A stretch of DNA of 64,000 nt from Octopus sinensis (taxonomy: Eukaryota): assembly GCF_006345805.1 (NCBI RefSeq), contig NC_042999.1, positions 136,524,001-136,588,000 on the forward strand, given 5' to 3'. Numbering within the stretch: position 1 is the first letter of the stretch; each line of letters starts with the position of its first letter. Shown one piece after another: positions 1-64,000 of this stretch. The translations under genes were made by a program, and so were the position numbers. Below the pieces are notes generated by a model. The model saw only the letters and a list, made by a program, of their open reading frames with translations. It did no database searches and had not been told where the DNA came from.

Positions 1-219
1 TATTCTTAAATAGAGAAGAGGTAATTGAAGCATTCAGACAGTTTATAACAGGAAAAGATGAATTTTTTTTGAAGATGGAATATATGACATAGAGAAATAT
101 TGGGTAAACATCATAAATGAATATGGATCAAATTTTTATTAAATAAATCAGTTCTCCAACACTTCTGAAACATTTCTTTGTTACCTTTCAAATACAACAT
201 TTCATGTGAAACAACCTAA
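1..219 (+). mobile_element. 3' end of a decayed mariner DNA transposon (transposase C-terminus plus right TIR)
   Basis: With one frameshift, reads FLNREEVIEAFRQFITGKDEFF-EDGIYDIEKYWVNIINEYGSNFY*, resembling the mariner C-terminus (F..EEV..AF..FI..K...F...GI..L..RW.K.....G.YF). Ends in ...ACAACCTAA followed by TA. Confidence 0.7.
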
Positions 220-222
220 TAT

Positions 223-665
223 ATCATCATCATCATTATCATCATCATCATTTAACGTCCACTTTCCATGTTGGCATGGGTTGGATGGTTTGACTGAGGA
301 CTGGTGAGCCAGAGGCTGCACAAGGCTCAATCTGATCAGCAAAGTTTCTACAGCTGGATACCCTTCCTAACAACAACTACTCCATGAGTGTAGTGGGTGC
401 ATTTACGTGCCACTGGCATGAGGGCCAGTCAGGTGGTTCTGGAAACGACCATGCTCAAAAGGTGTTTTTACATGCTACCTGCACAGGAGCCAGTCCGGCG
501 GCACTGGCAACAACCACACTCAAATGTTGTTTTTCATGTGCCACCAGCACATGTTCCAGTAAGGCAACACTGGCAACGATCATGCTCGAATGGTGCTTTT
601 CACATTTCATAAGTGGGCCGGTTACATCCTACATTCGGATGTGCTTTTAACATTCCACTGGCATG
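223..665 (-). mobile_element. RTE LINE 3' UTR/tail fragment ((GAT)n tail, several hairpin modules)
   Basis: Reverse complement of the tail that follows the RTE ORFs at 20980-21180 and 30030-30473 (…aaggg[c/t]atccagc…ggacgttaaa(tga)n). Confidence 0.85.
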
Positions 666-691
666 AGTGTATATATGTATGTATGTATATA

Positions 692-753
<62 letters not shown>

Positions 754-1152
754 TATATATGCATATATATACATATATACACATACATATCCATAGAAGG
801 CAGATATTAAATTATGATGATGATGATATTCATATATATACATACACACACACACATATACACATATATACATATATATGCACATATATATACACACACG
901 TATATATACAAACATACATATATATATATACATACATATATACATACATGTATATATATACATACATATATACACATACATACATAAATATACATATACA
1001 TCCATATATGTACATATATACATACATATATACTTTTACATATACACATATCTACATAAACATGTACATGCAAATATATGTATGCTTGTATGTATGTATG
1101 TATGTATGTATGTATGTATGTATGTATGTATGTATGTATGTATGTATGTATG
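666..1152. repeat. Compound (TA)n/(CA)n/(TATG)n microsatellite
   Basis: Directly visible; explains the Y/I/M/V/C-rich ORFs here. Confidence 0.95.
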
Positions 1153-2401
1153 TATTGATAGAAGCACTACAAATTTATTAAATCATGTGTGAGCATGCAC
1201 TCCATGAATTTGGTAAAAATTGTCATTATTGTTTATGCAGTGGAGACTACTTGCGGCAAGATATTTTAAAGAAACCAAATGTTTAGTCAGAGCAGAATGG
1301 ATGAAATCTAATCCAATTGGTTAGATACAATGGATCTGCCAGCTTGAGTATAAACAAACTGATATCTATTGAAGAAATAATCTCTTATCTACTCCATTAA
1401 TATTACATATAACTCCTATTTAGTGAATATTTGAAGTAGTTAATTGAATGAAAAGCGTTAGCAATATTCTGTTAAATATACTGATTGTGCTCTTAAGACT
1501 GAACTATGTAGACAGTTTATCAATACAAGATATGAATTGGATTATTGTCAAATACACAGAAATGCACACAGATCAGTTCAGATTGTTTACTTCACAGTAA
1601 TTTTACAAATTATTGATTCAAGAAAGTTAGTTGTAAAATTTCAGCTTCGTTGATTTGAAAATTCAGCAATATAAAAACAATTATCTTTATTTATTTTGAG
1701 ATGATGTGGAGATAAATGATGCAGTTATTTATGAAAAATAAAAGAGAAAAATAGAACAGTGAAAAACTAACTGAGACCCTAATGTGTTGTTGAAGCAATG
1801 CTTAATAGCAAAAATAAAGATAACAACCAGAATTCAATTATAGATAACATTGTAAGGGGGTTTATTTTCATTTGTATCACAGAAATACATCTTTCAACCA
1901 AAATATCTTACAAAGTTGATCAAATACTCAATTTTGATCAAATTAGTTGAATTTACAGAATATTTTCTGCGTGTCTTTATTCTTAAAATGCAGTTTAACA
2001 GACTGAATAGGAACCTATTTAATGTTATTATAAAGTGCCAATAAGACAGGAGTCACTTGTATCTTCAACCCACAAGATTCCATATGAATGATTATTTAAT
2101 TTCAATTTGTGCTAAGAAATTCTCACTTTTTCCTTTTAAATGTCATGGCTATATTCAATTAATGCTAAACTGAAGCTATAGCACCTGCCAAATGTTGGTA
2201 GCAACAAGAAAATATCTATTCATCTCAAAGGTTTTCAGAATGTGTGTGTGGGAAGAAGAGAAGGGGAAGAAGGAAAGCAACAAAGCAATTTTATGGCGCT
2301 CTGAATTATGTGACAGTTCACAAGTTGAAAATCTGATATAATTATATTACCGAGATTTTTTATCATTATGATATGTATATGTATATATATATATATATAT
2401 C

Positions 2402-2449
2402 ATGCTAGCATGGAAAGCGGACGTTAAACGATGATGATGATGATGATGA
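2402..2449 (+). mobile_element. Very short 5'-truncated RTE tail inside (TA)n
   Basis: catgctagcatggaaagcggacgttaaac(gat)n, closely matching the RTE 3' terminus at 21130-21180. Confidence 0.8.
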
Positions 2450-2479
2450 TATATATATATACCGGAGATATATATACGT

Positions 2480-2533
2480 GAAACTCAGATTAACAGGTTT
2501 TGTTGAATTTTCTGCTGCTTTAAATAAAGTATA
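2480..2533 (+). mobile_element. Penelope-like terminal fragment (3' half of hammerhead-like motif plus AATAAA)
   Basis: gaaactcagattaacaggttttgttgaattttctgctgctttaaataaagtata matches 36743-36795 almost exactly. Confidence 0.55.
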
Positions 2534-2536
2534 TAG

Positions 2537-2584
<48 letters not shown>

Positions 2585-2595
2585 AGGGGGGGGGA

Positions 2596-2625
<30 letters not shown>
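2534..2625. repeat. (GATA)n/(GA)n/(GACA)n compound microsatellite
   Basis: Directly visible. Confidence 0.95.
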
Positions 2626-2626
<1 letters not shown>

Positions 2627-3454
2627 GTGGGAATGTGCTTCAGGGGGACTTTCAAAACATTTTGATGCATTTCATTATATCATGTTACCTTTATTTCTAT
2701 ATAGAGACATAGTCACTCAAATTTAATTGAAAATCCAGTAATATACGCAACTATTGTTTGTTGTCCTATACTACAATTGTTGTCTTACATTAAAATTCTG
2801 TTATTTATTCCAACTGAACAATGGATAAATTTTTCAAAAAAAAAAAAATTTAAATAATCTTCTATTTCACTGAATTTACTTGTAGTTAAGTATAATTAGA
2901 GTTGTATTGAGACAAAAATTCCATTATAGATTTATGTAAGAACCTTTTGTTAAGTTTTGTTTCAAACATCACTTTAATATGTCAATAAACATAAAAGTTA
3001 TGGTTGTTTTTGAAAATAGTCTGAACACACAATAATTTTACAATTTAAATGAAATGCACAGGTTGTGTATTCTGGTGAGAAATACAGTAATGGCTGTGAA
3101 TATGTCCTCCCGCTCACATGGGAATTAATAAATGAATATTATAACAATAACTCAGAATTGCACATACATTTAGAGATATTTTGATACCTCTTAATTATTC
3201 AAACTTACTCGCTATATAGACACTTTAAAACACCCTCAAATCAACTCTGAAATGTTATAAAATGTGAGAACTTATACGAAATGTTCTCTACTAAAATGCA
3301 GGTGCTTTTGTTGAGAAACTACATTTCTAAATGGCTCTTTCTAAAGTAGGCTGAATTCAGGTGTTCACTTCTGCCAGCTATTATAAGATGTTTGCTGCCT
3401 CTAAAATTCTGTGTTATATCATTCTAGCAGAAATTCTATTTTGGCTTTCATGCA

Positions 3455-3808
3455 TCTTTTATCTTGTATTTGCTTCCATCATTTGACTGTGGCCATGCTG
3501 GGGCACTCCTTCAAAGAATTTTTTTTAGTCAAATGAATCAACCCCAGTACTTATTTTTTGTTAAACCAGTCTCTATTCACCAATCCACCAAGTTACAGGC
3601 GTGTAAACACACAAACACCGGTTGTCAAGCAGTAGTAGGGGTCAAATGCACACACACACACACTCACATACAACAGGCGTATTTCAGTTTCTGTTAGCCA
3701 AAAACCAACTCACAAGGCTTTGGTTGGCTCAAGGTGCCACACTGTGGGACTGAACCTGGAACTATGTGGTTGGGAAGTAAACTTCTTACCACACAGCCAT
3801 GCCTGTGT
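3455..3808 (-). mobile_element. tRNA-derived SINE, family A (head + microsatellite + tail)
   Basis: Reverse complement of the ggctgtgtggtaag…ggttcagtccc head (A/B-box-like) and the ccagcatggccacagtcaaatgactgaaac tail seen in more than 10 copies in the window. Confidence 0.85.
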
Positions 3809-4183
3809 CTGTTTACTTATTATTATTATTTCATTTTCTGCACTGAATATAGAGCATAAAGGTTCTGCCAGCACCTAGCTTACATGCCAATGAAAATAAA
3901 TTTCCAAACAATATTAGGGTGTTGAATCCTTGCTCTTTGCAAAGATCCATGGTGTTGTGACATTACAGCCATCTGATAATTGGTAGGCATGAGGTTTGAT
4001 TCCCCAAAGTTGGTTTTGCCTAATTTTTTCCATCAGAGGAATATTTTACCTGATATATTATTAACTATTATTTATAGCTGCATTAACATTTGAACAGCTT
4101 CATCAAAAGACATAAGTGTTTGTGTATGTGCGTGCACACATATATATGTGTAAATATATATTTATATATATATATATATATAA

Positions 4184-4570
4184 GTGCAGGAGTGGCTGTG
4201 TGGTAAGTAGCTTGCTTACCAACCACATGGTTCCAGTTCATCCCACTGCCTGTCACCTTGGGCAACTGTCTTCTACTATAGCCTTGGGTCGACTAAAGCC
4301 TTAAGTCTTGTGAGTGGGTTTAATAGATGGAAACTAAAAGATACAAATGAGCGTGTGTTTGTGTGTCAATGTTTGCACCTCCATCATCGTTAACAACCGA
4401 TGTTGGTGTGTTTACATCCCTGTAACTTAGCAGTTTGGCAAAAAAAAAAGCAATAGAATAAGCACTAAGATTACAAAGAATAAGTCCTGGGGTCGATTTG
4501 TTTGACTGAAAGGCAGTACTGCCATAGTTAAATGAATGGAACAAAAAAAAGAATAAAGGAATAAAAGAGT
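4184..4570 (+). mobile_element. SINE family A
   Basis: gtgcaggagtggctgtgtggtaagtagcttgcttaccaaccacatggttcc head; tail ending aaaagagta. Confidence 0.85.
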
Positions 4571-4575
4571 ATACG

Positions 4576-4607
<32 letters not shown>

Positions 4608-4904
4608 TATATGCATATAGATATGTATATATATATGCATATACATACATAAATATATATATATATATATATAAATTTATATATGAGGATAATATCGATA
4701 TTTAAGTGTCGAAATTATCAAGTGGCCAGCATGAAAGAAATACTTTACAAAGAAATCCTTGGATCTTGAATTATTCAATAATTTTTGCTTGTATGTTTTG
4801 TCCCTCCGCTTTACCTCATGGTGCGATATGAACATTTAACGTGGTTTTATAGTCAGAGTTTCGACTGCTATTTCGGCATGTTGGTGTCTTTTAGACACAC
4901 TCAT

Positions 4905-4940
<36 letters not shown>

Positions 4941-4972
4941 AAGTGTATGTATGTGCATATATATATATATAT

Positions 4973-5004
<32 letters not shown>

Positions 5005-5009
5005 CATAT

Positions 5010-5055
<46 letters not shown>

Positions 5056-5440
5056 TTTACTCTTTTACTTGTTTCAGTTATTTGACTGTGGCCATGCTGG
5101 AGCACCACCTTTAGTCAAACAAATCAACCCCAGAACTTATTCTTATAGTCTCTTTTGCTGAACTGCTAAGTTACGGAGATGTAAATACACAAACATCAGT
5201 TGTCAAGCAGTGGAGGAGGAACAAACACAGGCACACAAATACATATATATATATATATATACATATATACACACACACATGATGGGCATCTTTCAGTTTC
5301 CATCTACCAAATCCACTCACAAGGCATTGGTCGACCTGAGGTTTTAGTAGAAGACACTTGTTCAAGGTGCAACACAGTGGGACTGAACCCAGAACCATGT
5401 TGTTGGGCAGCATGCTTCTTACCGTACAGTCACTCCTGCA
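5056..5440 (-). mobile_element. SINE family A
   Basis: Head and tail both present around an internal (TA)/(CA) tract. Confidence 0.85.
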
Positions 5441-5471
5441 TACATATGAGTGTGTGTGTGTGTATATATAT

Positions 5472-5585
5472 AATTGCAGTGTGGAAGGTGTTTATAAGCC
5501 ATTTAAGAAACACCTTCCACGCTACAATTGTTTTCGTTCCAGCACATGATCTCAGATCAAGTCACTCGCTATGCAAGTACATCTC

Positions 5586-5590
<5 letters not shown>
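5472..5590 (-). mobile_element. Fold-back fragment of a repeat also present at 35882-36091 (probably Penelope-like terminal region)
   Basis: 5514-5588 is the reverse complement of 35884-35962. 5472-5535 forms a hairpin. Flanked by (TA)n. Confidence 0.55.
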
Positions 5591-5623
<33 letters not shown>

Positions 5624-5697
5624 GGAGAGTTCTCTCCGGAGAACTCTCCGTAGCAAAAAAACAAGGATAACGCTATTAAAGATAAACATTACGTCGC

Positions 5698-5736
5698 AAG
5701 AAATTTGAAGAGCTAAATGCGAAACCGGCCTTTCTT
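5698..5736 (+). ncRNA. Minimal type-I hammerhead-like motif (U3 variant; cleavage triplet GCC in this copy)
   Basis: aagaaa-t-TTGAAGA-gc taaat gc-GAAA-ccgg-cc-tttctt: stem I aagaaa/tttctt, palindromic stem III. Confidence 0.4.
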
Positions 5737-6088
5737 TAAAAATTATAAAATTATGTCATTATAAGAAGGGAAAAAAATTTTTCCAATATTCTCCAGACAT
5801 ATTGACGCAAATATATATATTCTTTAACATTTAAGCCTTCTGTCGTTTTTTCACTCTTTACTATTTTCTTATATATTCACCCACGTGCTTTCACAAACAA
5901 ACTTTCTTATCTATATATATATAGATTGTTTGTGAAAGCACGTGGGTGAATATATAAGAAAATAGTAAAGAGTGAAAAAACGACAGAAGGCTTAAATGTT
6001 AAAGAATATATATATTTGCGTCAATATGTCTGGAGAATATTGGAAAAATTTTTTCCCTTCTTATAATGACATAATTTTATAATTTTTA

Positions 6089-6127
6089 AAGAAAGACCGG
6101 TTTCGCATTTAGCTCTTCAAATTTCTT
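6089..6127 (-). ncRNA. Minimal type-I hammerhead-like motif (U3 variant, GUC site)
   Basis: Minus strand reads aagaaatTTGAAGAgctaaatgcGAAAccgGTCtttctt. Confidence 0.5.
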
Positions 6128-6312
6128 GCGACGTAATGTTTATCTTTAATAGCATTATCCTTGTCTTTTTGCAACGGAGAGTTCTCCGGAGAGAACTCTC
6201 CGTAGCAAAAAAACAAGGATAACGCTATTAAAGATAAACATTACGTCGCAAGAGAGAACTCTCTGTAGCAAAAAAACAAGGATAACGCTATTAAAGATAA
6301 ACATTACGTTGC

Positions 6313-6351
6313 AAGAAATTTGAAGAGCTAAATGCGAAACCGGTCTTTCTT
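6313..6351 (+). ncRNA. Minimal type-I hammerhead-like motif (U3 variant, GUC site)
   Basis: aagaaatTTGAAGAgctaaatgcGAAAccgGTCtttctt. Confidence 0.5.
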
Positions 6352-6482
6352 TAAAAATTATAAAATTATGTCATTATAAGAAGGGAAAAAAATTTTTCCA
6401 ATATTCTCCAGACATATTGACGCAAATATATATATTCTTTAACATTTAAGCCTTCTGTCGTTTTTTCACTCTTTATTATTTT

Positions 6483-6544
<62 letters not shown>

Positions 6545-6582
6545 TATATACATATATATATATATACACATATACATATATA

Positions 6583-6657
6583 ACAAACCAGGAAAATGGG
6601 AACGTTTTTGGTATTTTTTAATAATAATACCAAAAATTTCCATTTTCCTGCTTTGTT
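6583..6657. repeat. Imperfect inverted repeat (~33-bp arms) next to (TA)n
   Basis: acaaaccaggaaaatgggaacgtttttggtatt / aataccaaaaatttccattttcctgctttgt. Confidence 0.75.
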
Positions 6658-6910
6658 GTATGCTAATTCTGCCAATAATATTACCATAATTCACAATTTT
6701 AATATGTATATTAATTAACATAAAACAGTAACTATGGATACATATTGATTATAATAATGGAATAAGGAGATGCACTTCTATGGGAAACAACTGGGATTTA
6801 CCCTAACTAATGATATAATGTATTTTTTTATTTTATTTTATTTTATCTAGTTTCAGCTCACGAGCTGTGGCCATGCTGGGGCACCACCATGTATGTATGA
6901 ATGTATATAT

Positions 6911-7160
6911 CATCATCATCATCATCATCATCATCATCGTTTAACGTCCGTTTTCCGCGCTAGCACGGGTTGGACGGTTTCGACCGGGGGCTGGGGAGCT
7001 CGGGACTGCCCCAGGCTCCAGTCTAGTCTGGCAGTGTTTCTACAGCTGGATGCCCTTCCTAACGCCAACCACTCCGCGAGTGTAGTGGGTGTTTTTTACG
7101 TGCCACCTGCACAGGTGCCAGAGGGGTCTGGCATCGGCCACGTTCGGATGGTGCTTTTTA
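6911..7160 (-). mobile_element. RTE LINE 3' tail fragment (CpG-rich, apparently young)
   Basis: (cat)n cgtttaacgtccgttttccgcgctagcacgggttggacgg…, the reverse complement of the RTE tail. Confidence 0.85.
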
Positions 7161-7161
7161 T

Positions 7162-7795
7162 GGGGGGGGTGCAGAAATATAGGGGAGCACCAGTGGGAGG
7201 GGTGGTTCAGAGGACAGGTTCTAGGCAAGTAGAACGTAGGAAATCGAGAGAGGGGTAATGCATGGTGAAATAGCGTATTGAAGAGGGGGGTTCAAAGAGT
7301 AGACACCTATAATGGTGGTGGGGGGTGCAGAAATATAGGGGAGCACCAGTGGGAGGGGTGGTTCAGAGGACAGGTTCTAGGCAAGTAGAACGTAGGATAT
7401 CGAGAGAGGGGTAATGCATGGTGAAATAGCGTATTGAAGAGGGGGGTTCAAAGAGTAGACACCTATAATGGTGGTGGGGGGGTGCAGAAATATAGGGGAG
7501 CACCAGTGGGAGGGGTGGTTCAGAGGACAGGTTCTAGGCAAGTAGAACGTAGGATATCGAAAGAGGGGTAATGCATGGTGAAATAGCGTATTGAAGAGGG
7601 GGGTTCAAAGAGTAGACACCTATAATGGTGGTGGTGGGGGGTGCAGAAATATAGGGGAGCACCAGTGGGAGGGGTGGTTCAGAGGACAGGTTCTAGACAA
7701 GTAGAACGTAGGATATCGAGAGAGGGGTAATGCATGGTGAAATAGCATATTGAAGAGGGGGGTTCAAAGAGTAGACACCTATAATGGTGGTGGGA
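7162..7795 (+). repeat. Tandem array of four ~157-bp G-rich units
   Basis: gcagaaatataggggagcacc recurs at 7171, 7327, 7484 and 7643; the units are near-identical. Confidence 0.95.
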
Positions 7796-7892
7796 GAAAC
7801 GACATCCGGTATAGTTGGAGCAAAATAGAGATATCCGGTATTGGTGGTGGTGGTGGGGGGTGGGGGGGGTGGTATATATATATATATATATA

Positions 7893-8092
7893 GGTTAATC
7901 CAAACGGGAAAACAGAAAAAACAACAACACGTGGAACAATTACAGTATTATTATTATTAGGCGCTCAGGAAAATGGAAGAAGGAGGGTATGACGTTTCGA
8001 GCGGAGCTCTTCGTCGGAAACATAGGAGAAAGAAAGATCCCGAGACGGGAGGACAGAGGAAAAAAAAAATTGCAGGTAGTCTTCACGAGGTC
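7893..8092 (-). mobile_element. Penelope-like terminal (pLTR) fragment with hammerhead-like motif, in (TA)n
   Basis: Homologous to 24412-24615 and more distantly to 62520-62700. Contains gttt-CCGACGA-a-gagc tcc gctc-GAAAC-GTC-atac on the minus strand. Confidence 0.6.
7987..8021 (-). ncRNA. Minimal hammerhead-like motif (U4C core variant)
   Basis: Core CCGACGA, 4-bp stem II, palindromic ACGU stem III, GUC site. Identical copy at 24498-24532. Confidence 0.45.
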
Positions 8093-8322
8093 ACATGTAT
8101 ATATATATATATACATACATGTATATATATATATATCATCAATGTATCATACATCCAAAAAGAAGCACACTCTACAGCACGGAGCAGTAAAGTATTAAAG
8201 AGTATTCCTGCCTCTCAGAGGGGAAGAGTTACATTTATCTTCGGCTTTAGAATCTGATGTAAAATCATTGGTCCCTCTATGACTGGATATTAACTTTATT
8301 ACTTTTATATATACATATAAGT

Positions 8323-8582
8323 TGAGGTGTGACTGTGTGATAAGAAGTTTGCTTCCTACTCACAGTGAGATTGAACTTGGAACTTTATGGCTGGGAAGCA
8401 GTGGTAAGGTACACACACACACACTGCTTGACAATCAATGTAGATTTGTGTACACACCGCTAACTTAGTGGTTTGGCAAACAGTGACCAATAGAATTAGT
8501 ACAAAGGGTTGATTTGTTTGACTAAACCCCTAAACTCTTCAAGGGAGTGCCCTAACATGCCCAGTCCAATGATTGAAACAAC
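8323..8582 (+). mobile_element. SINE family A, internally deleted and old
   Basis: Head (gtgtgactgtgtgataagaagtttgcttcc) and tail (ccagtccaatgattgaaac) both recognisable. Confidence 0.65.
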
Positions 8583-8594
8583 TAATATATATAT

Positions 8595-8876
8595 TGACTG
8601 GGGACTGGCAGCCCAGATGGCTGCACCAGGCTCCAATCTGATCTGGCAGAGTTTCTACAGCTAGATGCTCTTCCTAACACCAACCACTCCAAGAGTGTAG
8701 TGGATGCTTTTACATGCCACTGGTATGAGGGCCACTCAGGCGGTACTGGCAATGGCCATGCCCATATGGTGCTTTTTATGTGCCACCTGCACAGGAGCCA
8801 GTCCAGCGGCACTGGCAACGACCTCGCTCGAATGTTTTTTCACATGCCACCAGCACAAGTGCTAGTAAGGCGACGC
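8595..8876 (-). mobile_element. RTE 3' UTR fragment
   Basis: Same module structure as 223-665. Confidence 0.8.
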
Positions 8877-8906
8877 AGATATATACATATACATATACAT
8901 GCATAC

Positions 8907-8938
<32 letters not shown>

Positions 8939-8939
8939 A

Positions 8940-9092
8940 TGATGGGTCTCTTCCAGTTTCCATCTACCAAATCCACTCAAAAGGCTTTGGTCAGTCCAAG
9001 GCTATGGTAGAAGACACTTGCCCAAGATGCCACAAGTGGCATTCTGCTCAGAACCATGTGGTTGGGAAGCAAGCTTCTCACCACACCTGCAC
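8940..9092 (-). mobile_element. SINE family A head
   Basis: cagtttccatctaccaaatccactcaaaaggctttggtc… matches other copies. Confidence 0.8.
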
Positions 9093-9205
9093 CCAAATAT
9101 ATTTACATCCATCTATCACTCTCATCTAACACTCTTGCAGTCTTACCCACTCTTGGTGACTCTTCTATATTCATGCTCTCTTCAACTCATTCTTAAACAT
9201 GTAAC

Positions 9206-9466
9206 TGTTGCGATAAGAGTTACGACACCTCCTTGTGAGAGATAGACTGGTCCAAGTAAAGTATAAATAGTTATGATCTGAGTAATTTCAGAGTTCAGAG
9301 TCGAGTGAAATTCGTGTTAGTTCACAGTGAAGTCGGAAGATGTCGGTTGGTTAGTTCTCATGGAATATTTATTGTTGGTTTGTAAAGAGATTTATTAGTT
9401 CGTTACATTGTGTCTATTGTTGTCTGGTTATCTTATTTATTGTATGTAACAAATTATGTTACAACA
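9206..9466 (+). repeat. 5' LTR (261 bp; TATAAA at ~9262)
   Basis: Direct repeat of 13660-13898. Confidence 0.93.
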
Positions 9467-9469
9467 ATG

Positions 9470-9482
9470 TGGCGACAAGGGT
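9470..9482 (+). promoter_or_regulatory. Primer-binding site, probably tRNA-Ser(GCU)
   Basis: TGGCGACAAGGGT lies 3 nt after the LTR and is close to TGGCGACGAGGAT, the complement of the eukaryotic tRNA-Ser(GCU) 3' end. Confidence 0.7.
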
Positions 9483-9537
9483 TTTGAAGCTGAAGTAGGT
9501 TATTTAACAATTTGTTCGTGATACAACTTGTTAAATA

Positions 9538-12500
9538 ATGGCAGACCTATTAGCTTCCATAGTACAGTTGCAAAAGCAACAACAATAACTACAACAACAA
9601 CAATTATTGGAGCTATATTCAAAGAAGTCCAAAAATGAGATAAGCTTGTTTTCACTAGACAGTGTTTTGAACTTGATTAGTGAATTCAGTTATAACCCAG
9701 AGGAGGGTATAACTTTCGCATCGTACTACAGAAGGTACAAGGAGATTTTTAAGCAAGATTGCAAATCATGGTCAGACGAACAAAAAGTGAGATTGTTATT
9801 GTGAAAATTATCTCCATTGGAGCATGAACATTACTGTAATTTCATATTGCCCAAAAGACCCAATGAAATTTGTCTTAAAGAAACAATAGAATTACTGTCT
9901 AACATATTTGGTGATAAAACCTCTCTACTTAACACTCGAATGGGATGTTAGGATTTAGCAAAAAAGAGAATGATGATTTTATCATATATTGCAGGAACAG
10001 TTAGCAGGACATATGAAAGTTTTAAACTCAAAGAACTTACACCTGAGATGTTCAAGCGTCTTATTTTCATAAAAGGCCTTATAGCAAGTGAAGATAGAGA
10101 AATTCAGGCAAGAATTCTTTCTAAATTGGAACAAGTGCACCAAGAATTAACCATTCAGTCCATGATAGAAGAATGCCAAAGAAAAAGATTCCTCAAAAAT
10201 ACAGGTATGCTGACTGGAAAAGTACAACCAAAAAAGAACACCACATTCAAATCCATGTTATAGATATGGGGACATACATTTCAGAAAAGACTGTCCATTT
10301 AAAAATCAAAAATGTTACAGTTGCAAAAGAATTGGTCACAAGAGTTCACACTGCAGGACAAAATTATGAAAATCCCAAAGTTTTCTCAGTAGAAGCAAAA
10401 ATCAATTCCCAAATAATAAAATTCACATACATAAAAATAAATGGAATAAGAATTAAACTTCAATGAGATACTGGAAGTGATATTTCAATAATAAATATGG
10501 ACACATGGAAGAAAATAGGGAAACTTATGTTGAGAAAAATAGCGAAATCTGCTTGTAGTATGATGGGTGACAAATTACATTTCATAGGCGAAATGTAGAC
10601 TGATGTCACAATTCAAGGGAAAACATGCAAGGTGAAAGTCTTTGTTATTAAAAATGCAATCAATCTGTTTGGTACTGATAGGTTAGAATTATTCGATTTA
10701 TGGGACTTCCCCATAAATCTCTATCGTAAAAACATAAATGGTTGTTCCTCTAAAAATAATTTGTCTGAAGAGTTTAAAGAGAACATTTTTTTTTTAATGT
10801 TTCTGCAAGTAATCTTGAACAAACTAGGTCTATGCACAAAGACTAAAGTGTGTTTTGAATTAGATGATAACGTTACACCTGTGTTCAAACCTAATAGGAA
10901 AGTGCCTTTTGTGGAAATAAAGCAAGTGGATGATGATTGGACGATGATTGGAAAAAGTGGAATTGTTGAAAAAGTGGATTACACAAAATAGGCAGTTCCA
11001 ACTGTACGTATAAAAAAGAAAAATAACAAAATTAAGTTGTGTGCCAATTTTTCGACTGGTTTAAATCACTGTTTAAAAGTGAACCATTATCCATTACCAA
11101 CCCCAGAACATATTTTTACAAAACTAAATGGAGGAAAAATATTTTCAAAACTCAATCTGTCTGATACATATTTACAAATCAAAGTAGGTAAAAAAAAATG
11201 CTCAAAGCTGTTAATGGTTAACACACACAGAGGTCTATACATATACAATAGACTACCTTTTGGCTTGAAGGTAGCACCTGAATATTTCAACAGGTGGTGG
11301 ATGTGATGTTTGTAGACTGTCAATTTACCTGTCCTTACCTTGATAATGTGTTAATCAAAAGCAAATCGTGGAATGAGCATATCGAACACGTAAAGTGTGT
11401 CTTTAAAAAAATTAAGGATTATGATTTCACATTCAGTGAAGAGAAGTGTGAAATTTTTTTTTTTTTTTTTGCCTAAAATCAAATACCTAGATCAAATCAT
11501 AGATAAGAATGGAAGACATCCTGACTTGTCAAAATCAGATGCAAGCAAGAATATGCCTCCTCCAACAAATATACCAACATTACAAGCTTTCCTTGGCCTA
11601 GTAAATGACTACCAATAGTAAATTCCAAATATACATAAACTGAAAGCACCATTAAACGATTTACAAAAGAAATTAGTAAGATGGAATTGGTTAGTAAAGT
11701 GCCAAAATGCATTTGAAAACATAAAGAAAATATTAATTTCTGACTTGTTACTAGTGCATTTTGATCCTAGAATGGACATTGTTGTAGTATCTGATGCTTT
11801 GGAGTATGGAATAGGAGCAGTCTTGCTACACAAGTATAAAGATGGAAATATGAAGCTAATAGTTCGTGCTTCATATTCGCTGATAGTAGTGAAAAAATGT
11901 ATAGTCAGATAGAGGAGGCTCTATTAATTATTTTTGCAGTAAAAAAATTTCACAAATTTCTACATGGTAAAAGTTTTTGTTACAAACCAACCCTCGACCA
12001 TTACTATCAATCTTTGGATAAAAGAAGGGACTGCCTACTCATACAGTGAACTGACTACAATTCAGGGGTTCAATATTGCTGAACTACAATTTTAAGATGC
12101 AGTATATTCCGTCAAAGAAAATGGATTATGCAGACTGCTTATCGAGGCTAATTCCCAAGAGCGTGGAACCACTAGAAGAGACCATGATAGCATCATTGCA
12201 GTCAGAAAAGGAAGTAAGAAGTATTGTGTGTAATATAATCCAGGAACTGTTGGTGACAGTGCATGATATAAAAATGAAATCCATAGAAGATAGTTACATT
12301 ACAAGAATGAAAGAAACATTGAAAAAGAAGAATAATAAAAATACAAATTCAAATAATTTCTCACTATGCAATGATGTGAGCATGGTGAGTAATACTACCA
12401 AGTGCACTACAGAAATGAGTATTGCAACAATTCCACTGGGGGCACCCAGGAATGACCAGAATGAAAGCTTTAATGAAGAGCTTTGTATATTGGCTGACTA

Positions 12501-13450
12501 TGGACAGGAACACCAAGAAATTGGTGAAAGCATGTAGGGGTTGTGCAACCGAAGCACCACCAGTAAAATACCAATCTGGCCAGAGACTAAGAGCCCAAGG
12601 TTGGATACATATCAACTATGCTGGACCAGTGAATGGTGCATACTATCTAATCATTGTGGATAGCTATACAAAGTGGCCAGAGGTATGCAGATGTCATAAA
12701 CCCACAGCAAAGACAACAATAAAGTTCCTACTTGAGTTATTTGCTCGATATGGTGTTCCAGACATGTTAGTTTCAGATTATGAAATACAATTCACGGGAT
12801 ACGTATTAAGAAATTTTTACAAATTACATGCCATAAAGCACATGCTTACCCCGCCCTACCAGCTGAAGTCAAGTGGGCTAGTGGAAAGATTTATCATCAT
12901 ATTCAAAAGAGCTCTAAGAAAAGCCAAGAACAAGTTAGATAATGATGAGGCACTAACGAAATTCTTGAGAGTATATAGAATAATGCCGAATATAAATATT
13001 AATTCAGGAAAGTCACCAGAAGAGTTAATGTTCACGCATAAAATAAAATCGATCTTTGATGAATTATTACCAAGAATAAATACATATAAAGAAAGACAAA
13101 ATATACATTTGAAGAAAATACAAGAAATATTAATATTACAAAACATTTCAAAGTAGGAAATAAAGTTCATTTTAAAAATTACAAAAATGGTAAAGAAGGT
13201 TGGGAGGATGGCTGTGAAACCAAAAGATTTGGTAACATGATGTATTTAATTAAAGAAAAACGTTCAGAACATGAGACAACTTAACCATTTAAAGATGAGA
13301 CATACAGAAGAATGAAGGGTGATACCAAAGGAAGTCTTCAATGATATGTTTTAAGTGCCAGCATCAAGAGATATTGAATCCCATAGAACAAGCTTCAGAA
13401 AACGAAAACAGACTGAATATCTGGAAGTAATACCTAAATGAAAAAGATAT
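9538..13450 (+). pseudogene. Gypsy gag-pol with many stops and frameshifts
   Basis: Gag EFSYNPEEGITFASYYRRYKEIF; two Zn knuckles PCYRYGDIHFRKDC/CYSCKRIGHKSSHC; protease LQ*DTGSDISII; RT YPLPTPEHIF…YNRLPFG…YLDN; RNase H VSDALEYGIGAVL; integrase HWGHPG…IHINYAGP…IVDSYTKWPEV. Confidence 0.92.
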
Positions 13451-13659
13451 TAAATTTTCAAAAAAGGAACAAAAAAATACACAAATGCTTAGTACAATGA
13501 AAAAGAAAAGTGCTGTGTGCAACAAACAATACTACCTTGAATGTTGGGTAGCAATTAAGATACAACAGCTAAAAAAACGTGGGAGAGGTGCTGGAAAGGT
13601 AAAATAAAAGCAAAAGAAATTCCACTTTCTCACAGTAGCTGAAATCTCAAAAGTGGAGA

Positions 13660-13898
13660 TGTTGTGATGAGAGTTACAATGCCCCCTTTTGAGAGTTAGA
13701 CTGGTCTGAGTAAAGTATAAATAGTAACGATCTGAGTAAGTTCAGAGTTCGGAGTTGAGTGAAGTCAGAAGGTGTTGGTTGGTTAGTTCACAAGGAACAT
13801 TGATTGTTGGTTTGTAAAGAGATTTGTTAGTTCATTACATTGTTTTTACTGTTGTCTGGTTATCTTATTTATTGTACATAACAAAATACATTACAATA
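13660..13898 (+). repeat. 3' LTR (239 bp; lacks 22 bp relative to the 5' LTR)
   Basis: Preceded by the purine tract aaaagtggaga. Confidence 0.93.
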
Positions 13899-13994
13899 GT
13901 AACCTTGGGGGTATGTTCTGGGACCTTGTAATCACATTTACCTCTCTTTGAGGCACCACTCCAGCCACCTCCAACCATCCATGTAAAATGCAAA

Positions 13995-14285
13995 GCAGGT
14001 GTTTTTATTCATATGCATCACTGTACCAGTTCAGTCTTCTCTCTTGCATACTACATCCAATTCCTGTTATACCCAGATTTTCTCTCAACACATTTGTACT
14101 TTGTCATTCATGCACACTGATTTGCATATTAAATGGAGCATGCTAGCTTAATTTCTTTCTAGTCTTCACAAGTCCTCTGCATCCAATGCTCACATCTCAC
14201 TACAATGTAACATTGCTGTTTGCACGCAGGTATCATACAATCTGCTTTTCACTCTGAGAGAGAAACCTTTTACTACCAACAGAGC
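13995..14285 (-). mobile_element. Old RTE LINE ORF fragment
   Basis: Minus strand LLVVKGFSLRVKSRLYDTCVQTAMLHCSE…EDL*RLERN*ASML matches the RTE ORF at 20250 and 28827. Confidence 0.8.
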
Positions 14286-14964
14286 ATGTGTGTGCACATG
14301 TGCATACATATACTGATATGCATTTTATTAAATTTTTTACGTTATAACCCATTTCACTGCTAAAAGGCATTTGTTTAGTGATGTAAATACGTATTTACAG
14401 CATAAATATTTAAATAGCTACACAGTAGGAAAAAAGTGGAAACATTAATCAGAAAAACAAATTTAGCAGTCAAGGTATATTAAGTAGTTTTAAGAGTGCC
14501 ATAGAATATAATGATGTGAGAGAAGGCTTCAATTAAGATGACTTGGTAGATGATGGATTGTAAAGCAAAAGAAGGCCAGTGGAATGTGTAGGGAAATAGA
14601 TGAAGGGAGGAAGGAAGACAGTGAAAATGAATCAATGGGCAATGGCTATTGCCAGCATTTCTTCAAATAAACTGCAATCTTAGTCCAGTTGAAATTGTAA
14701 AATTAATTTGTAATTTAAATTTCACCAATACAATTTACAGCTAAAGGTTAATTTTCATAATTAAATATGTTGGTAAAAAAATAGTTGGACAGTAATGAAG
14801 TCATTTAAAATATTTGAAATATGCAAAGTTTATATTAGCTATTACAAGAAAAGTTAATGTAGCTTTGAAGTTAAAGGAACAGAGTTCTATTAATCTTAAA
14901 AGCTACAAAAGCTATGTTTAAAGGTTTAAGAAAATTAAGGAAACAAAATTCAGTATTACATTAT

Positions 14965-15544
14965 AACAAGAGATTCAGAGAGCAGAAACCTCCACCAAGG
15001 CAACACCAACATCCTCTCAACAATTTGCCAAAGATGATTTTTTAAATGAGAATATCTGAAATAAACTCAACTGTTCTCACAAACGAGAATACTGAAAATG
15101 AACCCAACCACTCTCAAAAATTAAGTTTAAAAAATGGAAAAATAATCCACTATCCTTGTCTGGTACCTGATCGATCCCAGTGGTGGTCATGGAATGTGAA
15201 GGTGGCTGTAGAAAATTTAGCAACAGTAATAAGTATTTTATCCTTATCTAATACAAGCCAAAGTTAACAAATTCATCATTCAAAATAGTTATAGCCTAAA
15301 GGGAGATAATTGAGAAAGACTTGAAAGTTAACGTAAGATTGTAATCATGTAACAAATAATCCAGAATTCTTGTCCGATATCAGATCTATCCCAAAACCTA
15401 ATCAGTTTGTGCCAGTCATGAGGCCAAACATACCTGAAAGTTTCAGCCAAATCCATCCAGGAGTTCTTGAGATATCTTGTCCACAGATAAACAAACAAAC
15501 ACGACTGAAAACAATACATCTGCCTTCGCTAAGACAGAGGTAAT
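14965..15544 (-). mobile_element. Non-autonomous Helentron/DINE-1-like element
   Basis: Minus strand begins ttattacctctgtcttagcgaaggcagatgt (subterminal hairpin), has a (TTTG)n tract, and ends ccttggtggaggt…tcttgtt. An internal ~40-bp direct repeat lies at 15140 and 15354. Confidence 0.55.
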
Positions 15545-15949
15545 AATGATAAAATTTTGTAATTTCATACTGATGGCATAATTTACATCTTATAATTATC
15601 AATAACCTTCTGATGTCCCTAGACAGAGTTTTTTTTTTGTTTTTTTTTAGGCTGTGAGGCCTTGAAACTGTAATGTACCTTAGTAGAGACATCTACTAAT
15701 GCACAGCCTTTTGGTCAGAGACAGCCATTAGAACAATTATAAGCACAAGATTTTTTAACATAATAAATAACCTAATTTTTATCTTATCGGCATCTCAGTA
15801 GAAGTAATAAGATTAAATCTAAACAATAAGAGATTAATAACAGAAGAATGCCCATTACTATTCCCCATGTAAGGCTAGTATGTTATGTTGATATTTAAAA
15901 AGAATGTATTTTGAATGCTCCTAGAGATAAAAATGGTTAAATCTCTGTG

Positions 15950-16070
15950 ATCTTTATCTTTTATTTGATTCAGTCATTGGACTGTAGCCAAGCTGTAGCA
16001 CCAGGTGAAGAGTTTAATTGAACAAATTGACCCCAGCACTTTTTTTATGGCTGGTGTTTTTTCTATTGGT
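15950..16070 (-). mobile_element. SINE family A tail fragment
   Basis: ttcagtcattggactgtagccaagctg…gaacaaattgaccccag. Confidence 0.65.
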
Positions 16071-16416
16071 CTGTGTCCAATGCCACCTTTCCATTGCTAC
16101 AGGTCTTGTGACACAAAAAGGCAAAAGGACATGACAAAATTACAAAAGTACATAAGGGAGCAATAAAACATAACAATGAAGACAACATGGACAGTTAACA
16201 ATGATGTTAGGAGGACAAATACAGAATTTAAGTCTTGCAATGCATTGCAAAGATTCTCCATACTAGTGTTAAGTGTTCTGAAGACAAGCTGAAGCAAGTT
16301 GTCTGACTCAGTAATTCTTGTGGATGTTACATTAGAGTATCCATGGAGGATACTATGATGTAACACCCCCTAGAATGACTCACAAGACAACAGAGGTTTA
16401 AGAAAATATAATAGAC

Positions 16417-16770
16417 ATCATCATTGTTTAACATCCGCTTTCCATGCTAGCATGGGTTGGACGATTTTGACTGAGGGCTGGCAAACCAGATGGCTGCACC
16501 AGGCTCCAGTCTTGATTTGGCAGAGCTTCTATAGCTGGATGCCCTTCCTAAATTCCAACCACTCCAAGGGTGTAGTGGGTGCTTTTTACGTGCCACTAGC
16601 ATGGGGGCCAGTCAGGCGGTACTGGCAACGACCTCGTTCAAATCCTTTTATACATGCCACCAGCACAGGTGCCAGAAGGCGACTTTGGTAATGATCACGC
16701 TCAAATGGTGCCCTTTTAAGTGCCCACTGGCACAGAAGCCAGTTGGCTGCTCTGGCAACGATCATGTTTT
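16417..16770 (-). mobile_element. RTE 3' UTR/tail
   Basis: (cat)n tail plus three hairpin modules. Confidence 0.85.
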
Positions 16771-16870
16771 AAGAAAATATAATATATGAATATAATATAT
16801 AAGATATATAAAAAAAAATGAACATAAAAAATATAAAAAATTATAAAAATATAACATTTGAAAATATAAA

Positions 16871-19830
16871 AAACATTTGGAGTGGCATCTAAGTGATTTT
16901 GTAATTGTTAGGCAGAAGATGTACTTAAAGAGCATTTCTTAAAATGAGTAGATTGTTGGTTAGATAATATGATAATACACTTGTTAGAGCGAAAATTAGA
17001 ATGATAATACATCCTTGGCTCAGACAGTTTAACAATAAAACCCTACCAAAATGTATCAATGAAGGCAAGCTTAAAGATCCTAATGTGTTGGAAGTTTACA
17101 AGGAACATTTTTCATCCATTTTCATGGAGAGATTCCCTGGAATTCAAAAAGCTGATAATAATTAGAATTGGCTTGATGAAAATAGTGTAGAGATAATTTA
17201 GCAACTTGAGCATAAGTCTGTACTCAGAAAAATCCCTTAAATAGATACAAAAAGATACAAGATGAGCTAAAACAAGTCAAAGCAAAGTACAGAGAGCAAT
17301 AAGAGTTATGAAAGAAAATCAGCGGGCAACTTTGTCAAAAGATTTTCAATCAGCTGCTGAGTACTAAAGAGTTTTATGTTCTCATGAAAAAAACATTTGG
17401 TCCTAAAGCTGCAAAAATTACAATTTAATGTTCAAGCAATGAGGAAATACTCTTTATATCAATGGAAGCTATTGTAAAATGATGGAAGAAGCAGTTTTCA
17501 AACTTTTTTTACCCAAAATTCTAATGTCGATAATGATACTATGCCAATCGTTTATGAATTAAGTAATATTTTTTCAACTGCAAATGTTCAAGTCCCAATT
17601 TAATAAATTTAATCTTGGAAAAGCACCAGGAATAGTTGGAATCACACTAGATATTTTCTAGTTTGGAGGTAATCATATGGCAAAATTAATGCATTAAATA
17701 TTTTTTATGTATGGGAGTTAGGAGCAGTATCTAAAGTTTGGTGGGATGGTATTATGATTTCATTTATGATGGGAAAAGAGCAAGATAAGTGTTGATATTC
17801 GAGAGGAATCACACTTTTATCCTCTGCTGACAAAATACTCACTTCAGTTCTCTTAGCACAATTAAATGATAATATTTTAGCGAATGTTCTCTCAGAATCT
17901 CAAAGTGGTTTTAAATCAAACAGAGGAGCCATAGATATGATCTCTGCATGTCAGTTGTAATAAAAGTGTCAAGAACAAATCTAGATTTAGTCCAGGACTT
18001 TGCCGATTTCACAAAGGCCTTTGACACAGTGAATAGGCATGCATTATGGAAGATTTTTGTGTAAGCTTGGCTGCCTAATGCATTTCATAAATATGATGAC
18101 CATGCCAGCATGGACAACGGATGTTAAATGATGATGCTGATGATGATGATGGATGCATTTGTTAACAGTGGAGTTCTTTCAGAATCCTTTAAAGTGTAAA
18201 ACAAATTGAAGCAAGGAGATATTTTGGGGCTGACTTTATTTTTCCCTATACTTTTTGGTTGTGCTTTCAAAGATTATAGGGAAGATGTATATATATATTC
18301 AGTGCAGAAGCACTGTTAAATTATTTAATTTGGAAAAGCTTTCAGCAAAAACAAAGATATTTGTCTTTCTAATAAGTGATTTATTGTATGCAGATGACTG
18401 TGACTTGGTAATCCATTCAATCAATGATAGGCAGCACCAAGTACTTAAACTTGATGAATCCTGTACGGCCTTTGGGCTTACAATAAGTTTATGTAAAGCT
18501 CTTGTTATGCATATTTCAACCAGCTATGAACCTGATATTTTTCTTCAAAACACAAAATTGAATGTTGTAGACAAATTTATATACCTTGGAAGCTTGCTGA
18601 ATCATGTTTGTTCATTAGATGATAACTCTTTGTGCTCTATACTGAAAACCAAATGAAAGCACAAGGTACCAAATACTGAAATACTTGAGCATGCTGGTGA
18701 GAATAGTACTGAAACTGAAATTCATTGACACAGACTTTGCTGTAATGGCCATCTGTTAAGGGAATCTGATCAATGCAAGCCCAATCAACAGTAATATGGT
18801 CAGATAAAAGAGACCTCAATGCAAATCCAAAATGCATTTTAAAGATTCAATTAGAAGCTCACTAAAGAACTTTGAAAAGGTGCATGTAAATTGGGATAGT
18901 GATGCAATGGATTGGCCAAAATGGAGGAGTAAAATCCTGGAAGGTGCTACCGTTGATGTAGCTAATAGGGGAGCAAAGGAAGTAATCACTCCCCTTACTG
19001 CTGAGCACGATTGTCAAAATTGGAGCCTTTTCAAGAATTTTTTTAAAACTCTTCAGTTCACTTGTACAATAAAAGTCGAATCTTTTTTTGTTAATTGCAT
19101 GGCTTTGGGAGAACTTTCTGGGGTCATTACTTTATTTGACCAATCACCAGTGTTTTTGAACTGTCTGCTCAATCTCCTGTGATGTATTGCTGGCTTCTGA
19201 CATCTGAAGAACCAAATCAAACTCTGACATCATAAAATCTTGACACTGGATGATCTTATGGAGTTTCATCTTTTTTACATCACACTTATATCAATAGCTG
19301 TAAGTTTCATACATAATGACATTGTTACTGAAACATGAAATTAATAAATGTTGAATACAATTATGTATATTATAACTAGTGAAATATTCCGTTTAATATT
19401 AGAGAAATGAGTAAAAAATTGTCTGGTATGTATCACAGCTCCTTTTATGTGCTCACGCCCACTAACTGGCTACACTTCTGGGAGCTACAAGTGGAAACAT
19501 GCAGTGATAAAAAGAGAGGCATGAAAAGGTTTGCTTGTGGCTAATGATTCTTCTCTCTTTACTTGTGTGATACCTGCAAGTGTATTTTGTCTCTTCCAAA
19601 CTGGACTAGTAAATCATAAGAGGAAGCAATTATTTAGGCCTCCTCCTGGCTATTCACTGTTACAGTTTGTTGAACTATCTTGCAGTTTGTAATATCTGTA
19701 GAAGTAAATCTGGGTTGACCAGTCACATGAAATGTCACAATATCAATTTTCAGCAGCAGTTAGAAAACTAAATTGTTTTCATGTTGTCTGTGTGGAAAAT
19801 TTTGTAAATCTCTTGCTGAATTAGAGTCAT
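16871..19830 (+). mobile_element. Decayed RTE/BovB-like LINE (second RTE family) with C-terminal C2H2 fingers, interrupted by two insertions
   Basis: WHLSDFVIVRQ, GKAPG, RGITLLSSADKIL, LSESQSGF, DFTKAFDTVNR, KQGDILG, LLYADD, VVDKFIYLGSLL, DWPKWRSKILEGA…HAVIKREA*KG, then three CxxC…H motifs. An RTE tail is inserted at 18100-18150 and a hAT element at 18951-19480. Confidence 0.85.
18951..19480. mobile_element. Non-autonomous hAT-type element
   Basis: 8-bp TSD ggtgctac (18943-18950) / ggagctac (19481-19488). Degenerate TIRs cgttgatgtagcta / tggctacacttctg. The RTE protein sequence resumes after it. Confidence 0.65.
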
Positions 19831-20249
19831 TTCCGGTCAAACAATATATAAACTATCTTTAACCATCTTGTAGTAATTTTCAAAACTGTAATATTTTACT
19901 CTATAAAATTTTCTTATCAATGGTTCTGAATCAAATTTGTATATAACTGTTGTTTATTTATTCATTTCTATAGCTAAATCACTTTTGATTTATCTCTTAT
20001 AATTACTCATCTTTATTTAAACATATTATTCTGTTTGTATCTAACAATAATTAAACTGTAACTACCATTGAAGTTACTAAATTATGCTACATTAATGTCT
20101 TTATGAATATCATTTGTGTGGTTATTGTTGTTAGTTTTAACTAGTTTGGTGTGTATATATATGTACTCTGTCAGTGTTGGTGTTGGGAAAAGTCATACTT
20201 GATTAACATACCAACGGCCGTCATGTATATATATATATATATATATATA

Positions 20250-20933
20250 TACCTGGGTGACCAAGTTAGTAGCGGAGGTGGATGCACAGAGAGTATCACC
20301 ACTAGAATACGAATAGCCTGGGCAAAGTTCAGAAAGCTCCTACCCCTACTGGCAACAAAAGGTCTCTCCCTCAGAGCAAAAGGTAGATTGTATGATGCAT
20401 GTGTGCGAACTGCCATGCTTCACGGTAATGAAACATGGGCTGTGACTGCAGAAGACATGCGTAGACTTGAAAGAAATGAAGCTAGCATGATCCGCTGGAT
20501 GTGTAGTGTCAGTGTGCACGCAAAACAGAGTGTAAGTATCCTGAGAGAAATGCTGGATATAAGAAGCATCAGATGTGGTGTGCAAGAGCGACGCTTGCGA
20601 TGGTATGGTCATGTGCTGCGGATGGATGAAGAGAGATGTGTGAAGAAGTGCCACTCCCAAACAGTTGAAGGTATCAGGGGGGGAGGTAGACCCAGGAAGA
20701 CATGGGATGAGGTGGTCAAGCATGACCTCAGAGCATTGGGCCTCACTGAGGCAATGGCGAAGGACCGAGATCTCTGGAGATATGCTGTGACTACAAAGAC
20801 CCGGGCTGCTTTCTGCAGCAATTCCACATACCCCCTACCCATTCTAAGTACCCCGGATCCCCAAAGTACCCTGGATCCCCAAAGTACCCCGATCCCCAAA
20901 GTACCCCGGACCTCGTTGCCCCCGTGCCGCTGA
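20250..20933 (+). CDS. RTE reverse-transcriptase C-terminal fragment (open but 5'-truncated, not a host gene)
   Basis: ORF 20151-20933; the N-terminal part of that ORF is flank and microsatellite. Confidence 0.6.
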   Translation, partial: YLGDQVSSGGGCTESITTRIRIAWAKFRKLLPLLATKGLSLRAKGRLYDACVRTAMLHGNETWAVTAEDMRRLERNEASMIRWMCSVSVHAKQSVSILREMLDIRSIRCGVQERRLRWYGHVLRMDEERCVKKCHSQTVEGIRGGGRPRKTWDEVVKHDLRALGLTEAMAKDRDLWRYAVTTKTRAAFCSNSTYPLPILSTPDPQSTLDPQSTPIPKVPRTSLPPCR

Positions 20934-21180
20934 CACGTTAAAATGCTCGAACCGATTGTGACGATGCCGGACCCTCTGGCCCCTGTGCAGGTGGCACGTA
21001 AAAAGCACCCAATCCACTCACGGAGTGGTTGGCATTAGGAAGGGCATCCAGCCGTAGAAACTCTGCCAGATTCAGACTGGAGCCTGGAGCGGCCCCTGGC
21101 TTCCCAGACCCGGTCGAACCGTCCAACCCGTGCTAGCGCGGAAAGCGGACGTTAAACGATGATGATGATGATGATGATGA
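20250..21180 (+). mobile_element. 5'-truncated RTE LINE with (GAT)n tail, flanked by (TA)n
   Basis: Open frame YLGDQVSSGGG…RIAWAKF…LHGNETW…RRLRWYGHVLRM…GRPRKTW, then 3' UTR and tail. Confidence 0.92.
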
Positions 21181-21591
21181 TATATATATACACACACACA
21201 CACATATTATTCTTACACAAGAATGTTATTGATAGTGACTTTGAAGTTTCAGCCAGTTAAGGCATCATCAGCACTCCAAAACTTGAAATAACTGTCAACA
21301 ACATTCTTGTATGAGAATAAGAAATTTGCCCATTACAAAAGCATAAAGCAGTGGTTCCCAAAGGGAAGAAAGGTAGGGTGATAATGGTTTGATCAAAAGA
21401 AGGTGATGGATGTAAAAGCAACATAATAATGGGTTAATTAGGTTAAGTTTTATCTGTGAAATACAGCTGTTTTGAATTTGATGCAGAAAGTGGTCTGTGT
21501 TTGTGGTCTCTCTCTCTCTCTCTACATATATATATATATACAGTAGATTTATATATATGTATATAGGTATATATGTGTGTGCGTGTGTGTG

Positions 21592-21624
<33 letters not shown>

Positions 21625-21626
21625 AT

Positions 21627-21870
21627 AGGCGTGTGGTTTAGTGGTTAGGATATCAGCATTATGATCGTAAGATTGTGGTTTCGATTCCTGGACCAGGCAA
21701 TGCGTTGTTCTTGAGCAAAACACTTCATTTCACGTTGCTCCAGTCCACTCAGCTGGCAAAAATGAGTAATGCTGCAATGGACTTGCGTCCAATCCAGCTA
21801 GGGAACACATACACCATAGAAACTGGGAAACCGGGCCCATGAGCCTGGCAAGGCTTTAAAAGGGTGCATT
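21627..21870 (+). mobile_element. tRNA-derived SINE, family C
   Basis: A box tggtttagtgg, B box ggtttcgattcc, CORE-like ttcttgagcaaaacactt. A second copy lies on the minus strand at 60830-60945. Confidence 0.8.
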
Positions 21871-22169
21871 TATTTTTATTATATATATATATGGGAGTGG
21901 GTCCAACAAGTTTATACAGGATCTCCTAACGACAATGTAAACTTCATATATATGTGTGTTTGTGTGTGTATGTGTCTACACATACATATACACACACACT
22001 ATTTAGAATTCCTTCACTTTTTTTCATATATAATCATAGAATTCACTCATATCTTTTTGTTGAATATGTGTATCAAAGTGTTCTTTATGAGTTTTCTCTT
22101 GAATTGATGTCTAAATATTTTGTTGAGTACTACAGCTCTTAGACTTTTTAAATATTGATGAATTTGTTG

Positions 22170-22560
22170 AATATTCCTGTTGTACATTTTGGATTGTCAC
22201 CATGCTGAAAAATCCAAGACTGATCCAAATAAATTTTGGCAGATGGAATATAGCTCTCTTGAAGATCTACAGACAGGCTGCACTGTTCATGATACCTTGA
22301 TATAAATTATGGGTCTAATCCCCTTTTGTGGATGTGCAACCTCCAACTATGGCAGTGCAACCCCAAACTGTGACCAGATTCTGGAACTCTGGGTGAAAAT
22401 ATTTTCCTATGTATTGCCAGATATTCAAAATGTCAATAGCAGTAATTTTCCTGTTTTTCTTTATGATACAAACAGTAGCAGTATTGATCCATCTTTTCTG
22501 AAGTTTTTTGTGGTTGCATTGATCAAGGATAGTCAGAAAAACCACCAGTTTAATTGAAAA
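22170..22560 (-). pseudogene. Tc1-like transposase remnant
   Basis: Minus-strand frames give TVWGC…, GIMNSAA… and QESYIPSAKIYLDQSWIFQHGDNPKCT, matching Tc1 VWGC / GIMNS / WIFQHDNDPKHT. Confidence 0.7.
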
Positions 22561-23256
22561 TGTCCACAGGTAATCAGCAGTTACTGAGCACCCAACCTTA
22601 GCAACTATAGTTAGAAAAGTCTATTTCAACTTATGCAATTAAATAAATCACAACCACATATCTGATCACAAATTTTTGATTTAGTAATTCACAAAAGAAT
22701 TTAGAATGATATAATCAAATAGTTATTAATAACTTGTTTTACATAGATAAAATATAATACCAAATATTAAAATTAAATTACTTTTTCTAAAATATTCTTA
22801 AATTAAATGATATTCATTTTTCTATCTATTAATAAAGTCAATAATTTCATTTATTAATACTTCCAATAACTACATAATGCTAATTTCAATGTTTTCATGT
22901 TTAACTCTTGATACCAACCTGCATGAGAAAATCACTGGTTCTATGATAAACTTAATGTTTCAAAATTATTTCAAAATTAAAAGTTTCTATCAAAATTTCA
23001 TGTTATGTTCAGAACTACAGCTTAATAATGACAAAATTATTTTGCTAAATTCTTCATCATTTCTAATTGAAACAAAGGTAGTGTACTTTCACAGAAGTAT
23101 GGTAACAAAAGGGTTAAACTTACATTAAAACTTTCTTTTCTTCATGACTCTCTTTATTGTAACTAATTAACATTAATTATGAGTATACCCTTGACTTGAA
23201 ACTAAGTGTATATTGAAACTATGTATATTTGTATGCATATATATATATTTGTATGC

Positions 23257-23340
<84 letters not shown>

Positions 23341-23430
23341 ATGCATATATTTGTATGCATATATTTGTATGCATATATATATATTTGTATGCATATATGT
23401 ATATTTGTATGCATATATATATATGTGTAT

Positions 23431-23830
23431 CTGTGCCGGTGGCACATAAAAAGCACCATCCGAACGTGGCTGATGCCAGCGCTGCCTCGAAAGGCTCCAG
23501 TGCCGGTGGCACATAAAAAGCACCATCCGAACGTGGCCGATGCTAGTGCCACCTTGGTTGGCTTCCGTGCCGGTGGCACATTAAAAGCACCAACCAATTG
23601 TGGCCGATGCCGGACTCCCCTGGCACCTGTGCAGGTGGCACGTAAAAAGCACCCACTACACTCGCGGAGTGGTTGGCGTTAGGAAGGGCATCCAGCTGTA
23701 GAAACTCTGCCAGATCAGACTGGAGCCTGGTGCAGCCCCTGGCTTCCCAGACCCCGGTCGAACCGTCCAACCCGTGCTAGCACGGAAAACAGACGTTAAA
23801 CGATGATGATGATGATGATGATGATGATGA
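23431..23830 (+). mobile_element. RTE 3' UTR/tail with four hairpin modules, in (TA)n
   Basis: gtgc[c/a]ggtggcac at ~23433, 23500, 23567 and 23628; (GAT)n tail. Confidence 0.9.
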
Positions 23831-24411
<581 letters not shown>

Positions 24412-24615
24412 TAATTTTAATCCAAACGGGAAAACAACAACAATGGAACAATTACAGTATTATTATTAATAGGCGCTCAGGAAATGGAAGCAGGAAGGTA
24501 TGACGTTTCGAGCGGAGCTCTTCGTCGGAAACATAAAGAAGGAAGAGAGAGGAAAGAAAGATCCCAAAGTGGGCAACAGGAGATAGGGAAAAAAACGACT
24601 GGTGTTTACAAGTTA
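24412..24615 (-). mobile_element. Penelope-like terminal fragment with hammerhead-like motif (24498-24532), in (TA)n
   Basis: Homologue of 7893-8092. Confidence 0.6.
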
Positions 24616-25255
24616 CACATATATATATGTATATACACATATATATGTATATATATATATGTGTGTATCCTTGCTTTCTGCTGAGTTCAAAAATGTTGTT
24701 TAAATGCTGGTGCCTAGGACCCAGACATGGGACAATCCCATCCAACCCACAGATGACCAGTATAGTCAGAGAAGCTTAAAACCAGTAGAAATGCTGAGTC
24801 TTCAGCTATCAGGGTTCTGAAAATGGCTGGCTGTGAGATTCGTATCACTGCACTCTTTGTCTATCTGCCAGAAAGTCACCATTAAATTTGACATGTTATT
24901 GACTACAGGATGTCTGACTCTAAATTAGAACTGGAACACTAGTACTGTGGCCATTATCCCTGCTATTGGTATTATCACTGATGTTGTCATTATTAATATC
25001 ATTTTCTTGGTCATGCCCACTTAGATATGGAAGTTGTGACCTCAAACATTTGTAATCATTTATCCCTTACTGTATTGTACCACTGATGGTGTTTTTGAAA
25101 ATTTGTGTGTATATATATATATCACAGTGAGGATATTCAAACCTCTTCAGGGATATTTATCCAAGACACATTGGTTTAATATATTAAACTTTAAAGAGAT
25201 AATTCTTCAATGAATATATTATATAGAATATCGTAAGATATCAAACATTGTTATA

Positions 25256-25564
25256 GAGTTAGAAAACAAAGATATCTAATGTATACAAATTAGTTTATTA
25301 ATTAATCAACATATTAACCAACAATTGTTTCATTTCTCAAATAAGATTAAAATTACAAAACATAAAAATATAATTTTGCATTTTAAATACCTTATAAGGA
25401 AAACCTTGATGATTTTCCTTATAATGTATTTAAAATGCAAAACTATAATTTTATACGTTTTTTTTAATTTTAATCTTATTTGAGAAATGAAACAATTGGT
25501 GGTTAATATGTTGATTAATTAATAAATTAATTTGTATCCATTAGATCTCTCTGTTTTCTAACTC
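25256..25564. repeat. ~150-bp-arm inverted repeat with 9-nt loop CCTTGATGA
   Basis: 25256-25403 is the imperfect reverse complement of 25413-25564. Confidence 0.9.
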
Positions 25565-25593
25565 AATATATATATATGCATGTATGTATGTAT

Positions 25594-25636
<43 letters not shown>

Positions 25637-26933
25637 TATATATATACACACACACACTCAAAATTTGTATAATGGGAATATATACTGAACATATAGCAGC
25701 AGTTGCATTTCTTGCTGAGCACTGAAAAGGTAATCTTACAAGATTAAAACATGTTTCAACAACAATTATGTAATACTGGGAGGAATTTTTGTTGAAACAT
25801 ATATATGTTTTAAATGAATAGACTACCAAATATGTTTTCTATCTTTTATTGATGCTATACATGTATTTATTTTCATGTAAAGTTATGCATAAAAAAAAGT
25901 TTGACAATAAGATGAAAGATCACTCAATTCTTTTGCATGTGTGTGTTCACAAGTGTACAAATGCCTTCACAAATGAGCTATGATAAAAATCTTGGTGTCA
26001 ATATGAACCTTTTCCTTGTATAAAAGAATTAGAGCGTGTAGGAAGGAGGAGGGTATATGTGTGTTTGTATTCACAAATGCACAAATATCTTCACAAATGA
26101 AACTTTAGGAAAAAAATGAGAGATCACTAAACTGTAGCTTGCAAACACTGAACTATAGCTAATGAAGCATGAAACAACTTCAGTGGGTAGGGGAAATACC
26201 CTAAGTAACAAACAAATAAACATTTAGTAAAAATACTTTCAAGCAACTCTTGATAAAAAAGAGAGGAAATAACAATAATGAAATATGAAAAGAAGGAACC
26301 ATGACCAGAGAAACAGGAAAATTTCAAAACAATGAAATGACAAAGATAAACAACAGTTCTTTATCTCTATGTCATCTCATTGAACAAAAATATAATCAAA
26401 ATAACAAATAAACAAATATACCAATGACAGCCATACACACTGCTCTGAAAGTAACATAACATTGGAAATCAAACAATAACAGAAAAAAATGCCTCTAAAA
26501 TAAACAATCTGAATAAGATTGACAATCGATGAGTGAAACGATAACTATAAACAAAGAATAAATTCACTTCAAATATATATAAATCAAGAATGAACAACGA
26601 AAGGTAAAAAAGTTCTTGCCTGAAGATCACAATGGCATGAAACATGGAATGAAAGAAACAAATGAATTAAGATTAAACAAGTAATATTCTTGGCAACATA
26701 TACTGAATACTCTATTTCGTTTCTGTTAGCAAGTTAGAACATCTGAGTGTGTGTGTGTTAGTATAGTTTTTAAAAATATATATAATACATAAACAGGGCC
26801 TGAAATATTGCTTGGAGATATATGCAGTATTTTATAAATATCCCCAGTTAAAGTAACATAAATGCATGAAACTATCAGTAGCTCTTTTGGTTGTGTTCCA
26901 AATTAATGCCTATATATATGTGTGTGTGTATAT

Positions 26934-27006
<73 letters not shown>

Positions 27007-27015
27007 GTGTGTGTT

Positions 27016-27059
<44 letters not shown>

Positions 27060-27062
<3 letters not shown>

Positions 27063-28582
27063 AGAAATATGTTTCAGAAAGAAAATAGAAGCTACACGTG
27101 GAAAAGATATGGGGAAAATAAGAAGAAAAAAGCGATAATGCATATTGGATATCAAAAAAATAAAGGCTTCTATATGAAAAGTAGCGATAAATAAATACAA
27201 TTAGATGAACTGAAGTAGAATTAAGAGGAATTAAATTAATTATTTTGAATTGTTAAAGAGATTCAGAATAAAACCGGTATCGTCATTGCTGTTCACTGGC
27301 TTTGAATGCACACCGATTATCAAACAGTGTTGGGTCTACTAGTCCCTGATTAAAAAGATTGTGTAAGGGAGGTGTTCAGTGAACATTGGTAGAAGGGGAA
27401 AATTAAGAAATTGGGATTAAGGTTCCTAGCATACCTATCTATGTATTCACTGACCTGTATCTGTTTGTATCGTGGGTGGTGGATTTGTTGTTTGTGAAGA
27501 GTGGTTCTTCAGTGGAGTGATATTCCTGTTTGGCCAATATATTGATTACCGCACCCTAAGTGGGTAATGGCATAGATTAGGTTTTCTGAGGCACAGGTGA
27601 AATTTGATTTAATCTTAAATATTTCATCTTGTTTAATGTGGAACTCTGTATCCACCAAAAGGTGGGGGCTTGTGCCACAGTTAGGCCAACCGCATCTTTT
27701 CACTTTTGGTTCTGTTGTTATGGATAAAGTCTTGTGTAGGTTTATATTTTTTCAATGATTTCAGTTGCATTTTGCTCTTGATAATTTTGTGTGAGCCCAG
27801 TCAGAATGGGTAGATTTTGGATGATAATGTTGAAAGCTTCGTTGTTTCTAGGGTTATGTGTGGAGATGTATAGGAGTATTTTTAAGTCTGGTGTAGTATT
27901 TCAGTTGACTTCCCTTGATGTTCATATGTCTATTTGCTCGTTTAATCTCATCATTTATTAATGATGTTGGGTAATGTCTCTTGATTAGTATTGATCTGAG
28001 TTCAAGGAGTCTTTGTTTTGGTGTCTGAAACTATGGTACAGATTCTTTTCGCTAGATTATAAGGTATATTAATTTTTATGAGTTTGGGGTGGCATGAGTT
28101 GAATAATAGGTATTGTTTTGAATCTGTGTGTTTATAGAACATGTCCGTTCCGATGTGGTTATTGACTATTTTAATTAGGATGTCAAGAAAAGAGAGTTTT
28201 TTTATTGCTGTGTTCCAAGGTAAATTGTATGTTGCTGTTGATATTGTTGAGCATTATTTTGAAATCGAGGAGTGTGTCCATGCTATCTTTCCAAAGTATA
28301 AAGCAATCATCATATTTTTGTAGTGATGATTGGCATATTTTAAGTTCTAGGTAACCCATTACAAGGTTCGCGATCACTGGGGCAGCTCATGTTCCCATCG
28401 CAATTCCACATTTTTGTGAATAGTAGACTGTATCGAACATGAAATAGTTGTTCAGTAGGATGAATTTCAGTGCTGCAATTATGAATCTGTGGTTGATGCA
28501 TCTTGGGATCTCTTCTGGGTATTTTTCTAGTCCGAAGGTAACTGCTTCTATGCCATAATCATGTGGGATATTGGTGTGTACA
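27060..28582 (-). mobile_element. Decayed Penelope-like element (Neptune-type RT + GIY-YIG), 5'-truncated
   Basis: TNIPHDYGIEA…LKFILLNNYF…GIAMGT*AAP.IANLVMGYLE…DDCF…NIQFTLE; Cys linker CGWPNCGT; FTCASENLIYAI…YIGQTG. The 3' end abuts (TA)n. Confidence 0.88.
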
Positions 28583-28614
28583 CACACACATATATATACA
28601 TACATATATATATA

Positions 28615-28700
28615 TCATCATCATCATCATCTAATATCCATTGTCCATGCTGACATGGGTTGGACAATTTGACTGGGCTGGCATGCTGGAAGGCTGCACC
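28615..28700 (-). mobile_element. Short RTE tail
   Basis: (cat)n…ccatgctgacatgggttggac. Confidence 0.7.
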
Positions 28701-28826
28701 ATATATACATATACATATATATACACACATCTATAAATATATATATATACATACATGTCTATATATCTATACATACACACACACACATATATATATATAT
28801 ACACCCACCCACATGTATATATGAAT

Positions 28827-29819
28827 CAGGCAATAACGGAGGAATTCAAGACAGGATGCCCCTGGGAGCTCCTCTATGCTGATGACCTTGCTCTAATTGC
28901 TGAGTCACTATCAGAACTGGAGGAGAAGTTTCAGGTGTGGAAGCAAGGATTAGAATCGAAGAGCCTTAGAATCAACCTAGCCAAAACCAAAGTCCTAATA
29001 AATAGGAAGGTTGACCAATCACAAACGCCTTCAGGTAGATGGCCCTGCTCGATCTGTAGAAAAGGTGTAGGTAGAAACTCTATAAGATGCACCAAGTGTA
29101 AGCTATGGACACATAAGAGGTGCAGCAATGTCAAAGGAAGGCTAACTAGGAAAATAGTTTTTGTTTGCTCAGGAGCAATAAACACTGAAAATGTGCAGAG
29201 ACCAACTTCTACCACATTCCAGGGAGAAAAACTAGAAGTAGTTGATAGCTTCCGCTACCTAGGTGACCAAGTCAGTAGCGGGGGTGGATGTGCTGAAAGT
29301 GTAACTGCTAGAGTAAGAATAGCCTGGGCAAAGTTCAGAGAGCTCTTACCCCTACTGGTGACAAAAGGCCTCTCGCTCAGAGTAAAAGGCAGACTGTATG
29401 ATGCATGTGTACGAACAGCCATGCTATATGGTAGTGAAACATGGGCTGTGACTGCTGAGGATATGCGTAAGCTCACAAGAAATGAAGCCAGTATGCTCCG
29501 ATGGATGTGTAATGTCAGTGTTCATACTCAACAGAGTGTAAGTACCTTGAGAGAAAAGTTGGAACTAAGAAGCATCAGTTATGGTGTGCAAGAGAGACGT
29601 TTGCGCTGGTATGGTCATGTGATGAGAATGGCTGAAGATAGTTGTGTGCAAAAGTGCCACACCCTAGCAGTTGAGGGAACCTGTGGAAGAGGTAGACCCA
29701 GAAAAACCTGGGTCGAGGTGGTGAAGCACGACCTTCGAACTTTAGGTCTCACCAAGGAAATGACTAGAGACCGAGACCTATGGAAGTATGCTGTGTGTGA
29801 GAAGACCCGGCAAGACTAG
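28827..29819 (+). CDS. RTE reverse transcriptase C-terminal half with an inserted PHD-like finger (open, 5'-truncated)
   Basis: ORF 28755-29819 (354 aa); the first ~24 aa derive from microsatellite. Confidence 0.65.
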   Translation, partial: QAITEEFKTGCPWELLYADDLALIAESLSELEEKFQVWKQGLESKSLRINLAKTKVLINRKVDQSQTPSGRWPCSICRKGVGRNSIRCTKCKLWTHKRCSNVKGRLTRKIVFVCSGAINTENVQRPTSTTFQGEKLEVVDSFRYLGDQVSSGGGCAESVTARVRIAWAKFRELLPLLVTKGLSLRVKGRLYDACVRTAMLYGSETWAVTAEDMRKLTRNEASMLRWMCNVSVHTQQSVSTLREKLELRSISYGVQERRLRWYGHVMRMAEDSCVQKCHTLAVEGTCGRGRPRKTWVEVVKHDLRTLGLTKEMTRDRDLWKYAVCEKTRQD

Positions 29820-30470
29820 TGAGACCATAACCCGTGGCTTCTGCCTGGTATGTAGCCAGTTGACTTATACATACCTTTCCATCTTGGGACACAAAACACC
29901 ACTTGTGAAGACCTGTTGAGGCAAGTAAAAATCCAAAATCCAAATCCAAATCCAAATCAAATCAGATATCAGAAAGCAGAACCAAAATCGAAGTCGATCA
30001 ACATAAATGGAAATTGCAGCTGTGATACCAGTGCCGGTGACAAGTAAGCAAACCATCCGATCGTGGCCATTGCCAGCGCCGCCCCGACTGGCCTCTGTGC
30101 CGGTGGCACGTAAAAAGTACCATCCGTTCATGGCCATTGCCAGCCTCGCCTGGACCCCGTGCCAGTGGCACGTAAAAAGCACCATCCGATTGTGGCCATT
30201 GCCAGCATCGCCTGGCCCCCGTGCCGGTGGCACGTAAAAAGCACCATCCGTCCGTGGCCGTTTGCCAGCCCCGTCTGGCACCTGTGCGGGTGGCACGTAA
30301 AATGCACCCACTACACTCACAGAGTGGTTGGCATTAGGAAGGGCATCCAGCCGTAGAAACACTGCCAGATCAGACTGGGCCTGATGCAGCCTTCTGGTTT
30401 CCCAGACCCCAGTTGAATCGTCCAACCCATGCTAGCATGGAAAGCGGATGCTAAATGATGATGATGATGA

Positions 30471-30473
<3 letters not shown>
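28827..30473 (+). mobile_element. 5'-truncated RTE LINE with five 3' hairpin modules and (GAT)n tail
   Basis: ORF with ELLYADD, Cys/His finger, FRYLGDQ, LYGSETW, RRLRWYGH; followed by (TA)n. Confidence 0.93.
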
Positions 30474-30505
<32 letters not shown>

Positions 30506-31293
30506 TCACACACACACATGCACGTGCATGCACACACACACACAAATACACACACATACACACAGAGACTTTGTAGGATAGTGCAAGACAGTATATGTGA
30601 GTCAAATCTCAACAGCTTGGGAAAAGTAGATATTAACATGGTAATGGTATTGACGTTGATGGTGTTGGAGGCAGTGAGAGTAATGACAATGATGATGATA
30701 ATACTACAAGACACATGATGTGTATATGTGCGTATGTATACAGCTTCCAACATATACATAAATTCCAATGTATATAACACACCAACTATAGATTATTCAG
30801 ACAGTAGAATGTTTTCCTTTCCTTCCAACAAATATATGCTAATTCGCTAATAATTCCAATAACTCCAAGAGTGATGCTGTTAGCAGACACCTAAAGACAA
30901 TGCTTAATATAACTTCAGGCTTCCTAATATTTTCTAATACAAATGTAGACAGGAAAAACAGCATTTAAAATGATTTCTTAAGAAATAAAGGACACCATCA
31001 TTTACTAAATAAGACATAACTACAAGAGACAGCCATATGATTTCTTTTTATCAGTTCTATTCTCCCACTGCATATGTGTGAGTATTTGAGTGTGTGCATA
31101 TGCACACATGTGTGTATTTATGTATGCATATATATATATATATATATATATACACAAATTATATATGTGTATGTATATATATGTACACATATAAGCATAT
31201 ATATATTTATACATATGTATGTGTATGTATATATATGTATACATATGTATACACACACACATACACACACATATATACATATCTATATGTATG

Positions 31294-31355
<62 letters not shown>

Positions 31356-31404
31356 CATGCATGCATTGACATGCGCACATACACATTTCTACACAAATGT
31401 GTAG

Positions 31405-31785
31405 AAGTGGCTGTGTGGTAAGTAGCTTACTTACCAACCACATGGTTCTGGGTTCTGTCCCACCTTGAGTAACTGTCTTCTACTATAGCCTCGAGCTGAC
31501 CAAAGCCTTATGAGTGGATTTGGTGGTTGGAAACTGAAAGAAGTCTGTCATATATATGTGTGTGTATGTGTGTGTGTGTGCTTATGTATCTGTGTTTGTC
31601 CCCCTACCATCGCTTGACAACCAATATTAGTGTGTTTACATCCCTGTAACTTAGCGGTTTAGCAAAAAAGACCGATAGAATAAGTACTTGGCTTACAAAG
31701 AATGAGTCCTGGAGTCAATTTATTCAACTAAAGGCAGTACTCCAGCATGCCTGCAATCAAATGACTGAAACAAATAAAAGAAAAC
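31405..31785 (+). mobile_element. SINE family A
   Basis: Head, (TG)n tract and tail all present. Confidence 0.85.
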
Positions 31786-31819
31786 GTATAAAAATACACA
31801 TACATACACACACATGTAT

Positions 31820-31921
31820 ATATAATACACTTCTAACTCATGTTAGAGTGAAAAAACATAAAAACAAGAGAATATTATGTATATATAGATATATGATGAT
31901 GATAATGTGATGACAATGATG

Positions 31922-31967
<46 letters not shown>

Positions 31968-32030
31968 GACACATATTATTCTCTTGTCTTTATATTTTCC
32001 ATTCTAGCATGAGTTAGAGCGTATTATATA
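31820..32030. repeat. Inverted repeat (~60-bp arms) around a microsatellite spacer
   Basis: tataatacacttctaactcatgttagagtgaaaaaacataaaaacaagagaat vs attctcttgtctttatattttccattctagcatgagttagagcgtattata. Confidence 0.75.
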
Positions 32031-32331
32031 TTCACATATACATATATATATTTATGTGTACACACACCACTTGTACACACTCATGTGTATATGCATCAAC
32101 ACAAGAATAGCCATATACTATACATGCATGTGTACAAACAAGAACGACAGCCATATATGATTTCATGTTATCAGTTCTATTTTTCTATTAATTTATATAT
32201 TTCTTAAGAAATAAAGGAAAGCAACATTTCACTAAGTATTAACTCTGAGAAGCAACCATAAGATTTCATTATATATTCTCTATACTTCTATTGAACACAC
32301 ACACACATGTATATATACATATATGTACTAC

Positions 32332-32362
<31 letters not shown>

Positions 32363-32514
32363 GTTATATACATATACATATATATACACACACACACACT
32401 TGTGTGTATATACATACATACATACTTACATACATACATATATACAATATGTAGGTATGTATGTAAATACACTTACCCAATGAGTGACATATTATCATTG
32501 TAAACTGCTGCAAT

Positions 32515-33445
32515 AGCAAAGGGAATGCCTTGGAGAGAGAAAACTACTGAGAAATCAAACTACTGGTTCAAGTTATGAAAGTCACAGAGAAAGTCATAAC
32601 ACAACTGATCTGTTACAAAGTAAACCCAGATGAGATGTAGTTTGGTTTCTTGCCTGGAAGAGGCATCACAAATGTAGTCTTCCTCATGAGGCATATGTAG
32701 GAGAAATACTCAGCTGAGAGTAAACTACTATTCTTGGCAATTGTTGACATGGAGTGTGAAAGGATAGCCATGTTGAATAATTTAATGGTTACTAAGGGAA
32801 CTAGGTGTAAAGAAATAGCTTTTGAAGAGTATACAAGCTATGTACAAAGATGTAGTTTAGTAAGGGAAGTCAACAATGATTTAAGTGACAAGTTTAGCAT
32901 GAACAGAGAAATTAATCAAGGTTCAGTCCTTAGTCAGCATAGTCTTCCTACAGGCTATCACAGAGGAGTTTAAGACTGGCTGTCCATAGGACAATAAGCT
33001 GGTGATCTAGTTCACCTAGTTGAATCTATAAAGGAATTTGAGTTGAAAGTTCAGGTATGGAAGATAAACCTTGATATTAGTAGTAGGGACACTGTGTTTT
33101 GTCATGCAACCATAATATACTACAGAGTATATTAAGCATTGAGTTTGTGGGTAGTTAATGGGTTGGATGTGGTGCTGAAGAAGCAGCAAGAACTCCTGAA
33201 ATATGCATATACACTCATTACCTGTTTTCTCATTGTCAATTGCATTGTTAATTACATTAGACATATTTGGATATGAAATGTAACAAACCAGAACTGATTG
33301 TAATTTCTACAGAAAATCTGTTGAGATAACCTTAACATGTGCCAAACCTAGAATCAAGAGGCCTCAAAATTAGCAAAGACCAAAATTTCAGTGAGTAGGA
33401 AAGAAGACAGGACTTGGATATCTTTGGGGAAATGGCCTTGCTCCA
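32515..33445 (+). mobile_element. Old RTE LINE RT fragment with an ~280-bp interruption
   Basis: IKLLVQVMKVTEKV…FGFLPGRGITNVVF…QGSVLS…QAITEEFKTGCP…; resumes LESRGLK…KWPCS at ~33345. Confidence 0.75.
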
Positions 33446-33559
33446 CCTCTTCAAAGTCCTTTTGAATGCTTGGAATAATAGATTGTTATAGCACATTCAA
33501 GTAAATGGGTCCGGTCAAATTACCTTCAAAAATGCATGTATTTATATATGTTTTTCTTT

Positions 33560-33795
33560 GTGTGTGTGTCTTTGGGTCTGCATTTGTTCACTCACCACCA
33601 CTTGACAACTGGCATTAGTTTGTTTACATTCTTGTAACTTAGCGGTTTGGTAAAAGAGAACGATAGAATAAGTACTAGGCTTTAAAAAAAGTACTGTGGT
33701 TGATCCATTCAACTAAAATTCTTCAAGGCAGTGCCCCAGCATGGCCACAGTCTAATGACTGAAACAAGTAAAAGATAAATGATAAAGTAAAAGAT
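33560..33795 (+). mobile_element. SINE family A tail
   Basis: gtaacttagcggtttgg…ccccagcatggccacagtctaatgactgaaacaagtaaaagat. Confidence 0.85.
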
Positions 33796-34219
33796 AATGC
33801 ATTCCTGACTGAGATATGTTTACATCACAATAAAGACTCTTAATGAAACAATTGTAGCAGCACCAAATAGCCCATTCATCTCTTTTTATTTCACATACAC
33901 ACATGCATACATACATATCCGGATTACAAATTTACATTTATACCAATAATAATAGGAACACTTGGTTTCATAAGTAAATGTCTAACTGTCAGTTTGGATA
34001 AGCTTGGATTTTCAGAAAAAAAAAATCAACCAACTGGTTCGTACATTACAAATATAATCTGTAAGTGGAACAGTAAAACAGTACAAGACTTTTCTCAAGT
34101 TTAAAATGTGACATTGTTTTCATTATCTACATTCCAAAGATGGAGATTTGTATCTTTGTTAGAAACCAGTACCTTCTTCAGAAGAAAAATTTAAATGATT
34201 GAATACAGAAAAGTCATAC

Positions 34220-34402
34220 ATCATCATCATCGTTTAGCGTCCGCTTTCCACGCTAGCATGGGTTGGACGGGTCAACTGGGGTCTGTGAAGCTGGAAGGCT
34301 TCGTCAGGCCCAGTCAGATTTGGCAGTGTTTCTACGGCTGGATGCCCTTCCTAATGCCAACCACTCCGCGAGTGTAGTGGATGTTTTTTACGTGCCACCT
34401 GC
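34220..34402 (-). mobile_element. RTE tail
   Basis: Reverse complement of the RTE 3' end. Confidence 0.85.
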
Positions 34403-35049
34403 ATACATATTTATACATATATTCATAAATATATATACACACTCACACACACACACATTTTATGAACAACAAATTACATAGACCTCACTGCACATCCAAT
34501 CTGATGATTGGGAACACAAAATTTGAATAACTAGATTTGAGGGACCAGTTGCAATAACCATAAATGCCTGTCACCTTTTAGCACTGAGTACTGTTTTGAA
34601 CTTCTGGCCTGTACCTATGTACACTGCGTGCATGTACTGCACACACACATATACATACACACAAACACACATGTATACATATATGAATTGACACACACAC
34701 ACACATTCATATGTATTTTCTTAATTGATTTCCTTTTTCCTCTCCCCATCTGTCTATTTATCAAAACCTATTTGTCAGCCTGCTAGTATGCCTGTTCATC
34801 TGTCTGTCTCTTAATACACTTGTCTATTTATCCATGAGTCTCAGCATTTATAAGTATACACATCTATTTATCTGTCTTTCTATTTACGTAGGTAGATATC
34901 TACCTATCTGTTTATCTACCTACCTACATATCTGTCTGTCTTCTACATCTTTCTCCTCTGTTTCTTCTTATATCTGCAGGTTATTTATCCACAAATCTAT
35001 TTGTTTATATTTCTTTCTGCCTTTCTATCTGCTTATAGCTTTCTACACA

Positions 35050-35866
35050 TATGAAGGTGTATTTGATAATTAGAAATATAAATTTAAATGTTGATGATAA
35101 ATTTAACATTAAAATTCAAAATTAATGATTAAGAAGTTAGAAATTAAGAAATAAAAAAATTTTAAAATTAGGTATATTAATCATAATTAAGAAAGTAATT
35201 GCAAATAATTTTGGATATTAGAAGAGAAGTTGTATAATAGCGGTGAATGGAAGAAAATAGTAGTCAATGATTGTAAAAGTAAATATAAAAACATTATAAA
35301 TATTCAATTTAATTAAATTTGGTACTCTATAAGCACTAATCCAACATTTCTAATGTTTTAGATTTGTGCTTATAGAATGCTTAATTTAATTTTAAGTTTA
35401 GTAAAAAATATTTATAATTTACTTTATAAACTTATTTGAGTAAATGTATAAGGTAATTTTGTAGCAATTAGAGTTGCTTTATGCAAGTCTTCTGAGAGAA
35501 TCTTTGTAAAATATTTTCCAGTGTTTTTATGTGAAAAATTTCCATTGATATTCAATGTATATAAATCCAAGAATTTAGCCTAATTGTTTTAGATTTAACT
35601 ATTTTCCTATCAATGCTTTGAGAATAATTCTAAATTCTTATTTAGACAAAAATCCATTGTTAGGATTTCTCCACTTGATAAAGTCTGGCTTATATGGTGA
35701 AAACAGTAGAGTTTTCAATGAGTGATGAGTATTTTAGCTTTTTTTATTTTTGTCTTTAATACTCCAGACATACTTAGACAATGGTGTGATATTTCTGTTT
35801 TCAATGTTGGACAAAGATTAGATGCTGTGTGTACTAATTTTTGAATGAGTTGGCTTTGGTACAGTA
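35050..35866 (-). mobile_element. Decayed Penelope-like GIY-YIG C-terminus and AT-rich 3' region (possibly Naiad-type)
   Basis: Minus strand SFKN*YTQHL…NRNITPLSKYVWSIKDK…SPYKP…DFCLNKNLEL resembles FKxRYxxH…STxLSKYIWxLK…PY…CxLCLxEKxxI. The 3' boundary is uncertain. Confidence 0.55.
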
Positions 35867-35881
35867 TTAAATATATATATT

Positions 35882-36091
35882 ACGGAGATGTACTTGCATA
35901 GTGAGTGACTTGATCTGAGATTGTGTGCTGGAACGAAAACAATTGCAGCATGGAAGGTGTTTATAAGCCATTTAAGAAACACACAAAACCATTAGATTCA
36001 CTTCAACATTTAAATTTAATTTGTCAAAATATTTTCGTCATGCAGCACGAAGCTTAAATGGCTTATAAACACCTTCCATGCTGCAATTGTT
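35882..36091 (+). mobile_element. Repeat fragment with terminal inversion (same family as 5472-5590), in (TA)n
   Basis: 35938-35975 is inverted at 36053-36091. Confidence 0.6.
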
Positions 36092-36374
36092 AAATATATA
36101 TATATACATATACATATATATATATATATATAGATATATATATAATGTAGCTGCAGTTGAATGACTGAAACAAATAAAGGGTAAACAATGTGTGTGTGTG
36201 TGTGTGTCTGCTGTCTGTCCGTGTCTGTGTACGTATATGCTTAACAGACATTGTTTTAGCTATGAAACATTTGTAGTCTTTATATATGTATATATGCATA
36301 TAATAATATAAATAATATATATATATATGCATATATACATACATATATGTACATACCTACATATATATGTAAAT

Positions 36375-36792
36375 ATATACATGCATATATGGATATAGGA
36401 CATCAAAAAAACTTTGAACACAATGAGAAACGAAAACATAAAAACAAAAACATAGAAAACGAACTTTTTTCAAACAACGAAAAAAACCAGAGAAATGAGT
36501 CATGCAACATAAAGAATATTCCCCTTCATCAGTTGTCCGTGTTTTGTAGGTAAAGACAATACGCGACTTCATTGAAATAGTCCTTCCCACAAACAAATTA
36601 AATAAAATTTGGGATTTTTTTGTGGAGGGTGAAAGTGGTCACAAGAACAGGACAGAGAGAACAAGACAGTAAAAACAAACGGTGAGGGCTGTTGAGCCAA
36701 GACGATGCATATATGCAAAAACTGTCCGATGAACGGCAACGGGAAACTCAGAGTAACAGGTTTTGTTGAATTTTCTGCTGCTTTAAATAAAG

Positions 36793-36795
<3 letters not shown>
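36375..36795. mobile_element. Penelope-like terminal fragment(s) between microsatellites
   Basis: Ends in a hammerhead-like motif and AATAAA shared with 2480-2533. Confidence 0.5.
36722..36759 (+). ncRNA. Minimal type-I hammerhead-like motif (U4C core)
   Basis: ctgt-CCGATGA-a cg gcaa cg g-GAAA-ctc a gag-TA-acag: stem I ctgt/acag, stem III ctc/gag, GUA site. Confidence 0.55.
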
Positions 36796-36856
<61 letters not shown>

Positions 36857-37305
36857 CGTGCATGTGTGTGTGCGTTCATGCTTGAGTGCATATGTAGTTT
36901 GCTGTTCTGTTAAGGTAGGATCAACAAAAAAAGTACTCTGAGGGTTGAACTACAAACCTCAAATCATGAGGTCAAATCTACTCTTAATGGCCTATGTGTC
37001 ACACCATCACACAAACATTATACCCTCAATAATTCAATAACAATTAGGTTTTAATTTTTATTGGAACTTCATAGTTGAATGAGTGATTACTGGTTTGAAG
37101 TTGATCTTTTGTCTTTAAGTACACATAGATATTTTTTTGTACAGCTGATTTCTTATTCATTATTAATGCTTGCTTTACCTTGCCTGGACATCATATTTCT
37201 ATGAAATTAAAGCAACAAATCAATTAATCATAAACTAAGATTGTAGCCTATTCAAAAATATACAGAAGAATATGAAGAAATATTCCAAGAGGAAACATCC
37301 ATAAT

Positions 37306-37632
37306 CTTTTATCTTTTATCTTTTACTTGTTTCAGTCATTTGACTGTGGCCATACTGGGCAATGCCTTGAAGGGTTTCAGTTGAACAAATTGACCTTGGA
37401 ACATATTTTTTAAACCTGGGTCTTATTTCATTGGACTACTTTTGCTGAACTGCTAAGTTACAGGGATGTAAACACACCAACACTGGTTGTCAAGCAGTGG
37501 TGGGGGATAAACACACACACAAAGACATACACACATAGATATATACATACATATATATATAGAGAGAGAGAGAGAGTATCAGAATACCACTTGCTAGAAA
37601 GAGGAGCTAACATATATATCTATATCTATCTA

Positions 37633-37707
<75 letters not shown>

Positions 37708-38430
37708 TAGCAGAGATACCCAGCATTACTCGGGGTTAAAATGGCAGTTTTTTTATTCTTTTACTTATTTCAGTCCTTTGACTGTGGCCATGCTGTTTGA
37801 CCTTTAGTCAAACAGAAAGAAAGAAAGAAAGGAAGGAAGAAAGTAGCTTTAGGATCAACACCACTAAAACCAATCCTATGGTTGCGATATGTTGATGACA
37901 CCTTTATACTCTGGCTCTACCAGGAAAAAAAAGTGCAATCACATGAAAACAGGGGCAAATTGTAACTCACAAATGAATACTGCTGGCAGTACTGTGCAAG
38001 CAGTTGATAAGAGCTTGCCACAGCTGACAAAGTAAAGTATTGATTTTTCCAGCTTGGTGTGTGTCACATTTGTTTTTGCTGCCTCAAGCCAAATCCTAGG
38101 CGAATTGAGAGTAGTCTTTTTATGTTGGAGGTGCAGAATTTTGAGGAAAGAATTATAAGAAAAAGCGTCCTAAGTCAAAGAGAGCACACGTCAAATTTGG
38201 TGAAATTCAGTTGAAAATTGTAGGAGTAGAAGTGGTTCACACAACACACACACACAACAACTTGCCTTTTAATATATAAGATATATATATATATGATGAG
38301 CTTCTTTCAGTTTCTGTCTACCAAATTTGGCAGCCCGAGGCTATAGTAGAAAATACATTCCTAAGGTACCATGCAGTGAAACTGAACCTAGAACCATATG
38401 ATTGGGAAGCAAACTTCTTACCACACAGCA
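37306..38430 (-). mobile_element. SINE family A split by a Helitron inserted in its internal (TA)n
   Basis: Tail at 37306-37520, head at 38295-38430. Confidence 0.8.
37707..38281 (-). mobile_element. Non-autonomous Helitron with captured fragments
   Basis: Minus strand starts TC(ttatatattaaaagg) and ends in the hairpin cccgagtaatgctggg followed by CTAG. Inserted between A and T with no TSD. Confidence 0.8.
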
Positions 38431-39019
38431 GAAAAATTAAAAAAGATATCCATATAAAAATATTCTGTTAAACTTTGAACAAAACCCAGGGAAATCATAA
38501 CATCATGGGGGAAGAAAAAAGTAATAAAACTGAATTTATACAAACTATTTAATTTATTACAGAATTATTGTTAAACTATACTCTATTATAATGAATTCCA
38601 TTTAATGATTTATTTGTAATAAATTTATATTACTGAACACTCATAGCTTTTTATTCAAAATATTCAGCCACCAAATGCTCAACCCCGCCCCCTGTATTTC
38701 ATGTTTGTTTGTCTGATTGATCGCTGTGTGTCTGGTCAGGTATGTCAGAAACTATCAAAGCTATAAAAGCCAATTTATGTTTATGTTCTATCAAAGACTG
38801 ATTACTAAGCAAATTTAAAAAAAAAAAAAAAGTTGTGGTTGTTTTTAAATTTTTCTTGTTTTTGGCAATTTATTTGGTTATGAAGATATTAAATATGCAG
38901 CTCTGTTGCAGGTTATTGAAAGCTGAAATAATTTACATTAAAAATAAAATGTAACAGATTTACAATTACTGTCATAGATGCATAGTAATACAGTTTCTTA
39001 CAGATACTTCTTTATACTA

Positions 39020-39415
39020 CATATAGGCACAAAGCCTGAAATTTTGAGAGAGGGAGCTAGCCAATTACATTGAACCCATTGCTCAACTGGTACATCTTTT
39101 ATTTATCCCAAAATGAGGAAAGACTAAGTGGAGCTTGATGGAATTTGAACTCAGAACACAATACCAGAAGAAATGTCACTAAGCATTTTACCTGGTGTGC
39201 TAATGGTTCTGTCAGCTCATTGCTTTGACTTCTTGCAGATATTGGTTTCAAATTTTTGCACAATGCCAGCAAGTTTGACGGGAAGGGGGTAAGGCAATGG
39301 ATCCCAGAGATCAAGTAGTACTTATTTTATCGACCTCAAAAGATGAAAGGCATGTGAATCAGAATGTAAAGACAGACAAAATGCCACTACTACATTGTAA
39401 CAATTCTGCCACCTT
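39020..39415 (-). mobile_element. Two tandem copies of SINE family B
   Basis: Reverse complement of the ggcagtgagctggcagaatc…ctgagttcaaatt…gcctttcatcc…aaataagtac family seen at 62152-62350. Confidence 0.75.
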
Positions 39416-39953
39416 CATTTCTTCCAGATATTAATGACTATAATTGTTTAGAAGTACAAACTCTTTCCCGCTCTCTCTGTTTGTTTTCTTTAATAGTTTA
39501 ATCTGGAAGAAAAACTACCCATGGCTTTTGCTCACTGTTCAAAACTGGTGATATCAATGCGGTTGATGCTTACTTGAATAATCCAAATTGATCCTTGTAG
39601 GAAAATTATAAACAGGGAGGGTATTCCTAAGGGATAATGTTCTATAAGGTAAGGGCTGAGTAAAGTGATAGGTGCAGGAGATGTGAAGTAGTCACAAAAT
39701 GGTCTTGAAAGGAAGACAGACAGGTAAGTTAGCTGAGCCTGAGAAGAGGTGTTATAAGGTTAAGCCATGTTATAAGAAGCAGGGTTAAGAGACAGCATAA
39801 CTGTATGCCAAAGGCCAGAGTGGGTTAGGGAAATGCCAATCAGTAGGGTGGACTTTCTGGGGTGGGAGGAAGCAGTTAGTAGGTGGACAGACAGATAGAC
39901 AAACAGACAGAAAAATAAACAGATATAACCAGGAACAAGAGATATGAAATTAA

Positions 39954-40170
39954 CCCATTAGCATTTAATCTGGTGATATTTGGACCCAGATATTCTACCT
40001 GTTTTATGTATAAACTGACCAGATCCAACCTCTCACAGCTACCCTATAATTTCATTCAATATATAAATATACCATTGAGACTGCCAAGCTACAAGATGAT
40101 TCATGATTAATTCAAAACAATGTGAATAAATAAGTAATACGTTTGACAAAGAAATCTGAACGCTAAAAGG
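39954..40170. mobile_element. TTAA-specific MITE (piggyBac/Kolobok-type)
   Basis: TTAA on both sides; TIR cccattagcatt / aacgctaaaagg. Confidence 0.75.
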
Positions 40171-40321
40171 TTAAGGCAAAGAAAAGGATGTGTTTTTCAC
40201 CAAAGAATAAGAGAGTATGATTAAAGTTATTTTGGACCGACTGATGAGACTGGGTGAATGAATTTATTGTATGGATAATAAGATGGAAATGCATAAGGTA
40301 AAATATACATGGAAGTAAGTA

Positions 40322-41561
40322 TTGGATCATCCCAATAATGCAGCTCTTTTATACTTCTTTTATTTTTCAAAATTTAGATAAACAAAGTTCTTTTTTAATC
40401 TAAAATATATTCTTCTCCATTTTCTACAATGTTCTTCCATCTATTTAGTAGACTTGCAAGGCTCCTCTTCCAAAATTCATTTCTCCGTGATGAAAAATAC
40501 TCCTCCACTACTGTTCTGTCCTTGTCTAGAGAATTCATATTTTCTCCATCCAAATGATTTTGAAGACTGCGGAATAAATAATAATCAGATGGGTGGGGCA
40601 TCGTTTTCCTTTCAAACTGCTCCAGCCTTTGGAATGTCATCCTCACTGTATGTGGCAGAGCATTATCCTGATGGAAGAACACCTTTTATCTTGAAACTAA
40701 AGATGATTGTTTTCCTTCTATCACTGACGCTCAAGCTACTCACAGTAGATCTCCTTTGTTATTGTTTGGTTTGGATTTAATAGTAGACTAAACCTTTCAT
40801 ATCCTACCAAACAGACAACACCTTACATGGGTGAAGACATTTGGCCTGGGGTACTAGTGTTTCTTCTTTCCCTACCCACTGTCTTCAGCACTTAGCATTT
40901 TTATAGAGAATCCTTTCCTGATCACCAATCACTATTCAATTGAAGAAAGATTCATTCATGAGGCATGACAGCAAAGAAAAGCACACATTCACTCTCTGCG
41001 CCTAATTAGACTCAGAAAGTATGTGAGGAACCCATTGACCCAATTTGCTGACTTTTCCAATGTCATGCAGATATCGATGAATGGTTGAATGACCAAATCC
41101 AAGCTTTTCTGCTTATTCCTCAGCAGTTATGATAGGATTTTGTTCCACCAGGGTTTGCAGGACATCCTCATCGAGCTCTACAGATCTTCCAGGACAAGGC
41201 TCATCTTCTATGCTATAGTTTCCAGCTAGGAATTTTTGGAACCACTGTTGACACTGGCTTACGCTTATTGTCCGATCCCCATATACAGCATTAATATTCC
41301 TCACACTTTCCATTGTGTAGTTGCCTTTATTGAACTCATAAAGCGAAAAACACTGAATATGCTCCTTTGTCACTTCCATTATAACTTTGAAAAAATAACT
41401 TAAAATTGAACTGCACTCTTCAAAACTTGCATTAAGAATAAAGACAAGGTAAAATTAATACCTGCTTTTATAGCAATTTGATGCAGGTAGTTTATCTCAT
41501 ACCCTTCCGACTTTTGGTTTATGCAAATGAAAGAAAAAGCATTATTTAGGGGATGACCCGA
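40322..41561 (-). mobile_element. Full-length decayed mariner (~1.24 kb)
   Basis: TIRs ttggatcatcccaataatgc / gcattatttaggggatgacccga with TA flanks; transposase fragments on the minus strand. Confidence 0.92.
40395..41379 (-). pseudogene. Mariner transposase pseudogene
   Basis: MEVTKEHI…LYEFNKG…QWFQKF…EDEPCPGRS; WVPH; HQDNALPH…SDYYLFRSLQNHL…RWKNIVENGEEYILD; contains stops and frameshifts. Confidence 0.9.
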
Positions 41562-43509
41562 TAGTTACATAAAATTATGACAATAGTAATTTTTTCAATT
41601 TAGCAAGCTGACTTATTCCATACTAAGAGATGCCAACACAAGACAGTGAAGAGAATGACTTTGAAAGTAGAGCAAAGAAGCCTCAAAGTGGCTGTTCAGC
41701 CTACACAAAATAGTAGCCGAGTTTGCAAAGCACAAGGAAAACAAAAAGGAAGGACACATTGAATAAAGAAATCTTAAATATTCCATTTCCGAAAACATGA
41801 TGGTAGTTATGATCAAATTGCTTTTGGTCATACATCTGCTCAATCAGGACTAACCCAGGGCTGAAAAATAACAATAATAAAAATATGAAACACCAGGAAT
41901 AGAACTCACCTGTATTTCATTTATCCAACAGATTTTTACATAAAAAGCAAAAAATTAATTTCTTTGGGATGTCATTTTTTTATTTTTTTCATGGCATTAT
42001 ACACACACGCATGCGCACACATGCACGCACACACACACACACACACAATCTTCAGCTCTAGTAATCTGTAACATTTATATTCAATCATAGTGTTACATTC
42101 AAACATCTATCTTCCCTTATATTTCTGAAGTCAATAATGTGGAAATTTGAAACCAGCAGAGCATATACACAATGCAAACTGAAAAGCTGCTGGTGCAAGT
42201 TAATAATAATTGCATTATAATCAAAGACAGATGCATTATTAAATTTAATATCCTCTTTCAACTCAGCACTTTTGATAATCTAATTTGATAGTGTGATGTA
42301 ACAAACTAACAGTTATACTTCATTTCTATCTCAAGGGAGATATCTAATGGTTTACAGCTCTTAAGATATTGAAGTATTATACAATGTCATTTCACTACAC
42401 AAAATATAAGTTTGAAGGTTTCACACACAAATCTTATCAAAGAAGACAAAACTTCCTGTCAGTTCCTCTACGAAATATTAAGTTGAATTCCTTCCCAATT
42501 AAATTATCCCCAGAGCAACATAAAGCAATCTCCAAAAGCAATTTATCATCAGATATTTCACCATCACTTCATGTTTTCCCATTGGTCTTTCTGTTCACAG
42601 CTGACTAATTTATGTTAGAGCTAGTACAATTAGTTTATGGAAGCATTGCAATACCTATTCAAAAATTTATCTAAATTTGTAGGAGCAACCAACCCATTCA
42701 AACTTAGAACGATAGAAAGAAATGTTTTGGAAAGTAAATAAAACAATTTGTAGTCATATCATATTTGATCTCACAAAAGTGGTGAAATAGTTACTGGGAA
42801 TAACATGGAATAGAGATATGTGCTGATAGTATGGATACACACATACACGCACACACATGTGCACATATATACACATATATACTTGCATTGAGTATTGTTC
42901 TGTAGTTAACAATAGTCAACCTTAATAAAATATAGCTCTGTACCACATGCATTCAGTACATGATTCTTTGTTAGCAACATAAATGTACAAATACAATATA
43001 TGTACCTATATATATATATATATACATACACACACACACACTCACACACACACACATATATATATGTGCATATGTACATTAACATTATCATCATCATCAT
43101 TACAAATATTATTATCTTCAAACATGAACGTGTGATAGCTTGATAGAAACTGAGAAGCAAACATTAGCAGCTGGTAACAGCCAGAATACAATTACATTCA
43201 ACTATAAGCAATGTATTCAGTTTTCGAGCAAGTTACTTTACACCACTTGCTTCTTTTTAAGTAAATGGTAACTAAATAATAAAAACTTACCCTGTTTATT
43301 ACTACTAGGACTGGAATACATAGCATTTTAAAACTACCTAGATGCAGGTGAAAGCCAAGTGGTTCAGAAGTCTGCTTTGCAATTGTGCTTTCCAGGTTCA
43401 ATTCCATTTGTCAAGTATCTTCTATTATGTCATTTGTACTTGGGTGGACCAAATATCTTATGAGTGAAATCTAGTAACTGTGCAGAAGCCTTTTACACAT
43501 GTACAGACA

Positions 43510-43865
43510 CAGGTGTGGCTGTGTGGTAAGAAGCTTGCTTCCCAGCCACATGGTTTCAGGTTCAGTCTCATTGCATGACTCCTTGGGCATATGTCTTCTA
43601 CTATAACCTTGGGCCAACCAAGCCTTTTTGAGTGGATTTGGTAGATGAAAACATTATGTGTGTGCATGTGCATGTGTGTGTGTGTCCGTCCTTCTACTGC
43701 TTGACAACCAGTGTTGGCATGCCTATGTTCCCCATAATTTAATGGTTCAGCAAAAGAGACCAGGCATTAAAAGAAATAAGTACTGGGATCAATTCATTTG
43801 ACTAACAGATCTTCAAGGCAGTGCTCCAGCATGGCCACAGTCAGATGACTGAAAGTAAAAGATAA
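43510..43865 (+). mobile_element. SINE family A
   Basis: Head and tail present. Confidence 0.85.
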
Positions 43866-43869
43866 CTGG

Positions 43870-44095
43870 CATCAACACTTTACATCCACTTCCATGCTGG
43901 CATTAACTGGATTGTTTATATCAATCCAGGTCACTTCATATCTGAAGTTATAGCTCTTTATAAGATAGAGTGAGGGAACACATCTTACTCATACCTTTAT
44001 TTTGGGATGGTTTCTGCAACTAGATGCCTTTCTTAACACCAGTTACTTTACAGAGTGTTCTGGTAGTATTTATTTGTGGCACCAGCACTGTGAAG
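43870..44095 (-). mobile_element. Old RTE-type tail
   Basis: catccacttccatgctggcat…tagatgcctttcttaacacc. Confidence 0.55.
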
Positions 44096-45744
44096 GTTGC
44101 CTTGTCTTCAGTAAGATAAAACTAAAGAGTTTTCTTGGTCCAACATTTTCTCAGTTCATTCAATAATCAATTTACAGAGTGAACTGAGTAGACCCAATAA
44201 AGTGATCTATCTGTCTATCTGTCTATCTGTCTGTCTGTCTGTCTGTCTGTCTGCTTGACTGTCTATTTGTTTGAATGCCTGCCTGTCTGTGTGTGTGTGT
44301 GTGTGTGTATGTGTTATAAAAAGAGATCAATAAATGACTATCTGTCTGAATAAGAACCATAACACATACTATTGAAAGTAGTACCCCAGTATGATCATAG
44401 TCAAAGGATGGAAACTGGCAAAAGAACAAAAGAAATCTTATGTAACATCAACAATAAACACATAAATTTTTGTTTTTAATAGACTTTCATACTAAACATT
44501 AAAATTATAACCACATGTAAGCTGGGACTGAACCAATATTCTTTGTTTACATATTTATTATTCTTTGTCTCAATTGATATTCAGACCTTTTCATAATATG
44601 ACATGTTTATTTTATGATTTCACTGTTTTATAATTGTTATATAAAGTATTTCACATTATATGTAGCATAAAGTAAAAATTTTATCTCGACCTTTTAAATT
44701 CCCCATACACAAAGCTGTTTACTTTGAGAATTTTTTTAAATTTTGCAAGAACATTTCACTGAATACTGTATCAGTTCTGACAATTTATCATAGAATAATA
44801 CTTTGAAGTTATTTCCTCAAGTGGTTATATTAAAAATATTTACCAAGCACTTATCTTCAGTTAGATTCCAATGAAAATATTAGAGTTGAAAATTGGCTAT
44901 TTAAAAGAGCATTATTGCATCATTTTAAAATGAGGTTTTTGAAGAATCTGAGAGAGTATAATAATTATCTTAATTTTTGTTCTTTAAATCCGATTAAATT
45001 TTATTAGGAAACGTATCATATTCCCTATCCCAATTTTATGATAATTTGAAAATTGCTTCAGTAATGTATAATTTGATAATCACACCAGGTATTTTTATCA
45101 GGAATTGAATTCATGAGTTTCTTTCCCCATGAAGCAATTTTCCGTAATAGCCAATATTTTCTAGCCTTTTGTAAGAATTTAGAAGCAATTATATATCAAT
45201 AACTGACTTCATAAACTAAATGAAGTATTTTATAAAAAGAAAATTATGGATTTAAAAATAAACAGCTTTATTAGAATAAAAAAAAATTAACTTTTAATTT
45301 ATGGCTTCCTGGTAAGGAGGTATCTGTTTTATTTTCTTTTATAAATTTTCATTGTTGCTTTCACCATCAATACTTTTACATGAATATTACCAAGCTGGTA
45401 AGAAATAAATGGTCAATTTGATGGCCATTTCTTTTTATAGACCAGTTATATTTGCACCTGTCTATTGATATGAGTTTTCCAATTTAATATTCTTTATTGT
45501 ATTTTTGTTGTAAAGTTATGATTACTAATCAGTAAATCAAATTAGCAATCATATACACATAACAGAATAGCCACCTAATTGCTTTGTAATATATTAATTA
45601 AAGTAATTTTCCTGGGAAACAATTTTATATCATAAATGATGTGGTGTAGTAATAAGCCTGTAGAGGGTGAGTGACAAAAGAATTTCATACTATTCAGAGT
45701 TAGAACAGAATAAAAGAGAGAGAATTTAACAATATATATTTCTA

Positions 45745-45945
45745 AACTAGGTACAATGGCTGAAATTGGGGGTGGGAGAGGTTAATTGATAGCTCAGTAG
45801 TTAACTGCTATTTCATTTTGTTGACCCCCCCCAGAATAAGGATGAAAGGCAAAGTTGACCTCAGTGAGATTTGAATTCAGAATGTTAAGAGCCAGAAGAA
45901 ATTCTGCAAGACTTTTTGTTTGACACTTTAACAATTTTGCCAATA
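45745..45945 (-). mobile_element. SINE family B
   Basis: ggatgaaaggcaaagttgacctcagtgagatttgaattcagaatg. Confidence 0.75.
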
Positions 45946-46209
45946 CTCTTAATGTGTTTTTAGTAAAATGAACAATATGAAATATTTGTCTTTTACACAG
46001 ATTTCTTTTACTGAACAGTTAGTTCTTGTCTCTTCTAACATTCTCTTTACTAATAATTCTATACAATGTCCCAGACCTATTGAGACAGTGAATTAACTCT
46101 GAAGTTTTTATTTTCATATATTTTGGGTAAACCAGAGGGTACAATTCATCTATCTCTAACTATAGTCATAGCAGGAGCTGAACTTAATACTGCAAAACAA
46201 TACTGTCTA

Positions 46210-46422
46210 ATGCTGGCACAAGACCAACAATAATGAGGAGTGGGGAACAAGTCAATTGCACCAATCCCAATACTTGACTGGTACTTTATTTTATAGACCA
46301 AAAAACAGACAAAATACAAATTTGACCTCAGTGGGATTTGAGGTTACCATGTAAGGAGTGAGAAGAAATGCCACTAAACATTTTGTCTGATGGGCTAACG
46401 ATTCTGCTGGCTCATTGCCTTG
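46210..46422 (-). mobile_element. SINE family B
   Basis: ctggtactttattttat…tttgacctcagtgggatttg…ttctgctggctcattgcctt. Confidence 0.75.
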
Positions 46423-46502
46423 AGTACTGCAAAATAATAAAAACAGTAGTCAATTAAAGAGTGCTCTTTCTGCTTGAAGTGGTAATCTATACCTCCTGAA
46501 GG

Positions 46503-46667
46503 CAGGGTCAGCCCTAGGGTTACTGGTATCCCAGGCAAGTGAACTTCAGTGTGTACAAACTGATAGTCATGGAAATTTCCTTGTCTTTGTCACACACTTC
46601 TTGATGCCCCCTAGCATATGGCACCCTGGGCAACTGCCTAAGTTGCTGATACCTTGAGCTGGCCCTG
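46503..46667. mobile_element. 165-bp hAT-type MITE
   Basis: TIR cagggtcagc / gctggccctg; 8-bp TSD cctgaagg / cctcaagg. Confidence 0.75.
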
Positions 46668-47199
46668 CCTCAAGGTCCCTATTTATAGTTAGATGGACCA
46701 CTTAAAGTTAAGTGTCTTTGCCAAGGGTACTGGTAAACAGTGTCAAAAAGCTAGACATAAAAATTCTTTCACATCAAGAGAGTATCAAGGTCCACAATCT
46801 AGATGCCACGAGTAGATTTACTGTAAATTGTGGATAAAAAACTGATTACAATATTTTACATTTGAATATGACTTGATATAAAATTGAGTCAAAAAATTAT
46901 AAATATGAAAATCTTTTGGTTTTGAAAGACTAATAAACTCACTATTTATGATTAGATAACCTTTGATATTAAGGTTTTGGCTCATATATTCAACATAGAT
47001 TTAAGGTAGTGTAAAATAGGCTTGAGCACTAATACTGGAGAGCATTTAGTCAGGGGTTCTATTTAGACAATAGTGTTCTGATAGAAAAGTAAATTTGAAT
47101 TGTTTCATTACAAGTGAGCTAAAAGTATTTGTGGCTGGTGGTGTAAGTCATGTATGAGATGAGCTTAATATGAACTAGAGTGTTGCACACACACACACA

Positions 47200-48480
47200 T
47201 ACTTTTCTTGTTGCTGAAATGTTGTAACTATGAATGCTCTATGTTTGTGCATCGTCTTCTCGTTCTTCACTGTCTTCTATGTGTACTGTGAATGTTGTGG
47301 AGGTGTTTTATGCAACACCTATTATCTTTGGTTTCTTTGCATGTGTGAGTGTGTGAATTTGTGTGTGGTATGTCTGTTATCATTGTGTGAGTGAGTGGTT
47401 GTATCTGATGTTTTCTGGTGTTGCTGGTAAGAAAAGTAGATTTGGTAGATGCTACATTACATCAGTTGTTGTGCTACTGAATTTGTTGTTTTAAAGGCAG
47501 GTTTTAGGTAAGTGATTCAGGCTTGGAATATTTGTGCATCTATATTTGTAGAATGGTGGGAGGATATGTCTGAGATGTCATCTGCTCTGATATTACATGT
47601 ATGCATTCAAGTACTGTGGGGAGGTTGCATAAGTACTGATTAAAAGATTGGGTGAGGGTATAAATCCTGATAGTGCAATTTGGGTATTTGTTAATTCTGG
47701 GTACATGGTTTATAAGCTTACTGACCTGAGAGATAGTCAGTATTTTGTTTCTGAAGAAGGTCTTGAATCTTTGATGTATAAGTGGATAGCAGAAAACAAA
47801 GTGTCAAGTTTTGATGATCTTGGTTATATTTTAAATGGTGCATGTGGACTATTTTTTTATTATTTTGGAGCTAACATACACTTTCTGTGTGAGTTTCAGT
47901 TTGGTTGGGTACAATGGTCTAAATCCATACTATGAATCAGAGAAGAGACTACTTGGGTTAGTGATATCAAAGATGTTTCATAAATGTTTGAGTGTGCATA
48001 TAGAAGAGTGATGTGTTTGTGTGATGCTACTTCACATGAGTTTTAGAATTCTAAGGATTTAACTCAGTTTCCAGATTCTAGGGACTTAGCAGTGTTGATG
48101 TCTGCCATGTTGTAGATGCAATTGTGGTTCTGTCAGGCTCTGAATCTTTTGAACTTTTGAATTTTCCTATTGCACCTTGGCTGTCTAGCAGAAGGATGTG
48201 GTCAAGGTCATGGTGAAAGTGAAAGGTGTATATTTTTCTCTTTGCATTCTTGTTCTCTTTGTCGGTCACTCCCATAGAAAAGTCTAATAAGAATGTTTGC
48301 TTATTGTGGGTATAAATGCAAGTATGTTGTAGGAAGAAGTTTTTATGGCAGTGGAAGCAATCGGGCTGTTGTTGTTGTGGCTAATTATTTTCTATTTTAT
48401 GTCAGATATAAGATATTTGCCAGTTTTCTGCTTTTCTTTATTTCTATGTTTAGTTATTTGATGTCAAGTTTTTCTTGTCA
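47200..48480 (-). mobile_element. Highly decayed Penelope-like RT remnant
   Basis: Strong T/G skew; minus-strand relics PDRTTIAS (cf. PGRPIVS), HITLLYAHSNI (cf. DVTSLYTNI) and RADDI. Boundaries are approximate. Confidence 0.4.
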
Positions 48481-49059
48481 TTGATGTTGTTGCTGTTTAA
48501 ACCCAGATCAATCTTGTTCAAGCAAACCTATGATCAAAGGCAATTCAGCCTAACCTTCATGTCCTTCTAGAGATTATCTATGACAATAGTATCCAATGTA
48601 TCTTTTGCATTCTTAAGACAGTAGAGTGACTTGAGTTTTCATGTATGGTTGTCACCATCAGATTTCATCCACATGCAGTGTTTGACTGCGTTTTTCTTTG
48701 ACATTTGTCGAATTTTCAATGATCAATAAGCATTCAGGGCATGATTATTCTGTTTTCTTTTCTAGCATATTGTATCCAGAACTAATTTATCCAGCATATT
48801 TAACAATACTAAAGATGGTAGGATGAACTTTGAAGGAGATTTGGCCAGAAATTCTGACAGGCTAAGAAATTGCAAATAAAGTCCTTGGTAGCCAGGTAGT
48901 TTAAGATGTCAAACTCAAGGTACACCTAAAGCAAAATATAAAGAATATTTCAATGTTTTTTCTTGGTATGATATTAACATAAATTCACTGTTTCATCTTT
49001 GCTGCTTAGACATTTACAAATGTAAAAAGACAGGTTTCTGATAGCAATAACTCTACAGA

Positions 49060-50080
49060 ACTGTACTGGTGACTTGTACGGTTTCTGTGGATTTGTTCTT
49101 CTAGATTATTTATCAGTGTTCCCTTACTCTAGAGAATTCCTTGAAAGTAATGTTATTGCTCATGATATCAGCAAAGCATTTGACTATGACCATTACAAAA
49201 AACCCTTTGCATTAGTTGCATGACTCTCAGTTCCATTAATCTCTAATATCTTGGATGAAAAGCTTCCTGTCAAACCATTCCATCAGAGTATGTACCAATA
49301 AAGTTCTCTCTGTCCCACACTTTGTAACTTACAGTGTACCTCCTAGTTCACTTATATCTCCCATACTTTTTACTTTTTTGATAATGTCTATAAACAAACA
49401 CACAACACCCACCCAACCACCCACCCACACACACATGTAAATAATACTGTTTTAATCTAACATTTGCCTACAAGTGTCATCTACAAAAAACACTTACTCA
49501 CATCATACTAGCCTTGCACAGCTTCTATCAAAGACAGCTTGTAAACATCCTTATACAGAAACATGACAGTCTGGTTTCTTTCAAGAGCATCAAATCACAA
49601 TCACTACTCATCATACTTTCCCATCATATGAATGACACACAACCCCAAACCCTAAAAAATCACAACATATGTGAGGTGTCTCAATCTCAGATGATCTTCA
49701 GTTGTGAATACCATGGAAAGTCATCTATTAAATTACTTACTCTGCAACCAAAAAAAACTAGAGTTCCTTTCAGAGCAAGAAAATATTTCAGCTCTGAACA
49801 GATACTGATCCTATAAAAATCGCAAGTATGGTCCATATTACTTCCATATCTGTGAGTAATACTCTAAATTAACTACACCACAGGAACATTCTAGACTACA
49901 TCCAAAATGGTAATTCAGCAGTTTGAAAAGACTAACTCATCAATACACTATGTTATATTTGTTATTTCTTCATGCTGTCACTTCTGCCACTATTATAATG
50001 GGTTTTGTTCCTCTAAATTAGCAGATAGCAGGCTACATACTACCTCCACCTATGCCTCTTCTCTGCCCATTCAAAAAAGT
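49060..50080 (+). mobile_element. Decayed CR1/Jockey-group LINE fragment
   Basis: AHDISKAFD, WMKSFLSNHSIRV…SVPPSSLISPILF, FRARKYFSSEQILIL*K, HYYNGFCSSKLA. Confidence 0.7.
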
Positions 50081-50334
50081 GCAGCCTAATAATGTATAGC
50101 ATCTCAGTTTTTATTTCCAATTTTGCAGCAGTAGTTTTATGATTGCTAATTGTCAGCATTGCTAGCAAGCTACACTTCTAAAATTAGAATAGAGAATATG
50201 TGAGTTGTCATATAACTCCTCTACAGTAAGAAACTGGTTTTACTCGTCCTTTTCTCTCATTCTTTATCCCTCTTTATTCCTTATTTTCTTAATATAAAGT
50301 TGTCTTTCCTCCTCAAAGCTGCATGTCAACCTCA

Positions 50335-50530
50335 TAAGTGCTGGTTGATGTGAAAAAGCACCCAGTACATGCCATAAAGTAGTTGGCTTTAGCAAGGGTA
50401 TCACCTGTAGAAACTATGCGACAACAGACACTGGGGCATAATGCAGCTCTTGAGCTCCATCAGATCCAGTCAAACTATCCAACCTATGCTAGTTTGGAAC
50501 ATGGATATTAAATGAGGATAATGATGAATT
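50335..50530 (+). mobile_element. Old RTE tail
   Basis: aaaaagcacccag…gttggctttagcaagggtatcacctgtagaaac…ggatattaaatgag. Confidence 0.7.
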
Positions 50531-53254
50531 CTTTAAAAAAACATCTAAATTCCTTTAAATGAAATAATTGAAAAGAATTTTTGATGACATAATTCCTTCC
50601 ATTCAATTTTCCGTAACTATCCCAAATTTGCAGGCATTACAAGCAAGTGGAAATAATAAAATAATGATAAAGATGTTGGTGTTACGAATATTACAGAAGG
50701 AGGTGTAATATGAATTATAAGTATCAGAAGCAAAAAAATAGAACAAACTAAAACAGGTATTTTAAGCATCTAAACCAATTATTGATCAAGATGAAATCAA
50801 ACAAAATATGGTTGATTGGGTTCAATCAAAGGTCTAATTTAATATCATAAAATGCCACATTTTACTTTTTTAACCTTTCTCCTTAGCCCCAGTTACGATT
50901 TAGCTGATTGGTTGGTCTAATAATGACTGAATAAAAATTGTTAGTTGCAAAGTGAGAATATATTCATTAACTCACCTATGTTTCATCTTGGTTTTCTGAT
51001 GAGAATTTTATTAGTTCTGGATCACTTGCCACTCAGCTCATTCTGTGTCAACCTTCATTAATGAGTATGTTTTTTTCTAGTTTGAACTTTATTTATTTTT
51101 CTCATTTTTCTTTAACAAGGGTACAAAAATGATGATTCAATCCTATCTTGAGAAACTAATGAATAAGTAACTGATCTACTCAGAACATACATGACCTTAA
51201 AGGACAAGAATATTATTTCGATGAGATTTCTAAACAAACACTTATGTAACCTGACATTGTCTATCTTCTGTAATCTCGTAAAAATTAGTGACTTTTGTGT
51301 CAATTAACTGACATAGCTTCTTGGCCAGAAAATGGAAATAAAGTAAGTTTGATTCAAGGACAATAATAAATAAATGGAACTGAGAATTTATTGGTAGATT
51401 TCTTGTTTTATGTCAGCATTAAATGTCTACAAATTACTAGACACCATATTGATAAACTAGGCAAAGAAACTATTGATGTCACTAATGGAAGTCATAACAT
51501 TTGGTTAGAACATTGGTTCTAGATAGTAAAGGTAAAGACAAGAATCAAAGGTTAGACCTAAGATCAACATTTATGTTTTACTTTTTGTAACTTGACCTCC
51601 AATACTGACTCTCAATCTAAAATGTTAGGGCTAGAAGTTGATTAGTTATTGTAAAAAGTCTTTAGAAAAATATTGATTTACCATTACTGCTAAAGCCAAA
51701 AGACAAAGTTATTCGTCAGCCCTTAATAAATATCCCATAATAGTCTAGCATCTACTGACCAAACATAGAATCATAATCTTTTCTTATTTTATTATTTTTG
51801 TAATTAAATATGAATTAATAATTTCTGCTGAGGAAACAAAAGGCCAATCTATGAATGAAAAGGATTATAGTTGGTTGAACAGATGCAATATGTAACTGGT
51901 ACTTACTATATGAACCCTGAATGAAGTACTACAATACGTTTACATTCATACCCTGCTTCTTCAAACAAGTCCACTGAAGCAGACTAAATGAAATTAAAAC
52001 TAAAAAGTATTATCAAATTATGTGCTTTAAATATGTGTTGGCAGACTGAAACCATAATTGCTATATTGTGAAGCTTGGTGTAGTCTTCTTGATTGCCAAC
52101 TACTATTAAGCCATGCAATCCATACCAGCATGGAAAACGGACATGTGATGATGATGATGATGATCCAGTTTCATATTATGAAACAACAGAATTTTGCCAT
52201 CCCCCAAAATTCTGCTAATTCCAATTTAGCAAAGACCTAAGAAGCTAGTGAATGAAATTATCTAAGTTGCTTTGGACATTTGATTTTAAAAAAAAACTCT
52301 TTCTTGTTTAGGTTAGCTTGAAATAGAAAAAAATAACTGGAGTAATTTGTTCATGTCACTTCAATAAATGATATGTGAAAAACTAACTGGATAAGCATCA
52401 CAGATGTTTTCTCTATAAGATTCCATTATTGTTATAATGTAATTCAGCTAGAGATTGTGCAGATTTGTGGTTAACATGCTACCATACATTCTCTGTCTTT
52501 TTTTTTTTCCTTTTGCTCTCATACATACATATGGCTGCTTGTGACAACATCAGACAGATTATCTTACCAGAACAGAGCAAGCATTGTTAAAAAAACATGA
52601 ATAAAGAGACAGCTAAATAGAAAAAAAAAACAGATCTGAAAATAAAGATTGGTCTGTTTCATTGAATCAATTTTCTTATATAACTTTCCTATTTAACAAT
52701 GAAATAAGGAAAGATGTCTTATGTAAAGTATTGTAATAGACTGTATTTTAATGGCAGATACTGCTTCCGTAGGGATATGGCATAAAAATATGGTATACAG
52801 CGATGACATAACTGCATCTATTGTTGGCATATACTACTGAAACAGTGGTATTAATGACTGAACCACAAGATATATCTATCAGTAAAATAAAGTCTGATGG
52901 AGCCTGCCTTTATGTGATTGCTCAACTTGTACAAGAACAGAAAAATGGAAAGAAAATGGAAAAAGCATCCAAATTTCCCCTGAAACACATTTTAACTTCT
53001 TAAAGAAGACTTGCTGGACTTCAGAAAATTCCATGGGAAATATGATTTATTCATGATAACTATAAAATCACTATAACAAATAGTAAAAAGAAAAAGAAAT
53101 ACAAAGGAGAGAACAATGCTATCACTGCTTCTACCATTATCATGACTACCTACAACAAACAAACAACTGCTACCACCATTAGTAGCCAACACCATTACTC
53201 TAACAACAAAGGGACAAATGATACCATGAAAACCACTACCAGCAATAATAATAA

Positions 53255-53585
53255 TCCTTTCTTCTATAGGCACAAGGCCTGAATTTTGGTAGTAGGGAGC
53301 TAGTCAATTACACTGACTCCAGTACTTGACTAGAACTTATTTTTATAGACCCTGAAAAAAGGAAAAGCAAAGTCAACTTCAGTGGCCGTTGAACTCAGAC
53401 CGTAAAGACAGATAAAATGCCACTAAGCATTTTGCCCGGTGTGCTAACAATTCTGCTAGCTCACCTCCTTATCAGTAATAATAATGATGATGATGGTTTC
53501 AAATTTTGGCACCAGGTCAGCAGTTTCAGGAAATCAATCCCAGTGTTCAAGTGGTATTTATTTTATTGATCCTGAAAGGATGAAA
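53255..53585 (-). mobile_element. SINE family B, one full and one partial copy in tandem
   Basis: Same motifs as 57140-57350 and 62152-62350. Confidence 0.75.
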
Positions 53586-53596
53586 GTATGCCTTGA

Positions 53597-54139
53597 TGCA
53601 ATACCAGACAGTGGCTCTCATGGCTTCTAATCTTAACTGATTGGAAGTGCTATCATGTTCATGTTTTATCTAGGTATAAAAGATGGGCTACAGCAAATAT
53701 TCTGCTCAATACCACAGATTTGTTTGTCAGTTGCTTAAACAATTGAGCATGTCCCTTTGTGGTTGACGATTTGTGCATCTCTGATTGTGAGCAGAAGTAG
53801 TGGGAGAACATCATAGCCATGTGTTGAGAGGAATTCTTTTGAGTTTGAATAATTCAACTCTGGAAATATAGGTGTTTTATTCACCATCCTTAAACAACAC
53901 TTATTCAGGGACCTTTAGAGCAGGATGGGCTACTTAACCTGAAGAAAATCCTAACAGAGCCCCACCTGCAAGGTCATGCACTGTTTATCTCGATATGAGA
54001 TCACCATGACACAAACATATAGTTGTGATGCATGTGCTTGGTGTACCCTTATCAGACGGGTAGTCATGATGGGTATATTAGGCTTTGTATATTTGTACCC
54101 CATTGTCACTATAGTGGCATGCACTGCTCTCTTACTCAA
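53597..54139. mobile_element. Probable interspersed repeat of unknown class
   Basis: GC-richer block that truncates a SINE on the left and abuts a LINE fragment on the right. Only one copy in the window; resemblance to an octopus repeat is from memory only. Confidence 0.35.
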
Positions 54140-54622
54140 GGAGAAGGAAGAGGATATAAAATGTTGTGGGACATAACCATCAAGTGTAACCATTTTATTG
54201 TGACTAGAAAACCTAACATTGTGCTCATAGAAAAGAAGAAGAATAAAGTAATTATTGTGGATATTGCTTCACCATAGGACCACAGGGTGAATGAGGAGAA
54301 TGAGAAAATGGAGAAATATCAGGAGGTGAAGTGGGAAATCAGGAAAGTTTGTAGAATCAGGCACTTAGAAGTGGTACCGATTGTGGTTGGTGCACTGGGA
54401 GCTGTTAGGAAAAGGTTGGATGCATAGCTTGAGAAGCTAGGAATTACCATCAGAATGGGGCTGTTGCAGAAAACAGCCTTGTTAGGATTCTTAGGAGGGT
54501 GTTAGAAAGTTGAAGGGCAAGGAATGACCCAAAGGATCTTTGGCTATTGGATATGGATTGCTCTTTTGGTATAGTCTTGGTATAACATTTGCCAGAGCAA
54601 AAGTGCCACTGAAAATAATAAT
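54140..54622 (+). mobile_element. R4/Dong-type non-LTR element 3' end (restriction-like endonuclease domain)
   Basis: KMLWDITI…RKPNIVLIEK…IVDIASP*D…EKMEKYQEVK…VVPIVVGALG…LLQKTALLG; ends in a short (TAA)n. Confidence 0.85.
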
Positions 54623-55159
54623 GTTACAAAATGTAACAACCACTTTTTTCATGTTGAAATTTATGAAGAGAATGTCCAAGTTTAGTCTTGGTATATGTTT
54701 TTTCATAGATGATTTTTAAAAATATAAATTTTAGTTCAATGTAAAAAAATATTCAATTTTTCATCTTTGTTTCTTTAGTACTACTACAACCATCACCATC
54801 ACCATGATGGAAAACATGAATTATTCATGTTCATTCTGCAATCATTACAAAATCTAGAAATATATGTATAGTTCACATTTTTTTATTTGAGTATCAATTA
54901 ATTTTTTCAGTTATTTAACAGTGTACAACAAAAACAAAATTAATCTTTAAGAATTCATTTTAAGTTATTTTTTAAACTTTAACCAGTTTCTATTCCGTAA
55001 TAAAAATATGAATATGCCAGAGGTGAAGAAAATTCTTATACTTAAGTGTTGTTGTAATCAGACTTATTAAACTCAAAATCTGTGATGTAATATACATATT
55101 TAAGTGTTTATTTCAAATAAAACTCAACAAAAATGAGACATCTTGATGAATCATTATCA

Positions 55160-55500
55160 TATCATCATCATTTAGTGTGCATTTTCCATGCTGGCATGAG
55201 TTAGAAGGTTTGACTGGAACTGGTAAGCCAGAAAACTGCATCAAGTTCCAGTCTATTTTGGTTTGGTTTTTATGACTGGATGCCCTTCCTAATGCCAACC
55301 ACTTCACAGAGTGTCACCAGCACAGATGCTTTTAATGTGTCACTGGCACAGGTGCCTTTTGCAAGTCACTGGCACATGTACCTTTTACATGTCACTGGCA
55401 CAGGTGCCTCATACATGCCACTGGCACTGGCCATAACTATGATTTCACTTAATGTGACATGTCCTCTCAAGCACCGCAAATCACCAAAAGTCTCTGTCGC
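55160..55500 (-). mobile_element. RTE 3' UTR/tail with ~30-bp hairpin repeats
   Basis: ggatgcccttcctaatgccaacc plus repeated gtcactggcac. Confidence 0.75.
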
Positions 55501-55532
55501 TTGTCACTGCCTCATGGAGAAAATTAAAAAAA

Positions 55533-55716
55533 GGTGCAGGAGTGGCTGTGTGGTAAGTAGCTTGCTTACCTACCACATGGTTCCAGGTTCATTCTCACTG
55601 CGTGGCACCTTGGGCAAATATCTTCTACTATAGCCTCGGACCGACTAAAGCCTTGTGAGTAGATTTGGTAGACGGAAACTGAAGGAAGTCCATTGTATAT
55701 ATGTGTATGTATATAT

Positions 55717-55760
<44 letters not shown>

Positions 55761-56034
55761 CCACAATTACAGCCAACGAATCTAGTCAATGCACAAGACA
55801 GCCATTATGCTTCCCCCACAAAACACCACCACGTGGACTCTGTTGAGACTAGTAAGAAACAATTATGAACTTTTTTATTACACTTAACTTTTAAAAATAT
55901 TTTTGATAAGGTTAGTTTTTTCAAGAACCGAAACATGTAAAATTTCTAAGAAAATTAAATTTTATCTTATACAGTGGCGTTTTCAAACTTCTTTTTTATA
56001 AATATATGCCCACTCATATACCACCTACACTTAT

Positions 56035-56090
<56 letters not shown>

Positions 56091-56320
56091 TGTATGTATG
56101 TGTGTGTATATGTTTGTTTGTCTGTGTTTGTCCCCCCAACATCGTTTGGCAACTGATGGTGGTGTGTTTACATCCCTGTAACTTAGCAGTTCAGCAAAAG
56201 CGACCAATAGAATAAGTACTAGGCTTACAAAGAATAAGTTTTGGGGTCGATATGCTCGACTGAAGGCAGTGCTCCAGCATGGCCACAGCCAAATGACTGA
56301 AACAAGTAAAGAGAGTGAGA
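55533..56320 (+). mobile_element. SINE family A with an ~280-bp insert in its internal (TA)n
   Basis: Head at 55533-55695, tail at 56105-56320; the unrelated 55760-56035 segment is flanked by (TA)n. Confidence 0.75.
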
Positions 56321-56694
56321 GTATGCTAGTAGTCATGGCATGGCAGTGAAAGCAACACTGCCATCACCAGTAATCAAGACAACCATTATAACAACAAATA
56401 AGCATCACCACTTCTCTTTCTCTCCCTCTTTCTCTTTCCCCTCACTCCATTTACCATCATCATCACTGTCACAGGAGCTTATGCCACTGCCACAACTATT
56501 TTCAGCTTCTTACTCTGAGTTACTTCCCCTACTGCAATGGATCCCTTATGTTAAAACTACAGTATTTATGACAGGATGGTCATGGCTGGAAGACCTTGGG
56601 TAATAAGTCTGCATAGTTAGGGTTCTCTTGCAGTTAAACAATAATAATAACAGAACCTAGTAAAACAAGATATAATAAAAATGGGTGTCTAGAA

Positions 56695-57065
56695 GCGGGT
56701 GTGGCTGTGTGGTAAGAGGTTGGCTTCCAAACTACATGGTTCTGGGTTCAGTCCCCACTGTGTGACGCCTTGGGCAGATGTCTTCTATTATAGCCCCAGG
56801 CTAATCAAAGCCTTGTGATTGGATTTATTAGGCAGAAATAGAAAGAAACGTGTGTGTGTGTGTGTGTGTGTGTGTCCGTCCTATCACCACTTGAAATCAA
56901 TGTTGGCCTTTTTAATATTCCTGTAATTTAACAGTTCAGCAAAGTTCCAGAATAAGTCCCAGGATTTAAAAATAAGTACTAGGATCAATATGTTTTACTA
57001 AACCTTTCAAGGTGGTGCCCTTGCATGGCTTCAGTCCAATGACTGAAGCAAACAAAAGATAACAA
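56695..57065 (+). mobile_element. SINE family A
   Basis: Head, (TG)n tract and tail present. Confidence 0.85.
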
Positions 57066-57139
57066 TAAAGTATAAACAACTTTTAACCATTAGCATAAAT
57101 AAAACGAGACATATATTCTATAAATATTCCAGTCATTAA

Positions 57140-57350
57140 TGGTTTCAAATTTTGTCACAAGGCCAGCAAGTTTAGGGGAGGGTGATAGTCAATTATATTG
57201 AAACCAGTATTCAACTGATTCTTATTTTTATCAACCCTGAAAGATGAAAGGCAAAGTTGACCTGAGCAGAATTTGAACTCAGAATGTTAAGACAAACGAA
57301 ATGCTGCTAAGCATTTTGCCAGGCATGCTTATGGTTCTGCCAGCTTCCAG
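57140..57350 (-). mobile_element. SINE family B
   Basis: gatgaaaggcaaagttgacctgagcagaatttgaactcagaatg. Confidence 0.8.
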
Positions 57351-57829
57351 CTTTATTCCAGTCAATAATGACAATGTACCATTAGTTATTGTAAAGAACA
57401 TAAGAGATTCTAGAGCTGAAAAATCTAACCAAATTTACTCACCACCTGTTCACACATGCCTCAGTTGCCTTCTAATGTAAAACACAGATAAAGTACCCAA
57501 ATCCAAACCAGATGCTTGACCTCACTCTACCTGGTGACCTTTCAGAATAGTACGTATCTATAACAATAAACAAGATTGCATTTCAAAGATGGGAGTTTCT
57601 CATCTACAAAGCCTTATGCTATTGTCAATAAATTAATATTATAAGGTTCTTTCCAGGGATTATACAGTTGAGATAGTAGATCTATGTTGAATCATTGACT
57701 ATAAACACATTGATTCTTTTCACATGCAAGACAATGCAAAATAAAATATTGATTTTGTATATGATATGAACAATATATTTATCCCAAATATACAGTTGTC
57801 ATATCAAAAAGTGATATCTAACATTCATT

Positions 57830-59075
57830 TCAGTGTGGTGATTTATGGAGTACAGCTGCAATGCAGTTGTACCAACAAAAGACAATACTTAAAGCAAGTC
57901 TTTCAACTTCCTTAACTGAAAAATGTTCACCAAACACTGCAATACCTACAAGACAACTATTAGGAAAGTAAAGAATACTTTTGTAAACTGCATGACCAGT
58001 AAGCCCTTTCATCTCCCAAGTTACAGCTGAATCTTCATGTCTTTACTATAGGAATCCTCCTATCTCGCCACAATGATTTCATCTGTTTCTATCTCTTGGA
58101 TTAGAAAATTTCAGTCATACTTTTCAATTGCGGTGTATACTAATAGAGCTATCTTCAGTCTCCACTCTATCAACTTTAGTTTGGTTTATATTTCCTTGCT
58201 CTTGCTTCTGTGCATTAATGACCTGTATGCTGGTGCATATAACCATTCACACCCCAACACAAATTATTCTACCCTTTCTCATCCTTAACCTTCCAAAGAC
58301 AGGCATCATCCTCACTAAACTTGTAGTGCTGTCATGCACAGATGCCTTGAAAACAGCCACCAATAGAGATATGACAACCTAATATCCTTTAACAGTTGCA
58401 ACATTCATTGAACAAATAGCCTTGCACTACATTCTTCCTATTTATGAAAAACAATAAAATTCTCAAAATCAATTGAAATGCTTGGCACATCATTCCCAAT
58501 ATAGCGCTCATAATGACCTTGCCAAAACTATATCTCAAAACTATAAAATATGAAACACTTTAGAGTTGATCCTTTGCAAAGTTTAAATGTAACTAACATT
58601 AGAGTAGTGAATGCTTTTATACATAGAATAGTGCAGCTGCTAAATGTATAATCATCCAATACTGCATCCAAAAAGAAACCATGCAGTTGACTGGAAAAAA
58701 TTTACAGATCAACATACTACAACCATTGACTTGCAGATAAGATGTTTCTTCCTTATATCTCTTCTAATGCTACTATAACACCTTCTGCTCCACTGAATTA
58801 GCAAGCTGCCTACAACTTTTGTTCCAGTCCCCTTGATGCACCTGTCTGTAATGTTTCCTACAAGCATCATCCATCTTCAGAAGTACAAACTGAACAGCCA
58901 ACAACCCAATATCTTGAGACTTCAAGAGCCTACAAAGGTCATAAAGACACCACCTCTTCCAACCAGTTAATAAAAAAATCACAATGTTACCATATGAACT
59001 TTTAAACATGTTTCCTTAAAACGATACTTGATAATGAATGTTTCCAAATCTTGCAGATTAACATTTGATCTGCTA
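57830..59075 (+). mobile_element. Decayed, internally deleted CR1/Jockey-group LINE (similar to 49060-50080)
   Basis: NTYKTTIRKVKNTF; WIRKFQSYFSIAV…LLLCINDL; PLTCR*DVSSLYLF*CYYNTFCSTELASC (cf. PLxHRRxVASLxxFYRYxxxxCSSELA). Confidence 0.65.
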
Positions 59076-60829
59076 ACATATGTTATCCAAAGTAGCTCTC
59101 TTTTAAGGCTCTTCCAAGTGAAATTACACCAAAGGTATTGTAGGATGTTTGTTAATCTATGGTGGTAACATGTTCTTACTGCCACCTGCTGAGTATTTCT
59201 ATGCATGTACCATCAGTACACCTGTTCAATATAGTTGTTACATTCTTCCTACTCATGTATTACACACAGAGAAAGTATTTAAAGTTACTCAGTATGCTTA
59301 ACCTCATAAAATCTAATGACATCCAGTGCTGGTCATGCATCTACATTATAATTAAGACTGCATTTCAAAGACCAGGATTTTACTTCTGGATTATTAGTTG
59401 CTAACCATTTTTGGAGCTTAAGTGTTAGTATACTGCCCTCAGCTCACACAAAATGAGGTAGACTGAACCAAGAAGACTGCTATGTCTAGTCCAGGGCAGG
59501 ATACACTGTTTGAACTCATTACTGTAAGATAATGCATCATCCGAGCTTCATATACATTATGCCTCTATCACATGTTAAGATAAAACAAAGCTTGAACAAA
59601 CTTTTACACAAATATTCTTTAACTTACTTACATTCCAACTAGTCTCCATCTAATGGAACAAGAATATTCCTTATTTATCTTCATTAAACTTAAAACTAAA
59701 CAGTTTTAGCATGACTAATATTTCTAGAATACAACATGTTAATCTATTCCAAGAACATAATGATCTTTTGACCAATAACCAAAAAAAAAATAATGCATTC
59801 TTCATAATATTTGAGGACAATTCTAATGAGTCATTAGTGTGTAAGTTTGGGACAGATCTTATCATAAGCCAAACTAAAAATGACAACCTACCTCTGACTT
59901 CCAAAATCAACTTTACCTTGCACTAAATGGTAGAGGTCAATTTAACCAAACATGAGTGTATCACAGCAGTTATCAAAAGTGTTTAGAAAGCTGAAATATT
60001 TAAAATTTAAGAAAAAAAAATTAATACTACTATAGACTTCATTCTGAAAGAACTTCCGGTATTTAATGAAAATCAATAAATAAGAGATAATTTCAAACTA
60101 TAGACTGAAAACATCAGAAAATGGACTGAATGTACAGAACTAGATGAGAAAGAGAGTGTATGACAATAACTTGTATCAAAATTAAAAGACAAGATTTATG
60201 TTATGCTGATATTTAAATTAGTGTGGCAATGGTGGTGATGGTGTAGAAGAAATGGTAAAACACTAGTCAAAATTATATTTAATTTTATCAGTCTACATTC
60301 TGAATTCAAATCCTGCAAGGTCAATTTTGTATTTCATTTCTTCTGGAGAAATAAAATGAGTAAATGTCATTAAGATTTTAATGTTCTGGACAACTAATCA
60401 CTTTAGAATATATTATTTATAATATTTATATTATTTTAAATGGTTCAATCTCTAATCATCATCATGAATTATTCTTTAATATGTGCATAAGCCTAGTTTG
60501 AATCTCATCTAAAACTAATCAAATTAATTAAAATGTAGTGGAGATAAAAATTCTAATAAAACTAATCAGAGATCAAATTAATCAAGATTTAGTATAGGTA
60601 AACATTCTAAAAATGAAATTAATAATTTAGAAAATTATAATCTTAATTGTTGGTTTGTTGATAATCTTACGAGTTCAAGAAAGACAATTCTGCAATTCCT
60701 CATTGAACAACTTGCACACGTGATTTGTTTATAGTGATCAAAGGTTTGTACTGAACATTAGCTTACTCCTGCCATGAAATTGATATTGCCTGTACAGATG
60801 CAAGGTTTGCCACAAGTCAGATGTTGAAG

Positions 60830-60945
60830 TGACTGCAGAGCAATATGAAATGAAGTGCTTTGTTCAAGAAAGCAATGCACTGCCTGGTATAGAATCAGAA
60901 CCAGTCTCGCAAATTTTTGTGAGTGCAGCAATCCAACCACTAGGT
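60830..60945 (-). mobile_element. SINE family C head
   Basis: Minus strand accaggcagtgcattgctttcttgaacaaagcacttcatttcatattgctc matches 21692-21740. Confidence 0.7.
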
Positions 60946-62151
60946 TAATAAACACCCTTAATAATCTTAACAACTCAATTAAAACATCTAATCAAGCAGT
61001 AATCATATAGTGGGATTGATTCTACTGCAAGTAATTATGACAATTGAAATTTTTTAGGTTATTGACTCTGATACTTTCCAGGAGTCCAATATTTGCATGC
61101 ATTCATATCATTAAGATGGTTTTTTACTTATAACCTTAGAACACCTAAAAAACAATTAGAATGATTAAATAACTGAACTCAATAAAACAAAATAGCAGAC
61201 ACACAAACGATGTAGTGGATAGAGTAAAGAATTTATGTCATTCCAGAAATATAGAAAAATATAGCGCTCTGCTCTAAGTGTATGATATTGTACCAATTAA
61301 GAAATTGTTATAAACACAAAGCAGAAACAAAAGAAAACAAAGAAAAATATGAAAATTTCTTTAGAATATTTTGATATCTGAGTCCCATCTTGTATTTAAT
61401 GTGACATTATATAAAATATAATTTAGAGCTTATACCGGGGGGAACCATTTAGTGATATACTAAATTTTTTTATGAGTGGGATCCCATCACATTTACATTT
61501 CAATGAAATACCCAATTACTTTGTTAACGCACACACTCTCTCTCTCTCTCCCTCTCTCTATCTCCCTCACTATCAATAGCTGTCAGTCAATAATCAATAT
61601 ATTCCTGTACAGCTGATTCATCTATCGAGTCCTTGGTATTTTTACATAATAACCCAGAGGTTGGCAAACATTTTTGGAGGTAGGCCAGATAAGAAATTTT
61701 TTTTTATGTCTTATGGGTGAAAGTGAATAAAACAAAATGAAATCATGATCAATACAAGACTACAGTTTTTATTTTTGAGTTTTCTTTAAATGTCATCTTT
61801 TGGAATGAAGGAATCTCAACATTTAACAACATAAGAATTGGCGTGTACCATGTATATCACAAGCAGTGAAGAGTTAAAGTATGAATGGAAGAAATTGTGA
61901 CTTAGAGGTAAATAATGGTGCCAGCCAGTCTACCTGTTTTCTTTAAACACATGTAAATATTTTTGAGTCACTCCTGCTTTTCATGAAAACTATATTGAAA
62001 CAGCATATGAGACATTCTTAGTCTCTGTTGCTCTATTCAGTTAGGAAGGTGTAAACATTTGCTGCTTAAAATACTGTATCTGGAGAAACTCTAATTTTTT
62101 TACCAAGTGTAGGATTCTCACTCTTTTTCCATTAGCATTAAACATTGTTAC

Positions 62152-62350
62152 AAGGCAGTGAGCTGGCAGAATCATTAGCATACCAGGCAAAATGCTTAGT
62201 GACATTTTGTTCATCACATTCTGAGTTCAAATTCATCTGAGGTCAACATTGCCTTTTATCCTTTTGGAGTCAATAAAATAAGTACAAGTTGAGTACTGGG
62301 GTTGATGTAATTGACCTACCCCCACCTCTTGTGCCAAAATTTGAAATCAA
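62152..62350 (+). mobile_element. SINE family B
   Basis: aaggcagtgagctggcagaatc…ctgagttcaaatt…gccttttatcc…aaataagtac…cttgtgccaaaatttgaaa. Confidence 0.8.
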
Positions 62351-62519
62351 TATTAAACATTGTTTCATTTGAAGCCACTGAAAATAGAATGATACTGTTT
62401 GTTAACAATAGATAAATAAAACAAAACATTTGTAACATCATAAATTAAATAAAGTCAGCAGCCTGGATGAAATGAGGTAGCAGGTGAGAGTTGTATATAT
62501 GTATACATATATACATGAT

Positions 62520-62700
62520 TGACCGCTAAATCCAAAAGTTTTTTATTCTCTCTCTGTATATTTCCTCATGTTCCTTTCTGTTGAAGAGCATAGGCTCAAA
62601 GCATAAAAGACTTTCTCACCTTCCCATGTATCAAACTAATACACCTGTTCGTTGTTTGTACACCTGTCTTCATATTTTGTTTTTCTGTAAATTTCAACTA
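62520..62700 (+). mobile_element. Penelope-like terminal fragment with decayed hammerhead-like motif (62574-62609)
   Basis: cttt-ctgttga-a-gagc atag gctc-aaagc-ata-aaag; layout parallels the minus strand of 7893-8092; followed by (TA)n. Confidence 0.45.
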
Positions 62701-62757
62701 TATATATATGTAAAAGAATTTCAATACCATATCAAAAAGTAAAACTACATTTTTCCA

Positions 62758-62800
62758 CTAGAATGGAAAGCGGACGTTAAACGATGATGATGATGATGAT
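62758..62800 (+). mobile_element. Very short RTE tail
   Basis: ggaaagcggacgttaaac(gat)n. Confidence 0.75.
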
Positions 62801-62914
62801 ATTATTATTTTAATTTAAATATTTCTTAACCCATAAAAAAATATACTAATTTACTAAACCCCTTACAAAAACAAAAATTATCAATAGACACAGCAAATTA
62901 TATATATATATATA

Positions 62915-62962
<48 letters not shown>

Positions 62963-62963
<1 letters not shown>

Positions 62964-63454
62964 CCTCTTTCAAACGAGCCCGCAATCTGCGTGACCTCCT
63001 GGTCCACAGCACCCTCTCTCCTTCCCCCTCAGCCCCACACGGATCATTCCCTTGCTCTAGATCCCGCTGCAACACTTGCCCCTTCATCACCAACACCACC
63101 GCTGTCACCGGCTCCAACCTGCACACTGTACGCATTAGGCACTCTTTTACGTGCACCTCGTCTGGCCTTATTTACTGCATTAAATGCAACCTATGCGGGA
63201 TGCTGTATGTAGGACAGACGGGACGCCGGTTGTCCGACCGTTTCACTGAGCACTTAAGGGACGTTCGCCTACACTCTCTTTCTCCCGTCGCACGCCACTT
63301 CCGCTCGGCCGGCCATTCCCTAGATGACATCTCAGTGTTTGGTCTCGCCCCCCACCAAGGTCGCCCACTTTCCAGGCTCCACTTGGAGCAACGCTACATC
63401 TTCACCCTACAAACTACCACCCCACACGGACTTAACACAGCCCCCTCCTCTTGA
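62963..63454 (+). CDS. Penelope-like (Neptune-type) Zn-linker + GIY-YIG endonuclease, intact C-terminal fragment
   Basis: KRARNLRDLLV…PCSRSRCNTC…FTCTSSGLIYCIKC..C…YVGQTGRRLSDRFTEH…VARHF…H…LEQRYIFTL…PHGLN*. Confidence 0.85.
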
Positions 63455-64000
63455 GATCTGTTTTTTTTTTTTTTTTTTTTTTTTTTTGGGCACACCACCC
63501 ACACACACCCACCCACCTGCCTCCCACACGCACACACCCACCCACCTACCTCCCACACACACCCAACCACCTACCTCCCACACGCCTGTTCACACACACA
63601 CATACGTAGACCCATCTACGTACATACATTCACACATTTAATCACACACACTTACAGACATACTAGCACACACTAACATACAAACCAACATGCACATACA
63701 CACACACATACATACATACGCACACATATACATACTTACACACACACACACACACAGACATACATACACACATACACACACACATACATACGCACATACA
63801 TACACACACACTCACACACACACACACCGCACGTACATACTTCACACACACACATGCAAACATACATGTAGGCACATACATACATACATGCCCACACATG
63901 CACACCCTTACACTGAATGCACACACACATACACCTTTTTGCATCCAGGCAGCCCCCCCCTCTTTTCTGCTTTCCGGTTTTGGCTGATGGATCCTCGGTT
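62963..64000 (+). mobile_element. 5'-truncated, apparently young Penelope-like element; 3' region runs off the window
   Basis: Begins right after a (TA)/(TG) tract. The ORF is followed by poly-T and C/A-rich simple sequence. Confidence 0.75.

Follow-up and report, generated by a model that had tools for sequence, protein, structure and literature searches.

The four-armed repeat at positions 5591-6582 of the window, by which we mean the whole 64,000-nt stretch of Octopus sinensis DNA analysed here, is very likely what an autonomous Penelope-like retrotransposon left behind on inserting, with heavy 5' truncation, into (TA)n; arms B and D stand head-to-head, and arms A and C would each be a one-off copy produced at the DNA level at the junction hairpin. 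By its sequence, the ~270-bp unit from which the arms are built is the 3' part of the pseudo-LTR (pLTR) of an autonomous, endonuclease-positive Penelope-like element of the Neptune/Nematis type. The family has two 3' ends and a TA target, and the head-to-head arrangement is its norm; the junction and the tail-to-tail centre of the window locus are both unique. The locus itself is a dead fragment that has lost all coding sequence, and represents an ordinary insertion with one rare secondary fold-back.

From left to right, the locus consists of (TA)16, hairpin 1, arm A(+), a TA palindrome, arm B(-), hairpin 2, arms C(+) and D(+), and a long TA tract. On the left, the target tract (TA)n at 5591-5622 leads into hairpin 1 (5621-5652; 14-bp stem, loop TCCG), which is composed of a 14-nt inverted remnant, junction filler and the start of arm A. 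Arm A (5640-5910, plus strand) represents the 3' part of the pLTR, element positions +1 to +271, with the full tail and one private substitution; its 34-nt Penelope 'tail' (5877-5910, plus strand) spans the interval between the two 3' ends of the family, +237 to +271. The central TA palindrome (5909-5926) joins arm A tail-to-tail to arm B (5927-6185, minus strand), a tailed pLTR arm running from +1 to about +261 with three private substitutions and one deletion, and with a tail end that is 9 nt short. Hairpin 2 (6174-6203; 13-bp stem, loop CGGA) forms the head-to-head B/C junction and includes 6 nt of filler (6186-6191) that is not element sequence at that position. Arm C (6191-6253, plus strand) is a 63-nt aborted or duplicated start (+1 to +62) free of private changes, and is followed by the tail-less pLTR arm D (6254-6491, plus strand; +1 to +237), which carries three private substitutions, two of them at CpG, and ends 34 nt earlier than arm A because it has no tail. 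The right (TA)n target tract occupies 6485-6582. Both ends of the insertion thus lie inside (TA)n, where a target-site duplication cannot be read.

The initial annotation had described this geometry correctly. Its hairpin start with the loop TCCG, central TA palindrome and inverted copy were all located at the positions given above (the inverted arms are 97-99% complementary), and the restart after ~63 nt at 6254 corresponds to a tandem repeat at 6189-6316. The few substitutions it reported between copies are likewise present: relative to the commonest letter in 41 other copies, arms A, B and D show one, four and three differences per 237 nt, respectively, and arm C shows none in 62 nt.

The identity of the unit emerged from a comparison of arm A with the 2.72-Gb genome of the same species, which yielded 46 matches from the 40 candidates scored out of 1,903. 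Nearly all matched copies extend upstream at the point where the window carries the hairpin, and in other copies the stop codon of an ORF is located ~80 nt upstream of the unit. Inspected by eye, the translated ORF fragments of the family display DKG, RT motifs, a linker of the form CxxxxCxxC and a domain that resembles GIY-YIG and contains two inner cysteines; in family sequence P0001, the CX2-5CxxC linker precedes the endonuclease. The definitions in the text of PMC8557442 make this an endonuclease-positive element of the Neptune/Nematis type. One homologue, P0003, aligns over residues 19-752 within a single frame of the natural copy L046 (57.5%), and 94 of 95 longer homologues carry precomputed PF28514 and PF26215 assignments, most of them together with PF00078 and/or PF01541. 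In direct Pfam scans, RVT_1 scored above cut-off in homologues P0003 and P0007, and GIY-YIG in P0007; five ORF fragments from this genome gave no direct Pfam match at E<=0.001, P0001 matched GIY-YIG weakly (E=0.021), and a search of solved structures (PDB) with P0003 returned no match. The link to Penelope-like elements made in the initial annotation therefore stands, as the unit is the pLTR 3' part of an element coding for RT and GIY-YIG, and for the same reason its description as a small non-autonomous element does not.

The family is abundant. Exact genome searches recovered 1,018 matches to a pLTR 20-mer, 499 to a tail 25-mer and 140 to the hammerhead core of the window type, and the reversed-pattern controls of all three counts were zero. 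The 3' ends of 41 copies fall into two groups, at +236/237/240 in 16 and at +266/269/271 in 25. Older and more decayed relatives of the RT/EN ORF also occur elsewhere in the window, at 27368-28587 (minus strand; 40-72% amino-acid identity in pieces) and at 62963-63325 (plus strand; 29% amino-acid identity). In addition, the window contains a G-rich unit of 156-159 bp in four tandem copies that are 97% alike and lie within another repeat (7163-7794), as well as broken ORFs at 10125-13153, which by eye we take to resemble protease and integrase pieces of LTR retrotransposons.

As far as the text of PMC8557442 describes them, Neptune/Nematis-type elements share with this family the GIY-YIG domain after the RT, the CX2-5CxxC linker, DKG and a pLTR with a hammerhead, as well as strong 5' truncation, an adjacent inverted 5'-truncated copy, a 30-40-bp tail at one end and microsatellite targets. 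Unlike those elements, the window locus is devoid of coding sequence and possesses an extra tail-to-tail inverted arm and a duplicated junction.

We mapped the arms of the family against single natural copies in two sets. Set 1 comprised 46 sites including the window; set 2 comprised 56 new loci among the first 100 of the 1,018 pLTR 20-mer matches, set 1 loci excluded, with coordinates on a sister subfamily that may be offset by about 2 nt. By hand count, 30 of the 45 other set 1 sites carry head-to-head arms, 14 are solo within the fetched DNA and one is a tandem; the 56 loci of set 2 contain 36 head-to-head pairs. Where both 3' ends are visible, one arm is tailed and the other tail-less in 24 of 25 pairs of set 1 and in 34 of 36 of set 2 (32 of 34 once three copies of one insertion are merged), which amounts to 56 of 59 independent two-arm sites. 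The exceptions carry two tails, and pairs of two tail-less arms are not found among them. From this pattern, a single Penelope-like insertion would seem to use each RT start site once. A tendency of the tailed arm to be the shorter of the two was not significant (14 vs 7, p=0.19) and does not fix the order of the two primings. According to the text of PMC11167929, a Penelope-like protein cuts AT-rich DNA on both strands in vitro and extends the ends, with RT starting at two sites that delimit the tail.

The B-C-D part of the window locus conforms to this normal form, and a three-part junction of the same type and order, with a perfect 38-bp fold-back hairpin, is found at C3:54.41 Mb. Near-symmetric fold-back junctions, in which the arm starts are at most 20 nt apart, account for 5 of 22 pairs in one set and 7 of 36 in the other, at positions ranging from +101 to -1236; when 13 junctions, partly picked for their symmetry, were folded, eight formed long stems, and several near-symmetric ones gave perfect stems. 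Some junctions have been repeated by host duplication, as in L175, where one pair occurs twice in direct orientation, and in L134, L163 and L164, which share a single junction. Three insertions (L136, L141 and L152) are near-perfect palindromes with arms of about 0.5, 1.5 and 1.2 kb, respectively, which persist in the assembly.

Head-to-head palindromic junctions in Penelope-like elements are already known from the literature. Palindromes at the inverted junction of Penelope elements have been interpreted as self-priming, with head-to-head copies as the most frequent form and tail-to-tail copies as the expected product of 3' self-priming (text of PMC3846280). The Adineta vaga insertions described there resemble the octopus family in their head-to-head inverted pLTRs, palindromic junction and optional tail; they differ in that the window locus combines both forms, with the tail-to-tail turn in a TA tract. 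We found no description of the exact four-arm form in the texts consulted on Penelope elements; figures, supplements, Arkhipova 2006, and Evgen'ev and Arkhipova 2005 may show it. Its palindromic head-to-head junction is in print (PMC3846280).

Hairpins 1 and 2 are the only stems of at least 13 bp with loops of at most 10 nt outside TA repeats in the window, and the long-stem scan returned three overlapping matches there vs three in total across 20 base shuffles. The two hairpins are not independent. When reverse-complemented, hairpin 2 matches the core of hairpin 1 exactly, and hairpin 1 is an inverted copy of hairpin 2 that is cut off at the first TA dinucleotide; the flip/flop appearance is therefore a single junction seen in two orientations. 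Given that any asymmetric head-to-head junction would read as flip/flop from its two arms, this feature alone provides no evidence of rolling-hairpin replication: the complementary loops TCCG and CGGA reported in the initial annotation are present, but they represent one junction encountered twice. A genome-wide search for the junction 28-mer, allowing up to three mismatches, found no match beyond its two places in the window, and a looser pattern added one locus with a different loop. The 5' ends of the family's arms are scattered from -2599 to +202 in the two mapped sets, and none of the 147 other arms with a visible 5' end (0/66 in set 1, 0/81 in set 2) starts at +1, the nearest being at -4 and +4. 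The hairpin thus does not mark a defined terminus, an outcome that the initial annotation had itself named as one that would refute its reading.

The tail-to-tail turn over a short TA palindrome is equally singular, with one site in the genome, for TA spacers within the range of the search pattern, compared to the 499 tail matches. The duplication in arm A extends over B and the junction and, 14 nt further on, stops at the first TA dinucleotide, which is the start of the left TA tract. Arm D begins with a junction-derived G that is absent from the element at that position, and the 63-nt repeat must therefore postdate the junction, in agreement with the local restart at the hairpin proposed earlier. 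Both arm A and the 63-bp restart would most simply be explained by DNA-level template switches at self-complementary sequence.

We propose the following course of events. The endonuclease would nick the TA tract on both strands, and the two 3'-OH ends would prime one cDNA each, of which one would begin at the +271 start and the other at +237. Both cDNAs would halt at +1, where a short snap-back could supply the filler and join them head-to-head, giving hairpin 2. Slippage or re-priming at hairpin 2 might then duplicate 63 bp, producing arms C and D. Finally, a strand ending in self-complementary TA behind the tail of B would fold back and be copied through B and the junction to a point 14 nt further on; rejoining at the first TA of the left tract would yield arm A and hairpin 1. 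We lean only slightly towards the last two steps having taken place during integration, as opposed to later host repair. Two observations speak against this explanation: the tail-to-tail centre is a singleton, so that the mechanism rests on one example, and arm A is full-tailed while B is 9 nt short, so that simple copying of B would have to involve either a subsequent deletion or a slip guided by about 1 nt of homology.

The element's own RT might instead have generated the whole structure. In a frozen rolling-hairpin-like run of the Penelope RT, two cDNAs from the two start sites of one RNA would be joined by snap-back and the hairpin reused through the TA turn-around, with strict twin priming. 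We consider this unlikely; if it were true, the pairing at 56 of 59 sites would mean that each insertion uses each start site once, that is, twin priming from a protein dimer. It is quite improbable, too, that the RT built all four arms in one continuous run at integration, re-priming on the junction hairpin and turning at the TA palindrome. Such a run would account for a junction that occurs twice in opposite orientations, for the junction-derived bases with which C and D each start, and for the fact that no derived mutation is common to the arms, as expected from simultaneous origin; moreover, self-priming has been proposed for Penelope elements (text of PMC3846280). However, arm B is tailed and colinear from +1 to +261, whereas its cis template, C+D, contains the 63-nt repeat and no tail. 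Arm B is therefore not a cis copy, and a rolling path acting in cis alone does not work. Host duplication, too, produces identical junctions, as at the loci named above, and tail-to-tail sites number one vs 499 tail matches. We found no literature linking Penelope with rolling-hairpin replication and, by title, none on twin priming in the Penelope mechanism.

A chimera created in the assembly or the library, for instance from a fold-back long read or merged haplotypes, appears very unlikely as the source of arm A or of all four arms. In its favour, arm A forms an inverted duplication around a self-complementary tract that is unique in the genome, and it is the arm nearest to the commonest letters of the family, a state that polishing with reads from other copies could cause. 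On the other hand, arms A and B are separated by four substitutions and one indel over 237 nt, and errors in long reads are mainly indels. A distinct left flank resumes after 283 nt and requires a second switch, and B-C-D by itself fits the real architecture of the family. Three of the seven private substitutions are CpG>TpG changes, in a unit that holds eight CpGs in 237 nt. Judged by these letters, the private variants would fit independent decay after a joint origin and count against a recent chimera, though less so for arm A, which is closest to the family norm, and the locus is probably real and old because its arms carry private, partly CpG-type substitutions. We also compared sequencing reads from 7 of 24 listed runs, with filtered records. 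For 5300-6800 (four runs) and 6130-6290 (four runs), no listed piece spans a junction, the material consisting of fragmentary contigs or ~3% of the raw reads; at 6130-6189 and 6256-6290, cover was zero in four runs, with material possibly from other individuals or species.

The weakest reading takes the locus for the integrated intermediate of a ribozyme retroelement that is small and non-autonomous and is primed by a defined terminal hairpin of the flip/flop type. It could draw on a hairpin that precedes three arms in both loop orientations and on a hammerhead-like motif in each full arm, but is highly improbable and is refuted within this assembly, where the junction is absent elsewhere, none of the 147 other mapped arms starts at +1 and other copies run on into the RT/EN ORF. 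Against it also stand four sequencing runs in which loose ends at the junction position carry the family's normal upstream sequence, or other sequence. Parvovirus-type rolling-hairpin replicons carry an asymmetric palindrome in two complementary forms between inverted copies and depend on an HUH nickase. Unlike parvoviruses, the family has neither a fixed terminus nor a unit-length population; one defined terminal hairpin in flip and flop across the population was not seen in the mapped copies, and the family's own ORF encodes RT and GIY-YIG, not an HUH/Rep nickase partner. Nor does the family resemble retrozymes, which would form discrete units with fixed ends in head-to-tail repeats, given that its 5' ends are scattered.

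The hammerhead-like motif noted earlier in each full copy was confirmed at 5698-5736 (plus strand, arm A), 6089-6127 (minus strand, arm B) and 6313-6351 (plus strand, arm D), the triplet being GCC in arm A and GTC in arms B and D. Its topology is that of the minimal type I, and in a co-fold its palindromic helix III forms pairs in trans. In the window subfamily, U3 lies opposite G8, helix II is 2 bp long and one U is unpaired at helix I, features seen in arm D as a U3.G8 core, a bulged U and the palindromic helix III; arm A additionally lacks U16.1 of the cleavage triplet (GTC>GCC at 5729) and is predicted to be dead. In the main sister subfamily, 59 of 80 motifs combine a U3-A8 core with a 7-bp helix I and GUA. 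At gathering score, Rfam yielded no hammerhead match in the window, and down to E=10 none of the 76 matches over 5400-6600 belonged to a hammerhead family. Rfam models may miss minimal hammerhead forms. The Rfam miRNA matches were below gathering score and reflect generic long-hairpin similarity. We take the motif to be a true hammerhead of the family, predicted to be degenerate in the window subfamily. Arm starts at +82 to +93, near the predicted cut, occur in 5 of 81 cases, a post hoc and weak hint that is confounded by a local palindrome. Compared to the minimal hammerheads of metazoan Penelope-like elements in the text of PMC4209133, the motif shares the type I topology, G10.1-C11.1 and a tiny palindromic helix III suiting dimers, and is unlike them in the window subfamily's U3 opposite G8, 2-bp helix II and unpaired U; the U3-A8 core variant is named in that source. 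Hammerhead cleavage is dispensable for insertion in vitro (text of PMC11167929).

Two other repeats touch on these subjects. At C1:182.08 Mb (L108-L110), C2:188.53 Mb, C3:138.20 Mb and C4:158.03 Mb, another family with a hammerhead forms tandem arrays that repeat every 355-360 bp or so and in many cases begin with an inverted copy; if a small retrozyme-like element is sought, this family is a stronger candidate than the four-arm locus. In the same TA-rich stretch of the window, a second, unrelated repeat at 5470-5590 forms a head-to-head fold-back with 22-nt arms and AAACAC microhomology. Near-identical fold-backs of ~115 nt exist at 14 other fetched loci, with junctions that vary slightly and are in many cases located in TA tracts. 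This repeat has the appearance of a snap-back hotspot belonging to a different family of higher copy number, and it is nearer to a recurring hairpin than the four-arm locus.

As a dead fragment of a common retrotransposon, the locus itself carries little weight. Its family, in contrast, comprises ~1,000 young pLTR copies whose junctions can be read, shows fold-backs at many positions and a one-to-one pairing of its two fixed 3' ends, and also offers hammerhead variants (U3-A8 vs U3.G8) in recently mobile subfamilies. The formation of inverted ends is left unsolved in the text of PMC8557442 and PMC11167929, and the family could be used as a genomic data set on how Penelope-like elements form them.
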